A stretch of 64,000 nt of DNA from an uncultured Candidatus Cloacimonadota bacterium (GCA_964573665.1 CAZNKI010000001.1:28583-92582), one strand, 5' to 3'. Numbered from the stretch's first letter, positions 1-64,000 are shown. Notes: generated from the sequence alone by a model not told the origin. A program made the numbers and translations.

Positions 1-548
1 TATAAAACCACCTACTGTATCGATATAAGGTATTTCAAACAAACGATAAATCAGTGATACTATCAATAGGCTAAAGGATAAGATAATGCATACTTTTGTG
101 CAGTTCGCATCAGCAAGAATTGCTTTGGAACTTAGAATCTTTCCTACTTTTATTTTTTGAGACATTAAGAAATACATTGTCAGGATAGATATCAGTGAGA
201 TCACTATACCTGCTACTGTAGATTCTGGTTGATTATGGGTGATGAAGAAATTCAACAAGCCACTGATGATTAAACTAAGTGATAAAAGAAAGAAGGCAAA
301 GGCCGTAATTCTGAGTGCTTTTTTTTCAAAGACCGTCTTTTTTTCGATTCCTTCTTTTTTAAAATTATATAACATGTGTAAAATCCCAAGTCCAGAGATT
401 ACTTCTACAAAACTATCGATTCCAAAACCTGCTAAAGCGATTGTTTCATCTTCAATACCGAAAGAGATGGATACAAGCCCTTCAACAATATTGTAAAGTA
501 TAGTAATCCAGGCTAAAATAATAGCTGTGTTAATTGCTTTCTTGTTCA
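1..548 (-). CDS. Cation-diffusion-facilitator-like membrane transporter (N-terminal part; 3' end lies outside the window)
   Basis: Hand translation of the minus strand from ATG 548-546 stays open to position 1: MNKKAINTAIILAWITILYNIVEGLVSISFGIEDETIALAGFGIDSFVEVISG...KAILADANCTKVCIILS... It has several hydrophobic helices, and its GFGIDSFxEVISG and ADAxCTKVC blocks match a CDF-type cation transporter subfamily from memory. It is absent from the ORF track because it has no in-window stop. The + ORF 239..496 is its antisense shadow. Confidence 0.6.
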
Positions 549-549
549 T

Positions 550-1086
550 TTATTTGACCAATGCAGAGATTTGCTTAAAGTTTGGATGTTTCGCATCATT
601 TACGAGTTCGAAGAGTAACATTTCCGTATTGATCATTTCTACGCCATTTTGGATTAAACGTTTAATAGCAATTTTTTTGTTATAATCCTTACGAGAAGCC
701 ACCGCATCACAAACATAGAATACCTGAAATCCGGCTTCAATTGCATCAAGAGCAGATTGTGTCAGACAGATGTGTGCTTCAATACCATACAGTATAAGTG
801 ATTTTTTATCTAAAGATTTTAGATAATCAGAGATTTCTTTAGTAAAAATACTAAATCTAGTTTTCTCAAAATACTTGTAATGATCGGGTAGATAAATCCG
901 ATCTATCGTTTTACCTAAACCTTTAGGATATTGTTCTGTGACAAGTAGAGGGATATTCAATATTTCACTGGCTTTATTCAGCATTGATGAATGGATAACG
1001 ACATTTTCAATATCAGGAATTGCTTTTTCAAACTTTTCCTGAATATCAATCATAATAAAGAGAGATTCTTCAATTTTTAAGCGCAT
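550..1086 (-). CDS. Isochorismatase-family (cysteine) hydrolase
   Basis: 178-aa ORF with an N-terminal LFIMIDIQEKF strand and an ILYGIEAHICLTQSALDA block, typical of the isochorismatase/nicotinamidase fold. Confidence 0.7.
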   Translation of the reverse strand: MRLKIEESLFIMIDIQEKFEKAIPDIENVVIHSSMLNKASEILNIPLLVTEQYPKGLGKTIDRIYLPDHYKYFEKTRFSIFTKEISDYLKSLDKKSLILYGIEAHICLTQSALDAIEAGFQVFYVCDAVASRKDYNKKIAIKRLIQNGVEMINTEMLLFELVNDAKHPNFKQISALVK

Positions 1087-1098
1087 TATTACTCCTTT

Positions 1099-3969
1099 TT
1101 AGAACTCATTAGCACCGAATGGTAAACTGAATAGATAATATTCATTTAGTTTCTTACCTTTAAGGTCATAAGCAAAACCATATTTTGCCAAGACATTTAA
1201 TCCAAACAAATTGACTTTGCTTTTAAATTCATAACCCATCGCTTTATATTCTGTTTCTTTATTTTGCATATCGACTTTCCATAATTTTGTATAATCAAGA
1301 AATGCACTTACTGCTACATAATCAGAAATCAGGAAAGAATCAGTGAGCTTGAGACAGATTTCATTTTGATTGTTCAATAATCTTTTAGCGGTATGATTGT
1401 TTTCATAACCTCTGATAAAGAAGCGATTAAAGGCGGGTGAATCTCCTGTCTGGAAATATTCATAAGCATCTGTTCCCGGCATAAACTGAGCCAAAGGATC
1501 ACCTGTAATACATTCATAACTTGCTGTATTTCTTATGGATAATGTTTTTAGTTGTTCTGCTTTAAACAGATATAAGAAAGGCGCGTAATTATTTTGGAAG
1601 AATGTACTATGTTGCGTAAAATTCATACTCATACCCAGTTTATCAGTAGCGTTGCTTACAGAATAATTGAGTTGCATACTTCTTACAGGATGAATCTGAT
1701 AATTTTTCCAGGGCAAGCTATACTTTAATTTTATAAATGCTTCAGTGTTGGCAAATCCTTTTTCTTCAAAGAGATTAAGTTCATTGTCTTTGTCTTTTGA
1801 GATATCTGAGTAATGTAAACCGAGTCCATAAATAAAGTTGGTGTATTGAATATTAGATTCAATAGGTACTGTCGCTGTCAAACTGACTTTTTTCATATCC
1901 TGAAAATAGAGTTTATCTTTGTAGTAGCCAGCTACCCATTTACTTTGCATTGCCAGAAGACTAATGCTTGGTGTGTAGTTATTATTCATATACATCAGCA
2001 TCCAGTAAGGGTCATTATCTGATGAATAGGGGATAAGACCAGTACCTGTAAGTATATGTTTACCTAATGCTTCAGAGAGAGTGAATGTCCCAAATATATG
2101 TGTATTCGTCGGGAATGCTAATCCTTGTCTCCATTTGATATTCTTGATGGCAGAATAATCTTTTGGTTCAGATTTCGAATAAGAGGCAATTGTTGTATTC
2201 AGCATATATTGTGGTTTTGTATCAATCCATTTTGTATAGTAGTTTTGATCGACTTTTGTGTCTTCAATATTTTTTTCTTTGATCACGGCTTTACCGATAG
2301 TAAATCCTCCACGATAATATTCATTCAATGCATAAGCAAAAGTGCTGTCATTCACTGTTTCAATTTTGAATGGATTCATATTAAATGGTGGGGTTTGAAA
2401 TTCTTTTAGTGATTCCGATTTTATATTATATTGAAAAATGCTTAATTGGTAGTTTACAGCATTTTCACTGGAGATAATTATTCTATCTTCTGATTCCCAG
2501 TAGAAGTTTTGGGGCATATAAGGCAGTTCTATAGCTGATACAGCGTTGTAATTAGTAAGATTATACACGATGATATGGAATTTTTGATTTTCATCAAAAA
2601 GTGAAATGGCCAGTAGATCAGAAGAGGGAGAAAGTCTGAGATCGCCAATCTGGTTTTCTTTATTAAAGCTTGATAGAAGAGATTCATTACCTAAAGGGCA
2701 AATATAGTAAATATTATTTGCATTTCTATCCAATCTTTGATAATAAACACCTCCTGCATTATCCACCTGAACATTATTTCCTTCACCGAATTTTCTTGTT
2801 TTTTGGGTTTCAGTGGAATAAAGAAATACCTGAGGAGCGAATCTTCCTTTTTCAAAGCGGCTATATCTAGAATAGGCGACCCATTCCTGATTATTGCTGA
2901 TTGAGATTGAGGAAAAGTTCCCTGATTTTGCGATAATTTGTTCTTTCTCAAAATAGAGGTTGTTTTTTGAAATGCTATCTGATTTAACATTCGCTAACAC
3001 AAGATTGTAAAAACCTTGATTAAGTGATTTTCTGCCAACAAAGAGAAATTTATCTTTTTCCCATATCATTTGTTTAAAATCTTTCCAATTGCTTTTAAAT
3101 TCATTGAGGCTATTGATCGTCAGATTTTTTGAGAAAGGATCATCATCTTTGAGTTTAAGATTAAATGCTTGGGCATAATAGTATGTATAAATATGTCTTC
3201 GCCATTCTTCAGAAAAGTCTTTGAAACTTTTATTATAAACTTTCTTAAAGGCATCTTCAAAATTGTAAAGAGATGATTTATTTCTAAACTGTAATAATTC
3301 CATAAGTTTATCTTCACCGTATTCTACCTGTAAGTATCTTACCATGGAAAAACCAGCGCCATAGTGTAAACCGCCTGCATACATTCCTGAAGGTTCTTTT
3401 TGTTTAAAAGAAAGTACGGAGGTTCTTAAAAAACGATCACCGCGATTGTAACCCCAAGGTTCGCCACTAAAAAACTGGGCGTAGCCTTCATTCAAAGTGC
3501 CAGGGAAGGAAATTGTAGTGATCGGCAGAACAGGATATAACCAATCTTTAATTGACTGAAATACAAACCAGTGAGAAGCTTCATGTGCAATGACTTTTCT
3601 TAACCATTTGTCATTTCCTGTAAATGATTTGAGGAAATCATTTTGATTGACCCAGACAAAAATATAGTGGGTTAACACAGCGGCACCGTTAGAGATATTA
3701 TCCTGGTCAGAGATGTAAATGATCATTTTATCTTTAGGAGAGAACTTATAAGATTTAGATAATGTATTAAAACTTTCCTGTGCTATATCAGCGCTTTGTA
3801 CAGCAAACTCATGAAGCGGTTCATGATAAACGATCTGACAATTTTCTGTTTCAATTGTTTTCCAATCAAGTTCAGGATGGTTTCTTTGGTTAAACAGGTT
3901 AAACGCACCAAAGGCATTGAGTTTTATGACAATGATCGTGAATAGAATCAGGAATAGTTTATTTTTCAT
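1099..3969 (-). CDS. Secreted HExxH (gluzincin, peptidase-MA-like) domain protein with a central beta-propeller-like region and a C-terminal beta-barrel-like region
   Basis: Long ORF. I place the start at ATG 3969 (MKNKLFLILFTIIVIKLNAFG signal peptide), 7 nt downstream of GGGAGA, rather than at 4002. Motifs are VIAHEASHWF (HExxH) followed by GTLNEGYAQF (third-ligand Glu). The C-terminal third has alternating hydrophobic residues and ends ...SLPFGANEF, like an outer-membrane barrel. Confidence 0.6.
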   Translation of the reverse strand: MKNKLFLILFTIIVIKLNAFGAFNLFNQRNHPELDWKTIETENCQIVYHEPLHEFAVQSADIAQESFNTLSKSYKFSPKDKMIIYISDQDNISNGAAVLTHYIFVWVNQNDFLKSFTGNDKWLRKVIAHEASHWFVFQSIKDWLYPVLPITTISFPGTLNEGYAQFFSGEPWGYNRGDRFLRTSVLSFKQKEPSGMYAGGLHYGAGFSMVRYLQVEYGEDKLMELLQFRNKSSLYNFEDAFKKVYNKSFKDFSEEWRRHIYTYYYAQAFNLKLKDDDPFSKNLTINSLNEFKSNWKDFKQMIWEKDKFLFVGRKSLNQGFYNLVLANVKSDSISKNNLYFEKEQIIAKSGNFSSISISNNQEWVAYSRYSRFEKGRFAPQVFLYSTETQKTRKFGEGNNVQVDNAGGVYYQRLDRNANNIYYICPLGNESLLSSFNKENQIGDLRLSPSSDLLAISLFDENQKFHIIVYNLTNYNAVSAIELPYMPQNFYWESEDRIIISSENAVNYQLSIFQYNIKSESLKEFQTPPFNMNPFKIETVNDSTFAYALNEYYRGGFTIGKAVIKEKNIEDTKVDQNYYTKWIDTKPQYMLNTTIASYSKSEPKDYSAIKNIKWRQGLAFPTNTHIFGTFTLSEALGKHILTGTGLIPYSSDNDPYWMLMYMNNNYTPSISLLAMQSKWVAGYYKDKLYFQDMKKVSLTATVPIESNIQYTNFIYGLGLHYSDISKDKDNELNLFEEKGFANTEAFIKLKYSLPWKNYQIHPVRSMQLNYSVSNATDKLGMSMNFTQHSTFFQNNYAPFLYLFKAEQLKTLSIRNTASYECITGDPLAQFMPGTDAYEYFQTGDSPAFNRFFIRGYENNHTAKRLLNNQNEICLKLTDSFLISDYVAVSAFLDYTKLWKVDMQNKETEYKAMGYEFKSKVNLFGLNVLAKYGFAYDLKGKKLNEYYLFSLPFGANEF

Positions 3970-4717
3970 GAGAATCTCCCTTTTTTTTCTTTTTATCTTC
4001 ATCTTTTATCTTAAAACCGAACCCGATATTTTTGTTAATGACGTGAATTCGGTTGAAAACAGCTTTGAGTTTATAAGCTACTGGTTTTGAAATGTTTGCT
4101 CTGAACAGGATACTAGAGAATAATTGTTCTAGGTTTTCTGTACCCGCATCCTTGAAATATCCTATGTTTTGAAGTACATTTTTAATATAATTGACTGTTT
4201 CATCAATCACTTCTTTTGAAGCTGATTTTTCTCTATATTTTTTACGATAAGTATGTGCGTAAAGCTCATAAAGAGTGACAGCTACGGATTGAGAGAGATT
4301 GATCGAAGGGAAGTTCTCATTAGCAGGGATATAACATCTCAAATGACATAAGGATGCTTCTTCATCCGTCAGTCCCCAGGTTTCTCTACCAAACACCAAG
4401 GCGATTTTTAAATGTTTTGAATGATGCACATAATCAGACATTTCAATCGGATTATAGTCTATTTTCTTTTTTCTGCCATAACGTCTGGTGAGGACAATAC
4501 TGCGGTCAATATCAGCTAAAGCGCTTTTTAAATCAGGGAAAATCTGGGCATTGTTCATAATCTCTTCAGAATGTACTGCCATAATCTGATCTTCTTTTTC
4601 TGGAATTTTTCCAACAATCCGCAAATTAAAGAAAGAGAAATTATGCATAATCCTAGAAACAGCACCGATATTTCCCCGATAAACGGGTTCAACCAAGATG
4701 ATATATACGTTATTCAT
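3959..4717 (-). CDS. SpoU/TrmH-family RNA 2'-O-methyltransferase (TrmJ-like)
   Basis: VYIILVEPVYRGNIGAVSRIMHNF, ALVFGRETWGLT and PSINLSQSVAVTLYE correspond to the three SpoU motifs. Confidence 0.75.
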   Translation of the reverse strand: MNNVYIILVEPVYRGNIGAVSRIMHNFSFFNLRIVGKIPEKEDQIMAVHSEEIMNNAQIFPDLKSALADIDRSIVLTRRYGRKKKIDYNPIEMSDYVHHSKHLKIALVFGRETWGLTDEEASLCHLRCYIPANENFPSINLSQSVAVTLYELYAHTYRKKYREKSASKEVIDETVNYIKNVLQNIGYFKDAGTENLEQLFSSILFRANISKPVAYKLKAVFNRIHVINKNIGFGFKIKDEDKKKKKGDSHEK

Positions 4718-4720
4718 CGA

Positions 4721-5416
4721 TTATTGGGTATCATTCAAGAGATTAAAAATCAGTTCTAAGTTGATTTTAAAGTGAACAAGAGAACCTGATATCACTTTAT
4801 AGTCATAGATCAAAGCGTTTTTTTTCATATATTGCAGTGCTGAGAACACCTGTTCGTAATTTAAAGAATGTACTTTTGAGAATTCTGAAATTGAGATTGC
4901 GATATCATCTGGAACTGACAGGTTTTTAAGGTTATTCATAAGCAGAAGGCTGGCGATTTTCTTTAAGACGATCTTTTCATTGAGCCGACTCATTCTTTCA
5001 TTCATCATTGTTAAGTTTTGTGAGAATGAACGAAAGAGGCGGTACATGAGGTCTGGAATCTGTAAGAGCGCATTGAGAAAATCCTCATTTGAGAACTCAG
5101 CAAGGACGCCGTTTGCTGTTGATTTAACCGACGCTGTTCTTTTTTTATCCAGAAAGAGCCCCATTTCACCGAAGATATCACCTTCTTTGAGTTGTGCAAT
5201 AATCACTAAATCAGTAAGAATATCTTTTCTAAACACATCCAAAGTACCAGATAGGACGATAAATACTTTATCAGAAGGTCCGCCTTCAGTGACTATGATT
5301 TCATCTTTTCTGACGACTTTCTTCTTGCTGAATTTCATAATAAAGGAGACTGTATCGTCATATTTTTTTGATGACAGATCTCCAATAATTTCATAAAGGT
5401 TTGTGGGCATATTCAT
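4721..5416 (-). CDS. Cyclic-nucleotide-binding-domain protein (Crp/Fnr-like)
   Basis: The block EGDIFGEMGLF...RTASVKS is the canonical cNMP-binding beta-roll signature. The C-terminal part could be a wHTH, but that is not clear by eye. Confidence 0.65.
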   Translation of the reverse strand: MNMPTNLYEIIGDLSSKKYDDTVSFIMKFSKKKVVRKDEIIVTEGGPSDKVFIVLSGTLDVFRKDILTDLVIIAQLKEGDIFGEMGLFLDKKRTASVKSTANGVLAEFSNEDFLNALLQIPDLMYRLFRSFSQNLTMMNERMSRLNEKIVLKKIASLLLMNNLKNLSVPDDIAISISEFSKVHSLNYEQVFSALQYMKKNALIYDYKVISGSLVHFKINLELIFNLLNDTQ

Positions 5417-5423
5417 CCTATTG

Positions 5424-5459
5424 AAAAATTAGCGTACCGCATCAAAGATACGGTACGCA
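5424..5459 (-). terminator. Rho-independent terminator after the FTCD gene
   Basis: GCGTACCG (5433-5440) pairs with CGGTACGC (5452-5459). On the minus strand the hairpin is followed by TAATTTTTC. Confidence 0.7.
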
Positions 5460-5466
5460 GACTCAT

Positions 5467-7131
5467 TTATAATGAGATTAAAATATCATTTTCAACTTTT
5501 AAAGCTAATTGGTTTATTTGATCAATTAATGATTGAGATTTAGTGATAATATCGTTTTTAAAGGCTTCATCATTAATACTTCCCATGTTGATTTTGATGT
5601 TGAGGAAAGCGGCTTTAGCTGCAGCATTTGCTGTGATTGCGGCTACACCTGCATCTGAAAGAGCGTTTTTATTGCCGATCTTTGCAATCTTTTCAGCAAG
5701 AATCACACAATCATTTGCAATTTCCAAAGTTTTGAATGGGATGAGAATAGCATTTTTTGTTGCTTCTTCCATCTTCGTGTTTCTCAATGCTTTTTCTTCA
5801 TCAGTGCTTTTTGGCAATCTCATGGCATCCATCATTTCATAGAAAGCTTGAGTATCATCATCGATTGCTCTAAGCGCTTCTGCTTTAACTTTTTGAGCAT
5901 CTTCAGCAATTGGTTTTGCCTTTTCCCAAACATTTTCATAACCTTTTTTATTGATGGTAAGGTTTGCCACCATTGCACTAAGTCCAGCTGACATTGAAGC
6001 ACATAAAGCTGCAACACTTCCGCCACCAGGAGCAGGAGAGTCTGTTGATAATTCGTCACAGAAACCTTCAAGCGTAAGATCAACCAATCTTTTTTCAGGT
6101 TGAATTGCATATTCAATAACTTTTTTATCAATATCAAAAGGTGCAAGTTCTGCTAGCCCCATTGACTGGATCGCTGTTTCAATGATCATACGATCAGGTA
6201 AACCTGCACTTTCGCCTAAGCGATTGAGGTAATATTTTCCTGCCATGATGATCGCATCTCTCGGGATCAGTCCAACAAGTTCGCTACCTGTTACCACTAA
6301 TCCTTTTTCTATTGCAAGTTCTCTAACTTTTTCGAGAACAAGGTGAGCAGGAGTGATATTATAATTGGTCAGATTCATACTGATCTGAGCACGATTGTAT
6401 TCATCAATATACCAGCCTACAGCTTTACAATGTTTGAATAAACCATCTTCAAACAGCTTTTCGCCATTTGCATCTTTCATGATTTTTCCATCAGCATCGC
6501 GTTTGAGTTTTCCTTTTTCACGAATCAGTTCAGCGATATCTTGAGCTTTCTTTTTATCTCTTGTATTCAGATTGATATTGTAAGCAATTAAGAATTCTCT
6601 AGCGCCAATTACAGTTGCGCCTGATTTTTCATTAAATGCGAAGGGACCAAAGTCAGGTCTCCAGTATTCATCTTTCATTTTGTCTGGTAAAGCTTCATAT
6701 TCGCCTTTTCTGATTTCAGCTAAATTGACTCTTTCAGGTTTTGAAGCAGAATATTCATAAAGATAAACAGGTATATTTAATTCTTCACCTACACGTTTTG
6801 CGAGCGTTTTTGATAGTTCGATACATTCTTCCATACTAACGCCAGTCACAGGAATGAAAGGGCAAACGTCTGTAGCACCCATTCTTGCGTGAGCACCGTG
6901 ATGTTTTGACATATCGATCAGTTCAGCTGCCTTTTTGATTGCCAGAAATGCTGCATCAACAACAGCTAAAGGTTCTCCAACAAATGTGAATACTGTTCGA
7001 TTGGTATCAGCACCTGGATCGACATCAAGTAAGGTGACATTTTTTACAGATTTAACCTGAGCTGCTATTGCATCTAAAATTGAACGGTCACGTCCTTCGC
7101 TGAAATTCGGAACACATTCGATGAGTTTCAT
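5467..7131 (-). CDS. ftcD: Glutamate formimidoyltransferase / formimidoyltetrahydrofolate cyclodeaminase (bifunctional FTCD)
   Basis: The N-terminus MKLIECVPNFSEGRD is the formiminotransferase signature. The C-terminal ~200 aa is an Ala-rich helical cyclodeaminase domain (DSPAPGGGSVAAL). SD GGAGGA lies upstream of ATG 7131. Confidence 0.9.
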   Translation of the reverse strand: MKLIECVPNFSEGRDRSILDAIAAQVKSVKNVTLLDVDPGADTNRTVFTFVGEPLAVVDAAFLAIKKAAELIDMSKHHGAHARMGATDVCPFIPVTGVSMEECIELSKTLAKRVGEELNIPVYLYEYSASKPERVNLAEIRKGEYEALPDKMKDEYWRPDFGPFAFNEKSGATVIGAREFLIAYNINLNTRDKKKAQDIAELIREKGKLKRDADGKIMKDANGEKLFEDGLFKHCKAVGWYIDEYNRAQISMNLTNYNITPAHLVLEKVRELAIEKGLVVTGSELVGLIPRDAIIMAGKYYLNRLGESAGLPDRMIIETAIQSMGLAELAPFDIDKKVIEYAIQPEKRLVDLTLEGFCDELSTDSPAPGGGSVAALCASMSAGLSAMVANLTINKKGYENVWEKAKPIAEDAQKVKAEALRAIDDDTQAFYEMMDAMRLPKSTDEEKALRNTKMEEATKNAILIPFKTLEIANDCVILAEKIAKIGNKNALSDAGVAAITANAAAKAAFLNIKINMGSINDEAFKNDIITKSQSLIDQINQLALKVENDILISL

Positions 7132-7350
7132 TCTTCCTCCATTGATTCTATTAATGAAATCTATTTTCTACATTGAATAATTTTTGTCCATAGTTTTTTT
7201 AATAACAAGAGCTTTGAATTATCAACGACCTTTCTAAAATCCATCCAACACATTGATTTTAACGACCAGCTCCGTTTTTTCGTAACACAACCAACCTGGT
7301 TGTGAACCGTAACGCGAGCTACCAGCTAGCGAAATCTTCTTTCTTGTTCT

Positions 7351-7699
7351 GCGAACATCCTTGTTTGCAGTACATGGTCAATAAATGATTCCTTAACAAC
7401 CATGGCAATCTGTTAGCTTGCTTTACGCGATACACGACCATCTCAAATCACTCCGGCACAAATATTTATACGAGCAGCTCCATTCCCCTCTGTGGAGGGG
7501 TGGACGCGTTAGCGGACGGGGTGGTCATGGAAAAAGTGCATCTTTTTTTGATGCCAGTAGTTCATCAAGGAGACCCCACGCTTCACGATGTTCCGCTCTG
7601 GGTGACAGATGATCGTTTTTGTAGTTTTGCCGGAATATTCCATCTATCGAAATCTCATACATCCCAAGGAGTGCACAACGAGAGCAATCTGTTTGCTCG
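7351..7699 (+). repeat. GC-rich structured element, copy A1 (candidate ncRNA or MITE-like repeat)
   Basis: About 349 bp and roughly 93-95% identical by eye to 9174-9521. It contains the 26-nt head CACGACCATCTCAAATCACTCCGGCA (7433-7458), the 46-nt GC core (7481-7526) with hairpin CCCCTC-TGTG-GAGGGG (7485-7500), and hairpin GCATC-T7-GATGC (7538-7554). TCCGGCA (head) is complementary to TGCCGGA (about 7630-7636). The ORF-track entries 7418..7612, 7500..7790 and 7609..7794 only translate this repeat. Confidence 0.7.
7403..7418 (+). promoter_or_regulatory. Sigma-54-like -24/-12 element (TGGCAA-N5-TAGCT) just upstream of the A1 head
   Basis: GG at 7404-7405 and GC at 7416-7417 are separated by 10 nt, as in the TGGCAC-N5-TTGCW consensus, with two mismatches to that consensus. 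The equivalent sequence in the other copies has AG instead of GG, so only this copy looks functional. Confidence 0.25.
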
Positions 7700-7711
7700 C
7701 TTTACGGGATT

Positions 7712-7744
7712 GGGTAGGCAAAAACCTGTCCACACATTTTTTTT
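7712..7744 (+). terminator. Possible terminator after element A1
   Basis: GGGTAGG (7712-7718) pairs with CCTGTCC (7725-7731) with two G-U pairs. A 5-nt spacer and then T8 (7737-7744) follow. The geometry is non-canonical. Confidence 0.35.
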
Positions 7745-7806
7745 CACAACTATGCGTCTGTCAAAGATCATTTTCGAGCTGTTTTTTTGAATGATCAAAA
7801 TCGATC

Positions 7807-7840
7807 AAAAAAAAACATGCCCCTCTATATATATAGGGGA
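7807..7840 (-). terminator. Possible minus-strand terminator (GC-clamped AT hairpin plus T9)
   Basis: Minus strand reads CCCCTATATATATAGAGGGG-CATG-TTTTTTTTT. It lies about 118 nt downstream of the small minus-strand ORF 7958..8110. Confidence 0.35.
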
Positions 7841-7957
7841 TCCTTCAAGCTATAAAGTATTTTAAAAGTATGACTTTTATGCATTCTAACTAAATGTAAA
7901 ATAGTCTGATGCAAAAAAAGTAAAAAATGAAATAATGATTTTTTTTTGAATGCATAT

Positions 7958-8110
7958 TTAGGCGTTATTGTTTATGTTAAAGAAATAAAAAATGACAGTA
8001 TCGTTTATTCTGCTTATACAGCTCAAGCTTATTAATCTCTCCGTCTCTTTCTTCTTGCGGATCTGATCCTCCTCGTAGGAAGTCAGTTCAGAAGTTTCAT
8101 TGCGAAACAT
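7958..8110 (-). CDS. Unannotated 50-aa ORF between the 22-bp array and the putative terminator (hypothetical; possibly a gene remnant)
   Basis: Hand translation gives MFRNETSELTSYEEDQIRKKKETERLISLSCISRINDTVIFYFFNINNNA. The first ~30 codons have coding-like composition and the rest is AT-rich. There is no clear SD, and the ORF is below the 60-aa track cutoff. Confidence 0.2.
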   Translation of the reverse strand: MFRNETSELTSYEEDQIRKKKETERLISLSCISRINDTVIFYFFNINNNA

Positions 8111-8327
8111 GCTAATCTTGTAATTTCTCAGAGATTAAATTACACATTTATCAAAAAAACATTTTACTAAACAAACATCTTCTGAATAAAAATCAAAAAA
8201 ATCTTCTTTTAAATCATCTCTCCATCATTTCCAAAATATTGGCACTCTTTTATACGTTCATCTTCTTAATCTTATCTTCTGATCGAGAGAAGAGATCTTA
8301 TTGGTGATTGATTGATAATAAGGATTT

Positions 8328-8635
8328 GACATTTTGTCACATATGAAGTGACATTTTGTCACCTATGATTTAACATTTTGTTCAGTATGATGCGACATTT
8401 TGTCACTTATGATTTAACATTTTGTTCAGTATGATGTGACATTTTGTTCAGTATGAAGTGACATTTTGTAACCTATGATTTAACATTTTGTTCAGTATTA
8501 TGCGACATTTTGTCACCTATGATTTAACATTTTGTTCAGTATGATGCGACATTTTGTTCAGTATGATTCGACATTTTGTTCAGTATGATGCGACATTTTG
8601 TCAACTATGATTTAACATTTTGTTCAGTATGTTCA
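8328..8635. repeat. Tandem array of 14 x 22 bp (iteron- or operator-like)
   Basis: Unit starts at 8328, 8350, 8372, ... 8614 have exact 22-bp phasing. Consensus is RACATTTTGTYMASTATGATKY. Two unit types occur, GACATTTTGTCACCTATGATTT and AACATTTTGTTCAGTATGATGC, often alternating as a 44-bp super-repeat. The invariant core ACA-TTT-TGT is a dyad, extended to GTGACA-TTT-TGTCAC in type 1. Confidence 0.95.
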
Positions 8636-9105
8636 TGAAATTTATTATGATTTTTAATAAAAAAATGGGATATTCAAAGAATAAAAAATATAAAATTATT
8701 TAGTTTTACTAGAAAACTGCGTTCAATCTGATCCTGATTTTCATTTCTATCACCCCTAAAAAGGTTATGATTTCTACGTTTTAATAGAGCTTTTTATCTA
8801 TGAGTTTCATAGGAACGGTAGATGATTAACACAGGCTGTGAGGACTGTGAACATGATCTCAGAAAAAGAGCGCCATCAGTACAACACCGAAATTCAGTCA
8901 TATTTTTCGTAAATATTTTATATTTTCTGCATCAAAGAATTTATAAGATATATAAAATAAATAGCTGAACCGAGAGCAAGACGGCAGTACTAAGAGCGTA
9001 TGCCTGAGCTGAATTAGCAAAATTGGTTATTTTTTATCTCAAAATGGGTGTCTGGAGATATTTGATATCAAGTATTTTTTCTGTTTCCTGTATCTAAGAA
9101 TTTAA

Positions 9106-9179
9106 ATGTAGGGGCAGGTTTTACGCCTGCCCAATCATAAGTAGGGGCGAACCTGTGTGTTCGCCATCGTTCAGCGAAC
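9106..9179. repeat. Two GTAGGGGC-initiated GC hairpins (REP-like)
   Basis: GGGCAGG-TTTTACG-CCTGCCC spans 9112-9132 and GGCGAAC-CTGTGT-GTTCGCC spans 9146-9165. An alternative pairing is GTTCGC (9159-9164) with GCGAAC (9174-9179). Confidence 0.8.
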
Positions 9180-9521
9180 ATCTCTGTTTGCAGTACATGC
9201 CCAAGCAATGATTCATTAACAACCATAGCAATCTGCTCCCTTGCTTTACGCGATACACGACCATCTCAAATCCCTCCGGCACAAAGATTTATACGAGCAG
9301 CTCCATTCCCCTCTGTGGAGGGGTGGACGCGTCAGCGGACGGGGTGGTCATGAAAAAATTGCATTTTTTTTGATGCCAGTAGTTCATCAAGGAGACCCCA
9401 CGCTTCACGATGTTCCGCTCTGGGTGACAGATGATCGTTTTTGTAGTTTTGCCGGAATATTACATCTATCGAAATCTCATACATCCCAAGGAGTGCACAA
9501 CGAGAGCAATCTGCTTGCTCG
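9174..9521 (+). repeat. GC-rich structured element, copy A2
   Basis: Collinear with A1: head at 9256-9281 and GC core at 9304-9349. ORF 9241..9576 is a translation of the repeat (PLWRGGRVSGRGGH comes from the GC core). Confidence 0.7.
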
Positions 9522-9533
9522 TGTTAAACGATA

Positions 9534-10048
9534 CACGACCATCTCATATCACTCCGGCAAATATATTATTAACTGAATCAGTCATTCAGAGCGGAACGTA
9601 GTGTAGCGTGGAATCTCCCATAGAACATCATGCATCATGTTTTTTATTGTAATCGCAAGTTTGTGAATTTTATTATTCGTGTAAGAAAGCATCCATGAAC
9701 TGAACTTAATCGATAAATAATAGATCATCAACGAGATAACAATGACCACCCCGTCCGCAGAAGGGATTTGAGATGCTCGTAATAATTTGCTTTGTTGGAG
9801 TGATTTGAGATTGATGTATTTTATGTTTTCAGATGTACGGCACTTCGTTTCGCACATCCTTACAAGTGTTAAAAGATTGTATTGTAAGATGTTAGATTAT
9901 TGTACAAGCAGACCACCCCGTCCGCTAACGCGTCCACCCCTCCACAGAGGGGAATGAAGATTTACGGCAAATTACCAAACTGTTAATGCAATATATATGC
10001 TATGTAGCAACACAACAAACAAAAAAGTACATTCCAAAAAGTTCAGTT
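9534..10048 (-). repeat. 515-bp repeat unit B1 (holds a diverged, inverted copy of the A element plus an extra GC core)
   Basis: Head at 9534-9559, truncated core at 9744-9766, inverted head-like GGAGTGATTTGAGAT at 9797-9811, and full core (reverse orientation) at 9911-9956. The reverse complement aligns block by block with A (details in findings). Confidence 0.75.
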
Positions 10049-10525
10049 CACGACCATCTCAAATCACTCCGGCATATCTATTATTAACTGAATCAGTCAT
10101 TCAGAGCGGAACGTAGTGTAGCGTGGAATCTCCCATAGAACATCATGCATCATGTTTTTTATTGTAATCGCAAGTTTGTGAATTTTATTATTCGTGTAAG
10201 AAAGCATCCATGAACTGAACTTAATCGATAAATAATAGATCATCAACGAGATAACAATGACCACCCCGTCCGCAGAAGGGATTTGAGATGCTCGTAATAA
10301 TTTGCTTTGTTGGAGTGATTTGAGATTGATGTATTTTATGTTTTCAGATGTACGGCACTTCGTTTCGCACATCCTTACAAGTGTTAAAAGATTGTATTGT
10401 AAGATGTTAGATTATTGTACAAGCAGACCACCCCGTCCGCTAACGCGTCCACCCCTCCACAGAAGGGAATGGAGATTTACGGCAAATTACCATGCTGAAA
10501 TGCAATTTATATTGTATGTAAAGCC
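10049..10525 (-). repeat. Repeat unit B2 (tandem duplicate of B1, period 515 bp)
   Basis: Head at 10049-10074, truncated core at 10259-10281, full core at 10426-10471. ORFs 9582..9857 and 10097..10372 are 100% identical at the protein level, so the duplication is recent. Similarity fades after about 10525. Confidence 0.75.
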
Positions 10526-10578
10526 AACTGGTGGACATGCAAAACTGTTTTTATTGACACATATATTCAAACAAAGGA

Positions 10579-10608
10579 TAAAAAAAGAGACGCCGTTTAA
10601 GCGTCTCT
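10579..10608 (-). terminator. Rho-independent terminator of htpG
   Basis: Minus strand reads AGAGACGC-TTAAACG-GCGTCTCT followed by T7, immediately after the htpG stop at 10625. Confidence 0.8.
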
Positions 10609-10624
10609 TCATAATATATAATGA

Positions 10625-12436
10625 TTAAATCATTTGAAGTATTTTGTTGGCTTTTTGGATAAATGCCTGTAATTCATCGCCAGTAAATCTTTTTTGTTCC
10701 AACATAGCCAAGTCATGAATATAATTAGCAATCAGAGAAGCATCTTCAGTTTTACCTTCGGCTTGAAGTGCAGAAACTTTTTTCACAGTAGGATTTTCTA
10801 CATTGATGACCAGAGTATGGTTTTTTAGCATATCCTGACCACCGAGTCCCTGATTCATAGCATGCATTTCCTGGAAGCGTCTCATAAATTCATCATAGAT
10901 GATCATACCAGGTATATTCTCGGTTTTTAAATGTTTCGCTTCAATGGTTACAGCTTCATTATTCAGTGCCTGTACGAAGGTTTCTTTGATTTTATCAGCT
11001 TCGTTTTTAGCATTTTCATCTATGTTTTCAGATTTATCTTTATCAACGAGTGTTTCGTTAATTTCTGAGTCAATTCGAACAAATCTAACGTTTGTTTTTT
11101 TGCTTTCAAGGTGTGAAAGTAAATGAGTATCTAAGATTGAATCACAGAAGATGACTTCCATTCCTTGATCTTTGATGAGGTTGAGCAATGATACCTGAGT
11201 ATTTTCGCTGATTCCATAGTAAATCTTTTTATGTTCATCTTCCTGAGGATTTCTTTCAAGATATTGATCAACCGTGATATAGTCGCCTTTTGAAGATTTA
11301 AAGATTAAGACATCTCTGATGGCTTCTGAAAAATCATCTTCAGTTAAAACGCCATATTTCACAAACTGGTTGATATCTTCCCAGTAAGATTCGTATTTTG
11401 AGCGATCTTCAGCAAAGGTGTTTTTGAAGTGATCAGCCACTTTTCTGATAATGTATTTTTTGATTTTCTGAACTTCTTTATCATTTTGAAGGAAGCTTCT
11501 CGAGACATTTAAAGGAATATCTGGTACGTCAATACCTCCTCGGAGCATCATGAGAAATTCTGGGATGAATTCTTTTAAATTGTCAGCGACAAAGACATTG
11601 TTGCAATAGAGTTTTACAGTTCCGCGAGTGAGTTCAGCATCATTTTTAATTTTTGGGAAATAGAGAATCCCTTTTAAGTTAAAAGGATAATCCAGATTTA
11701 AATGAATTTGGAATAGAGGATCTTGCCATTCGTGGAAGATCTTTTTATAGAACTCTTTGTATTCTTCGTCAGTGACATCATTTGGTTTTCTGTTCCAAAG
11801 CGCTTCTTTCTGATTGACGATGTCTTTGCCCAACATAATCGTAAATGGCATGAAATTACAATACTTTTCGAGCAATTCTTTCATCTTGAATTCTTCTAAG
11901 TATTCATCAGCCTCTGCATTAAGATGTAAGGTAATCGTGGTACCGACTTTTTTCCTTTTGCCTTTGGAAAGCGTGTATTCAGTAGAGCCATCACATTCCC
12001 AGAATGCCGGCTCAGCGCCTTCATTCATCGATAAAGAGTCGATGGTGACTTTTTCTGAAACCATAAAGGAAGAGTAAAATCCTAAACCAAAATGACCGAT
12101 GATGTTTGATTGCTGATCTTTGAATTTTTCAACAAAGTCTTCAGCACCAGAAAAGGCGATTTGGTTGATATACTTTTCGATTTCTTCTGCAGTCATACCG
12201 ATACCATAATCGATAATTTTGATGCAACGTTTCTTTTTATCTATTTCGATCTCAATTCTCAGTTCTTCAGGTTGAACATTGGTATCGAGAATTTTTCTTT
12301 TGTTCATTGCATCAATTGCATTGGAAACTAATTCACGAATAAAGATATCATGTTCAGAATACAACCATTTTTTGATAATAGGAAAGATATTCTCAGTGTG
12401 GATACTTAAAGATCCGTTTTTCTTTTCATTCGCCAT
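10625..12436 (-). CDS. htpG: Molecular chaperone HtpG (Hsp90)
   Basis: TENIFPIIKKWLYSEHDIFIRELVSNAIDA and GHFGLGFYSSFMV are Hsp90 N-domain signatures. The start is moved to ATG 12436 (MANEKK...), 6 nt after GGAGGT; the track start 12466 is an upstream extension. Confidence 0.9.
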   Translation of the reverse strand: MANEKKNGSLSIHTENIFPIIKKWLYSEHDIFIRELVSNAIDAMNKRKILDTNVQPEELRIEIEIDKKKRCIKIIDYGIGMTAEEIEKYINQIAFSGAEDFVEKFKDQQSNIIGHFGLGFYSSFMVSEKVTIDSLSMNEGAEPAFWECDGSTEYTLSKGKRKKVGTTITLHLNAEADEYLEEFKMKELLEKYCNFMPFTIMLGKDIVNQKEALWNRKPNDVTDEEYKEFYKKIFHEWQDPLFQIHLNLDYPFNLKGILYFPKIKNDAELTRGTVKLYCNNVFVADNLKEFIPEFLMMLRGGIDVPDIPLNVSRSFLQNDKEVQKIKKYIIRKVADHFKNTFAEDRSKYESYWEDINQFVKYGVLTEDDFSEAIRDVLIFKSSKGDYITVDQYLERNPQEDEHKKIYYGISENTQVSLLNLIKDQGMEVIFCDSILDTHLLSHLESKKTNVRFVRIDSEINETLVDKDKSENIDENAKNEADKIKETFVQALNNEAVTIEAKHLKTENIPGMIIYDEFMRRFQEMHAMNQGLGGQDMLKNHTLVINVENPTVKKVSALQAEGKTEDASLIANYIHDLAMLEQKRFTGDELQAFIQKANKILQMI

Positions 12437-12528
12437 TGATGACCTCCAATAATCATTTTTAGACAAATTAATCCACTAAGATAATTTTGTCAACAAGAAT
12501 CTTAGCAGTCTTGATATTCGTTTGCTAA

Positions 12529-13785
12529 TTAATCAAGAAAGTTTACATTTTCACGCTGGATGGGCAAAGTCATACAGCGAGCACCACCACCACCACGAGA
12601 GAGTTCAGCGCCGGAAATAGCGATGGCATAGCGATCCATTTTACTGATATCGACTTTGCCACTCAGAATATCTCTGGCTTCAATGCGAGGCATATTTGCC
12701 ACTTTTTCAAGCTGATCAAAAGTTTTAAGATTGCGACCGTAACCAATTGCTTTACCTGGAGCGATGGTGAAATAATTTGCACCGCACATCCATTGTTCGC
12801 GTTCTTGTCTCAGTCTGTCGGTTCCACCGCAGAGGACAGGGATGAGCTCAATACCTACGCTTTTTAAGCCTTCAATGATGTTTGGAACATGAGTGATTTT
12901 ATTCTGTTTTTGATTGAGATCAATATGAACGACACCTAAGCGATCTTCACCTAAAATGACGGGTTCATGAACGACACAATAGTGAGTATCGACCATAGTA
13001 AAGATCATATCAAGATGGATCATAGCTCTTTCTTTGGGAAGAATCACGACAAAGATATGCTTGATTTGTCCCTTTTCTTTGAATTTTTCTATGAGCTGGT
13101 CAATTGCTTCAGAGCTGGTTCTTTCAGATAATCCAATCGCAAGCACATCTTCACGGATGACGAGGATATCACCGCCTTCAAACTTAGAATTATGATGGAA
13201 GCCATTGACATTTTCGAAATAAAAGCCATCCGAAAGAAATTCTTTGTGGTGATCGAAAATATACCGCATAATCGTTGCTTCAGCACTTCGTATCAGATTT
13301 GCCATCGACCCTGTGAGTACATATTCATTGATGATGATCGCAGAATCACGGGTATAAAGAAAGTTGGGGAGAGGGGGTAATGCGTATGGATTCGATGAGA
13401 GGAAACGCGTTAATGTGTCTTTCTTTTTTTCAACTCCAGTAATCAGTTTATGGGCAAGATCAGAAGAAGAAAGAGGCATCAAATCATCTAAAATATATTC
13501 TGATGCTTTCATTTCTTTGATAAGCGCTGTCAGCAGTTCTTCTCTTTCAGCTGGTATTTCTAAGATATCTTTCAAAAGGTCATTCACTTCATAAACATTA
13601 GAATGAAGTTTTAAAATCCCTGAAAGTTCTCTATGTTCGTTAATTGCAGTACCAAGATTGAGAATATCATCATACAGCAAGCTTTCAGATGTTTTTGGGG
13701 TCATGATTTCAATTTCAGGACCTGGTTCATGGACGATTACTTTTTTTAGTTTACCAATTTCTGACTTGATGGATAGTTTTCCCAC
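12529..13785 (-). CDS. arcA: Arginine deiminase
   Basis: SEIGKLKKVIVHEPGPE at the N-terminus, the catalytic-Cys block GGGGARCMTLP at the C-terminus, and a length of about 418 aa. The start is moved to GTG 13785, 5 nt after GGAGG. The track start 13953 reads through a REP element (peptide GAGSARAE). Confidence 0.85.
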   Translation of the reverse strand: MGKLSIKSEIGKLKKVIVHEPGPEIEIMTPKTSESLLYDDILNLGTAINEHRELSGILKLHSNVYEVNDLLKDILEIPAEREELLTALIKEMKASEYILDDLMPLSSSDLAHKLITGVEKKKDTLTRFLSSNPYALPPLPNFLYTRDSAIIINEYVLTGSMANLIRSAEATIMRYIFDHHKEFLSDGFYFENVNGFHHNSKFEGGDILVIREDVLAIGLSERTSSEAIDQLIEKFKEKGQIKHIFVVILPKERAMIHLDMIFTMVDTHYCVVHEPVILGEDRLGVVHIDLNQKQNKITHVPNIIEGLKSVGIELIPVLCGGTDRLRQEREQWMCGANYFTIAPGKAIGYGRNLKTFDQLEKVANMPRIEARDILSGKVDISKMDRYAIAISGAELSRGGGGARCMTLPIQRENVNFLD

Positions 13786-13905
13786 AAGTGCCTCCTCGAA
13801 AGATATGTTTTTTTCAAGAATTATCGAGGTGGGTATTTTGTCAAGGGGAAGGATTTGATGAAAAAGATTGTTTTGATAAGATGAGTAAAGATATTTATCG
13901 GTATT

Positions 13906-13929
13906 TTCGGCTCGAGCCGAGCCGGCTCC
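13906..13929. repeat. 24-nt GC-rich palindromic REP-like element, copy 1
   Basis: Sequence TTCGGCTCGAGCCGAGCCGGCTCC, with overlapping palindromes CGGCTCGAGCCG and GAGCCGGCTC. Confidence 0.85.
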
Positions 13930-13931
13930 AT

Positions 13932-13961
13932 AAAAAAAAGCGGAGTTTTTCAACTCCGCTT
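13932..13961 (-). terminator. Rho-independent terminator of the 13982..15310 gene
   Basis: Minus strand reads AAGCGGAGTT-GAAA-AACTCCGCTT followed by T8. Confidence 0.8.
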
Positions 13962-13981
13962 CATATCATAAAATGTCCGTC

Positions 13982-15310
13982 TTATTTGACGATCATCACT
14001 TTTTTCATTATGGTTGTTGTAGGACTGCTTAAACGATAGAAATACATACCGCTTGCGCATTTATTGTTGTTATTGTCTTTGCCATCCCAGGTTAATTCAT
14101 GTTTTCCTTGAGGAATATTGGAATAGGTTTTCACTGTTTGACCTTTGACATTGAAGATATTCAACTCAGCGGTTTCAGCTTCTTTGACTTCAAGTTCAAT
14201 TTTTTGAACATTATTTTGATTAAATGGATTTGGATAAGTTCTGATCAAACTGGTAGCTGTAGGAAGCACTTCAGGAGTTTCAGGATTTAATACGGTCACT
14301 GTGCGTGGTCCAAACCATGAACTACTTTCATTTTGTTCAAGAGAAACGATCCAGTAATAATAGGTTTGACCAGGTGTCACTTCTGTATCCTGATATTCGT
14401 AAGTATGTGCAGTGCTTGAGTTGTTTGCAGGAATTAATGAGCTGATTCTTTGCGCATTAGTTGTGCTGTTTTCAGTATTACGATAAATATAATAACCATG
14501 AATGGCTGTTTCTGTTTGAGTCACCCATTGAATATTTACCATATTAGCAGAAGTGCTGATCGCATCAAAAGTTGAGAAAGTGACTGGGAGGGTTTCAATT
14601 GGCCATGTAGTAGAGACCATGATACCATCGACGATTGAGGATGCACAGTTAGTAGAAGAGCCTTGTCTTAGTCCTACACCATTGTGATTTGCTAAATCAG
14701 TAGCAGTATCTGTTGCAGTTAATGTGGCTTGAGGTTCGGTACTTGGAGGAGCATCTGTGAAGATAAATAATGAATAAATATCATTAGATGTACCTGCAAC
14801 TATTTGTACTTTAATCATTATATTGTAAATAGTGTTGATGTTATATGTGTTTGTAGTATATACAGGAGTACCTGTCCCTTTTGAAAAACCGAATTTAAAT
14901 TCTGTAGTTGAGTTTGTAACTCTTTGAATAAAAATCCTACCTCTGTAATTATTTGTTCCTGTGTCAAGTAAAAGAAAATTATAGTCTTGAGTTCCTCGGA
15001 GTGCAGTGACTTTCATTAAAAGACTAGCATAGATGTTACCAGAAGTGGTTGAAGCGAAAGACTTATTTAAATCTTCACCATTTGGTCCAAGTGTTGCAGC
15101 ATTTCCAATTCCAGAAGCTGAATATCCAGGAAAAGTTAAGCTTGGTGTTGTTATCTGGATTGAATTTGTTCCTTCAGCATCTGTAACAGCCCATCCACCT
15201 GTTCCATTTAGATTTCCAACAGGGTAATCAAAATTTTCAGTGAGAAGATTAACTGCAAAAAGGGCAAACACGCAAAGTGTTAAGACCACAGAGATCATTA
15301 ATCGTTTCAT
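13982..15310 (-). CDS. Secreted protein with FN3-like domain and T9SS C-terminal sorting domain
   Basis: Signal peptide MKRLMISVVLTLCVFALFA. The C-terminus reads YPNPFNQNN...IFNVKGQTV...WDGKDNNNNKCASGMYFYRL...KKVMIVK. Confidence 0.75.
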   Translation of the reverse strand: MKRLMISVVLTLCVFALFAVNLLTENFDYPVGNLNGTGGWAVTDAEGTNSIQITTPSLTFPGYSASGIGNAATLGPNGEDLNKSFASTTSGNIYASLLMKVTALRGTQDYNFLLLDTGTNNYRGRIFIQRVTNSTTEFKFGFSKGTGTPVYTTNTYNINTIYNIMIKVQIVAGTSNDIYSLFIFTDAPPSTEPQATLTATDTATDLANHNGVGLRQGSSTNCASSIVDGIMVSTTWPIETLPVTFSTFDAISTSANMVNIQWVTQTETAIHGYYIYRNTENSTTNAQRISSLIPANNSSTAHTYEYQDTEVTPGQTYYYWIVSLEQNESSSWFGPRTVTVLNPETPEVLPTATSLIRTYPNPFNQNNVQKIELEVKEAETAELNIFNVKGQTVKTYSNIPQGKHELTWDGKDNNNNKCASGMYFYRLSSPTTTIMKKVMIVK

Positions 15311-15669
15311 ATATCCTCCATAATCATAATTATACTATTATATTCTTAAGACTACATTACTTGAGGGATAAAATTTTGGCAAGCTTTTTTTAATTAATTT
15401 TTGATAAAGGTTAAAAAGCAGAAATTCAGCAGACTTTTTGTCATTTCAGAAATTACACAAAAAACCAATGAAAAGATATACAGACAAAGACTTAGCGGTT
15501 TTTTACCTTTGCGGATGGGACTATAAAGCAATTTTTGCCACTATATATAAACTGCTGAAAAGAAAAGAGATAGAGATAATAAACAAAGAAAATTAAAATA
15601 AAATAAAATTTTTATTGACAAGATAATTAAAATTTAGTCAAATTGCCTAAATGAATATCGGAGGTAATT

Positions 15670-15942
15670 ATGACTCGTGAAGACTTGGTTGCTAAAATTG
15701 CAGAAGATGCAAAAATCACTAAGAAAGCTGCTGCTAATGCTCTTAATTCTGTTTTAGACGGAATCGTTGAAGCACTTCAAGCTGGAGAAAAAATCACATT
15801 TGTTGGTTTTGGAACTTTTAATGTTATCGAAAGAAAAGCAAGAAAAGGTATCAATCCAAGCACAAAACAACCTATTGACATCCCTGCTTGCAAAGCTCCT
15901 GTTTTTAAAGCTGGCAGCAAATTAAAAGAAGCAGTTAAGTAA
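15670..15942 (+). CDS. hup: DNA-binding protein HU
   Basis: 90 aa with GFGTFNVIERKARKGINPSTKQPIDIPA (the HU arm). SD GGAGGT lies upstream. Confidence 0.9.
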   Translation: MTREDLVAKIAEDAKITKKAAANALNSVLDGIVEALQAGEKITFVGFGTFNVIERKARKGINPSTKQPIDIPACKAPVFKAGSKLKEAVK

Positions 15943-15958
15943 GACATTATTATTAAAT

Positions 15959-15990
15959 AAGCGGTTGATGATCAACCGCTTATTTTTTTT
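15959..15990 (+). terminator. Rho-independent terminator of hup
   Basis: AAGCGGTTG-ATGAT-CAACCGCTT followed by a T-run (15982-15991). Confidence 0.8.
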
Positions 15991-16024
15991 TGTATAAATT
16001 TTGAGTAAGGAATTATTCAGTTAA

Positions 16025-16048
16025 TTCGGCTCGATCCGAGCCGGCTCC
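16025..16048. repeat. 24-nt REP-like element, copy 2 (variant TTCGGCTCGATCCGAGCCGGCTCC)
   Basis: Same orientation as copy 1, with one substitution. Confidence 0.85.
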
Positions 16049-16099
16049 AAGACTTGTTTAAAGCATTTGGATTGGATAATTGATCTTCAGAATAATAAT

Positions 16100-16123
16100 T
16101 TCGGCTCGAGCCGAGCCGGCTCC
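16100..16123. repeat. 24-nt REP-like element, copy 3
   Basis: Exact TTCGGCTCGAGCCGAGCCGGCTCC, 8 nt from the stop of the 16131..16790 gene. The spurious ORF 16058..16261 translates it (GAGSARAE). Confidence 0.85.
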
Positions 16124-16130
16124 AGAGATA

Positions 16131-16790
16131 TTATTTTGTTTTGATCGCTTCGACAGGGCAGCCTTTATAATTGTTTGAAGGATTCCCATTTTTACAGATA
16201 CCGCAGGAGATACATTTATCCATATCGATGACCGCTTTCCCTTTTTGCATGGAGATCGCATTCACAGGGCATTGAGAGACGCATAATCTGCATCCGATAC
16301 AGGTCTTTGATTCAACATAATAAATGACTTTCTTAACGATATTTTCTTCTTCATTTTTCAGAGAGTCAGACTGAGGTTTTGTTGTTTCCTGTTTCTTCTC
16401 AACTGCTTTTGCAGTTTCTGTTGGCTTAGCTTCTTTAACTTTATCTTTTTCCGTTACGATGGTCGTCGTATTAGAAGAAGGTTTAATTTCCTGAGTGGTG
16501 ATCTGCTTTTCTTCAATCTTAACTTGATCAATTGCCTTAGTAGGACATCCTGGATATTTTACAGAAGGGTTTTCATTTTTGCAAAGCCCACAAGCAATGC
16601 ATTTATCCATATCAATAATGGCTTTACCACTTTTCATTTGGATGGCATTTGTCGGGCATACTTTGGTTTGAACACAAAGACCACAGCCAATACACTTGTC
16701 TTTGCTTACCTGATACTTTACCACCTGTGAGGTGAGGGCAAAGACCAATAACACTAAAATTAATAGAACTGCGATTTTTTTAATAAACAT
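16131..16790 (-). CDS. Exported tandem ferredoxin-domain protein (two 2x[4Fe-4S]-type domains joined by a K/E/T-rich linker)
   Basis: Signal or anchor sequence MFIKKIAVLLILVLLVFALTSQV with no RR motif. Each half carries CIGCxLCVxxxxCPxNAI ... KCIxCGxCKN. The linker is KIEEKQITTQEIKPSSNTTTIVTEKDKVKEAKPTETAKAVEKKQETTKPQ. Confidence 0.75.
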   Translation of the reverse strand: MFIKKIAVLLILVLLVFALTSQVVKYQVSKDKCIGCGLCVQTKVCPTNAIQMKSGKAIIDMDKCIACGLCKNENPSVKYPGCPTKAIDQVKIEEKQITTQEIKPSSNTTTIVTEKDKVKEAKPTETAKAVEKKQETTKPQSDSLKNEEENIVKKVIYYVESKTCIGCRLCVSQCPVNAISMQKGKAVIDMDKCISCGICKNGNPSNNYKGCPVEAIKTK

Positions 16791-16793
16791 TAT

Positions 16794-17564
16794 TTATCCT
16801 TTCTGATTAAGAGTTCCTTTTTTAGGGCATTTTGAAACGCATCTGTAACAGCGGATACAGTTCGGATTATTGATGATCTCAGATTCAAGCAGATTGATGT
16901 TCATCGGGCAAGCTTTACAGCAAATATTGCAGTCGATGCATGTTTCTAAATTTCTATTGATTGGATGATTGCTTATTTTTAACAATCGACCTAAATATTG
17001 GGTGATATTGAGCAAAGCGCCATAAGGGCATAAAAAACGACACCAGAAACGCTCAATCAAAGCGGACAGTATAAAGATCACAAATAAAGTGATAATGCCG
17101 TAGATGGTGATATTATTAATCCATGCAAGCGCAGTGACCGGGCAGAAATTCATATAGATATATGATAAACCTAAAAAAGATAACACAATGCAAGCGGTCA
17201 GAACGATGTATTTTAAGAATCCTAATTTTTTCTCTTCAATATAATTGATTTTAACAACAGGTCTGCATTTTTTATGAAATAAGGTATAGATATACTCCTG
17301 AGCTGTGCCAAAAAAGCAGAGAAATCCACAGAAGAATCTTCCCCAAAACATCGCCAGGATGGTGAATAAGATGGAAATAATTAGAGTTAACGGATAGATG
17401 AATGTTTGAGAAGTGATGCTTAATGTTCCAAAACAAATGGAAGCATGAGGACAGAACTTATGAACGACGAGCAATATATTCTTATAGAAGAGAACAAAAA
17501 GAATGATGCTGATCATAAAAGAGACGAATTGAGTATATTTTCGAAGAAGAAGGAGCTTTTTCAT
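16794..17564 (-). CDS. NapH/MauN-type integral-membrane polyferredoxin
   Basis: Several TM helices, FFCGFLCFFG and FWCRFLCPYG (CX3C(P) motifs), and a C-terminal CIDCNICCKACP plus CIRCYRCVSKCP. The 4-nt overlap with the upstream regulator gene indicates the same operon. Confidence 0.75.
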   Translation of the reverse strand: MKKLLLLRKYTQFVSFMISIILFVLFYKNILLVVHKFCPHASICFGTLSITSQTFIYPLTLIISILFTILAMFWGRFFCGFLCFFGTAQEYIYTLFHKKCRPVVKINYIEEKKLGFLKYIVLTACIVLSFLGLSYIYMNFCPVTALAWINNITIYGIITLFVIFILSALIERFWCRFLCPYGALLNITQYLGRLLKISNHPINRNLETCIDCNICCKACPMNINLLESEIINNPNCIRCYRCVSKCPKKGTLNQKG

Positions 17565-19009
17565 ATTTCTTTTAACTTTCTTCGTATTGTGTTTCTTGAG
17601 ACATTTAGGTATTGTGCCACTTTAGATTTATTACCCTGAAACTTCTTTAAGATTTTTTTGATGAGGTATTCTTCCAACTCTTCAAGTGTAATGCCATTTT
17701 CTGGAAGATTGATCACGATGTCATTTGAGTTGAGCACTTTTTCATTTTCTATTGAGTCTTCGAGTGATTCTCCCAGGAAGTCAATATGAAATGGTTTTAA
17801 TTCTATATCATCATAAAGAACCGTTGCACGTTCAATTGTATTTTGAAGTTCACGTACATTACCTGGCCATTCATAAGATTCAAGTACATTCATCGCAGAT
17901 TTGGAAATCAGTTTAAATCGTCTTTTCTTGGTTTCAGAGAATTCTCTAAGAAACATCTGAGCTAAAGGAACGATATCTTCTTTTCTGTCTTTGAGAGAGG
18001 GGATATGTAAACTGCCAGCATTTAGGCGATAGAAAAGATCTTTTCTAAAAGTGCCTTCCTGTATCATCGTCGGAATGTCACGATTGGTTGCGCAGATAAA
18101 ACGAACATCGAGTTCAATCTTTTTTATCCCACCAACTCTGTACATTTCTTTTTGTTGAATGACTCTCAGCAGTTTGGGTTGCAGATCGAGAGGCATATCA
18201 CCGATTTCATCAAGGAAGATTGATCCACCCTGCGCCATTTCGAGTTTACCAATCGTTCCTGATTTTTTTGAGCCAGTAAAAGATCCGCCTTCGTAGCCGA
18301 AGAGTTCACTTTCGAAGAGAGAGCTGGTAATCGAAGAACAGTTGATAGTTACAAAGGGGGAGGTTTCTGTTCCATCACCATAATGAATCATACGCGCAAG
18401 GATTTCTTTGCCTGTGCCTGTATCTCCTGTAATCAGCACAGGGATTGACCGGTCTAGATAGAATCTCATCGCGAGATCTTTGATATGTTTCATTTTATCA
18501 GAGAAAACACCAATTTTGCCAATGCCGACAATTTCAGAATACGCAGAGCTGATTTTTTTTAGTTTGAGTTGAACGTCCATCGTACTGGAATTGAGTTTTT
18601 CTTCAAATTCGTTTTTAAATTCTTCATTCTCTTTTAAAAGAGAGAGATGCTCCTGGACTTTATGAATCACAGCCGCAAGTTCTTCTACATCTATTGGCTT
18701 GATCAGATAGTCCCATGCCCCAGATCTTAGCGCTTGAATAGAGGAATTGAGATCTGCATGTCCTGTAATCAGAACAACATCGGTATATTTTGACTCAGGG
18801 TTTGATTTTATGGCTTTTAGGAGCTCGATACCTGTCATACCAGGCATTTTAATATCAGAAATAACAATAGGGTGTTTTTGCTGATTCCAGCATTCCAAGG
18901 CAGATTTGGGATCAGAAAACTGATCGACGGTAAAGCCTAAATAATTGGTCAGGAAGTTATTTATTGCTTTTCTGCTCAGATCTTCATCATCAACCAACAA
19001 AATTCTCAT
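17561..19009 (-). CDS. Sigma-54-dependent response regulator (NtrC family: REC + AAA+ + Fis-type HTH)
   Basis: REC domain (LLVDDE...VISDIKMPGMTG), Walker A GDTGTGKE, a GSFTGS variant of the GAFTGA loop, WPGNVRELQN, and a C-terminal HTH (KVAQYLNVSRNTIRRKLK). Confidence 0.9.
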   Translation of the reverse strand: MRILLVDDEDLSRKAINNFLTNYLGFTVDQFSDPKSALECWNQQKHPIVISDIKMPGMTGIELLKAIKSNPESKYTDVVLITGHADLNSSIQALRSGAWDYLIKPIDVEELAAVIHKVQEHLSLLKENEEFKNEFEEKLNSSTMDVQLKLKKISSAYSEIVGIGKIGVFSDKMKHIKDLAMRFYLDRSIPVLITGDTGTGKEILARMIHYGDGTETSPFVTINCSSITSSLFESELFGYEGGSFTGSKKSGTIGKLEMAQGGSIFLDEIGDMPLDLQPKLLRVIQQKEMYRVGGIKKIELDVRFICATNRDIPTMIQEGTFRKDLFYRLNAGSLHIPSLKDRKEDIVPLAQMFLREFSETKKRRFKLISKSAMNVLESYEWPGNVRELQNTIERATVLYDDIELKPFHIDFLGESLEDSIENEKVLNSNDIVINLPENGITLEELEEYLIKKILKKFQGNKSKVAQYLNVSRNTIRRKLKEI

Positions 19010-19037
19010 TTTAATACCTCAATATTAATTAAAAAAA

Positions 19038-20687
19038 CTATACAACCAGAGGGAGCTTGATGATAATTGTCGCTCCGCCCATTTCATTGTTTTTAAATTG
19101 AATAAATCCGCTAAATCGGTCAAGGAAATTTTTCACAATCATCAATCCTAAACCCATGCCATCGAAATTTGTTTTGTTATAAGAAATAGAATCAAGCGGA
19201 TTATTGGTCGATTCGTAATAAAAACCGCTGGCATTGTCTTCGACGATGACTTGAATATCAGAGTTATCTTCCACTGTTGAGATGATAATCTGTTTATCGA
19301 TTTTTTCTACTTTGCTTAAAGCCTGAATGGCATTATTTAACAGATTGATAAAGATTTGCTCAATCAGGATAGGGTTTGCTTCTACAAGCAGTTTCTTTTC
19401 GGAAAGTTTTAACCGGATATTTATGTTTTTGTCTTTCAGATTATTTTGCATAATATTTTTTGCATTGATCACCGCATGATTGATATCTACTTTCTCAATG
19501 CTCAAATCTTTTTTTGAAGCAGACCAGAAGTTTTTCATTTGCAGGATAATTTGTTCTGTTCTGATCACTGATTCTTTAATCATTTTTACTTCTTCAAGGA
19601 AGAGACTTGGAAGAATGCCTGGTTGTCTTTTATCCCAGAAAAGGATCGAGTCCACATTGAGATGAATGGAGTGAAGATGCGGGGTGATCTCATAAATCAT
19701 ATTGTCAGCCATCAGAGAGACGGTGTTCAATCTGATTGCTTTCTCTATGATTTGCTGGTTTCTGAACTCATTTTGTTTTCTATAGTAGTATTTTTTCAGG
19801 ACTGAAAGTCTTTGATTGAAAATCGCATTATTAAACTGATTGGAGAGATTGTTATATTCTATACGATCATAATAGGCTTGTTGGAAATTCTTAACTTTTT
19901 CATTTGTAAAAGATCTGAGTTTTAGGGCGTTAACCATTATATTGTGTCTATGGTAAGATTTTGAAATATCAATTGCTTTGTTTAAATTGATTAAAGCTAA
20001 ATCAAGTTTATCTGTATTAAAAAAAACAATTCCAGAGAGAAGGAAGTAAAGAGAACTTACCAAAGATAAGCTGGGATTATAAAATTCTTTTTCAATTTCG
20101 AGGAGGATCTTTTCGGCAGAAGCATAATTTTCCTGTTGAATATATAAGTAAATCTGGATTAATGGGAGGACAATAGAAGGTAAATCAACATCTTTGCACT
20201 CTAAGAGTTCTTTGATTCTATTCATACTGCATTCAGCAAAGTCAAACTGTTTGATTTCAAGATATGCAAGGCTGATTTCGGCTAAGGCGATATGGTTGTT
20301 TGGATTAAGCTGAATAGCATTTTTGAGAATCTCTATCGCAATCGGTACATCTTCAACAATTTTGTGAATTCTTGCGATATCCATAAGCGCTCTTGATGTT
20401 TGAGAAGGATCTTTGAGTTCGTAGGTATAATCAAGGACTCTGAGCGCATAATCATAAGAGACATCAAAGTTTCTGAGCATAAAGTGGCAGTACATCATAA
20501 TCCTGAAAAGAATATACTGGTAGCTATCCTGAATCAGAGGCGAGTATTCTTTGATAATATCGTTTGTTGCATCGATACATTCCTGCCATTTATACTGATT
20601 CCAGGCTTTAAGAATAGAAGGGTATCTTTTTAAAATAGATTGTTCATAAGGCGCAAGGTATAAGATATTAAAGATGTTTGATTTCAT
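19038..20687 (-). CDS. TPR-repeat histidine-kinase paralogue: ATP-binding boxes intact, phospho-acceptor His replaced by Tyr
   Basis: N box IEQIFINLLNNAIQAL, G1-like VEDNASGF and G2 GMGLGLMIVKNF are present. The H-box position reads MIYEITPHLHSI where its neighbour has IVHEINQPLTAI. Confidence 0.75.
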   Translation of the reverse strand: MKSNIFNILYLAPYEQSILKRYPSILKAWNQYKWQECIDATNDIIKEYSPLIQDSYQYILFRIMMYCHFMLRNFDVSYDYALRVLDYTYELKDPSQTSRALMDIARIHKIVEDVPIAIEILKNAIQLNPNNHIALAEISLAYLEIKQFDFAECSMNRIKELLECKDVDLPSIVLPLIQIYLYIQQENYASAEKILLEIEKEFYNPSLSLVSSLYFLLSGIVFFNTDKLDLALINLNKAIDISKSYHRHNIMVNALKLRSFTNEKVKNFQQAYYDRIEYNNLSNQFNNAIFNQRLSVLKKYYYRKQNEFRNQQIIEKAIRLNTVSLMADNMIYEITPHLHSIHLNVDSILFWDKRQPGILPSLFLEEVKMIKESVIRTEQIILQMKNFWSASKKDLSIEKVDINHAVINAKNIMQNNLKDKNINIRLKLSEKKLLVEANPILIEQIFINLLNNAIQALSKVEKIDKQIIISTVEDNSDIQVIVEDNASGFYYESTNNPLDSISYNKTNFDGMGLGLMIVKNFLDRFSGFIQFKNNEMGGATIIIKLPLVV

Positions 20688-22345
20688 GATTTATTCTCTT
20701 TATTGCCTGGCAAAGCGATTTTAAAATGGGTATGTGGTTTATCGGCATAAGTGACATAACCATTAAATTGATTGATAAAGTACTTAGAAATTTTGAAGTC
20801 GAAGAGAATCGATTTGTTTCTCGCTGTCTCTTCAGTAGCATTTAAGAATTTTTCTAAAGGTTCGTGAAGTTTATTGTCAAAGTGAATTTTAATGATATTA
20901 AAACCGACTTCATGATCAAGATCAAGGGTTAATCTTTTTTCACAGTCATCAGGGCAGTCTTTGATAATATTAAAACTGATATTGAATAAATACATCAAGA
21001 CCTGTTCAAGAAGTGATGATTGAATCATTGAGATGTACTTATGTTTTTCTGGCTTGAAATTGATAAATATATCTTCGGATTGAAGTCTTTTTTTAATAAA
21101 ACTGAGTTTTTCATAAATAAACTGATTAAGGTCAACGCGCGCTAAAGAAGTGTTGATATCATTAGTTTTCCAGAAAGATCTGATCTGTTCGATGATGGAG
21201 CTGACATAATTGACGCTTTCGGAGATATCATTGAGTTGATTGACCAGGATATCGGGGATTGCACCACAATTTCGTCGAGACCAGTAGAGAATACTTTCAC
21301 AGGAGATTTTTATCGCAGTAAGCGGTTGATTGATTTCATGAACGATTCCACCAGAAACCACACCAACAGTAGTAATACGAGAATTTTGGTTGATCAATTG
21401 CATCATATCAAGATTTTCTGCGACGACTTCATACTTGGTTTGGATCTCAGAAAGGCGGTTAGTTTTTTCCTGAGTTCTCATAGAGTAGCTCAAGTCAGAT
21501 GAGAGGATGAGATATTTATAGGCATTTTCGAAATCATTATCTTGTTCATAAATCTTTGAAAGCATCAGCCAGGCTTTTGAGAGAAGGGCATTACTCGAAT
21601 AGCGATTAGCGACAGAAACTGCTTCGTTTAAATTTTTTAGTGCTTCATCTTTTTGATTGAGTTCATTATAAATGGCAGCTTTTTCAATAAGGATAGAGAT
21701 TTTTAAATAGGTATCTGCGATAGTGTCAATAGCTCGCCAGGCTTGATTGAGATCTTCCAGAGCATCTGCTAATTCGTTATTACAGTGTTTTAAGAGTGCT
21801 TTGTAGTAAATGCCCATCCCCGTAATCGCTCGATTATGCTGTTTTTTTGATTTGATTAAGCCTTGATCGAGATAAAAAAGCGACTTTTCAATATCACCTC
21901 TTTCATAATACAAAAGACCCAGATTACAGTAAACATTTGGGAAGTCTGAATTGTATTGAACAGATTTCAGAAAGTACTTTTCTGCCAGATCAAGATTGTC
22001 CATTCGATAATAAATTAAACCGATCATGTGCAGATTGACAGAAGCGAGATAATAATCAAGATGTTTTTCACTGATTTCAAGTGATTTAAAACCATACTCA
22101 AGGCTATTGTCATATTGATCTTTATAAAAATAAATTGCGCCTAAGGCATCATAAGCATAAGCTGAGAGGATATCTTCATTGAGTTCGATCGATATATCAA
22201 TGAGTTGATGAGCAAGGGGCTCCATATCTAAAAAATCCTGACTGTATCTTTTCGCTTTAAGCTGATCAATGATCAGTTTCGCTTTATCTTCATTATCAGG
22301 GATTGTTGAGAGCTTCTTTGCTAAATCATCAACAGAATAATTCAT
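20684..22345 (-). CDS. TPR-repeat histidine-kinase paralogue: H box intact, catalytic ATP-lid boxes degenerate
   Basis: The H box GGIVHEINQPLTAIKIS is intact. The C-terminal region aligns with the neighbour but reads LEQVLMYLFNISFNII, HFDNKLHEP and SILFDFKISKYFI in place of the N, G1 and G2 boxes. It overlaps the downstream paralogue by 4 nt. Confidence 0.75.
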   Translation of the reverse strand: MNYSVDDLAKKLSTIPDNEDKAKLIIDQLKAKRYSQDFLDMEPLAHQLIDISIELNEDILSAYAYDALGAIYFYKDQYDNSLEYGFKSLEISEKHLDYYLASVNLHMIGLIYYRMDNLDLAEKYFLKSVQYNSDFPNVYCNLGLLYYERGDIEKSLFYLDQGLIKSKKQHNRAITGMGIYYKALLKHCNNELADALEDLNQAWRAIDTIADTYLKISILIEKAAIYNELNQKDEALKNLNEAVSVANRYSSNALLSKAWLMLSKIYEQDNDFENAYKYLILSSDLSYSMRTQEKTNRLSEIQTKYEVVAENLDMMQLINQNSRITTVGVVSGGIVHEINQPLTAIKISCESILYWSRRNCGAIPDILVNQLNDISESVNYVSSIIEQIRSFWKTNDINTSLARVDLNQFIYEKLSFIKKRLQSEDIFINFKPEKHKYISMIQSSLLEQVLMYLFNISFNIIKDCPDDCEKRLTLDLDHEVGFNIIKIHFDNKLHEPLEKFLNATEETARNKSILFDFKISKYFINQFNGYVTYADKPHTHFKIALPGNKENKS

Positions 22346-23310
22346 TATATTTTCCAGTATATTTTTTTGTCTTCAGAAACTTTAAAGCTGGTGTTTCTTA
22401 TGAAATCAGAGAGTTGTTGAGGCATAGTTGTGCGACTAAGTCGAAGGATATTATATTTTAATGAATCTGACATCAAAGGGATGTCTTCATTGATAATATA
22501 AATAAAAGCAGGATTTAACTGATCTGATTGAAGTATCGTTGAGTTTGCTATCTCAAATTGATCCGCATAAATAGATTTTAAAGAATCAGAGAAAGCCTGA
22601 GTCTCTTGCTGATTAAGATCTGAAGTCACATAAACTACTTTAGTATTGGGTTGTGTGAGTTCAATTATTTGACTGTTTTCACTGGTTTTGTAGTGTGAAA
22701 AAGTATGATTGAGATTGATAATTCCCTGGTATAAAAACCAAATTGCCACTAAAACAGAAGAGTAACGGGCGATGAGCTTGATGGTAGGCAATGAAGTAAA
22801 TAAACTGGTAAAGGCAAGAGGAACCAGAAATGCAGTTGTTCCAACGAAAAAGCCAGTAAACAGGAGGATACCGCTGGAGACACCTGCGAGTTCAATGGAT
22901 TTTGATAAGGCAATTAAGAAAGAAGGGCAAAAGTTTATGCCTGTTATTAAGCCAAGAATCAAGGCGCTGGATGATAATTTAGTCCATTTTGGGATCATAC
23001 ATTTCTTTTCATGTTTTTGCGTTCTAAAGGCGTTGATTATCAAGAAAACAGAAAGAAATATATAAGAGATACCCGTAAACCATTCACGGTTGATCTGGCT
23101 GATTTTTCCGCCAAAGTACCCGGCAACAGCACCAAACAAAATATAGGAGATGAAACGGCCAATAGAAATTTCTCCTACTTTGATTAAACTGTTTTTTAAT
23201 GATCGGTTTTCAGAGATCAACCAGGGAAGATAAATAGGGGAGCAGGTTGCAAGGCAGGTTGTGCCTGTCGTTAATCCTAAAACTAATCCTTCAATAAGTG
23301 TTTTTATCAT
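22345..23310 (-). CDS. DsbD_2/TauE-like polytopic membrane protein with a CxxxC(S)P motif and a C-terminal soluble domain
   Basis: TM1 GLTTGTTCLATCSPIYLP resembles the HCxxMCGP motif of the DsbD_2 family. There are about 6 TM helices and a second Cys in GINFCPSF. A ~115-aa hydrophilic tail has unknown fold. Confidence 0.55.
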   Translation of the reverse strand: MIKTLIEGLVLGLTTGTTCLATCSPIYLPWLISENRSLKNSLIKVGEISIGRFISYILFGAVAGYFGGKISQINREWFTGISYIFLSVFLIINAFRTQKHEKKCMIPKWTKLSSSALILGLITGINFCPSFLIALSKSIELAGVSSGILLFTGFFVGTTAFLVPLAFTSLFTSLPTIKLIARYSSVLVAIWFLYQGIINLNHTFSHYKTSENSQIIELTQPNTKVVYVTSDLNQQETQAFSDSLKSIYADQFEIANSTILQSDQLNPAFIYIINEDIPLMSDSLKYNILRLSRTTMPQQLSDFIRNTSFKVSEDKKIYWKI

Positions 23311-23323
23311 TTTTCCTCAATTA

Positions 23324-24499
23324 TTAAAAATGTAGTGTTGCGCCTGTAGTTAATAAGTTAGATTTTGATTCTGCGGTTTTATCATTAAATAGTTCATAAG
23401 CAGTGTAGAAGTAGGATTGTGGCATAAAGTACCAAAGTGCTTTAACCTTGTTTTGCATACTTTTATCCTGATAGTACTGAATATGATAAGAAAGATAAAC
23501 ATTCGAAAGGGCCAGCATGTTAATCGTAGTGAAGAAAGCATTCGCTTCATTTTCTTCACTATATTTTGCGCCAAGAATGAAATAAGATTCAGCTTTTGTA
23601 TCATAATCGAAAGCATACTTTGCCTGAGCTCTCAAGTAATTTGAGATCAAAAGGAATTCCTGATTTGAAGAATCATATACTGATCGGTTAGTGTATGTAA
23701 GAAAGGTGTTAATGTTATGAGTAAAACGATGCTGATAGGTGATATACTGGGTGAGGACTTTGTCATAAAGCAAATAATCAGAATCCCGCCAGGTCATCGT
23801 TGATTGAAGTTCAATATTCTTATACATATCAAAACGATGATTGAAGTTGAAGCCTGTAGTAAGGAACTGCATGGAGTAGTTTTTGTTATCAGAGATATCT
23901 TTTTTTAGGTCGTAAAGAGTGATAATGCTTAATTTATTGTAAACAGGGATGTTAAGCGATGCTGAGTAATAAATATTCTGATCTTTTTCATCGAAATAAT
24001 TTGTCACACCTGATATTTTTTTTCGACGAGTATAATCCATACTTGAGTATCTAATTGCCTGATCAATATAGAAGTAGTCATTTTGAAGGTCAAGAGAGTA
24101 GGTGAATTGATGTTTCACATTTCTTTTTGAAGGTCCGTTCACTTCTTCAGGGAAGAGTCCTTTGAAATTCTGATGATCGAAATATCTGATGTCGTAAGCT
24201 AAATTAGTATTAATGATATTATTTTTATAATCAAGTTTCGTAGATAGATAATTGTTTAATCTTTCGGGATCCTCATTATTCAAATAATCTGCATCATGAA
24301 ACTGATTTAAGAGATAAAAGGAAAAGTATTGATTCAGATCTTTATCAACAGTAATCAAGCTTTCGTAAAACTTATTGTCAGTATCGTTATCTGTATCTGC
24401 ATTCTGAAATTCAAAAGAGAAGTAATAATCGTCTATAGAAAAAACGTTTAAGATCAAACAGGAAAACAAGAGAATTAATATATAGCGTTTTGTGGACAT
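23324..24499 (-). CDS. Putative outer-membrane beta-barrel protein
   Basis: Signal peptide MSTKRYILILLFSCLILNVFS (start taken at ATG 24499). The protein is Tyr/Asn/Asp-rich with alternating strands and a C-terminal ...TGATLHF. Confidence 0.5.
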   Translation of the reverse strand: MSTKRYILILLFSCLILNVFSIDDYYFSFEFQNADTDNDTDNKFYESLITVDKDLNQYFSFYLLNQFHDADYLNNEDPERLNNYLSTKLDYKNNIINTNLAYDIRYFDHQNFKGLFPEEVNGPSKRNVKHQFTYSLDLQNDYFYIDQAIRYSSMDYTRRKKISGVTNYFDEKDQNIYYSASLNIPVYNKLSIITLYDLKKDISDNKNYSMQFLTTGFNFNHRFDMYKNIELQSTMTWRDSDYLLYDKVLTQYITYQHRFTHNINTFLTYTNRSVYDSSNQEFLLISNYLRAQAKYAFDYDTKAESYFILGAKYSEENEANAFFTTINMLALSNVYLSYHIQYYQDKSMQNKVKALWYFMPQSYFYTAYELFNDKTAESKSNLLTTGATLHF

Positions 24500-24720
24500 G
24501 CTTTCACACACTTTCCGCACTGAGTGCATTTACTTAAATCAATGAGGGCTTTACCGTTAGTATCATATTCGATTGCCTCAGCTGGGCAAACAGTAATGCA
24601 ATTGCCGCAACTATTACATGCTTGAGTATCTACATTATATTCAGATTCAGTGACTTTTTTACAATTTAAGAGGATCAGGCATAAGCCTGCCAGCAAAAGG
24701 ATAATCAGTGCTTTTTTCAT
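24475..24720 (-). CDS. Lipoprotein-signal ferredoxin-domain protein (2x[4Fe-4S] type)
   Basis: The start is taken at ATG 24720 (MKKALIILLLAGLCLILLNC lipobox), which forms ATGA with the upstream stop. Cys motifs are CNSCGNCITVCP and CTQCGKCVKACP. Confidence 0.75.
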   Translation of the reverse strand: MKKALIILLLAGLCLILLNCKKVTESEYNVDTQACNSCGNCITVCPAEAIEYDTNGKALIDLSKCTQCGKCVKACPQNAIY

Positions 24721-24962
24721 TTTGACACCTTTATTGCATTGAAGGTACATGCTTTGACGCAGAGATTGCAACGAATACATTTACTCATATCAATGCAGGC
24801 TTTGTTGTTTTCTATCGTAATTGCTTTGACAGGGCAAGTGTTGATACAGTCCTGACAGGAGACACATTTCGATTTTTCTACATAAACTTTAGATAGAGCT
24901 GTTGCAGAGAGTAAAATGCAGAAAATCAGAAAAAAAATCAGTCCAACAATTTTGCTTTTCAT
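24717..24962 (-). CDS. Signal-peptide ferredoxin-domain protein (2x[4Fe-4S] type)
   Basis: Signal peptide MKSKIVGLIFFLIFCILLSATALS. Cys motifs are CVSCQDCINTCP and CIRCNLCVKAC. Its start overlaps the upstream stop (TAATG). Confidence 0.75.
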   Translation of the reverse strand: MKSKIVGLIFFLIFCILLSATALSKVYVEKSKCVSCQDCINTCPVKAITIENNKACIDMSKCIRCNLCVKACTFNAIKVSK

Positions 24963-25501
24963 TATTCAATGACCATTATTTTTTTTGTAAGTCTTTCTTT
25001 ACCTGAGATCATTTGTGCAAAGTAAACACCAGAAGGCTGGTCTGAGCGATTCCAGGTAATCTGACCAGAAGATTGACTCACAGCAAACTGATCAATCACT
25101 TTACCTTTAACATTGACGATACGAATAATCGCATTTTTCTGATTAATAGGTAAGCGGTATTCAATTTTTGATTCAGTTTTTACAGGGTTTGGATAAGCAG
25201 AAAGTTTAATCAGTGAATTTGGAGTGACTACATCATTTGATAATACTGTTTCATAAATTGCATTTCTGTTGCAATAATCGACACAATCACCACAACCTTC
25301 GCAGAGATCTGGGTTGATAACACATTTATGCGTGGAAGAATTGTAAGTGATCGCATTTGCATCGCAAGCATAAAGGCAATTTCTGCAACCATTACAACGT
25401 GAAGGATTGATTTGATATATTGTTGAATTTATGGCAAATAGAGCGCCAACAATTAAGACTACGATGATTAAGCTAACTATCTTTTCTTTTTTATTGATCA
25501 T
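24962..25501 (-). CDS. Ferredoxin-domain protein fused to a T9SS C-terminal sorting domain
   Basis: The start is taken at ATG 25501 (MINKKEKIVSLIIVVLIVGALFA), 4 nt after GGAGGA. Cys motifs are CNGCRNCLYAC and CEGCGDCVDYC. The C-terminus YPNPVKTESKIEYRL...IVNVKGKVI...WNRSDQPSGVYFAQM...KKIMVIE matches the CTD of the three other T9SS cargo proteins in the window. Confidence 0.75.
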   Translation of the reverse strand: MINKKEKIVSLIIVVLIVGALFAINSTIYQINPSRCNGCRNCLYACDANAITYNSSTHKCVINPDLCEGCGDCVDYCNRNAIYETVLSNDVVTPNSLIKLSAYPNPVKTESKIEYRLPINQKNAIIRIVNVKGKVIDQFAVSQSSGQITWNRSDQPSGVYFAQMISGKERLTKKIMVIE

Positions 25502-25530
25502 AATATCCTCCATTATAATTAATAGAGTAA

Positions 25531-25560
25531 ACTATATTTTTTAAATAATAAAAGCGTCAA
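25531..25560 (-). promoter_or_regulatory. Sigma-70-like promoter of the ferredoxin cluster
   Basis: Minus strand reads TTGACG (25560-25555), an 18-nt spacer, then TATAGT (25536-25531), about 30 nt upstream of the start codon. Confidence 0.4.
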
Positions 25561-25732
25561 GCCCTTTTTCTGAGTTTTTCTTAATTTTAACAGGCATGTA
25601 GTACCTATTAATTAAAGAGTGTGGAAGGCATGTTTACCATTCATATTTAAAAAAATGCCTTATTTCAGCGATCTTTCTGGTTTAAGCCTCATTTGCCTCC
25701 TCTTTCTATCCTGTAGAAAACTATTTTTAAAC

Positions 25733-25763
25733 AAATAAAAAACCAGGAATTTTAATCCTGGTT
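25733..25763 (-). terminator. Rho-independent terminator of hydF
   Basis: Minus strand reads AACCAGGA-loop-TCCTGGTT followed by TTTTATTT. Confidence 0.7.
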
Positions 25764-25788
25764 TTTAGTATTTCTAATGAATGATTTT

Positions 25789-26979
25789 TTATTTAAACAC
25801 TTTAATCACTCGATCAAAGACACCTTGAGTTTTGCTGATAATTAAGCCGTAATTTGTAATTGGAATTCCCAATCTTGTACATTCATTCATTCTTCGGCTC
25901 ATTTCACGGGATGAAATCATGCAAGCACCGCAGTGAATGACCAGTTTGAATTTATTAAGATCTTCAGGGAAGTCATAAGCATTTACAAATTCAAAGTTTA
26001 AGTCTTTATCCGTAAACTCCTTGAGGAATTTTGGGATTTTAAACCTGCCAATGTCATCACATTGAACGTGGTGCGAGCAGGCTTCTGCAATCAAAATTTG
26101 ATCTCCGTCTTGAAGGGTCTCAAGTTGTTTCATTCCTTCGATAAATGTTTTTAGTTCGCCTTTATAATTCGCCATAATCACAGAGAAAGTTGTCAGAGGA
26201 ATACGTTCTGGTATCATCGCATTTAATTCTTTGATTGCCTGAGAATCAGTGATCACTAGTTTGATCATGTCAGGATATTTATTAATAAGATCTGGGATTT
26301 CAGAAGGTTGTGCACTTATAGCAACAGCGTTTTGATCGAGAATTTCTCTAATGACCTGAACCTGAGGAAGGATGATTCGCCCTTTTGGCGCTGAAAGATC
26401 GATGGGAATGCTCAACAGGATTATATCATTTTTGTTGATCAGTCCATCGGTCATAGTGGATTTTTGTTCATATAGAATCTTTATCAGATCAATAAGCGCA
26501 TCTTTAACTTTTTCAGTATGTTCTGTATTTACAGAAGAAACATTAATAATGTTTAAATTCCATTTATCCAAGGCTTTTTTCATTTCAGTGGTATCATAAT
26601 TCAGATCAGATTTATTGAAAACAATAATCAGTGGTACTTTTTTATCAGTAATTTGTTGAATGAGATTTAGGTCAGTTTCATTGATCCCATTCTCATCAAA
26701 AAGAATGATAACAATGTCAGATTTCCACAGTTTTCTTTCAGTAGCTTTAATTCTTTGCAAACCGAGTTGAGTCGGATCATCATAACCTGCTGTATCATAA
26801 AAGGAAACTGGTCCGACAGGGATTAATTCGTAAACTTTTCCAACAGCATCCGTCGTCGTACCTGCCTGATCTGAGACGATAGAAATCGACTGTCCGATTA
26901 AAGCGTTAATGAATGAAGACTTACCAGTGTTAGTTTTGCCGATGATACTTACAATTGCTCTTTCACCTTTATGTGACAT
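25789..26979 (-). CDS. hydF: [FeFe]-hydrogenase maturation GTPase HydF
   Basis: G1 motif GKTNTGKSSFINALIG, plus the C-terminal cluster motif CSHH...(about 50 aa)...HCGAC. Confidence 0.85.
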   Translation of the reverse strand: MSHKGERAIVSIIGKTNTGKSSFINALIGQSISIVSDQAGTTTDAVGKVYELIPVGPVSFYDTAGYDDPTQLGLQRIKATERKLWKSDIVIILFDENGINETDLNLIQQITDKKVPLIIVFNKSDLNYDTTEMKKALDKWNLNIINVSSVNTEHTEKVKDALIDLIKILYEQKSTMTDGLINKNDIILLSIPIDLSAPKGRIILPQVQVIREILDQNAVAISAQPSEIPDLINKYPDMIKLVITDSQAIKELNAMIPERIPLTTFSVIMANYKGELKTFIEGMKQLETLQDGDQILIAEACSHHVQCDDIGRFKIPKFLKEFTDKDLNFEFVNAYDFPEDLNKFKLVIHCGACMISSREMSRRMNECTRLGIPITNYGLIISKTQGVFDRVIKVFK

Positions 26980-27029
26980 AATGACTCCTAAATGAATATT
27001 GCAATAGTTTTAAAAAAGAAAAAAATCAT

Positions 27030-27047
27030 ATGAATTTGTCAATTCAT
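27030..27047. promoter_or_regulatory. 18-bp palindrome ATGAATT-TGTC-AATTCAT in the hydF/hydA divergent region (candidate operator)
   Basis: A perfect 7-bp inverted repeat about 50 bp upstream of the hydF start. I could not assign a matching known consensus with confidence. Confidence 0.25.
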
Positions 27048-27564
27048 TTTTCAAGTATTATGTTTAATATAGTACTTTTCGAATCAAATGATTTTTATGA
27101 ATTAGATTCAAAAAAATATATATTTAAAAATTATTCATGTATTTCAAAAGAGTTAAATTTAAGAATATTAGATGCTATATTTTTCGATATGTATAAATAA
27201 AGAAAATTTTGACAAAACAAAAAAAGTGCTTTACAAAAAAATGCAAATAATGAAAAAAAGTGTTATCTCTGAAGTTTATAAAGTCTAAGGTGATAAACTA
27301 TGACTCATAAACCAATGGGCTAAATCCGAAAAGATTTAACCTCCCGTCGATGGAAAGGAGTAAACATGAATGCAGTAAACTCGGTAGATAAGCCGATTAG
27401 TGATTCAATAGTAAAGCACATCAAAGGCTATCAAAAAAACAGTATTTGTAAATTATGCTATTTATTCAATGATCAACGATAATGAATTTTGTCAAAATAA
27501 AGCAAAAATTTATGTTATCAGCCATCATCAATCATTTTTATGTATATTCAATTGAAGAAAAAAA

Positions 27565-27846
27565 ATGAACAATTTAGCAATTGAATGTGCATTGACGGCT
27601 AAAGAAAAATGTAAGACCTTATCATGGTTTGATAGAGTATTTCATTATACGAAGATTGCTGATTTTTTTGATTTTAAATCTCTTATCCAGAAACGAGATG
27701 ATTATATACAATTTCTAAGATCGAGAGTATTAGGAACTGATAAAGAAAAAAGCGGTTTTATAAATTTGATTCGATGGACAAATCCTCGAACCATCAAGGA
27801 AAATTTTTATGCTAATATAGAATGGTCTTATGATTATATGAAATAA
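27565..27846 (+). CDS. Hypothetical 93-aa protein upstream of hydA
   Basis: The ORF ends 20 nt before hydA. I found no recognisable motif. Confidence 0.4.
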   Translation: MNNLAIECALTAKEKCKTLSWFDRVFHYTKIADFFDFKSLIQKRDDYIQFLRSRVLGTDKEKSGFINLIRWTNPRTIKENFYANIEWSYDYMK

Positions 27847-27866
27847 AAAAATACATTGGAGAGAAC

Positions 27867-29648
27867 ATGAGTGACATGATTACAATTACAATTGATGGGA
27901 AAGTTATTGAGACTAAGTCAAGTAACACAATATTGCAAGCGGCAAAAGAGCATGGGATTTATATTCCTACGCTATGTTGGCATGAAGATTTAGCGCCAAC
28001 GTCAAACTGTGGGATTTGTGTAGTGTATGTGGACAAAAACACACAACCGAAGAGAGCATGCAGTACCCCAGTTTATCCAGGAATGAGTATTGTAAGCAAT
28101 AGCAAGGAATTACGATTATTCAGAAAAACATTACTTCAATTGTTTTTAGCGAATCATGACATTGATTGTCCTTCATGTAATGCAAATAATAAATGTGAAC
28201 TTCAAGAGTTATGCAACAATATGGGTGTAAAAATATTAGATGCGCCTGCCATTTATAAGAAAAAAGATTTAGATGAGAGTAGTATCGCTATAACAAGAGA
28301 TCCAAATAAATGTATCTCATGTGGACGCTGTGTAACCGTATGTAATGATGTGCAGGGAGTATCTGCTTTAACATTTGTTAATAGAGGTTTTGACGGTCAA
28401 GTGGATGTTGCTTTTTTAAATGGGTTAGGAAACAGTGCATGTATCAATTGTGGTCAATGTATCGTCTATTGCCCAACAGGTGCATTAAGTGAGCGTTCAC
28501 ATATTGATGAAGTATGGGAAGCCATTTATAATAATGACAAATATGTCATTGTTCAGGAAGCTCCAGCAATTCGTGCATCATTAGCCGATGAATTTGGCAT
28601 GAATATGGAAGACGTGACACCTGGAAAAATGTATGCAGCATTGAGAACCATAGGATTTGACGCTGTAATGGATACCAATTTTACAGCCGATTTAACGATT
28701 ATGGAAGAAGGAACTGAGCTTGTTGACCGAGTAAAGAAAAATCTGCCATTACCATTAATCACATCATGTTCACCAGGCTGGATCAAATATATGGAAACAT
28801 TCTATCCAGATTTAGCTCCTTACGTATCAACTGCAAAATCACCCATGTCCATGTTTGGCGTATTAAGTAAAACATATTATGCTCAGAAGAATAATATTGA
28901 TCCCGCAAAAATCGTATCTGTAGCGATCATGCCATGTACAGCGAAAAAATTTGAAGCGAATCGACCAGAATTAAGAGATTCTGGTTTTCAAGATACAGAC
29001 TATGTATTAACGACACGTGAGTTTATCAAATTAATCAAAGAAGCTGGTATTGATTTCAAGAATATTCAAGAGGAGCAAGCAGATCAAGGTATGAGTTTTT
29101 ATACTGGAGCTGGAACAATTTTTGGAGCTACAGGCGGGGTAATGGAAGCTGCAATTCGTTCAGCATTTACACTAATCACTGGAGATGAATTACAAGAAGT
29201 TGACATTAAAGTTGTCAGAGGGTTGGAAGGCATCAAAGAAGGAACTGTTGATATCCCAGGATTTGGATTGTTAAAAGTTGCTGTTGCGCACGGAACAAGT
29301 AATGCTCAGAAATTGATGGATAAAGTCAGAGCACAAATCAGTGAAACAGGTAAGTCAGAATATCATTTTATTGAGGTCATGGCATGTCCTGGCGGATGTG
29401 TGGGCGGAGGTGGCCAACCTTATGGTAACAGCTTAAGTAAGAGAGTAAAACGTGCTAATGCATTATATAAAGAAGATCAAAATATGAAGATCAGAAAATC
29501 ACATCACAATCCAGAAGTAGTAAAGATATATGAAGAATTTTTAGGTTCACCGAATTCACCATTAGCTCAGAAATTGTTACATACACATTATTTTGAGCGA
29601 TCACAGATTAATGGTCAAGTGGTGAAGGAAGTGACCCATAAGCATTAA
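27867..29648 (+). CDS. hydA: Monomeric [FeFe]-hydrogenase (clostridial-type, with N-terminal 2Fe-2S and accessory 4Fe-4S domains)
   Basis: H-cluster motifs TSCSPGW, MPCTAKKFE and EVMACPGGCVGGGGQP. The N-terminal region has CGICVV, HDIDCPSCNANNKC, CISCGRCVTVC and CINCGQCIVYCP. SD GGAGAG lies upstream. Confidence 0.9.
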   Translation: MSDMITITIDGKVIETKSSNTILQAAKEHGIYIPTLCWHEDLAPTSNCGICVVYVDKNTQPKRACSTPVYPGMSIVSNSKELRLFRKTLLQLFLANHDIDCPSCNANNKCELQELCNNMGVKILDAPAIYKKKDLDESSIAITRDPNKCISCGRCVTVCNDVQGVSALTFVNRGFDGQVDVAFLNGLGNSACINCGQCIVYCPTGALSERSHIDEVWEAIYNNDKYVIVQEAPAIRASLADEFGMNMEDVTPGKMYAALRTIGFDAVMDTNFTADLTIMEEGTELVDRVKKNLPLPLITSCSPGWIKYMETFYPDLAPYVSTAKSPMSMFGVLSKTYYAQKNNIDPAKIVSVAIMPCTAKKFEANRPELRDSGFQDTDYVLTTREFIKLIKEAGIDFKNIQEEQADQGMSFYTGAGTIFGATGGVMEAAIRSAFTLITGDELQEVDIKVVRGLEGIKEGTVDIPGFGLLKVAVAHGTSNAQKLMDKVRAQISETGKSEYHFIEVMACPGGCVGGGGQPYGNSLSKRVKRANALYKEDQNMKIRKSHHNPEVVKIYEEFLGSPNSPLAQKLLHTHYFERSQINGQVVKEVTHKH

Positions 29649-29680
29649 AAATGGTGTGTAAATCACCATGTATCCTCAAA

Positions 29681-29710
29681 GGGGAGTGGAACAGCCACTC
29701 CCTTTTTTTT
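29681..29710 (+). terminator. Rho-independent terminator of hydA
   Basis: GGGAGTGG (29682-29689) pairs with CCACTCCC (29695-29702), followed by T8. Confidence 0.8.
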
Positions 29711-29760
29711 CTTGACACAATTTTATGTATTTGATAATTTTGTAAACAATAGGAGGACTT

Positions 29761-30036
29761 ATGAGTTTTTCATTTGTAAAGTTGATTCCATTTCTCACCA
29801 CAATCGTTGGTAGTTGGATGAAGAATAAAGATCATGATACACGAATTAAGAAATTTGATAATACAGCAGACAAAATTAATACGATTGAGAATTTAATCGT
29901 ACGATTAGAAAGAAAATTAAAAGAAACCCGCGAAGATCTTAGCGAACTTCATAAGCAGGTTCTCATCAGCCGAACAATAAATATTGTTTTAAGCAGTATC
30001 ATTATCATAGGTATGTTTTTGATGTATTACAAATAA
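29761..30036 (+). CDS. Small membrane-anchored coiled-coil protein (hypothetical)
   Basis: SD AGGAGG lies upstream. The protein has a hydrophobic N-terminus, a charged helical middle and a C-terminal TM (IVLSSIIIIGMFLMYY). Confidence 0.5.
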   Translation: MSFSFVKLIPFLTTIVGSWMKNKDHDTRIKKFDNTADKINTIENLIVRLERKLKETREDLSELHKQVLISRTINIVLSSIIIIGMFLMYYK

Positions 30037-30155
30037 TAAGACCAATTTTCGATTAAGACACAGGAGATGATCTCTTGTGTCTTTTCTTTTTTTAAAATAT
30101 TGATTTACTTTTTCCAAAAATTAGTGTATATATTATCTAAATAATAGGAGGAAGT

Positions 30156-31238
30156 ATGAGTAATCACCATAAAACAATTATAAAATTGATTTTTCTAATT
30201 TGCCTGATTGTACTTAACTCATGTTATAAAAAAGAAAAAGTAAAAATTGCAATTATGACCAAACTTGATTCTGGATCAATTGTCGGTACAAGTGAAGTGA
30301 ATGCCTCACGAATTTTTTTAAGTAATCATCCCGATCATAATATAGAAATTGTTGTATATGATGATCAGTGGAAAGCGGATCAAGCCGTAAAACAATTTGC
30401 CAAAATGAGAAAAGATGGGGTTGATCTTCTGATCACGAGTCATGTTTCCACATGTCTTGTCGCAATAAAAGATCAAATTAACGATGAAAAAGTTTTTACG
30501 ATGGTTACTGGCGCTGCCACAAATGAAATTACAAGACAAGATGATTATATTTTTAGAAATATTCTTGATGTAGCACAGGAACAAAAATATATAGCAAAAT
30601 ATATGAAGGAGAAATTTAAACAATTACTCATCATCAGAGATACAGATAATCCTGCTTATACAGAGCCTGCATTGAAATATTTCCTTGAAGAGTACGGTGC
30701 TGATCAAGTAGATGTTTATAATGTCAGTATTGATCATCTGAATATTGATCGGTTAAAAGAGGAAATTAAAGAGTATCATTATGAAAGTTTGTATCTTTTA
30801 GTTGGTGGTTATAAAGTAAAAGCAGGTGCAATTGCTCAATTAATCAGTCAGGTAAAGGGAGAACTTCCAATAATGTATACTCCTTGGATGAAATCACCCA
30901 CCTTATTAGAAACAGCAGGAAAAAGTATAGAACACAGCATTATTCCTTCTCCATATCCTCCAAATGGAATCAATAAAGCTATTGATGAATATGTCGCCTC
31001 CTATATCAAACTTTATGGCAATGCTCCTACTTATATAAGTCTTAATGTTTATCGAGCTTTAGAGGTATTTAATGAGTGTATTCGAAATAAGAAAACAAGT
31101 CCAGATCAGATCAAAAACTATATAAAAGAAAAGAAAGTATTTGAATCAGATTATGGAACAACACGTTTTGATGAATTTGGTGATACACAGTCTGAATTAT
31201 ATTTTATCACAGATATTCGAAAAGAGTTTAATAAATGA
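30156..31238 (+). CDS. Periplasmic-binding-protein lipoprotein (LivJ / Peripla_BP_6-like)
   Basis: Lipobox LNSC. KIAIMTKLDSGSIVG...IVVYDDQWKADQAV...YIFR follows the type-I PBP pattern. It overlaps the sensor kinase gene by 4 nt. Confidence 0.6.
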   Translation: MSNHHKTIIKLIFLICLIVLNSCYKKEKVKIAIMTKLDSGSIVGTSEVNASRIFLSNHPDHNIEIVVYDDQWKADQAVKQFAKMRKDGVDLLITSHVSTCLVAIKDQINDEKVFTMVTGAATNEITRQDDYIFRNILDVAQEQKYIAKYMKEKFKQLLIIRDTDNPAYTEPALKYFLEEYGADQVDVYNVSIDHLNIDRLKEEIKEYHYESLYLLVGGYKVKAGAIAQLISQVKGELPIMYTPWMKSPTLLETAGKSIEHSIIPSPYPPNGINKAIDEYVASYIKLYGNAPTYISLNVYRALEVFNECIRNKKTSPDQIKNYIKEKKVFESDYGTTRFDEFGDTQSELYFITDIRKEFNK

Positions 31239-33781
31239 GTTCTGCAAAACATGCTTTTATAAGGTTTGATATTTTATCTTTCTTTCTGATTATCTCGATT
31301 TTATTCTTTATTCTATATTATTTGCAAATAAATATAAAAAATGGTTTTATTCAAAGTCAGAAGATGGAGGTTAGAAAAATTGATACAATTTTTCAAAGTA
31401 TCTTAAATGAAAGAAACAGTGAGTTCAATTATTTTATCAGTAATGAGTCTGACCGACAAAATTTGTCATCATTTATGGATAATTTTTCTGATTTATACAT
31501 CATCAATGAGGAATATAAAATCAAAAAAATATTTAAGAAAGATGAAAATAGCCAGCTGTTCATTGGTTATGATTTTAGTAATAGTCAGTTGTTTTCATTT
31601 TTTAGAAATATATGGACTTTTACTCCGACATTTTCACCATTATATATGTCTGCAGAGAATGAGGGATTGAGTATCTATATTTCAGCAAAGTTAAAAAATG
31701 AGACTTATGTTGGAAGAATTGGCATAGATAAAATTAACCGGATCGTAAAATCTATTTCAGAATATGGCAATAATATAATAATTTTAGCCACCAAAGATGG
31801 ATATATAGTCAGTAGTACAAGTATCAATATCCCTTTTAGTATATTACCAGATTATGACCAGAATGAGATATTATTGGATCAACCTTATCTTTACACGCGT
31901 TTTAGATCTAACTTTTTGTCTAATGATATCGTGATGTTAACACCCATGTCAAAAGTATATTCGATTATTAAATCAATTCGAGACATTTATCCATTATTTT
32001 TTACATTAATTTTATTAATTTTTGCAATCAAGTTTATTGTTCAGTATGCTTTTATTTTTAAGCCCTTGAGTCGGTTTTATGACAAAATCAGGATGTGGGA
32101 TTCTACCAATTTTGCTGAAGTATCATTAAAAGAAGAAAGTAAAATTCTTGAGATAGAACTTCTTCAGGAAGTATTTCATCAAAAAGCGAGTCAAATCAGC
32201 CAATACATCAATGATGTTAATGAGAAGACAGAAGAGATTTTACATATTAAGCAATATTTAAAAAATATTATTGATTCGATGCCCTCAATTTTAATAACAA
32301 TCAGCTCTGAAGGAGTCATTCATGAGTGGAACGAAGCAGCAATTAAGTATTATAATATAAATGCTCAAGAAGCAATTGGTCAGGTGATATGGGATTTTTT
32401 ACCTTTATACAGGAAATATAAAGATATTGCAAGTCAGGTTTTAATCAACAAGCAATCAATTGAGTACAAAAAAGAGATATTTAGAATGAACGAGGATCGC
32501 TATATGAATGTGACATTGTTTCCTTTAGCAGAGAATGGTAACAGAGGAATCGCATTGCGTCTTGAGGATGTCACTCAGCTGGAAAAAGCAGAAAGTATGC
32601 TTCGTCAATCTCAAAAAATGGATTCCTTAGGAATGCTCGCAGGGGGTATTTCTCATGATTTTAATAATATTCTTGGTGGAATTATTGGAACCATCTCTAT
32701 GTTAAAAGTAAAAATGAAAAATACTGACGATCTCAATCGCTTAAGTGATACACTAAATGAATACATTCAGATGATCGATGATGCTTCTCATCGTGCATCA
32801 GAATTAGTAACACAATTATTAACAATTTCACGAAAACAAGAGCCGAGTAAAACATATTTTGATTTAAGAGAAGTTTTAATAAGGATAGAGAAGATATGCC
32901 GTAATACTTTTGACAAATCAATTGAAATTCAATTTGAAGTTCCAGAAACATTGTGTTTGGTTTATGCTGATGGTGGACAAATTGATCAGGTTCTATTAAA
33001 TGTATGCATCAATGCTAATCATGCGATGACGATTATGAAAAAAAATCAAGAGAGAAATGGAGGTTTGCTCAGAGTTCAATTAGATAAGACCTTAGCAGAT
33101 AAATCATTTCTCAAAAATCATTTGAAAGCTGAAGAACATACTTCCTATTGGAAGTTGAGTATTTTAGATACAGGAGTTGGTATATCTTCTGAGATTCTCA
33201 GTAAGATATTTGACCCATTCTTTACGACGAAAACAAAAGATAAGGGTAACGGATTAGGCTTGTCTATGGTATATAGTATTATAGAACAGCATAATGGATT
33301 TATTGATGTATATTCAGAAATAGATCAGGGAACATCAATAAACATTTATTTACCTGTACCCGTTAATCATGTATTAGATCATGAACAGATTACCGAGTCT
33401 GAAATTATTAAAGGTACAGGGATGATTTTAGTTGTGGATGATGAGCTGATGATCAGGCATACATACAAAGAAATGTTAGAGGAATGCGGATATCAGGTGA
33501 TATTGGCAGAAAATGGTTTTGAAGGGATAGATCAGTATGTAAAACACAAAGATGAAATTGTTTTAACTATATTAGATATGTCTATGCCAAGAAAGTCAGG
33601 GATGGAAACTTTTAGTGAGTTGAAACTGATAAAGTCAGATATCAAAGTATTAATGGCTTCAGGCTTCAGGCAGGATGAAAGAGTTATGTTGTCATTAACA
33701 TTAGGCGTGAGTGATTTTTTACAAAAACCCTTTACCATCAATCAGTTAAGCAAAATTGTCAGTGAAATAATCAATAGTTAA
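31235..33781 (+). CDS. Hybrid sensor histidine kinase (TM sensor region, PAS, HisKA, HATPase, C-terminal REC)
   Basis: H box GGISHDFNNILGGI, N box LLNVCINANHAM, G boxes DTGVGI and GNGLGLSMV, and REC ILVVDDE...LDMSMPRKSG. Confidence 0.85.
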   Translation: MSSAKHAFIRFDILSFFLIISILFFILYYLQINIKNGFIQSQKMEVRKIDTIFQSILNERNSEFNYFISNESDRQNLSSFMDNFSDLYIINEEYKIKKIFKKDENSQLFIGYDFSNSQLFSFFRNIWTFTPTFSPLYMSAENEGLSIYISAKLKNETYVGRIGIDKINRIVKSISEYGNNIIILATKDGYIVSSTSINIPFSILPDYDQNEILLDQPYLYTRFRSNFLSNDIVMLTPMSKVYSIIKSIRDIYPLFFTLILLIFAIKFIVQYAFIFKPLSRFYDKIRMWDSTNFAEVSLKEESKILEIELLQEVFHQKASQISQYINDVNEKTEEILHIKQYLKNIIDSMPSILITISSEGVIHEWNEAAIKYYNINAQEAIGQVIWDFLPLYRKYKDIASQVLINKQSIEYKKEIFRMNEDRYMNVTLFPLAENGNRGIALRLEDVTQLEKAESMLRQSQKMDSLGMLAGGISHDFNNILGGIIGTISMLKVKMKNTDDLNRLSDTLNEYIQMIDDASHRASELVTQLLTISRKQEPSKTYFDLREVLIRIEKICRNTFDKSIEIQFEVPETLCLVYADGGQIDQVLLNVCINANHAMTIMKKNQERNGGLLRVQLDKTLADKSFLKNHLKAEEHTSYWKLSILDTGVGISSEILSKIFDPFFTTKTKDKGNGLGLSMVYSIIEQHNGFIDVYSEIDQGTSINIYLPVPVNHVLDHEQITESEIIKGTGMILVVDDELMIRHTYKEMLEECGYQVILAENGFEGIDQYVKHKDEIVLTILDMSMPRKSGMETFSELKLIKSDIKVLMASGFRQDERVMLSLTLGVSDFLQKPFTINQLSKIVSEIINS

Positions 33782-34917
33782 TATTGCTCCAAAATTTCCA
33801 TATATATTTTCTGATTGAAGAAGAGGACTTCTTCAAGTGTAGGATTTGAAATATTTTGATAACGATCAATCGCTTTTTTAACAATATCATTAATTTGAGT
33901 ATAGTGAATCTGTTGATTTAAAAGAAGAGAGAGCGCCGCTTCATTAGCAGCATTGCAAATTGTAGGATAAATTCCACCGTGTTTGGATGCTTCCAGCGCC
34001 GTAAAGAAAAGAGGATATCTTTTGGGGCAGATTTCTTCAAAAGTAAGTGCAGAAAGATTTAAGAGGTTTGTTTTCACATTGTTTGAAGGAATATGTTTTG
34101 GATAAGAAAGCGCATAGAGAATGGGCAATTCCATACTTGGTGTACTTAACTGAGCTAAAATTGAACCATCAACAAATTCAATCATTGAATGAATGACCGA
34201 TTGTGGATGAATAATTGCATGAATTCTGTCATAATCGAGATTAAACAGCCAATGAGCTTCTATAACTTCTAATGCCTTGTTAAACATTGTCGAAGAATCA
34301 AGTGTGACCTTGGTTCCCATAGACCAAGTAGGATGTTTTAATGCATTCTCTAAAGTAATGCTTTTAAAATCTTCTAAAGGAAGACAACGAAATGGACCAC
34401 CTGATGCTGTTATATGAATACTTTTAATCTCCTCTGATGAGTGTCCGTACATACATTGAAAAATAGCACTATGTTCGCTATCTACAGGTAATATCATACT
34501 CTTTGATTTATCACAAATACTTTTAACAATATGACCTGCCATAACTAAAGATTCTTTATTGGCTAAAGCGAGAGATTTACCTCTTTTTATAATTTCAATC
34601 GTGTAGGGGAGACCAGCTGAACCACTTACAGCATTTAGGGCAATGTCATAATTTTCATTTCTGATCAGAGAAAGCAGTGATTCCTGACCAAAGAAAAACC
34701 GTATAGAAGGAAAATCATTAAGGTTGATGTTTGATGGAATTTTTCCTGTAATACAGACGATCGGAATCTTTAACTGAATAATCTCATTAATGCATAATTC
34801 AATGTTGTTGTGAACTGAAGCAAAGACAATTTTAAAATCATTCTGGTGATTCTTTACAATATTTATCGTTGACTGACCTATAGAACCGCTCAGTCCAAGT
34901 AATGCTATATTTTTCAA
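33778..34917 (-). CDS. dxr: 1-deoxy-D-xylulose-5-phosphate reductoisomerase
   Basis: N-terminal LGLSGSIGQST, LANKESLV, and ILPVDSEHSAIFQC. Confidence 0.9.
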   Translation of the reverse strand: MKNIALLGLSGSIGQSTINIVKNHQNDFKIVFASVHNNIELCINEIIQLKIPIVCITGKIPSNINLNDFPSIRFFFGQESLLSLIRNENYDIALNAVSGSAGLPYTIEIIKRGKSLALANKESLVMAGHIVKSICDKSKSMILPVDSEHSAIFQCMYGHSSEEIKSIHITASGGPFRCLPLEDFKSITLENALKHPTWSMGTKVTLDSSTMFNKALEVIEAHWLFNLDYDRIHAIIHPQSVIHSMIEFVDGSILAQLSTPSMELPILYALSYPKHIPSNNVKTNLLNLSALTFEEICPKRYPLFFTALEASKHGGIYPTICNAANEAALSLLLNQQIHYTQINDIVKKAIDRYQNISNPTLEEVLFFNQKIYMEILEQY

Positions 34918-34931
34918 AGTAACTCCGTTTA

Positions 34932-35912
34932 TTATAGATTTAAACCTACTGAGATTCGATGAGAATTATCTAATTCAGTATTTTTTTCAAAAGCATAATT
35001 TAACACAAACTTTTTAATGTTCACGGAAATTCCTGCATTAATTTTATCAATATCATAACCTGTATATAGATTAACATTATTAAAAGCTTCGATTTCAGCG
35101 CCTACATGCCAATCAAAGCTTAAAATACCCAAGGATGTCGTTGCACTCTCTTTCATTGATTCACTGTTGATTTCTGTATTGATGAAGAGATTGATATTTT
35201 TATTAATTTTTGGAATATTCAGTGAATAGAATGTTTCTAAATCCAGACCTGGATTAACTGTTTGATGAGTGCCGTTTTCATAGAAGATTTGTGTTGAAAA
35301 AAAATCTCTTAACCTACCTGCAATTCTAAACTTTTCACTATGCAGATAAGTTGCACTTAAATCAGCACCAAATCCATAAGCTGATTCTTCTGCGATATTT
35401 CTGAAAAGAATTTTCGGTGAAATTCCGATTAAGAAATGTTGATTTATTGACCTTCCAATGCCAAAGTACGCGATATAATCTGCATTATTTATGGTTTTAT
35501 ATGAAAACGGTCGATTATCGTTTGAAGGAATGGAGTCCGGATTGATAACTTTAGTTAAATGTATGTCATCAATGCCAATTCGTGTGATCACAAATCCAAT
35601 ATTGTTTTGATTACCAATATTAGATGAAAATATATCATATTGTAAGTTGCCACTGTACTCTTCTGCATGCATTAGTTCAAACTGATAATTTTTTTGAATT
35701 GCCAGTAATGATGCATTCCAATAAGCTTTTGAAGAGGATTCCAAATCAGTAAGTCCAGATCTTCCTAAAGCCATATTTCTCACTGAAGCTCCCATTTTGA
35801 AGATTTCACCAGCATATTTCTCAGCATTCAGTTGAGTCATAAAAAAAATCGTAAAGAATAATAATAGTGTAGTCTTTCTAAAAAAGTTAATAATTTTCAT
35901 CGTTTTTTTCAT
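34932..35912 (-). CDS. Putative outer-membrane beta-barrel protein (PorV/PorQ-like N-terminal motif)
   Basis: It has a signal peptide. GEIFKMGASVRNMALGRSGLTDLESSSKAYWNASLLA resembles the N-terminal motif of the PorV/PorQ/UPF0164 barrel family. The family assignment is uncertain. Confidence 0.45.
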   Translation of the reverse strand: MKKTMKIINFFRKTTLLLFFTIFFMTQLNAEKYAGEIFKMGASVRNMALGRSGLTDLESSSKAYWNASLLAIQKNYQFELMHAEEYSGNLQYDIFSSNIGNQNNIGFVITRIGIDDIHLTKVINPDSIPSNDNRPFSYKTINNADYIAYFGIGRSINQHFLIGISPKILFRNIAEESAYGFGADLSATYLHSEKFRIAGRLRDFFSTQIFYENGTHQTVNPGLDLETFYSLNIPKINKNINLFINTEINSESMKESATTSLGILSFDWHVGAEIEAFNNVNLYTGYDIDKINAGISVNIKKFVLNYAFEKNTELDNSHRISVGLNL

Positions 35913-38121
35913 TTGCTATCTCCACCCATGTTCCTATTATTTTTTTCATTGACCCTGAATTGAAAGAGATTGTTAGTTTTGCGTCTCTTCCAAGTCCATC
36001 AACATTTAATATAACTCCGCTACCAAATTCTTGATGCGTTATTTTTTGACCAATTTTAAAAAATTTCTGAGATTCTGTGATGATTTTTGTTTCATTATCA
36101 ATTTTTGGTTTATAATTCTGCTTTTGTGGCGCATGAAATTCCCAGAAGGAAGCTTTAATTTCCTCAAGTAAGCCATGTTTAATCTCACCTAAAAACTGAC
36201 TTGGTCTGCTTGCTTGGTAAGACTCACCCATTCTACGAGTATGTGCGTAATTTAAAAATAGTTTTTTCTTCGCACGTGTAACTGCGACATAAAACAATCT
36301 TCTTTCTTCTTCGATTTCGTCTTCATTGTTTTGAGAAAATGTATGCGGAAGTAAACCCTGTTCAAGTCCTGCAATAAAAACATTATCAAATTCAAGCCCT
36401 TTTGCATTGTGCATAGTCATCAAGCGAACTGCTTCTTGTTGATTCCTATGATCAGACAAATCAAGGTCGGTCTGGAGACTTAAGAATTGTAGAAATTCTG
36501 AAACACCAGCCTGATCTTTATTATTCTGATAAGATTGTTCGATAAACTCTGTTGCAGAAGATATAAATTCGTGAATATTTTCTACTTTGGTATTTTCTTT
36601 CCCCTCATCTGTGTTTTGATAGTATTGTTCAAGTTCATATATTGAAATTATTTCTTTGATGAGTTCAAGTAGATTGACAGTATTAATGTTTTTTTGCCAT
36701 TTTGAAAGATTTTGAGCCAGATCAGTGATTGATGCAAGAGTTTTTTTTGGAAGATGTTTGATAAACTCTTGATTTGATATTACTTTAAAGATACTTTGCT
36801 GGTGTTCAATCGCAATTTCGATTAATTTACTAATGGTGGTTTTTCCAATATTTCTTGGAGGAGTATTAATTATTCTGAGTAAACTTTCATTATCAGATGG
36901 GTTTGAAATAATTCTCAGCCAGGCAATCATGTCTTTAACTTCAGCTCGTTGATAGAAATTGATGCCTCCAACAACTGTATATGGAATTTGATTCTTTGTA
37001 AAGCTTTGCTCTAATACTCTTGATTGAGCATTAGTTCTGTAAAGAACAACACATTCATTGATTGAGCTTCCTTTTGAAATCAGGTCAGTGATTTCCTCAG
37101 AAATGTAACGTGCTTCTTCATATTCATTGTCATGAGAAATTAACTTTGGTAAATCATTTGACTCTATATTAGTCCAGAGTGATTTTGTGTGTCTGTTTTT
37201 GTTGTTTTTAATAATTGAATTTGCAAGTTCTAAGACAGGCATCGGCGATCGATAATTTTGTTCAAGTTTGATTACTTGAACCTTATTGTAGTCTTTTTCA
37301 AAACACAGAATATTTTGAACATTCGCTCCTCTCCATCCATAAATTGACTGATCATCATCACCCACAACACAAAGATTCTGATGAATTTTTGCTAAGTTGT
37401 GTATTATATTGAATTGTACCAAATTTGTATCCTGATATTCATCAATCATAATATATTGAAGTTGAGCTCTGTACTTATCCCGAATGGATTTGTTTTCTTC
37501 TAATAATTGTGCTGTATTTAGCAGAATATCATCAAAATCCATTGCATTATTTTGTTTTAAATAGTTAGAATAAGCTAAATAAATTTTGTGAAAAAGGATG
37601 TTAATTTTACTTTCATTATTGAAATCAAAAAAATTATCTGGATTAATCATTTGAGACTTGTATTTTGATATAATACTGAGAATTTTATTAATAGGATAAA
37701 CACTTTTATCGATATTCTCTGAATGATATACTTTTTTTAATACGGATAACTGATCGTCTCTATCGTAAACTGAAAAGTCAGAATTGTAGTTAACTAAAGA
37801 ATGATGCTCATATCTGAGTATTCGAAGGCAAACTGAATGGAAGGTGCCAATCCAAACTGATTGAGAAGTATCTCCAATAAGATCAATCAAACGATCTTTT
37901 AACTCTCTTGCTGCTTTATTTGTAAAAGTAACTACAAGGATATTCCATGGCTTTATATTTTTTTGTTTGATCATCCAAGCTACACGAAAAATTACTGAAC
38001 GTGTTTTGCCACTTCCTGCGCCTGCTAAAACGAGCAAGGGTCCATCAACACACTGAACTACTTTTCTTTGTTCTTCATTTAAGTGGATTAACATCGAATC
38101 ATTGTGATAATTGTTTTTCAT
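35887..38121 (-). CDS. uvrD: ATP-dependent DNA helicase, UvrD/PcrA family
   Basis: Walker A AGAGSGKT, MIDEYQDTN, VGDDDQSIYGWRGA and TMHNAKGLEF. The start is taken at ATG 38121, because the track start 38142 is a TTG. Confidence 0.85.
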   Translation of the reverse strand: MKNNYHNDSMLIHLNEEQRKVVQCVDGPLLVLAGAGSGKTRSVIFRVAWMIKQKNIKPWNILVVTFTNKAARELKDRLIDLIGDTSQSVWIGTFHSVCLRILRYEHHSLVNYNSDFSVYDRDDQLSVLKKVYHSENIDKSVYPINKILSIISKYKSQMINPDNFFDFNNESKINILFHKIYLAYSNYLKQNNAMDFDDILLNTAQLLEENKSIRDKYRAQLQYIMIDEYQDTNLVQFNIIHNLAKIHQNLCVVGDDDQSIYGWRGANVQNILCFEKDYNKVQVIKLEQNYRSPMPVLELANSIIKNNKNRHTKSLWTNIESNDLPKLISHDNEYEEARYISEEITDLISKGSSINECVVLYRTNAQSRVLEQSFTKNQIPYTVVGGINFYQRAEVKDMIAWLRIISNPSDNESLLRIINTPPRNIGKTTISKLIEIAIEHQQSIFKVISNQEFIKHLPKKTLASITDLAQNLSKWQKNINTVNLLELIKEIISIYELEQYYQNTDEGKENTKVENIHEFISSATEFIEQSYQNNKDQAGVSEFLQFLSLQTDLDLSDHRNQQEAVRLMTMHNAKGLEFDNVFIAGLEQGLLPHTFSQNNEDEIEEERRLFYVAVTRAKKKLFLNYAHTRRMGESYQASRPSQFLGEIKHGLLEEIKASFWEFHAPQKQNYKPKIDNETKIITESQKFFKIGQKITHQEFGSGVILNVDGLGRDAKLTISFNSGSMKKIIGTWVEIANEKNDENY

Positions 38122-38504
38122 TTTACCTTTACCGATTTCCAATTCGAAATGTGTCCTTCAAGCCCCTGAATATTTACTGAAGACAATTTGTAAAAATAAG
38201 TTGAGTTTATAACGACATCATTATCAATATAAGTGACAAAATTTCCTGTTTGAGGATTAAAGGTCTCTGCGATTTTTATATATTGACCATTATAAGATAA
38301 TGATCTGTAAATGTAGTATTTATGGACATTGTCCAATCTTGTCCATTGAATGTTTACTTTACCATTAGATGAAGAAAGGGTAATATTGCTAAGCATTTGA
38401 GGAACTACAATTCCTGAATTAGATAGAGGATCTAAAGGATTGTTTCTCTCGAGTGAGCACCCAGTCAGTAAAAATATCAATATTATTAAAACATATGTTT
38501 TCAT
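38118..38504 (-). CDS. Lipoprotein with FN3-like domain
   Basis: Lipobox LTGC, plus VNIQWTRL...YYIYRS...YFYKLSSVN. Confidence 0.5.
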   Translation of the reverse strand: MKTYVLIILIFLLTGCSLERNNPLDPLSNSGIVVPQMLSNITLSSSNGKVNIQWTRLDNVHKYYIYRSLSYNGQYIKIAETFNPQTGNFVTYIDNDVVINSTYFYKLSSVNIQGLEGHISNWKSVKVK

Positions 38505-38510
38505 TTTACC

Positions 38511-39092
38511 TCAAAACTTGATTTGAAACCCATGGGGGTGGATGATTACTTTTTTATTTTTTTCCTTCAATATTAAATCATTCCATAATTGTTCATTGTA
38601 TTGTTCACTCACTTTATATGTGTCATAAATGTTATAAATCCACACTATTACAAACATAAAGCCACAAATACTCGCCTGTTTATAAGCGCTATTTGCTTCA
38701 CTATAGTACTGATTTATATTGTCAATTTGAGTTGAAGAATTATATAAGTCGTATTTATCCATTGCTTTATTATACATAAATATACTTGCACTTGCTAAGA
38801 TTATCTCTGAACTCAAGATGATCTGACCACGAAGATAATTCTTGCTTTGAAAATGTCCCCAACCAGGCAATATCATTGAACGGCTCATATTGTTCGGTAT
38901 GTTTATCTTTTTTAAATTATATTCTTCAATAAGAGATTTTTTAAAATTATGATTTTCTCTAAAAGAATACCGTTCTTCAGGGCTATTCCAATTATATTTT
39001 AATGTGTCAGCTAATTCAATAATGTTTATAGAATTATCACAGAAAACAGACGAAATACTTAAGAGAAAAATGATGATCATATAGTATTTCAT
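38511..39092 (-). CDS. Hypothetical membrane protein (DUF5683-like)
   Basis: Signal peptide, plus an ILPGWGHFQSKNYLRG motif followed by two hydrophobic helices. Confidence 0.45.
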   Translation of the reverse strand: MKYYMIIIFLLSISSVFCDNSINIIELADTLKYNWNSPEERYSFRENHNFKKSLIEEYNLKKINIPNNMSRSMILPGWGHFQSKNYLRGQIILSSEIILASASIFMYNKAMDKYDLYNSSTQIDNINQYYSEANSAYKQASICGFMFVIVWIYNIYDTYKVSEQYNEQLWNDLILKEKNKKVIIHPHGFQIKF

Positions 39093-40516
39093 TATTCCCT
39101 CATTATCCTTTCACTAAGTTTATTTAAAGGTGTAATTGTTTTTTCCTTTAAGTTGACTTGCCATGAATAAAAATAATTTTCTGAAGGAGTAATAAAATCA
39201 TATCTTACTTCTACTTTAAATCGTGTAGGTGAACCAATAACCTTCCATCCAGAATCTTTCAAATCTTTATCCCATTTAATTTTCAAATCCTTTTGAATTT
39301 CTGCAATTTTGTTGACTAACATCCCTTTCTTAAATTCTTTAATTACCTGCATCGCAAATGCTTTTGGATCTGCTTCTAATTGAATAATATTCTTTAGTTC
39401 AAAAATTTTTTGATTTATCAAATCGCTTTTTCTTAAAGCACTCGCATTCTCATAATAGTGTAAGGCTTCCTGAAACTTATTTTTTCTTTCAGATTGAAGT
39501 CCTAAATTGAATAATTCTTCTGATTTTTTAATATCAGATCTAAACTTTTCAGCAAAAGCAATTCTCTCTGTTGCTGGTGGATAGCCTTTAATAATCTGAA
39601 AAGATTTTTTAAATTCATCAATTGCAAGATCAATTTCTTCTCTGCTGAGTAATTCATTCCCCTTATTAATGATTTGTAAGCATAGTTTTTCTAATTTCAG
39701 ATTTACAATTTCCTCCATCTGTTTATAATGATTGATTGCTTCTTGATAGTATTGAAGCGCTTGATTTAATTGATTTTCATTTAATTGATTATCTGCTAAT
39801 TCAAGATAGAGATTTGCGATTTCCTGGTCTAATCTTGGGTGATATGTATTGGGAAAACTTTTTATGAATTTTAGCTCTTCAATTATTAAAAATAATGAGG
39901 AATAGGTGTTTTTGTTAACTACAATTGAATTAATTTTTTTTTCAATAAATTGATTGATAATTAGTTCAGACTTTTTTGTATATTCACTTTCAGGGAAGAG
40001 TTTCACCATTTGACAATAATATTCCCAAGCTTTATCTTCATTATTTTCCCATTCAATGATAGATTTGATTCTTAAGTATGAGAACTCTTCTGTTTTTTCA
40101 GATAAATAAAAGTATTGAATTAGATAGTCATAGCAAGCTAAGATTCTTTGTTTTTCATTTCGTTCAAGATATTGATTGATTAAGATTTCATAGGAATTTA
40201 CGATCATAATATCTGCTTTATCAGTATTTGATAAATAAAATAATCGAACGGCTAAATTATAATTATTTTTTTCAAAAGCGATTAATCCTAATTGATAATA
40301 GGCTTCTGCCCTCATTTCTTCAGCTTCTAATGTTTCAAATCTGTCATTAGATTTTTTTAGGAAGATATCAAATTCTTCTATTGCAGGAACATAGTTTTTT
40401 TGAATAAAGAGTTTTTTTGCATTCTCATACTGGTTGTTTGTACAGGAAACACAAAAAATCAGGAATAAACTAAAGCTGAATAAACAGGTTTTCTTGAGCA
40501 TATTCAAATATTTCAA
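39092..40516 (-). CDS. TPR-repeat lipoprotein
   Basis: Lipobox FCVSC and repeated A..YY..G/A helical TPR-like units. Confidence 0.5.
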   Translation of the reverse strand: MKYLNMLKKTCLFSFSLFLIFCVSCTNNQYENAKKLFIQKNYVPAIEEFDIFLKKSNDRFETLEAEEMRAEAYYQLGLIAFEKNNYNLAVRLFYLSNTDKADIMIVNSYEILINQYLERNEKQRILACYDYLIQYFYLSEKTEEFSYLRIKSIIEWENNEDKAWEYYCQMVKLFPESEYTKKSELIINQFIEKKINSIVVNKNTYSSLFLIIEELKFIKSFPNTYHPRLDQEIANLYLELADNQLNENQLNQALQYYQEAINHYKQMEEIVNLKLEKLCLQIINKGNELLSREEIDLAIDEFKKSFQIIKGYPPATERIAFAEKFRSDIKKSEELFNLGLQSERKNKFQEALHYYENASALRKSDLINQKIFELKNIIQLEADPKAFAMQVIKEFKKGMLVNKIAEIQKDLKIKWDKDLKDSGWKVIGSPTRFKVEVRYDFITPSENYFYSWQVNLKEKTITPLNKLSERIMRE

Positions 40517-41201
40517 TTCCTTTTATCATGTCATGAAGTTCAGGACTGAATCCATGTGTCAAATAAATTTTTTCATTGATAACATCTTTTAGTGCATTGA
40601 TATCAGAAGGATTTGGATGAATCGTATCAATGATACAAATCTGCAAATTTTGGAACATATTATTAATAGATTTTGTGCTGTTTATATCGGAAGTATAAAG
40701 TAATGACTTTTGATTTTCATTGAATCTTATCGAATAGGATTTCATTTCATTTTTTAAGGAATTTTCTTCAATATATGATTCATAGTTTTGTAAATGATCA
40801 TTTCTTGATATATCAATGAAGAAAAAATCCTTGCTCAAGTCAGAAAAAGGCTTAAAAATGAGTTCAAAGCTTAATCTGCCTCGAAAAGTATAAAAAAGAT
40901 CAAGGATGTTTGTAAAATCATCAATTCTTTCAGGTAGATAAACATGAAGTTTTTTATTTCTTTTTTGCAAATACAAGGTTTGAATTAACATAAAAAAGCC
41001 ACTGATATGATCTGGGTGAAAATGAGTGATTGCAACAATATCAAGTTCATTGTGATCTAAAGATAATTCTTGAATTCGATGAGCCACACCTTCACCACAA
41101 TCAATCAAAAATTGAATGGAGTGACATTCTACAAAAATTGAAGATAAATTTTTATTTTTTTCTGGAAGTCCTGATGAAGATCCTAAAATATTAAAGCGCA
41201 T
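40470..41201 (-). CDS. MBL-fold metallo-hydrolase (RNase Z-like)
   Basis: IDCGEG and ITHFHPDHISG are metallo-beta-lactamase motifs. Confidence 0.7.
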   Translation of the reverse strand: MRFNILGSSSGLPEKNKNLSSIFVECHSIQFLIDCGEGVAHRIQELSLDHNELDIVAITHFHPDHISGFFMLIQTLYLQKRNKKLHVYLPERIDDFTNILDLFYTFRGRLSFELIFKPFSDLSKDFFFIDISRNDHLQNYESYIEENSLKNEMKSYSIRFNENQKSLLYTSDINSTKSINNMFQNLQICIIDTIHPNPSDINALKDVINEKIYLTHGFSPELHDMIKGIEIFEYAQENLFIQL

Positions 41202-41210
41202 AATATCCTT

Positions 41211-42305
41211 CTAAATATCTTTTTGTTCTTTCAGTTGATTTTTTGGAATAACGATAGGTATTTGATCTAATTTTCTTCCAAAAAATAAAAATGCTACAAC
41301 ATAGATTATTGTTGAAATAATAAGCACAGGTAGTGAATGTAACTTGAGCACGATCACTGCAGTCAAAGCAATAATTGTATTAATTAGATAGACAATAATA
41401 GCTGTAACTTTTGTAGATCCTACGGCTGTACCGATTCTGTGAGTGGAATGATCTTTTCCCCCTTGAGAAATTCTACGACCATCTCTTTTCCTTGTATAAC
41501 TGACTAAAGAGATGTCAAAAATCGCATAGCTTAACATAAGAATAGGGAGCAGGTAATACAAGTTGTTCTGCATCGTGTTTGCGGCCATCTTTCCCGTTAA
41601 AATGCCCATTGTAGAAAGAAAATAACCAATAAACATCGACCCTGCGTCACCCATAAACAATTTTGCCGGATTGAAATTGTGAGGAAGAAATCCCAGGACA
41701 GCACCTGAAAAACTAAGTGCTAATAATGCTACAAAGTTATTGAAATATTGAACAGATGATGTTTTTGTCATTATGCTCACTGCATAAAAACCAAGCGCAA
41801 GAATTCCTGACATTCCTGCCAAGATCCCATCCATATTATCTAAAAAGTTGAAAGCATTCATTAGCCCAATCATCCATAGACAAAGAACAGGTAATGTAAT
41901 CCACCATTCACCTAATAAATAAAATAAATTGTTTGTATATAAAAACATCAAACAGACAATCACTTGCCAGATTAACTTGATACTCGGTCTTATAAAAAAT
42001 TTATCATCAAACAATCCAACCATCATTACCAAAAAACCAGCACCTAAATATCCAATTAAGCCTAAATCGAAATTTTGGTATGCATGAATGCTTGTTTCAA
42101 ATATTACAACGAAGAAAAAGCCAATAAAAACACTAATTCCTCCCATAAGAGGGACGACTTTTTTGTGCATTTTTCGTGCACTTGGGTTATCAACAAAATT
42201 TAATTTTAAAGCTAATTTTATAATAAAAGGAGTCAGATTGTAAACTAATAAAAAGCTAATTGCGAAAACGATTAAAAACTCGTAAATCAAAATATTTCCT
42301 AACAT
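41211..42305 (-). CDS. Glycosyltransferase family 4 (WecA/MraY-type polyprenyl-phosphate sugar-1-phosphate transferase)
   Basis: About 10 TM helices, with NAFNFLDNMDG and MGDAGSMFIG motifs. Confidence 0.8.
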   Translation of the reverse strand: MLGNILIYEFLIVFAISFLLVYNLTPFIIKLALKLNFVDNPSARKMHKKVVPLMGGISVFIGFFFVVIFETSIHAYQNFDLGLIGYLGAGFLVMMVGLFDDKFFIRPSIKLIWQVIVCLMFLYTNNLFYLLGEWWITLPVLCLWMIGLMNAFNFLDNMDGILAGMSGILALGFYAVSIMTKTSSVQYFNNFVALLALSFSGAVLGFLPHNFNPAKLFMGDAGSMFIGYFLSTMGILTGKMAANTMQNNLYYLLPILMLSYAIFDISLVSYTRKRDGRRISQGGKDHSTHRIGTAVGSTKVTAIIVYLINTIIALTAVIVLKLHSLPVLIISTIIYVVAFLFFGRKLDQIPIVIPKNQLKEQKDI

Positions 42306-42523
42306 TTATTTGCCTCAGTTATCTAGTTTTTATTTATTTGACTAAGTATATTCAGTTAAGAATATTGTCAAGGAATTCTAATTTTGAAATTTCTTTTTTT
42401 AAAATTATTGACAATAATTGCCGATACTTAATAAATTGGCACATTGAGTTAAAAATAGTTGTGTATAAAACTTGAGTGGTTATTCAATTCGAAAGTCTGG
42501 GTTTGATTTCATGAGGGGGGGAT

Positions 42524-43600
42524 ATGAATGATAATATGATTGAAAGTTTAAAAAACTTTATTTCAAAAGATTTAAATGTTATCTCGGTGAAAAAAGTAAA
42601 GGAGCCATTTCAATTTGTCCGATATGGTCGTAAAAAGTTTGAACGTATAACAGTATGTTATGAATTGAATCAACAGGAACATATTATTACATTGATTAAG
42701 AAAAAGTATCCTGTGATGGATATGATCATGATGATGTTTAAAGATGAGAATTACCGTGAAATAAAGTTTTTTAATTCACCAATAAAAAAGACCTTTGCCC
42801 GATTTTATGATGTACCTATACTTTTTGTTGATGAAGCCAAAAAAGAAATTTATTTAAAGGATTGCAGTTGTGAATTAAAAAGATTTGGACCACCCGCTTT
42901 GCCAACAGAAATACAGATGAAGAATTTAATTACCCGTACAGCAATAAAGGATGCAAAATTTCTTAATCAACAATGGGAATATGCTAATCAATTTCATGAT
43001 TCATTCGAATTTATGTATCGAGCTTTAAATAATGAATTTACTGAGAAAGAATTGAGATACATTGGTCTTGAATGGCCATGGTTTATCAAAGGGTTTGAAA
43101 ATTTAAAAAAGAGTATTGGCAATATTCGTTTTGAGAAGTTAAAAACTTTTTTCAGTTCAGAAAAAATCAAATCAACCTTTTCAAAGGTACCATTTACATT
43201 GCATCATGGTGATTTATTCTTTGCCAATATTGGATTTAATGATGAGAATAAGCCCTTAGTTATCGATTGGGAACTTGTAACTTATGCACCCATTGGATAT
43301 GATTATATGGTTCTAATTAATGGTATTCCACCTCTTCAATTTACTGAGTTGTATGAAGAATGGTATATTAATGCATTTAATAATGCATGTGATGTTCCAT
43401 TAAATGAAAAACAATTTGTAAAAATTATTGAGAATTTGAAAGACTATTATTTTCTTCTAACAGAAACAATTGAATATATTCGATTTAGTTTTTCAGAAAC
43501 TGAACAAGAATTTTCTGAAAAAGAAGCGAAGCAATCAAGTTATATAAAACGATTGGATTTGATTCTCAAACTCAGTGCAAAAAAAGTGCAAATTGGGTAG
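42524..43600 (+). CDS. APH/ChoK-fold phosphotransferase-family protein
   Basis: LHHGDLFFANIG (the Brenner HxDxxxxN motif) and VIDWE. SD GAGGGGGG lies upstream. Confidence 0.6.
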   Translation: MNDNMIESLKNFISKDLNVISVKKVKEPFQFVRYGRKKFERITVCYELNQQEHIITLIKKKYPVMDMIMMMFKDENYREIKFFNSPIKKTFARFYDVPILFVDEAKKEIYLKDCSCELKRFGPPALPTEIQMKNLITRTAIKDAKFLNQQWEYANQFHDSFEFMYRALNNEFTEKELRYIGLEWPWFIKGFENLKKSIGNIRFEKLKTFFSSEKIKSTFSKVPFTLHHGDLFFANIGFNDENKPLVIDWELVTYAPIGYDYMVLINGIPPLQFTELYEEWYINAFNNACDVPLNEKQFVKIIENLKDYYFLLTETIEYIRFSFSETEQEFSEKEAKQSSYIKRLDLILKLSAKKVQIG

Positions 43601-43620
43601 GAGAAATTTAGGAGTGTTCT

Positions 43621-45054
43621 ATGGATATTCTTTTAGTAGATGATGAAGAGTTAAGCAGGACGGCAATAAAAGAATTTATAACAGAACAATTAGGTCATAC
43701 AGTATATGATTTTGCAAATGGTGTAGATGCCTTTGAATACTGGCAAGATCATCATCAGACATTGATTATATCTGATATTCGTATGCCTTTTATGACCGGC
43801 AATCAGTTGCTTGAAAAAGTTAAAAAAGATCCATTCGGAAAAACAACAGACTTTATTTTAATTACAGGATATGCTGATATAAACAGTGCCATCCAAGCCC
43901 TTAGAAATGGTGCTTATGATTATTTGCAGAAGCCTGTGGATATTGAGGAGCTGTCTGTAATCATAGAAAGAATTGAAGAGAGACAAACACTTGTTAAAGA
44001 AAACAAAGAATTAAAAAATGAATTTGATAAAACTTTAGATAAAGCGACAAATGAGATAAAACATAAGCTGTCATATTATCAGTCAGTTTATGCTCAAGTG
44101 GTGGGAATTGGTAATGTAGGCATTTTCTCAGAAACAATGCATTCCATAATGACCGTATGTGAAAAGCTAAATAAGGATCGTTCGATACCTGTGTTGATTG
44201 AAGGAGCCACAGGTACAGGTAAAGAAATTATTGCCAGAAAAGTGCATTTTGGTAATGATAATTCAACCTTACCATTTGTTTCTATTAACTGTGCTGCAAT
44301 TTCACCCTCATTATTTGAAAGTGAACTTTTTGGCTATGAAGAAGGCGCATTTACAGGTGCAAAGCGACGGGGAAATATTGGAAAAATGGAAATGGCTCAT
44401 CAAGGAACTATCTTTTTGGATGAGATTGGCGAAATGCCATTAGACTTACAACCAAAACTTCTTCGTGCAATACAACAGCAGGAAATATACAGAGTTGGAA
44501 GTTCCAAAAAAATTAAATTAGATGTTCGATTCATTTGTGCTACAAATAGAAATTTGCTTGAACAGGTTCAGGAAGGGAAATTCAGAGCAGATTTGTATTA
44601 TCGGCTAAATGTTGCAAAGATATTTATACCCCCATTAAGCGAAAGAAAGAATGAAATTGTTCCATTAGCACAAATGTTTTTATTACAACATGCAGAAGCC
44701 AAACAAAAAAAATTCAGAATGATTCATAAAGAAGCAGCTAAAATATTAGAAAACTATAACTGGCCTGGAAATGTAAGAGAACTACAAAATACAATAGAAC
44801 GCGTTATTTTGCTTTATGATGATATAGAACTTAAGGCAAAGCATCTGCAATTCATCGAAAATGATCTGTATTATCCAGTTGACGGTCAATCAGTTTTAAG
44901 TCCTGGTAAAATTATTCTTCCAGATGATCCATTTGATCTTGATATGCTTGAAAAAGAAATTGTTCAAAAAGCACTTCAGAAATTTAATGGAAATAAATCA
45001 AAAACTGCTGATTATTTAAAAATTACAAGAAGTGCTTTGCGCTCAAGAATGTAA
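43621..45054 (+). CDS. Sigma-54-dependent response regulator (NtrC family), paralogue of 17561..19009
   Basis: REC domain (IISDIRMPFMTG), Walker A GATGTGKE, canonical GAFTGA, WPGNVRELQN, and a C-terminal HTH. Confidence 0.9.
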   Translation: MDILLVDDEELSRTAIKEFITEQLGHTVYDFANGVDAFEYWQDHHQTLIISDIRMPFMTGNQLLEKVKKDPFGKTTDFILITGYADINSAIQALRNGAYDYLQKPVDIEELSVIIERIEERQTLVKENKELKNEFDKTLDKATNEIKHKLSYYQSVYAQVVGIGNVGIFSETMHSIMTVCEKLNKDRSIPVLIEGATGTGKEIIARKVHFGNDNSTLPFVSINCAAISPSLFESELFGYEEGAFTGAKRRGNIGKMEMAHQGTIFLDEIGEMPLDLQPKLLRAIQQQEIYRVGSSKKIKLDVRFICATNRNLLEQVQEGKFRADLYYRLNVAKIFIPPLSERKNEIVPLAQMFLLQHAEAKQKKFRMIHKEAAKILENYNWPGNVRELQNTIERVILLYDDIELKAKHLQFIENDLYYPVDGQSVLSPGKIILPDDPFDLDMLEKEIVQKALQKFNGNKSKTADYLKITRSALRSRM

Positions 45055-45067
45055 TAAACGAGGGGAC

Positions 45068-46141
45068 ATGAAAAGGGTAGAAAAAAAAGTTATATGTGTT
45101 GGCAATGTAAAAATTGGAGGACAATATCCTGTTTCTATTCAATCTATGTGTAATACAGACACCAAAGATATTCAAAACACTGTAAATCAAATTAATCAGT
45201 TAAGTAAAGCCGGATGCCAGATTATCCGATGTGCTGTGCCTGATATTCAATCAGCAGAAGCCATCAAGTTAATTAAGTCTGAAATTACAATTCCTCTAAT
45301 TGCAGATATCCATTTTGACTACAAATTAGCTATTGCTTCAATCGCATCTGGCGTTGATGGACTCCGATTAAATCCAGGAAATATTGGCTCAGAGTTAAAC
45401 ATAATGAAAGTGATTGATCATGCCAGAGAAAGAAGAATCCCAATAAGAATCGGTGTTAACAGCGGATCATTACAAAAAGATAAATTGAAGAAATATGGTG
45501 TAAGTGCAGAAGCTATTGTCGAAAGCGCATTAGAACATGTAGCAATCCTTGAAAAGCTTCATTATGATGAAATCAAAATATCTGTAAAAGCATCATCAGT
45601 CCCATTAACTATCGAATCATACCGCTTACTATCAGAAAAATGTGCTTATCCTCTTCATCTTGGTGTGACAGAGTCTGGAACTGAATTTGCAGGGACTATT
45701 AAATCATCAATTGGAATTGGGACATTACTTGCAGAAGGTATTGGTGATACAATCAGAGTATCTCTAACTGAAGATCCTCTAAAAGAAATATATGTAGCTA
45801 AAGAAATATTAAAATCATTAGGTCTAAGAAAAGGATTAGAATTTATCTCATGCCCAACTTGTGGTCGTACTCAAATCCCATTAATAGAGTTAGCAAAAAG
45901 AGTTGAGAAAGAATTATCTCAATTTGAACACATACCTCTAACAATAGCTGTAATGGGGTGCGAAGTCAACGGACCAGGCGAAGCAAAAGAAGCCGATTTT
46001 GGGATAGCTGGTGGTAAAAATGTGGGTTTAATCTTTAAAAAAGGTGAAATAATCAAAAAAGTACCAGAAGATAAATTATTAAATGAGTTAATTAATTTTA
46101 TTAAAGAGTATATTGATCAAAACCATCTAAATAATGAGTAG
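45068..46141 (+). CDS. ispG: 4-hydroxy-3-methylbut-2-en-1-yl diphosphate synthase
   Basis: IQSMCNTDT, ADIHFDY, RLNPGNIG and ISCPTCGRT. The start is taken at ATG 45068 after GAGGGG; the track start 45032 overlaps the previous gene. Confidence 0.9.
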   Translation: MKRVEKKVICVGNVKIGGQYPVSIQSMCNTDTKDIQNTVNQINQLSKAGCQIIRCAVPDIQSAEAIKLIKSEITIPLIADIHFDYKLAIASIASGVDGLRLNPGNIGSELNIMKVIDHARERRIPIRIGVNSGSLQKDKLKKYGVSAEAIVESALEHVAILEKLHYDEIKISVKASSVPLTIESYRLLSEKCAYPLHLGVTESGTEFAGTIKSSIGIGTLLAEGIGDTIRVSLTEDPLKEIYVAKEILKSLGLRKGLEFISCPTCGRTQIPLIELAKRVEKELSQFEHIPLTIAVMGCEVNGPGEAKEADFGIAGGKNVGLIFKKGEIIKKVPEDKLLNELINFIKEYIDQNHLNNE

Positions 46142-47816
46142 TAAATGCCTGTTTGTTTTGTTTATATTATTTTCATCCCTCTTTGCAGATGATTTCATAG
46201 TTAAAGAAATTGATTTTACTGGTAATAAAAGTTTTTCTAAAGAAATTCTAATCCAACAACTAAAAACAAAAACAAACATGCCTTTTGAGAATGATCTTAT
46301 TCAAGAAGATGTTGTTCGCCTCAATCAATTTTATCGGACAAATCATTTCGATTTTACAAAAATCCCTTTTCCTGAAAAGATACCAATTGATCATCAGAAT
46401 GTTCGATTAGTCTTTCATATAGAGGAACAAAAACTATTTGAAATTAAAAGTGTTGTTTTTAAAAACTCTCGTTACTTTAGCAGTAATAAATTGAATGAGT
46501 TAATCGATCGTAAAAGATATAAGATAGATTCGATCGAACAAATAAAAATTGATGTTTTAGATTTATATTTATCCAGAGCCTATCTATTTACGCAAATTCG
46601 TCTTGACTCATTATCTATTTCTAATGATTCATTAAGAGCTTACTTTTTTATTGATGAAGGGAAGCAATGTTTTTTTAATACTTCTATATTCAAAGGAAAT
46701 CAAGTTTCTAAAAGTGAATCATTGTTAAAGATTTCAAAGCTAAAAAAATCTCAATTAGTCACATATCAATCAATAAAAGATGCAGAAACACTGTTAAAAG
46801 AAAAGGAATATATTCAGCATTGTAGCATTACTCCTGTCAATCATGAAACCTTACTTTTCGATATTAAAGAAGGGAAGATGTCTCGTTTAGAAGGGATTTT
46901 TGGATATAACAATCAGAATAAAAACTCTCTGACAGGATTTGTTAAACTTGATTTTCTAAATTTGTTTGGATATGACCGACACTTTAATTTTTCGTGGCAA
47001 TCACTTCAAAATAAGCAAAAATTTATAAAAATGTTTTATCAGGATCCAGGCTTTCAGTATTTTCCTTTAAATTTCAATTTTTCTTTTTCGAGAAGAGAAG
47101 TTGATTCTACTTATATTCAGATTAATTTTCAATCAGAAGTTTTTAAAACGGTTCAGAATAATAGTTTTGGTATAATATTTGGAATGTCAGATATAAACCC
47201 AGGTGATAGAAAATTGAACACAATCAATAAGAGTAAACAGAGAAATGTTGGCGCATTTTGGATATATAAAACTTTTGATTACCCAAAGAATCCAACTAAA
47301 GGGACTATGCTAAGTTATAATACAATAATATCTTTTATTGAGAAAAAAGAAGAACAAGATAATTTAAATATCAAAAGAAACTCAAATGAGTTTCAATTTC
47401 AAGCAGTTATCCCTATAAAGCGCAATATTGTATGGTATAATTCTCTGTCTTGTAAGTTAATGCAAAATAAGTCATTGGCTTTTTATGATTTGTATTCAAT
47501 AGGAGGGCCATATAATTTGAGAGGATATTCAGATGATTTCTTTATGGGAAATAATTTGGCATATTTAAATAGTGAATTAAGACTGTTAACTTCTAAAGAT
47601 TCACGATTCTTTCTGTTTTTTGATTATGGACTTATTCAGGACCAAAGAGAAGGTATAAATTTATTGATTGATGATGCGATTTCATACGGAATCGGCTTAA
47701 GATATCCTACACGTTTAGGGATCGTTATGATGGACTATGCATTGCATTATTATGAACAAAAATTTTTACATCCAATGGATGCATATATACATTTAGGAAT
47801 TCAGACTAATTTTTAG
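46134..47816 (+). CDS. Omp85/BamA-family outer-membrane protein (POTRA + surface-antigen barrel)
   Basis: It has a signal peptide and a POTRA-like IVKEIDFTGNKSFSKEILIQQLKTK. The C-terminal barrel contains GGPYNLRGY and ends in F. Confidence 0.7.
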   Translation: MSSKCLFVLFILFSSLFADDFIVKEIDFTGNKSFSKEILIQQLKTKTNMPFENDLIQEDVVRLNQFYRTNHFDFTKIPFPEKIPIDHQNVRLVFHIEEQKLFEIKSVVFKNSRYFSSNKLNELIDRKRYKIDSIEQIKIDVLDLYLSRAYLFTQIRLDSLSISNDSLRAYFFIDEGKQCFFNTSIFKGNQVSKSESLLKISKLKKSQLVTYQSIKDAETLLKEKEYIQHCSITPVNHETLLFDIKEGKMSRLEGIFGYNNQNKNSLTGFVKLDFLNLFGYDRHFNFSWQSLQNKQKFIKMFYQDPGFQYFPLNFNFSFSRREVDSTYIQINFQSEVFKTVQNNSFGIIFGMSDINPGDRKLNTINKSKQRNVGAFWIYKTFDYPKNPTKGTMLSYNTIISFIEKKEEQDNLNIKRNSNEFQFQAVIPIKRNIVWYNSLSCKLMQNKSLAFYDLYSIGGPYNLRGYSDDFFMGNNLAYLNSELRLLTSKDSRFFLFFDYGLIQDQREGINLLIDDAISYGIGLRYPTRLGIVMMDYALHYYEQKFLHPMDAYIHLGIQTNF

Positions 47817-47891
47817 AAATAAGTAATTTATAAATTTGGAACAAATAATGCTATATACTTAATCTAAATAAATTATTGTTTGGAGGATAAA

Positions 47892-50030
47892 ATGAAACAT
47901 GTTACTATTTTTATCATTTTTATTAGTTTACTTCTCACACTTAATGCGATAACTGATAACTTAATGAAGTTTTCTACTGGTGCTCCTACAACAGAGATTA
48001 CAGTTAATAATCAAAGAATTGTATTTGCAAGCTCAATGGGTATTGTTTTTAAACAGAATTATTTATCAAATGATTATATCTTATATGATATACCTGGCAT
48101 CGATTCAAGGTCTATAACAGCAGTATGGACATCAAATCAAGAGAGAGTTTTTTTTACTTATTATGATTATCAATTATCTGATTATAAATTAGTTAAGTTT
48201 TTTAATAATCAATTAATCGAATTTGATTTTCCTTCAGATTATTCATTTATCAGAAAATCCTTTCAAGATTCATCTGATCGCTTATGGTTTTTATGTCAAG
48301 ACATCGTTTGTGTGTTTGATTTGAATAATTTTCAATGGCAAACTTATACAGATGATAATACAGGTGTAAATATTAGTGACATTACAGATATTTGTGAAGA
48401 TTATAATCAAAGTATTTGGTTTTCAACTCGTAAGTCGAATATTATAAAATATCATGATAATCAATGGCAGTCAAATTCGATTAATGTCGAATCCCAAGAT
48501 TTCATTGGTTTTTATCATATCGCAGTTAGTAGTAATGATGAGATTGTATTAAGTGATTTCCATAGCTTATATCTGCTTCAGAATTATGAAATAGTTGAAA
48601 CAATTGAAGAAACTAATATATCAGACATTAAAGTAATTGGCAACTATTTCTATTATGTAAACAGATTATCAGAAGTATTTCTATATATGCCTAGCAGTAA
48701 TTATCATTTTATTCTTGGAAATCAACTTTCAGATGGAATTGCTGTAACAAACTCTCATCTTATTATGTATCATAAAGAACATCAAGATGATGTTAAATAT
48801 ATTTCTTATGATTTTTGTTCTCCTGTGAGTACTTTAAAAACAGGAAATTTCAAATATAATTTACCCAATAATAGTTATGATGAAAATATTCACTTGAAGT
48901 TTCAACCTGAATCTCAGAGATTATGGTATAAAACAATAGAAGGGCTTGCCAGCATGAATAGTCAATATCAATGGGAGTATTTTGATATTGAAACCACAGG
49001 TATTGATTTTACAAAACTAACCGATATAAGTATTATATCTGAACAACAATTGATCGGATTTCTTAATTTAGGCAATAATTCTCGTTTTATTCGTTTTAAT
49101 GGGACACAATGGCTTATGGATCCCCCTTTAAACGATTCTTCATCTAATATTCACAGAATTATTTACGACCAGAATAATGTATTATGGGCTTTAAGTAATG
49201 ACAAATTAGTATATTTGAAAGAAGATAATACATTTTATTACGTGAACCCCAATTTACAAATTCATCAAGTCATATCTCAACTCCATAAAGTTGGAACAGA
49301 TGAGTTATGGTTTTCCATGAGTAATGGTAAATTATACGCTGAAAACATAAATACAAAAACGTATCGTTTAATCTTTGATTTGACTACATCGCAAGATTTG
49401 AATATATTGAAAATTAACAATCCAAATGATTATTGGTTGTTTACTCCAACACATTTTATTCATGTTTTAAATGGTCAGTCTCAGAGTTATTCATTACCCG
49501 ATCCGACGCATCACATAGTAGATTGTGAGTTTGATAATAACGGGAAGTTATGGATTAAAACATCATATAACCTGTATTCATGGGAAAATAATGAGTTTAC
49601 AAATCATTGGTATGGGAATGTCAAAGATCATAAGTTTTATTCTGAGAGCTTAGCAATAGGGCATAATAACAATATATGTTTCTTTAATGATAATGTATTC
49701 TATGTTTATAATCAAAACTCATTATCCGTAACAGAGGAAATTATTCAAACACAAGATCAACTTAAAATTTCAATTTATCCGAATCCTTTCAATCCTACAA
49801 CGAATATTGCCTTCAATCTTCATGAGAATTCTTCAGTAAGTATCAAGATTTATAACATAAAAGGTCAGTTGGTTAAAAACTATGGTACACAAACTTTTTC
49901 AAAAGGTGCTCATACTATTATTTGGGATGGTAAAGATGAAAGTAATCATTCACAATCCAGTGGTATTTACTTTGTAAAAATACAGACTTCAGACTATACT
50001 GCTACACAAAAGATGATGATGATAAAGTAA
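47892..50030 (+). CDS. Beta-propeller-repeat protein with T9SS C-terminal sorting domain
   Basis: Start at ATG 47892 after GGAGGA. The body has repeated W/F-containing propeller-like units (IWFSTRKSNIIKY...). The C-terminus reads IYPNPFNPTTNIAFNL...IYNIKGQLV...WDGKDES...SGIYFVKI...KMMMIK. Confidence 0.75.
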   Translation: MKHVTIFIIFISLLLTLNAITDNLMKFSTGAPTTEITVNNQRIVFASSMGIVFKQNYLSNDYILYDIPGIDSRSITAVWTSNQERVFFTYYDYQLSDYKLVKFFNNQLIEFDFPSDYSFIRKSFQDSSDRLWFLCQDIVCVFDLNNFQWQTYTDDNTGVNISDITDICEDYNQSIWFSTRKSNIIKYHDNQWQSNSINVESQDFIGFYHIAVSSNDEIVLSDFHSLYLLQNYEIVETIEETNISDIKVIGNYFYYVNRLSEVFLYMPSSNYHFILGNQLSDGIAVTNSHLIMYHKEHQDDVKYISYDFCSPVSTLKTGNFKYNLPNNSYDENIHLKFQPESQRLWYKTIEGLASMNSQYQWEYFDIETTGIDFTKLTDISIISEQQLIGFLNLGNNSRFIRFNGTQWLMDPPLNDSSSNIHRIIYDQNNVLWALSNDKLVYLKEDNTFYYVNPNLQIHQVISQLHKVGTDELWFSMSNGKLYAENINTKTYRLIFDLTTSQDLNILKINNPNDYWLFTPTHFIHVLNGQSQSYSLPDPTHHIVDCEFDNNGKLWIKTSYNLYSWENNEFTNHWYGNVKDHKFYSESLAIGHNNNICFFNDNVFYVYNQNSLSVTEEIIQTQDQLKISIYPNPFNPTTNIAFNLHENSSVSIKIYNIKGQLVKNYGTQTFSKGAHTIIWDGKDESNHSQSSGIYFVKIQTSDYTATQKMMMIK

Positions 50031-50160
50031 TAGAAGTTAAAAATAATTATTCGAATAGGCAAACTATGTTTTGCCTATTCGTTTATTTTTTAGGTCTGAT
50101 AAAAAATAGTTTGACACAAAATCATAATAAATTAGTTTATGTATTAGATAAGGAGGCCTT

Positions 50161-50616
50161 ATGAAAAAAGTCATCTTAATGAGTTTGATTATTGTAAGCA
50201 TTTCATTAGTATTTGCTGATTTTACAACTCCTGCAAATTTTGGTTATTTTAACCCAAATTATCAATTAGAATCTTTACTCAATCCAAATAAAGTAAAAAT
50301 GTCTCACACAATGTCTTTTTCATCAGGTGTATCTTCGAGTGGACAGGGTTTTTATCAATCTGCATACACCAATCATTTGAAGTTTGATTTAAAAGAGAAT
50401 TTAAAGCTAAATTTAGATTTGAGTTTTGTGAACCAAGGTACAATGACTCATAATAACAATTTCAATATCAAAGGGAATAATGATAATCAAAATCTTGTGA
50501 TTCCTTCATTTTCAATGGAATATCAGCCATTTGAAAATACTAAGATCTATTTTGAATACAGACAGGTTAATGGCTCGCCATTTCAAAGTCAAAGAAGAAA
50601 TGATTTTCCCTGGTAG
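50161..50616 (+). CDS. Small secreted beta-rich protein (hypothetical)
   Basis: SD AAGGAGG lies upstream, and there is a signal peptide. I found no known motif. Confidence 0.5.
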   Translation: MKKVILMSLIIVSISLVFADFTTPANFGYFNPNYQLESLLNPNKVKMSHTMSFSSGVSSSGQGFYQSAYTNHLKFDLKENLKLNLDLSFVNQGTMTHNNNFNIKGNNDNQNLVIPSFSMEYQPFENTKIYFEYRQVNGSPFQSQRRNDFPW

Positions 50617-50633
50617 TTAAGAATAATTAATGT

Positions 50634-51443
50634 ATGGAGCTTATCTCACAGTTACTTGTATTTGAAACAAGTCTTTCAAGATTTTTAGCAAGTTTTTTTA
50701 TTCTATTATTTTCTGCGAGCATTGGCAGTTTTTTAAATGTTTGTATTTATCGAATTCCCAACGGAAAATCAATTGTTACTCCTGGATCATATTGTCCTAA
50801 GTGTCTGAAGCCAATAAGATTTTATCATAATATTCCTATCTTATCATATTTTATCCTTCAAGGGAAATGTCATGATTGTCATCAAGCGTTTTCTTTCAGA
50901 TACTGCTTTGTCGAATTCCTATGTGCATTTTTAGCTATCTTGTTTTTTGTAAAAAATAATTATACTTTAGATTTAAATTACTTAAAATTCTTTATCTTTA
51001 TGAGTTTTGGTCTAATGATCATCTATATCGACTTAGATCATAGATTAATTCTTGATGTTCACAATTATTCTTTGATGGTCATTGGTTTTATCTTTGCATT
51101 GCTGAAAACAATACCTCTCTGGAATGCTGTACTTGGAGGATTAACAGGTTTTGTTATATTCTATGTCATTGCATTACTCTATTATCTTTCAAAGAAGCAG
51201 CATGGATTAGGTGGAGGAGATATCAAGTATATCACAGCAGTAGGTCTTTTTACTGGTATTGCAGGTGTAATATTTGTGATATTTTTTTCTTCATTTATCG
51301 CATTGATCGTGAATATCAATGCCAGAGGAAAGATGAAAGAAATAGCATTTGGACCATATCTTGTGATCGCAAGTTTTTGCTACTACTACTTCGGAGATGT
51401 GATAATCAAATGGTATCTTAATTTCTTTATAAATATTATTTAA
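50634..51443 (+). CDS. Prepilin peptidase (A24 family)
   Basis: N-terminal Zn-finger-like CPKC...CHDC, multiple TM helices, and the catalytic-Asp block GLGGGDIKY. Confidence 0.8.
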   Translation: MELISQLLVFETSLSRFLASFFILLFSASIGSFLNVCIYRIPNGKSIVTPGSYCPKCLKPIRFYHNIPILSYFILQGKCHDCHQAFSFRYCFVEFLCAFLAILFFVKNNYTLDLNYLKFFIFMSFGLMIIYIDLDHRLILDVHNYSLMVIGFIFALLKTIPLWNAVLGGLTGFVIFYVIALLYYLSKKQHGLGGGDIKYITAVGLFTGIAGVIFVIFFSSFIALIVNINARGKMKEIAFGPYLVIASFCYYYFGDVIIKWYLNFFINII

Positions 51444-52534
51444 TGAAACCTCTGCAAATATTTATCCCTACAGCGCCAGGCCTACAAAAATATACACTAT
51501 CAGAAATAGAAGAATTATCTATAAAAATTAACGAAGTAAGCAAAGAAGGTCTGCTGATACTTGGACATTGGAATGCAGTTTATAAATTGAATCTCTATTT
51601 AAAAACTATATCAAGAATCTATATAAGATTGAGTGCATTCAATGTCAGGCATTTTTCTGAGTTAGTAGATGGACTCAAAAGCATTGATTTTTCGCCATAC
51701 ATGACTTCGGAGAATATTTGCATCAAAGTAAATTCATATCGTTCAAGACTTTTCCATGAAAAAGCAATAAAAGATATCATACAAAAACATCTATCTGATT
51801 GTTTCTCAGATCAAATACTAACATTTGTCGGATCAGCAGATGAAATAAATACTCAAACCTTTTTGTTTAATCTTACTAATAATCAACTCCAAGTTAGTGT
51901 TGATACAACAGGACAAGCTTTGTATAAGCGAGGATATCAGATTTTAAGATCTGAAGCACCTATCAGAGAAAGTCTTATAGCTTCGGCATATTTAAGTTTA
52001 AAAACAAAGATGTTCAAGAAGATCATTGATCCTTTTTGTGGTTCATCAACAATTCCTTTGGAATGGATGATGTTGAATCAGGGATTGAGTAATAATAGTT
52101 TCAGAGATTTTGCATTTATGCGCTTTAAAGATTTCAATCAGAGTTTATATCAATCACAGTTAACTGACAAAAAAGAGCTAACGAAAATTGAGTATGAAGC
52201 GTATGATATTGATGAAAAATGCATACATATTTCAATCGAAAATTTTAAAAAACTTGGGATAAAAGACAAAATTCAGTTCGCATGCATTGACTTTCTAAAA
52301 CTTGAATTAGATAATCAGCAAGATTCAGCTTTGATTAGCAATCCTCCCTGGGGTAAAAGAATTGATCCAAAATCTTTGTATTTGCTTTACAATAAATTAC
52401 AGAAATTTGCTCAATTAATGCCAGTATATTGTTTTCTTCCTAAAGAAAATATCCGATATTTCAAAAAGCATCGGATTATCTTTTATGCAAAATCCGGCTC
52501 GATCGATATCTGTTTTGCAGAAATTATAAGTTAA
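51443..52534 (+). CDS. THUMP-domain class I SAM-dependent methyltransferase (RlmL/YpsC-like)
   Basis: DPFCGSSTI (SAM motif I) and LISNPPWGKR (NPPW motif IV). Confidence 0.7.
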   Translation: MKPLQIFIPTAPGLQKYTLSEIEELSIKINEVSKEGLLILGHWNAVYKLNLYLKTISRIYIRLSAFNVRHFSELVDGLKSIDFSPYMTSENICIKVNSYRSRLFHEKAIKDIIQKHLSDCFSDQILTFVGSADEINTQTFLFNLTNNQLQVSVDTTGQALYKRGYQILRSEAPIRESLIASAYLSLKTKMFKKIIDPFCGSSTIPLEWMMLNQGLSNNSFRDFAFMRFKDFNQSLYQSQLTDKKELTKIEYEAYDIDEKCIHISIENFKKLGIKDKIQFACIDFLKLELDNQQDSALISNPPWGKRIDPKSLYLLYNKLQKFAQLMPVYCFLPKENIRYFKKHRIIFYAKSGSIDICFAEIIS

Positions 52535-52818
52535 AACAAACATTCATTAATCAATTTAATCATAAATATCAGTTAAAATACCAGAAGTGTAGCATCATAT
52601 TACAAATTAGTCTCAAACAATCTGATTAAAGGCATTGTAACCGTTTACGTGCTATTCCTCACCTTCTTCTATCCTGTAGAAAAGTAAAAATATATTATAG
52701 AAAATCTAATAAAAATATATAGTGATAATCAAATTGAATTTTGATAAGCTTGATTATCAATAAAAAAAATATTGACTTTTATTAGTGCTCGTGATAGTTT
52801 AAATCTATGGAGGAAATT

Positions 52819-53922
52819 ATGAAAAGAATTATGTTAATCATATTGATTGCAATAAGCTTGTCAACCGTATTTGCACAAAATCAATTGAATCTTAATGTCA
52901 CAGGGCGGAGTTTTTATAATAGTATCAAAGCATCATCTTTTGATATTGAAAATCCTGCCAATCAACCAATTATGTTTACTGTAAACATTACAAAAGAACC
53001 TAATTTTCAACCTGTTCAAGACCTTTCAATGAAAATAAGTCTTAATTGGAATGGAAGTACTTTGATTAACAATGTCAATGTTCCTTTTTCTGAAAATGCT
53101 ATTAATGCTCTAAATAGTCCTGGAGGTTTACCTCCATTTACCAATCGAGATGTATTAATAGAAAACGGAAATAATTTTTTTAATGAACCCGATAGTGAAA
53201 TTTCTTTAGATCAGCTAACGAGTAATAATGCATTCAAAGATGCGTTGTTGAATACAGGTTATTTACCCGATGGGACTTATGAATTTATACTTCAAATAGT
53301 AAGACCAACAAATGCAGTGAGTAATCAAGCGACATTTTCGTTTACAGTTCAAAATGTAAATAATATTTCATTAATTGGCCCCGGAGCTCCAGCAGGACAG
53401 AACATCGTAGAAGCTTTTGGTCAATCCATCATTTATAGCTGGATAACGAATTCTATCAATTCAAGTAATACTTATATGATAGAAATTAGAGAGTATATGC
53501 AACCCCAAACAATGGATATGACGAATTTAGCTTATACAGGACGAGCTTTCTATTCGCAATCAGATATCACAATTCCAATTTTTAATCAGAATCTACCATA
53601 TATTGAGAATAACTACTATGCATGGAGAGTAAAATTGCCTTTAATCACCAACCTAACTGATAACAGTGTAAATACTTTTGTTGAAAGTCAGTGGTTTGTG
53701 TTTAAATATGTCAGTTCTCCATCTGCTCCTAATGCATATCAAGAAATTATTAATATTCTTCAGAATATTCAAAATCCTCTTTTAATGGATATAGTAGCTC
53801 AAGGATATTTACCAACAGGTAATTTCTGGTTTAATGGAAATGAAATAACTCCTGATCAACTTCAGGAGATATTGCTTCAAATATTGAATTCACAAAACTA
53901 TTCAGTAGAAATTATAGATTGA
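52819..53922 (+). CDS. Secreted hypothetical protein (first gene of the FecR/CHASE2-cyclase operon)
   Basis: Start at ATG 52819 (MKRIMLIILIAISLSTVFA), 4 nt after GGAGGA. I found no known motif. Confidence 0.55.
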   Translation: MKRIMLIILIAISLSTVFAQNQLNLNVTGRSFYNSIKASSFDIENPANQPIMFTVNITKEPNFQPVQDLSMKISLNWNGSTLINNVNVPFSENAINALNSPGGLPPFTNRDVLIENGNNFFNEPDSEISLDQLTSNNAFKDALLNTGYLPDGTYEFILQIVRPTNAVSNQATFSFTVQNVNNISLIGPGAPAGQNIVEAFGQSIIYSWITNSINSSNTYMIEIREYMQPQTMDMTNLAYTGRAFYSQSDITIPIFNQNLPYIENNYYAWRVKLPLITNLTDNSVNTFVESQWFVFKYVSSPSAPNAYQEIINILQNIQNPLLMDIVAQGYLPTGNFWFNGNEITPDQLQEILLQILNSQNYSVEIID

Positions 53923-53929
53923 GGTGATC

Positions 53930-54601
53930 ATGAAAAGATATATATTAACACTCATTATCTGTTTTAGCCTTTTTTTGGTTTATGCACAAAATGTTGCAGT
54001 ACTTGCTGGTATGAAAGGTGATATTTCTGTTGTTCGTGATGGCAAAGCCATTAAGATAAAAAACAACGAATTGTTAAAGAACTTTGATGAAATCAGATCA
54101 GGAGAAGAATCATTTGCAGCCATTCGTTTTATAGATAACGGTGCAACCACGAAATTATTCCCTAACTCTGTTTTGGTCATTAGTGCAGAGAAGAGTGGAA
54201 AAAACTTGAATAAGCATAATAACTTAAGCAAAGGGATGATCCAAACCAAAGTGACACCAAAAAGTGGCCAATTTGTTGTTGAAACACCCAATACTGTGGC
54301 GTCTGTAAAAGGTACTGACTTTATAACACAGTATCAGCTAAGAAAAACAACCATTGGCGTGATCGAAGGTGAAGTAGAGATCAGAAACAAGGTGAGCAAC
54401 CGATCAATAAGTTCTGGTGAAAATGATGTGTACAGCAGTGATGATGAAGGTAATATCAATGAAGAAGAGGATGATTCTTTCTTACAGAATGATGAAAATT
54501 ACCAATCAGAAAATGTAGCTCCACAACAAGGAAATAATCTTGAAATAGAAATAAGAAAAGAAGATGGAACCACAAAGAAAGTGAGAATACACTATGAGTA
54601 A
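53930..54601 (+). CDS. FecR-domain protein
   Basis: It has a signal peptide, a VASVKGTDF...GVIEGEVEI pattern typical of the FecR fold, and an acidic tail. Confidence 0.6.
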   Translation: MKRYILTLIICFSLFLVYAQNVAVLAGMKGDISVVRDGKAIKIKNNELLKNFDEIRSGEESFAAIRFIDNGATTKLFPNSVLVISAEKSGKNLNKHNNLSKGMIQTKVTPKSGQFVVETPNTVASVKGTDFITQYQLRKTTIGVIEGEVEIRNKVSNRSISSGENDVYSSDDEGNINEEEDDSFLQNDENYQSENVAPQQGNNLEIEIRKEDGTTKKVRIHYE

Positions 54602-56936
54602 TGCAATAAAACTGACTTTAGTATTATTACTGCTTATGGTCGGTTCTTTTGTTTTTGCTATAAGTGCAGTACATAATCCTGTGAATATTATGGAAGATAC
54701 AGATACACGACTTGATATTAATATTCTCGAAACAGATTCTGATATTTCAAATATCACTTTGTATTATCGAGCAAATGGGCAATCACAATACAGTTCGATA
54801 GAATTACTCAGTAATACATCATCATTATCATCTTTTTCATTTTCAATTCAGTTTGCAATTAATGAGTTAAAAGCAATTAATGCTGAATTTATTGAGTATT
54901 ATTTAAGTATCAGTAATACAAATCAGATAACAGCTTTTTTACCTGCGATGAATCCTGAATTCAATCCATACCAAACACGAATCTTAAATATGAATTATTC
55001 AGATTCATTCGTGATTATTGCTCCAGAAAGCTTGGATAATATTCCTGAAGGTGAGAGTATTGTTATTTCATATTTTGCAATCAAAGATGAGCTTGATCCA
55101 AACTCAATTAAGATAAGTATGAATAATCGAACAATCAAATCTGATGTCACTGTTGAAGATGGAATTGTTTTGATAAAAATGCCACAAACGACAAATAAAG
55201 GACAACTTGCCATAACAGCAAAATTGAGAAATGGTGAAAAAATCAGCTCTCCTGTTTGGTCACTTTCGGGCATAAATAAAGTTAGAAATTTAGCTTATAA
55301 CGGTAATTTGACATTTATATCGAATACAAACTCATATTCAAGCGATTCAGATGATTCTAATCTTGAATCATTTGACGAGCAAGCACTTTTGTTTAATTTT
55401 TCTGCATTTTATAAAAAACTGATAGTAAGGAATAACATTTACATAAGTTCTTTAGAAGATAAAGAAAAACAAAGAATCAACAATTACTATTTAGGATTTA
55501 TAAGCCCTTATTTTGATGCACATTTTGGTGATTATAGTCCCAACTACTCAGAATTTACAGTAAGTAATAAGAAAATATTTGGTTTTACAGCGAAAGCAAA
55601 ATCACCATATACTTCACTTTCATTTTCTTTAGGAGAAATCAATCGTGCAATTGAAGCGAAGGAGGATGTGCAGGCATCTTTTAAAAGAAAACATATGTCC
55701 ACTAAATTAACATTTGGCAATAGCAATTCCTTTGCTTTGTCAATCAATGTAGCAAAAAATAAAGATGTAGTCAACTCACTGGATGAGACTGATTACATTC
55801 AAAATCCTACAGACGAAACACCCATTTACTCAATTGAAGCTAAAGACAATGTAGTGTTTGGATCTGATTTAGAATGGAATCTTTTTTCAAGAAAAGTTTA
55901 TTTGTTTGCAGAATATGCGATGAGTATATACAACAGCAATATTATTCCTGGGGTTATTTCTAAAGATTCACTCGAAAACTTTCTTGATGCAGACATCCCA
56001 TTTGACCCAGAATCATTTGAATCAATTATTATCATCAATAAAAACCTTGAACCCTATAATATCGGGATGAACAATTCAGCATTAAAAGCAGGCATTCGCT
56101 TGAATTTTCTCAGAAATACATTAAGCTTTAGTTTTCTTCAAACTGGTCCTTCATTTTATTCATTGAGTTCTTCAGGGATCAACCAAGATAAGCGATATAT
56201 AAGAATCAGTGATAATTATATTCACTCAAGCAATTTATTTTTTAGTGGTGGATTAGAACTAAGTAATGATAATGTCGTTGATCAAAAACAACAAACACTG
56301 TCGAACTTGAATTTTTATTTAAACGCCAATTATTCTCCGAATAATCTACCATTTTTTGGATTAAGTTTTATTACCAATCGATCTGGTAATGACTCTGATA
56401 ATGATCTAATGAAAATAGACAATCAATCTAATTATTTCCAGATATCATCAGGATATTCATATCAATATTTTTCATTTGCATATACAACTTCAAATTTAAC
56501 GTTTGGATTTGGATCTGATAAAGATAATACTTCCAAAAAATTATTCGATAATTCAAAAAATGATATTGGAATGAATACAATTTTCAGATTTAATGAATTT
56601 CCTTTAATATCTAAAGTTGGATTAAGTTTTTCTACAAATAAGGATAAAGCAGGAGAAACTTTATCAACAAATTTCACATCATTATATCTGAATAACGAAT
56701 ACTCTTTCTATGAAAATAAAGTTATCCCATATTTTAACTTAAAAGCTAATTTTAATGGTGGTGATAACAATGAAACTTCTTCAACAATATTCAATTTTGG
56801 CACAAAATATTATCCGATAAAGAATACCTGGATTACTGCAGATTTGAATTACAAAATATTTAATGATGAACGCAATAATTCTGACAATAGTTATAATATG
56901 TTTGCGACTAAATTAATCTTATCAACTTCGTTTTAA
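54594..56936 (+). CDS. Large secreted or outer-membrane protein (hypothetical)
   Basis: It has a signal peptide. The C-terminal half is Asn/Ser/Tyr-rich and beta-strand-like, ending in ...ILSTSF. It overlaps the FecR gene by 8 nt. Confidence 0.55.
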   Translation: MSNAIKLTLVLLLLMVGSFVFAISAVHNPVNIMEDTDTRLDINILETDSDISNITLYYRANGQSQYSSIELLSNTSSLSSFSFSIQFAINELKAINAEFIEYYLSISNTNQITAFLPAMNPEFNPYQTRILNMNYSDSFVIIAPESLDNIPEGESIVISYFAIKDELDPNSIKISMNNRTIKSDVTVEDGIVLIKMPQTTNKGQLAITAKLRNGEKISSPVWSLSGINKVRNLAYNGNLTFISNTNSYSSDSDDSNLESFDEQALLFNFSAFYKKLIVRNNIYISSLEDKEKQRINNYYLGFISPYFDAHFGDYSPNYSEFTVSNKKIFGFTAKAKSPYTSLSFSLGEINRAIEAKEDVQASFKRKHMSTKLTFGNSNSFALSINVAKNKDVVNSLDETDYIQNPTDETPIYSIEAKDNVVFGSDLEWNLFSRKVYLFAEYAMSIYNSNIIPGVISKDSLENFLDADIPFDPESFESIIIINKNLEPYNIGMNNSALKAGIRLNFLRNTLSFSFLQTGPSFYSLSSSGINQDKRYIRISDNYIHSSNLFFSGGLELSNDNVVDQKQQTLSNLNFYLNANYSPNNLPFFGLSFITNRSGNDSDNDLMKIDNQSNYFQISSGYSYQYFSFAYTTSNLTFGFGSDKDNTSKKLFDNSKNDIGMNTIFRFNEFPLISKVGLSFSTNKDKAGETLSTNFTSLYLNNEYSFYENKVIPYFNLKANFNGGDNNETSSTIFNFGTKYYPIKNTWITADLNYKIFNDERNNSDNSYNMFATKLILSTSF

Positions 56937-56939
56937 TTA

Positions 56940-58820
56940 ATGTTTAGTATCAAAAAGATAATCATAATAATTATTGGGGCGCTGGTAGTTTTTTTGGCTA
57001 CCGGTGCCTTTTTTTATACTGCCTATGGACAGCATCTGGAGTTTAAGGCATACGATTATCTTCAGCAAAAAAGCATTAAAAACAAAATCCAGTCAGATCA
57101 AATTGTAATTGTAGCAATCGATGATGAAACTTTTCAATCATTTGACATTCAATGGCCATTTCCACGTTCATATCATATCAAATTAATCGATAATTTAAAG
57201 AAGCTTGGTGCAAAACAAGTTATTTTTGATATAGAATTCGCTGAATCGCATCATCCACAGATAGATTACCAATTAGGTAAATCAGCAAAAGATCACTCAA
57301 ATGTTGTTTTAGCTGGAAAAATCTATCAAAACAGAGAAAATGATTATGTTTTAACGACTGTTCTTCCACCTGTTAAAGAAATCAGAGCATCAAAAATACC
57401 ATGGGGAATCGTCAATATGTCTACAGATCTTGATGGCTTTGTGCGACGTTATCCTCTTTTTCATCATGTGAATAATAAAATATTTTATTCATTAGCACTT
57501 CAATCTTATCTAATGTTAAATCATCAGGCAATAGTAGACTCTACAAATCTTTCACCGTTTGCAGAAACAATTATTCAATCTCTCCCATTAGTTTCATTAA
57601 ATGAGTTGCTTATCAACTATTATGGACCCCCAAAAAACTTTAAATATATTTCATATTCAAGTGTCGTTGATGATAGCAGTTTTAAAATGCCAATCGAAGA
57701 GTTTTTTGAAATTAATGATTTTTATTTTTTAAAAGAGACAGAAGTTTTCAAGGATAAAATTGTTTTTATAGGAGCCAGTGTTGATGAATTGAAAGATAAT
57801 TTTAATACACCCGTAAATCCAAAAAATCAATTAATGCCTGGAGTTGAAATTCATGCAAACATGATGCAAATGTTATTAGATCAAAATTATCTGTTTAAAG
57901 TCCCTGAAAAATTAATCAATGTATTTTATGTTTTATTATTAATAGTATTTTCTTTTATTTTTTATACATTCAAACCTCATCTGTCCTTAATCTTTGTTTT
58001 TGTTTCAATAATCGTTTATCTGGCTATAGTTTATATGTGTTTTTACTATCTTCATTGGGTTTTGCCAATTTTGATTTTTCCTGTAACTCTCGGATTTTTA
58101 TATATTGTTTATTTAGTATATCACTATTTAAAAGAAAACAAAGAGAAAAAGAATATTAAAAAAACTTTTCAGCACTATATGGCTCCAGCTCTTGTTAAAG
58201 AATTGTTAAAATCACCTGACAAACTTAAATATGGTGGCACACTTACAGAAATAACAGTTTTATTTTCAGATATTCGATCATTTACTACTTATACCGAATC
58301 TCATGCTGTAGAGGATACAGTTTCAATGCTAAGAGAGTATCTAACTGAAATGGTTAATATTATCATTAGCAACCAAGGAATATTGGATAAGTTTGTCGGT
58401 GATGAAGTGATGGCATTATTTAACACCCCTGTTCCTATAGAAAATCATGCTTTAAAGGCATGTGTTTGTGCTGTACAGATGATAGATAAATTGAGACAGC
58501 TACAAAAAAAATGGATATCAGAAGGTAAAGAAGCCATTGATATTGGTGTAGGAGTAAATACTGGTATGGCACTTGTTGGTAATCTTGGATCTGAACAAAT
58601 ATTTGATTATACAGCAATCGGTGATACAGTTAATCTTGGTGCAAGACTCGAAGCATTGAATAAAAATTATAAAACAAAGAATAACATAATTATCAGTGAG
58701 TTTACTCTAGAACATGTTAAAGATTATATTGAGTATGAATATTTAGATGAAGTTATTGTAAAAGGTAAAACTAAATCAATAAAAATTTATCAGTTAGTTT
58801 CTTTAAAGATTATTGAATAA
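56940..58820 (+). CDS. CHASE2-sensor class III adenylate/guanylate cyclase
   Basis: An N-terminal TM is followed by a periplasmic CHASE2-like region (IVIVAIDDETF...WPFPR) and 3 TM helices. The cyclase domain has VLFSDIRSFT, FVGDEVMALF and GDTVNLGARLE. Confidence 0.8.
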   Translation: MFSIKKIIIIIIGALVVFLATGAFFYTAYGQHLEFKAYDYLQQKSIKNKIQSDQIVIVAIDDETFQSFDIQWPFPRSYHIKLIDNLKKLGAKQVIFDIEFAESHHPQIDYQLGKSAKDHSNVVLAGKIYQNRENDYVLTTVLPPVKEIRASKIPWGIVNMSTDLDGFVRRYPLFHHVNNKIFYSLALQSYLMLNHQAIVDSTNLSPFAETIIQSLPLVSLNELLINYYGPPKNFKYISYSSVVDDSSFKMPIEEFFEINDFYFLKETEVFKDKIVFIGASVDELKDNFNTPVNPKNQLMPGVEIHANMMQMLLDQNYLFKVPEKLINVFYVLLLIVFSFIFYTFKPHLSLIFVFVSIIVYLAIVYMCFYYLHWVLPILIFPVTLGFLYIVYLVYHYLKENKEKKNIKKTFQHYMAPALVKELLKSPDKLKYGGTLTEITVLFSDIRSFTTYTESHAVEDTVSMLREYLTEMVNIIISNQGILDKFVGDEVMALFNTPVPIENHALKACVCAVQMIDKLRQLQKKWISEGKEAIDIGVGVNTGMALVGNLGSEQIFDYTAIGDTVNLGARLEALNKNYKTKNNIIISEFTLEHVKDYIEYEYLDEVIVKGKTKSIKIYQLVSLKIIE

Positions 58821-58832
58821 AATGAGGGAATT

Positions 58833-59771
58833 ATGACAGCAAAAATTATCGTATTATGTGGAGGCTTCTCAGAAGAAAAAGAAGTTTCAAAAAAATCAGC
58901 AACTGCAATAATCAATGCTTTGACTGATTTAACGTATCAAATTGAACGAGTAGATCCAGTAAATTATACTAACTACGGTGAATTAATCACTTATATTAAA
59001 TCTCAAAAACCACTTATTGTATTTAATGCTTTGCATGGCGCAGAGGGAGAAAATGGTCAGTTACAGGCACTTTTTGAACTTGAGAAAATACCCTATACTG
59101 GGTCAAATCATACATCGAGTGCTATTGCAATGAATAAGTATATTTCAACGCTTTTAGCACATTCTATTGGCATCCCTATTCCCAGACAAATTTTATTGAA
59201 GAAAGGAGAATCTCTTTCTAAACAGACGTTTGAGTATTTAGGATTTCCTTTTATAATAAAACCTAATGCAAATGGATCATCTGTTGGAGTACATATAGTT
59301 AAATCCGAAGATCAATTTGAAACGTCTATTAGTGATGCTTTTTTATATGACAATCAGGTGCTCTGTCAGCAGTTTATTCCAGGTCGCGAACTTACAGTAA
59401 GTATTCTTGGAGAAAGCACCCTTCCGATTGTCGAAATCAAGCCATTAGAGGGTTTTTATGATTATGAGAATAAATATACTAAAGGGAAAACAGAATATAT
59501 TTGTCCTGCACATTTTTCTCATGATCAAACAAATAAAGTCCAAGAATTTGCACTAAGAATCTTCAAGACTTGTGATTGCTCTGTATATGGTCGTGTAGAT
59601 TTTCGATTTGATGGAAATGATTTCTATTTTTTGGAAATAAATACCTTGCCAGGTATGACAGAATTAAGTTTAACTCCAATGGCTGCTAAAGCAGAAGAGA
59701 TCAGTTTTAATGAACTTATAAACAGTATAATTCATTCATCTTTAGAAAGAATTAAAAAAGAAATAATATAA
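58833..59771 (+). CDS. ddl: D-alanine--D-alanine ligase
   Basis: VLCGGFSEEKEVS, the ATP-grasp block IIKPNANGSSVGV, and LEINTLPGMT. Confidence 0.9.
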   Translation: MTAKIIVLCGGFSEEKEVSKKSATAIINALTDLTYQIERVDPVNYTNYGELITYIKSQKPLIVFNALHGAEGENGQLQALFELEKIPYTGSNHTSSAIAMNKYISTLLAHSIGIPIPRQILLKKGESLSKQTFEYLGFPFIIKPNANGSSVGVHIVKSEDQFETSISDAFLYDNQVLCQQFIPGRELTVSILGESTLPIVEIKPLEGFYDYENKYTKGKTEYICPAHFSHDQTNKVQEFALRIFKTCDCSVYGRVDFRFDGNDFYFLEINTLPGMTELSLTPMAAKAEEISFNELINSIIHSSLERIKKEII

Positions 59772-59867
59772 TGATGTTTATGTTTTTAATTATTTATTTA
59801 CTCTAAGAATACTTGATAATGGAACATTTTTTGCGTAAAAAAATAAAAAATACAATTAGGGGATGAT

Positions 59868-62800
59868 ATGAAAAAAGTAACATTTTTGACTTTAATGTTA
59901 TTTATTGTACTTTCATTATCTGCTGTAATAACTGAAACTGCTTCATTAAAAGCATTTTTATATGGTTCAGCACCGCAATGTCAGTATGATAACTGGTTAA
60001 GCCATGTTTCTGAAGGAATCGCTTTGGCCAACTATAATCTTTATGCACCATACGATGTTCAAACAAATGGGTTTGGAGATTATATAACTCCAACAGCTGC
60101 TCAGTTGACAGCCTGGGATACAATTGTCACTCTATTTATGCAAGGTGATTTTACAACAGCTGAGATTATTATCAGTGACAATGGATTTCCATATCAGATT
60201 GTAATTTTTAATGATACAGATACAAATCGTCAGTATCATATGCTTAGAGAGACACTTAATATGTCATATACTGACAATAATGGAACTCCTGATGATCCAA
60301 GTGATGATGAAATAGGCAGTTTTTCAAATGGCTGGGGGCTATATATAATTTCAACAACATCAAACAATCCAATAATTGTTAATGTTGTCCATCCTAATGA
60401 TGATTTTATGGTTACTCCTGTTGCATTAAAAGCATTTATTGACTGGGATGCCAAGTATTTTATGGTAGCAGGTGCGGGCAGAGAAGTAAAATGGACAAAT
60501 GTTACTCCATATACAAACTCAAAATCATTGAGTGATCCATCTCGAGTATCTGCTCATCCGTTTAATACTGTTTATAGAAAATTTTGTGATCAAATACGTA
60601 CGCAATATGGCAGACGAGAGTTTTCTGCACAAATTCATAGTTATGACTGGAATCGTCATGAAGGATATCCTAGTTTACAATTATCAGCTGGATATAACAA
60701 CCCCAATCCAAATTTGCCTATAAGAGATTTATCATCTTTAAAACTTGATGTAATCAATGCATCAGATTATGTTATTTTTCCAAGAAACAGTATAGGAATA
60801 CATTCTGAAGTTGATCTATTTGATTATTACGGTGTGCATTATTACAACAATCCTTTCACATATCAACTGGGAGACTCATTAATAGTGGTAAGTAACAATA
60901 TTGATCTTCCAGGATTTTCTCAGAATATTCAACAAAATTATACCTTAAGTGGTCTTACTGATAATGATGTTTATGACCCATTCTTTCATATAGAATTTGA
61001 TGAGCTTCCTAATTGTTATCCACAAAATGTTAATAATTATCATTGGTTTTATGCTTATGATGTTAGCTCTGGATCATTTAACCGAAATGCTCTTTTTGAA
61101 AGAGGTATTGAATTTTACTCAAAGTGGTTGGATGCCATGACAGAAATACTTCCATATACACTGCAACTTAATGATAATCTAATCCCAAGTACACCTCAGA
61201 ATCTTTCTTATGTCAATTCAGGTCAAACTTATATTCGATTATCATGGGAATCAATCGATTGTTTTGATTTTAAAACATATCAAATTCTTTATTCAACCTC
61301 ACCAATTACGGGAGATAATTATCAAATTTTCGATAGAACAAACAATACAGCTTTAGCTGATCCCAATTGTAATAAGATTAGCATTACCGGTTTACAAGCT
61401 GGACAGAACTATTATTTCAAAATTAGAGCACTCGATTATAATAATAATTATTCACAGGCATCTCAAGAACTCAATGCAAATACAGGATCAGCCGTTTTAG
61501 ATAATGTTACAGCATTTGCTGACTATGGAAAAATCGTTCTTAAATGGAGAGCCGTCAGCCAAATCAACAATCAAGGATTTAGGGTATATCGGAAAACTGA
61601 TGTGAGTGATTATGTTCAAATAGCTGATTGGAATTCACATTCATCTTTAGCTCCCAACACTGCAAGTTATGTCAATTACACCTTTGAGGATACTAATGTA
61701 ACAAATTACCTTACTTATACATATAAAATAGCTTATGTACATACTAACGGGAATGTGTTTTATCATTATGAAACACCTCTTGCACAATTACAACCTATAC
61801 ATACTCTTTATGTTAGAAACCAAAATGGTTCAATTGTTGATTCACTCCATTTTTCTAAGAATCCATTTGCAACTGATGGAAAAGATGCAAATTTTGATGT
61901 TGCAAAACCAACAACAACTTCTGGGAATTATATATGGGCAGGTCTTTATGAACAATACTGGTCATCAAATGGTGATTATCTTGGTAGAGAAGTATTTGGT
62001 GATTATGATGTAACAGAAAGTTATAAAATTTTCAGAGTTCTTATTAAATCAAATCAGTTAAGCGTTCCATTAGTAATTTCTGCATCAAATTCATTTAGCA
62101 GGAACTCGGAAAAATTATACATTAGAGAAATGTCTAATAATACCTACACTAATTTATTGAGTAATAATGCTCAGTTTACTGTAGCTAATACTAATTACAA
62201 AGAATTTTATCTTTATTGGGGAAATTTAAATCCATCTGTTAACGTTAATAATTCTCAGAATGTACTATATCAAGCTGGAGCTAATGCAACATTCTATTTT
62301 TCAACTACTTTCAACTTTTTAGTACAAAGCCATACTGTCTATATTAAAAACGAAACAGATAGTATTATTGTTGCTTCAAATTTGCCATTTAATGCCACTT
62401 CAGCATCATTTGTTATTCCAAACAATATCAATATGCCATATGCTAAAGTATATGTTAAAACGGTAGCTCTTGATGGTCAGATATATATAAAAGGATCATC
62501 TTACAATATTGGAATAGTACCATCAGTTTTGTCATTTTCTATTCCTGAGGGAAATTCTTTTGTGGCAAATCCATTTAACACATATCCAATAGAATTATCC
62601 TCTTTACCAGGCCAAAGTCTGTTATATACTTATGATAATCATCAATATACACAGAGTAATTCGATGATTTTTAATAAAGGCTATTTTGTTCATACAACAG
62701 ACTCATATACACAAAACTTTAATCAAAGTGTTTTGGCGTTTGCACAAAATCAAGTTGTAGTATCAGGATGGAATTTATTAGGAAATCCTCATTATTCAAC

Positions 62801-63779
62801 ATATAATACTAAAGATTTGCAATTCTATTATAATAATTCTATCTATAGTTTTGGTGAATTGGTTCAACAGAAAGTAATTTCTCCAGTTGTATATGTATGC
62901 AGAAATAATTCATACATTGTATCAGATTTTATCAATCCTCATGAATCATTTCTAATTTATACAAATTTAAATCCATCTCATACAATAAGTTGCTATTTTG
63001 TACCTTTCTATGACAAAGGTTTGCCAGTTGTAAGTAGCGAGATTGATTGGATTTCTTCAATATCAGCAACCCAAATTGATACAGATGAAATAAGATTTGG
63101 AATTTGTAATGTTAAAGATACTCCATTTTCATTTTACACTGATCTCCCAGAACCTCCTGTAAAGCCTGTAGAAAATCCATTATCTATGTATTTTTCAACA
63201 AATGAAGATTTTCTCTATGAAAAGATCAATCAATTATTGAAAACTCCTTTTAATAACGATATTGCTGAATTAAAGTCATGGGATTTTAATATGTCTGTTA
63301 ATTCTTTAACTCCAATAACATTCACAACAAATTTTGATGGATTACCTGAAAATTACAAATTGAAAATCATTATTGATGATATTGATTATTTATTCACTCC
63401 ATCAAATCCAAGTGTTACTTTTACTCCTCAGAATATTGGAGTTTTGTCTGGTGTTATTCAAGTCGGCAATCAACATGTTTCTAATGATAACCAAGTACAA
63501 AAACCATTTAGCGTTTCAATTTATCCAAATCCTTTTAATCCAACAACAAATATATCGTTTAATCTTCCTAAAGCTTCAGATGTTGAAATCAGCTTGTACA
63601 ATATAAAAGGCCAAAAAGTTAAAACGATAATCAATGATCATGTCAAGGCAGGTAATCACACATTTCAATGGAATGGTAGAGACTCAAAAGGAAATAACTG
63701 CTCTTCAGCAATTTATTTCTCAGTCATCAAGATAGATAATTCAGTTATAAGTGTAAAAAAGATTACATTGTTGAAATAA
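59868..63779 (+). CDS. Very large (1303-aa) surface protein with FN3-like repeats and T9SS C-terminal sorting domain
   Basis: It has a signal peptide and FN3-like segments (PQNLSYVNSGQTYIRLSWES...YYFKIRALD). The C-terminus reads IYPNPFNPTTNISFNL...LYNIKGQKV...WNGRDSKGNNCSSAIYF...KKITLLK. Confidence 0.8.
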   Translation: MKKVTFLTLMLFIVLSLSAVITETASLKAFLYGSAPQCQYDNWLSHVSEGIALANYNLYAPYDVQTNGFGDYITPTAAQLTAWDTIVTLFMQGDFTTAEIIISDNGFPYQIVIFNDTDTNRQYHMLRETLNMSYTDNNGTPDDPSDDEIGSFSNGWGLYIISTTSNNPIIVNVVHPNDDFMVTPVALKAFIDWDAKYFMVAGAGREVKWTNVTPYTNSKSLSDPSRVSAHPFNTVYRKFCDQIRTQYGRREFSAQIHSYDWNRHEGYPSLQLSAGYNNPNPNLPIRDLSSLKLDVINASDYVIFPRNSIGIHSEVDLFDYYGVHYYNNPFTYQLGDSLIVVSNNIDLPGFSQNIQQNYTLSGLTDNDVYDPFFHIEFDELPNCYPQNVNNYHWFYAYDVSSGSFNRNALFERGIEFYSKWLDAMTEILPYTLQLNDNLIPSTPQNLSYVNSGQTYIRLSWESIDCFDFKTYQILYSTSPITGDNYQIFDRTNNTALADPNCNKISITGLQAGQNYYFKIRALDYNNNYSQASQELNANTGSAVLDNVTAFADYGKIVLKWRAVSQINNQGFRVYRKTDVSDYVQIADWNSHSSLAPNTASYVNYTFEDTNVTNYLTYTYKIAYVHTNGNVFYHYETPLAQLQPIHTLYVRNQNGSIVDSLHFSKNPFATDGKDANFDVAKPTTTSGNYIWAGLYEQYWSSNGDYLGREVFGDYDVTESYKIFRVLIKSNQLSVPLVISASNSFSRNSEKLYIREMSNNTYTNLLSNNAQFTVANTNYKEFYLYWGNLNPSVNVNNSQNVLYQAGANATFYFSTTFNFLVQSHTVYIKNETDSIIVASNLPFNATSASFVIPNNINMPYAKVYVKTVALDGQIYIKGSSYNIGIVPSVLSFSIPEGNSFVANPFNTYPIELSSLPGQSLLYTYDNHQYTQSNSMIFNKGYFVHTTDSYTQNFNQSVLAFAQNQVVVSGWNLLGNPHYSTYNTKDLQFYYNNSIYSFGELVQQKVISPVVYVCRNNSYIVSDFINPHESFLIYTNLNPSHTISCYFVPFYDKGLPVVSSEIDWISSISATQIDTDEIRFGICNVKDTPFSFYTDLPEPPVKPVENPLSMYFSTNEDFLYEKINQLLKTPFNNDIAELKSWDFNMSVNSLTPITFTTNFDGLPENYKLKIIIDDIDYLFTPSNPSVTFTPQNIGVLSGVIQVGNQHVSNDNQVQKPFSVSIYPNPFNPTTNISFNLPKASDVEISLYNIKGQKVKTIINDHVKAGNHTFQWNGRDSKGNNCSSAIYFSVIKIDNSVISVKKITLLK

Positions 63780-63787
63780 AATTATAA

Positions 63788-63812
63788 AAGCCCTCAGAAA
63801 TGAGGGCTTTTT
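63788..63812 (+). terminator. Rho-independent terminator
   Basis: AAGCCCTCA-GAAA-TGAGGGCTT followed by a T-run. Confidence 0.8.
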
Positions 63813-63936
63813 CATTTTTGCTTGACAGAAAAATGATCTTCCCTTATATTTGAATAATAAATGGAGGTGAATTATCAGGTCTACTAAACAAAAAACAAAA
63901 AAGAAATTAAACAAATATTTAGGATTATCTATAAAT

Positions 63937-64000
63937 TTGATATCAAAACGCTCAATATTCTTCCTTCTATTGATCTTCTATACTTTTTCATTAAGCTGCC
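63937..64000 (+). CDS. Start of a putative lipoprotein gene (runs off the window)
   Basis: The frame is open from 63871 to the window end. A TTG at 63937 would give MISKRSIFFLLLIFYTFSLSC (signal peptide plus lipobox). The start codon is uncertain because there is no in-frame ATG. Confidence 0.3.
   Translation, partial: MISKRSIFFLLLIFYTFSLSC

Follow-up and report, generated by a model that had tools for sequence, protein, structure and literature searches.

A strain-variable mosaic of small palindromic modules, probably REP- or MITE-like repeat DNA, between FTCD and htpG in a Cloacimonadota chromosome

The gene-free region and its repeat copies

The DNA analysed here, referred to as the window, is a densely coding segment of a Cloacimonadota chromosome, 64 kb in length. 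The genes for formiminotransferase-cyclodeaminase (FTCD) and HtpG, the products of which have their best-named relatives in Candidatus Cloacimonadota, are separated in it by 3.5 kb free of genes, and this mosaic region holds every copy of the repeats that we call A, B and C (Table 1). With arrowheads marking orientation, its layout from left to right is A1>, an AT-rich spacer of 1.46 kb with 14 tandem repeats of 22 nt, A2>, <B1, <C1, <B2 and <C2. The longest open reading frame (ORF) in the gap is at most 111 aa. A search of viral contigs for relatives of the 22-nt array gave one chance match in coding sequence and nothing else. Near the repeat region the cumulative GC skew passes through a weak minimum; an origin of replication was considered for this reason and dropped, there being no DnaA-box cluster.

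Table 1. Features of the FTCD-htpG interval (positions are those of the window)
Feature	Position	Strand	Remarks
FTCD	5467-7131	minus	left neighbour of the gap
Gene-free mosaic region	7132-10624	.	3.5 kb, between FTCD and htpG; holds every A, B and C copy
'E' module	7396-7427	+	small hairpin, ACAAC..GCAATCTG..GCTTTACG; precedes the inverted end
A1 element	7428-7649	+	222 nt between inverted ends
GC core of A1	7476-7530	+	P1 CCCCTC-TGTG-GAGGGG, TGGA, P2 CGC-GTTA-GCG, GACGGGGTGGTC
Block 3 of A1	7569-7610	+	GGAGACCCCACGCTTCACGATGTTCCGCTCTGGGTGAC; closing stem ACCC/GGGT
'E' module, truncated copy	7675-7710		
Two GTAG-headed GC-rich hairpins	9108-9165 (9108-9132, 9141-9165)	+	just upstream of the A2 homology; z -4.3
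'E' module, further copy	9219-9250		
A2 element	9251-9471	+	~97% identical to A1 inside the ends
GC core of A2	9299-9353	+	65 bits
Block 3 of A2	9391-9432	+	
'E' module, further copy	9497-9528		
B1 element	9529-9820	-	292 nt; inverted relative to A
C1	9907-9961	-	isolated full two-hairpin GC core with ~25 nt of A-like 5' flank; 68.3 bits
B2 element	10050-10335	-	99% identical to B1; second unit of the tandem duplication
Block 3 of B2	10092-10133	-	canonical form; same as B1 9577-9618
C2	10422-10476	-	duplicate of C1; 67.6 bits
htpG	10625-12436	minus	right neighbour of the gap

A1 is composed, in this order, of a left end, block 1b, a full two-hairpin GC core, a hairpin GCATC-T7-GATGC, block 3 in its ACCC/GGGT stem variant, block 4 and a diverged right end. 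The parts of B1 are its two ends (9529-9559 and 9793-9820), a collapsed GC core (9740-9769), an AT-rich insert of ~123 nt and a canonical block 3 (9577-9618). C1 has neither block 3 nor an inverted end. When the reverse complement of B was aligned with A by MAFFT, the two corresponded in four blocks, exactly as an earlier sequence-only reading of this DNA had described. Pattern searches of the window give 4 matches for block 1, 6 for the GC core and 4 for block 3, where shuffles predict 0.00; all of these matches are confined to 7.3-10.5 kb. The four-member family of that reading, with two members per strand, stands for A1, A2, B1 and B2; it has to be extended by the truncated copies C1 and C2, which bring the number of GC cores to six, and reduced to two lineages. 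Its difference of ~20 nt in the GC core is real: the A core contains two GGA(C)GGGGTGG units with a small hairpin between them and the B core a single, collapsed unit. The inserts, which it had put at about 55 nt in A and about 135 nt in B, turn out shorter, with ~40 nt between core and block 3 in A against the ~123 nt of B.

The repeated stretches run from 7346 to 7704 and from 9169 to 9526 for A1 and A2 (91-94% identical), and from 9534 to 9833 and from 10049 to 10348 for B1 and B2 (99% identical). The homology of A1 and A2 overruns the inverted ends by ~80 nt on the left and by ~55 nt on the right (7346-7700), and the two copies are set apart as a direct duplication of 1.8 kb. B and C together form a tandem duplication of 515 bp (9534-10048 / 10049-10563) with 98-99% identity over 427 nt. 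Judged by these extents and identities, A1/A2 and B1/B2 are recent segmental duplicates, leaving A and B as the only two lineages that carry comparative information, and local duplication suffices to account for each full copy seen.

ORFs of 91-111 aa overlap A2, B1 and B2, and it might be supposed that the units encode small proteins, for example the 91-aa product of 9582-9857 with its hydrophobic stretch. The reading frame, however, differs between A and B in block 3, an indel of 1 nt between A1 and A2 shifts the frame and breaks any ORF common to them, and variation in block 3 does not fall on third-codon positions. There is no Pfam match, and the 91-aa B ORF has no homologue among 5.8 billion proteins. 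A coding role is thereby effectively refuted.

The ends of the elements are imperfect inverted repeats of 26-31 nt with the consensus CGATACACGACCATCTCAAATCACTCCGGCA. Those of B are mutually complementary, a point on which the sequence-only reading was right: over 15 nt the pairing is perfect in B2 and has one mismatch in B1, which is not balanced by a compensating change, and it extends imperfectly to 26-31 nt. The right end of A (TGCCGGAATATTCCATCTATCG, 7628-7649) pairs with the left end (7428-7458) and is internally diverged, the outer TATCG and the inner TGCCGGA of the consensus being kept and the middle replaced; GTGACAGATGATCGT at 7604-7618 is a second candidate for this end. The end ATCACTCC agrees with the REP head GTCATTCC in only 7/8 nt, a likeness that we record as a lead only towards possible homology.

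Two follow-up searches proposed in the sequence-only reading, for target-site duplications and for an autonomous insertion sequence (IS) with the same end, came back empty. Direct reading of the A1, A2, B1 and B2 flanks gave trivial agreement of 2 nt at most and no target-site duplication. The end pattern matched 7 times in the JGI metagenomes, each time in unrelated sequence and in about the number given by a rough chance estimate (about 7), and 0 times in viral contigs; no autonomous IS or other copy with these ends was found in the JGI metagenomes, viral contigs, fetched loci, plasmids or cultured phages. Block 1b had two chance matches only in metagenomes and viral contigs. BLAST of whole A and B units against the fetched loci, plasmids and cultured phages returned no match beyond the GC core and block 3. 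Contigs of the same species were the only ones found to carry block 1, block 4, the 26-31-nt ends or the 'E' module.

The same end (CGATACACGACCATCTCA.ATCACTCCGGCA) stands in the same plus orientation in A and in B, with the interiors inverted between them. This arrangement, together with the inverted repeats that flank B, would suit a segment flipped by a site-specific recombinase between the 26-31-nt ends, with A as the other orientation. Such a switch is nevertheless highly improbable. Large indels and substitutions separate the interiors, which over block 3 are 81% complementary, and differences of this size point to old paralogues, not to two states of one segment. Moreover, no recombinase gene was found nearby in the scan of 19 window ORFs against Pfam, there is no outward promoter or gene to be switched, and B1 and B2 lie in the same orientation.

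The GC core and block 3 in other genomes and phages

The consensus of the GC core is AATTCCCCTCC-loop-GGAGGGGTGG(C), followed by a hypervariable hairpin and by GACGGGGTGGTT. The A and C copies are full instances, and in the window a covariance model of the core scores these four at 64-68 bits, against 15 bits for the collapsed copies of B. The first and second hairpins of the full core fold as predicted; this folding is lost in the single-box core of B. In the window the second hairpin has a stem of 3 bp, a loop of 4 nt and a TCCA tail.

A search with the two G-rich boxes (GGAGGGGTGG N5-35 GACGGGGTGG) found the core in 35 stretches of viral contigs, with a GC content of 34-71% and up to 5 copies per contig, at times as inverted dimers and at times adjoined by GTAG-headed hairpins. 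The first hairpin is constant across copies, as are both GGGGTGG boxes. The second hairpin varies in sequence and length even within one contig, with pairing kept: 5 of 6 pairs are changed on both sides (39 cells), which none of 500 shuffles equalled, and pairing fell to ~50% in slid controls. Its stem ranges elsewhere from 3 to more than 10 bp, and its first pair is A-T in 16 of 30 sequences. When the large ORFs of 8 core-bearing contigs were scanned against PHROG, 7 contigs matched tailed-phage or prophage families (tail sheath, major head, terminase, portal and Mu-like transposase) and 1 had no match. The core is intergenic in all 8 contigs examined in detail (one of them outside the PHROG-scanned set), and between co-directional genes it shows no orientation bias, with 12 copies in the same and 11 in the opposite direction. 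BLAST of the core consensus against phages gave nothing meaningful, and Rfam had no match to the core motif in 7 viral loci. The core also occurs in Bacteroidota and in a related Cloacimonadota strain. The covariance model places copies near block 3 in L034, L035 and L022 (two Chryseobacterium loci and one Chitinophagaceae locus); the distance from the core to the downstream block 3 is ~40 nt in L034, where the orientation is that seen in A.

Block 3 was traced with the exact-match pattern CCACGCTnCACnnnGTTCCGCTCTG in one genome per species. The 33 loci returned are all from Bacteroidota, namely many species of Chryseobacterium, Kaistella, Halpernia, a Chitinophagaceae genome and a Cyclobacteriaceae metagenome-assembled genome, and no Cloacimonadota genome was among them. 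The block 3 of B is 94-97% identical over 36-38 nt to the Chryseobacterium and Chitinophagaceae copies. The Bacteroidota loci share the extended consensus AGATTCCACGCTnCACTnnGTTCCGCTCTGAATGACAAA, in which conservation of the loop is partly forced by the exact-match search; that of the flanks AGATT and AATGAC, at least 90%, is not. Upstream of block 3, at a distance of 15-35 nt, most Chryseobacterium loci have an imperfect inverted partner, TTTGTCATTCCGTAGGAATCT, an arrangement like that of REPINs. In the Chitinophagaceae genome, block 3 lies near the right end of a different element of ~175 nt with inverted ends of its own.

The stem of block 3 comprises 4 bp (ATTC/GAAT) around a loop of 23 nt, in the frame GTCATTC...GAATCT. 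In A, CC/GG replaces TT/AA in the two inner pairs, so that the compensated stem reads ACCC/GGGT; in the Cyclobacteriaceae copy it is ATGC/GCAT. All 128 cells examined are paired, 3 of them compensated, and none of 500 shuffles equalled this. The sequence-only reading had discerned no clean covariation by eye; compensatory changes are present at the level of the module, in this stem and in the second hairpin of the core. Taken alone, block 3 does not form a stable hairpin (z about +1), and what is conserved in it is mainly the sequence of the 23-nt loop. Its conservation therefore needs another reason, which could be a binding protein, hypothetical at present.

Repeat mosaic, structured RNA or decayed island

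The interval between FTCD and htpG differs among close strains. In a contig encoding a 97%-identical HtpG (85% at the DNA level), the match to the window ends at 10582, just past the htpG terminator, and the next gene there is a convergent DUF1003 gene that is missing from the window. Where FTCD is 99% identical, the strains carry the A element upstream of it. A further strain, whose FTCD is 97% identical, diverges 74-90 nt upstream of the gene and is without A; at the end of its contig lies a GC core in reverse orientation, the second hairpin of which is different, GACCACCCCGTC-AGC-TGTC-GCT-GCCACCCC. Between close strains the region is thus hypervariable, and different forms of the core module reappear in it. 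Of the empty sites that the sequence-only reading had suggested looking for, no clean case was seen: A is absent or the region different in relatives, by replacement and not by precise absence. Short-read contigs break inside the modules. Such breaks do not establish dispersal over the genome, the modules being repeated already within the locus.

The break in synteny with the closest relative falls exactly at the repeat region, as it would if the region were the decayed remnant or boundary of an integrated plasmid, prophage or island, with A1 and A2 as att-like sites and B and C as debris. A1 and A2 are direct repeats around a 1.46-kb AT-rich segment whose 14 iteron-like repeats could mark a former replication or partition region, and phage and prophage contigs often contain the GC-core module. 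Against this, the 3.5 kb contain no integrase, rep or par gene and no ORF above 111 aa, similarity to viral contigs, plasmids and phages ends with the short modules, and the inverted, block-wise diverged B copies are left unexplained. We consider an origin of this kind quite unlikely.

A and B might also be genes for structured non-coding RNAs of ~220-290 nt, with the ends pairing as a closing helix, internal hairpins at the core and at block 3, and expansion loops made of the variable segments; a domain of ~280 nt closed by such a helix was one of two explanations offered in the sequence-only reading. In the minimum-free-energy fold, the complementary ends of B do form a helix of 15 bp, both hairpins of the core fold as predicted, and the compensatory changes in the second hairpin of the core and in the block-3 stem are of the kind that an RNA would show. 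A terminator-like hairpin with a T run follows A1 at 7711-7732; A2 is without it. When the four bounded copies, representing two independent lineages only, were folded together by RNAalifold, however, the consensus reached -14.8 kcal/mol over 284 columns, with 20 pairs of which 1 covaries. With A read forward, the folding z-scores are -1.0 and -2.0, against -3.5 for the other strand; the antisense strand thus folds no worse than the sense strand, a pattern expected of inverted repeats at the level of DNA. The core of B is collapsed and does not fold, A is without most of the closing helix and has no sigma-70-like promoter ahead of it, and the locus is missing from the nearest strains. A search of Rfam, at gathering and at permissive thresholds, gave nothing meaningful at E<=10 in 7000-10700. 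The sole Rfam match in the window is a Moco riboswitch elsewhere. A promoter of the Bacteroidetes type (TAnnTTTG), which overlaps block 4 in A1, A2 and B1, was considered and set aside, as this organism shows TTGACA/TATAAT-like promoters and GGAGG ribosome-binding sites.

The modules themselves argue further against one RNA. Elsewhere they are found apart from each other and in both orientations relative to genes, as in the even split of the core between directions. The two best-conserved islands, block 3 and the core, stand alone in unrelated genomes or in other combinations and so are not islands of a single molecule, which is how conserved islands had been understood in the sequence-only reading. 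An RNA domain of ~280 nt is accordingly left with little in its favour, and we judge it unlikely; the A and B units are most likely selfish repeat DNA of the REP/MITE kind.

Based on these observations, we propose that A, B and C are probably copies of one lineage-specific, non-coding composite repeat of ~220-290 bp, a selfish palindromic mosaic similar to REP/BIME or MITE elements. The composite would have been assembled from smaller palindromic modules, two of which are widespread repeats in their own right. The mobilisation that we infer, like any effect on the host, would begin with the modules forming hairpins in single-stranded DNA or in transcripts and being spread by a hypothetical enzyme acting in trans. 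A Y1/HUH-type transposase is the most plausible guess for this enzyme, because the hairpins are tagged and there is no target duplication. Once clustered, modules may multiply locally through recombination between copies, and three such events appear to be visible here: the inversion between A and B, the 1.8-kb direct duplication of A and the 515-bp tandem duplication of B+C. The block-wise pattern would arise because functional modules are kept or replaced while the linkers decay by indels; A would have kept an intact core and a block 3 with stem-preserving changes, and B a canonical block 3 and a collapsed core. Several observations weigh on the other side. Besides the missing target-site duplication and autonomous element, the scan of 19 window ORFs against Pfam contained no transposase or recombinase family, which speaks against a mobile element, and the compensatory changes and the conserved closing helix are also compatible with RNA.

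A more far-reaching idea concerns the FCB group, that is, the Fibrobacterota-Chlorobiota-Bacteroidota and allies. The modules could be recognition hairpins of a widespread, undescribed system acting on single-stranded DNA (or RNA) and common to bacteria of this group, Cloacimonadota and Bacteroidota among them, and their tailed phages, a suggestion that we regard as tentative and rather doubtful. Under it, the two invariant GGGGTGG boxes and the constant hairpin would frame the hypervariable, always-paired second hairpin, and the differences of the latter between copies within one genome suggest an element of specificity. Block 3 would present its conserved 23-nt loop as a putative protein-binding site, and the A and B units would be composite carriers of both sites, served by an enzyme that may be a Y1/HUH transposase or a recombinase. 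If this were true, the modules would represent either a new REP-like superfamily with mobilisation machinery of its own or a regulatory hairpin shared between phages and hosts.

For the window, the preferred reading as a repeat mosaic removes a candidate structured RNA and would explain a gene-free, strain-variable region of 3.5 kb, in which short-read assemblies break and synteny with the nearest relative ends. The residue of greatest interest is the pair of modules, above all the G-rich motif of two hairpins, the second of which is hypervariable and always paired. The two modules recur across Bacteroidota, Cloacimonadota and many phage contigs, the one with compensatory variation and the other with a conserved loop. 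If a cognate enzyme or binding protein exists, the REP/RAYT picture would, through these modules, take in the FCB group and its phages. The modules would also be useful as markers in annotation, in strain typing and for the masking of spurious ORFs.

Relation to known repeat families

Both modules are without an Rfam entry and without a mention that we could find in the REP literature examined, and they appear to be undescribed. Neither is listed in the supplements of the REP and HUH papers, where CCACCCC is also absent (PMC3733652), and literature searches by sequence string gave nothing relevant. The closest frame is that of the CGTC/TGTC-tagged REPs of Di Nocera, De Gregorio and Rocco (2013; PMC3733652), among them Rickettsia RPE and Neisseria dRS3. 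These intergenic palindromes are short and have an unpaired tag (CGTC, TGTC or CCTC), a stem of 8-9 bp that starts with A-T (ATTCC...GGAAT), a loop of 4-5 nt and a CCA tail; they occur mostly as inverted dimers in several phyla, including Bacteroidetes/Chlorobi, and have no dedicated transposase (PMC3733652). In Neisseria, the tagged REPs are clustered in mosaic intergenic regions among other repeats (PMC3733652).

On the opposite strand, block 3 reads (T/A)GTC-ATTC-[23 nt]-GAAT-CTC and has a comparable unpaired head: A has TGTC-ACCC, B has AGTC-ATTC, and most copies from Bacteroidota have TGTC-ATTC. The opposite strand of the core's second hairpin gives CGTC-stem-loop-stem-(G/T)CCA, a likeness in which the head is forced by the search pattern. 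Unlike the tagged REPs, block 3 has a stem of 4 bp, a sequence-conserved loop of 23 nt and a CTC tail, and the second hairpin of the core ranges from 3 to more than 10 bp, stands between constant GGGGTGG boxes and lies beside an extra constant hairpin. Although the frames resemble each other, the dimensions of stem and loop do not fit, and on these sequence features we would file neither module as a CGTC/TGTC-tagged REP.

MITEs such as the Correia elements of Neisseria, which have 26-bp terminal inverted repeats (TIRs) and a length of 100-155 bp, are also similar in being small and non-coding, in their inverted ends of ~26 nt, in folding as long hairpins and in their presence or absence between strains. 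Unlike MITEs, A and B have no visible target-site duplication and no parent IS among the sequences searched. Within the 64 kb of the window they occupy one locus, as local duplicates. A MITE had been the other explanation of the sequence-only reading. It fits better than an RNA in that the units are small, non-coding, strain-variable and bounded by inverted ends (a unit below ~500 bp with no conserved ORF); the expected target duplication and autonomous IS were looked for without success.

The REPs of BIMEs and REPINs have a GTAG head and an associated RAYT gene. The A, B and C modules are without this head, the 19 window ORFs scanned against Pfam have no match to a RAYT/transposase family, and a GT[AG]G head is found only in the two neighbouring hairpins upstream of A2 (GTAG-GGGCAGG..CCTGCCC and GTAG-GGGCGAAC..GTTCGCC). 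The units of Neisseria intergenic mosaic elements (NIMEs) are flanked by dRS3, the A and B units instead by the 26-31-nt ends. In overall organisation, however, the region resembles the BIMEs and REPINs of E. coli and Pseudomonas and the NIMEs: all are mosaic intergenic clusters in which inverted REP-type hairpins alternate with short motifs, and BIMEs, REPINs and NIMEs are likewise strain-variable and hot spots of recombination and rearrangement.

Tandem array between FTCD and htpG, and a skew minimum near it

The spacer between A1 and A2, two copies of a non-coding composite repeat with inverted ends, carries 14 tandem copies of the unit GATGTGACATTTTGTTCAGTAT, with a super-period of 66 nt and the palindrome GTGAC-ATTTT-GTCAC inside the unit (see table). 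The array looks like a set of iterons or a centromere-like site; no rep or par genes were found near it, and no relatives in viral contigs, where the single match was coding and attributable to chance. Cumulative GC skew in the window reaches its minimum near this repeat region (~8000-12000). A replication origin at that position is not supported, since the skew minimum lacks a DnaA-box cluster and the genes on either side lie on the same strand.

Features of the window and of the fetched loci (L-handles; window positions otherwise)
Feature	Position	Strand	Remarks
Terminator-like hairpin, then T run	7711-7732	+	immediately 3' of A1
22-nt tandem array	8279-8667 (TRF 8323-8631)		AT-rich spacer, A1 to A2
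Two GTAG-headed GC-rich hairpins	9108-9132, 9141-9165	+	immediately upstream of A2
Palindromic repeat TTCGGCTCG-nn-CCGAGCCGGCTCCA	13906-13930, 16025-16049, 16100-16124	+	small; intergenic
Molybdenum/tungsten cofactor riboswitch, RF01055	27255-27376	+	50.1 bits
REP-like unit TTTGTCATTCCGTAGGAATCT	L019 4142-6172		Chryseobacterium sp. Tr-659; at least 8 copies
~175-nt element	L022 2497-3660 and L013		Chitinophagaceae bacterium MMS25-I14; 3 copies, one degenerate
Group II intron reverse transcriptase, IS66- and IS256-family transposase genes	L046 1774-6943		
Repeat mosaics	L069 340-1130, 3050-3100, 6445-6560		IMG/VR contig (GC 0.39); in the intervals separating phage structural genes

Elsewhere in the window, the small palindrome occurs three times against an expectation of zero, and two of its three copies lie shortly downstream of an HU-family gene (15670-15942). 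The riboswitch is placed upstream of an ORF at 27867-29648.

Neighbourhoods in other bacterial and viral loci

In the related Cloacimonadota genome (L046, a 1.84-Mb contig), the cluster of mobile genes lies a few kb upstream of htpG; its group II intron, IS66 and IS256 elements bear no A/B-like ends. A copy of block 3, the 38-nt hairpin-like module, adjoins the REP-like units in Chryseobacterium sp. Tr-659; most of these units recur every ~226-235 nt, which suggests that a longer repeat is arrayed in tandem. In the Chitinophagaceae elements, which have the inverted ends CCGGATATTCCGCAGGGC ... GGGGCTGCGGAACATCCGG, block 3 stands close to the right end, and two of the elements have a simplified GC-core-like hairpin between them. 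In the mosaics of the viral contig, the two-hairpin motif (the GC core) is joined by a GTAG hairpin, by another inverted motif and by short tandem repeats of the GAGTGAGGA type. Within this single contig the second hairpin of the two-hairpin motif has three different stems, all closed by the same TATTT loop.

Hairpins flanking the A elements

No annotated gene reads into the terminator-like hairpin that follows A1, and nothing comparable follows A2. The two hairpins preceding A2 read GTAG-GGGCAGG...CCTGCCC and GTAG-GGGCGAAC...GTTCGCC, and folded as DNA they give a z of -4.3. A comparable GTAG hairpin adjoins the two-hairpin motif in the viral contig. The pair upstream of A2 shares the format of the REPs associated with RAYT, the Y1-type transposase tied to GTAG-headed REPs.
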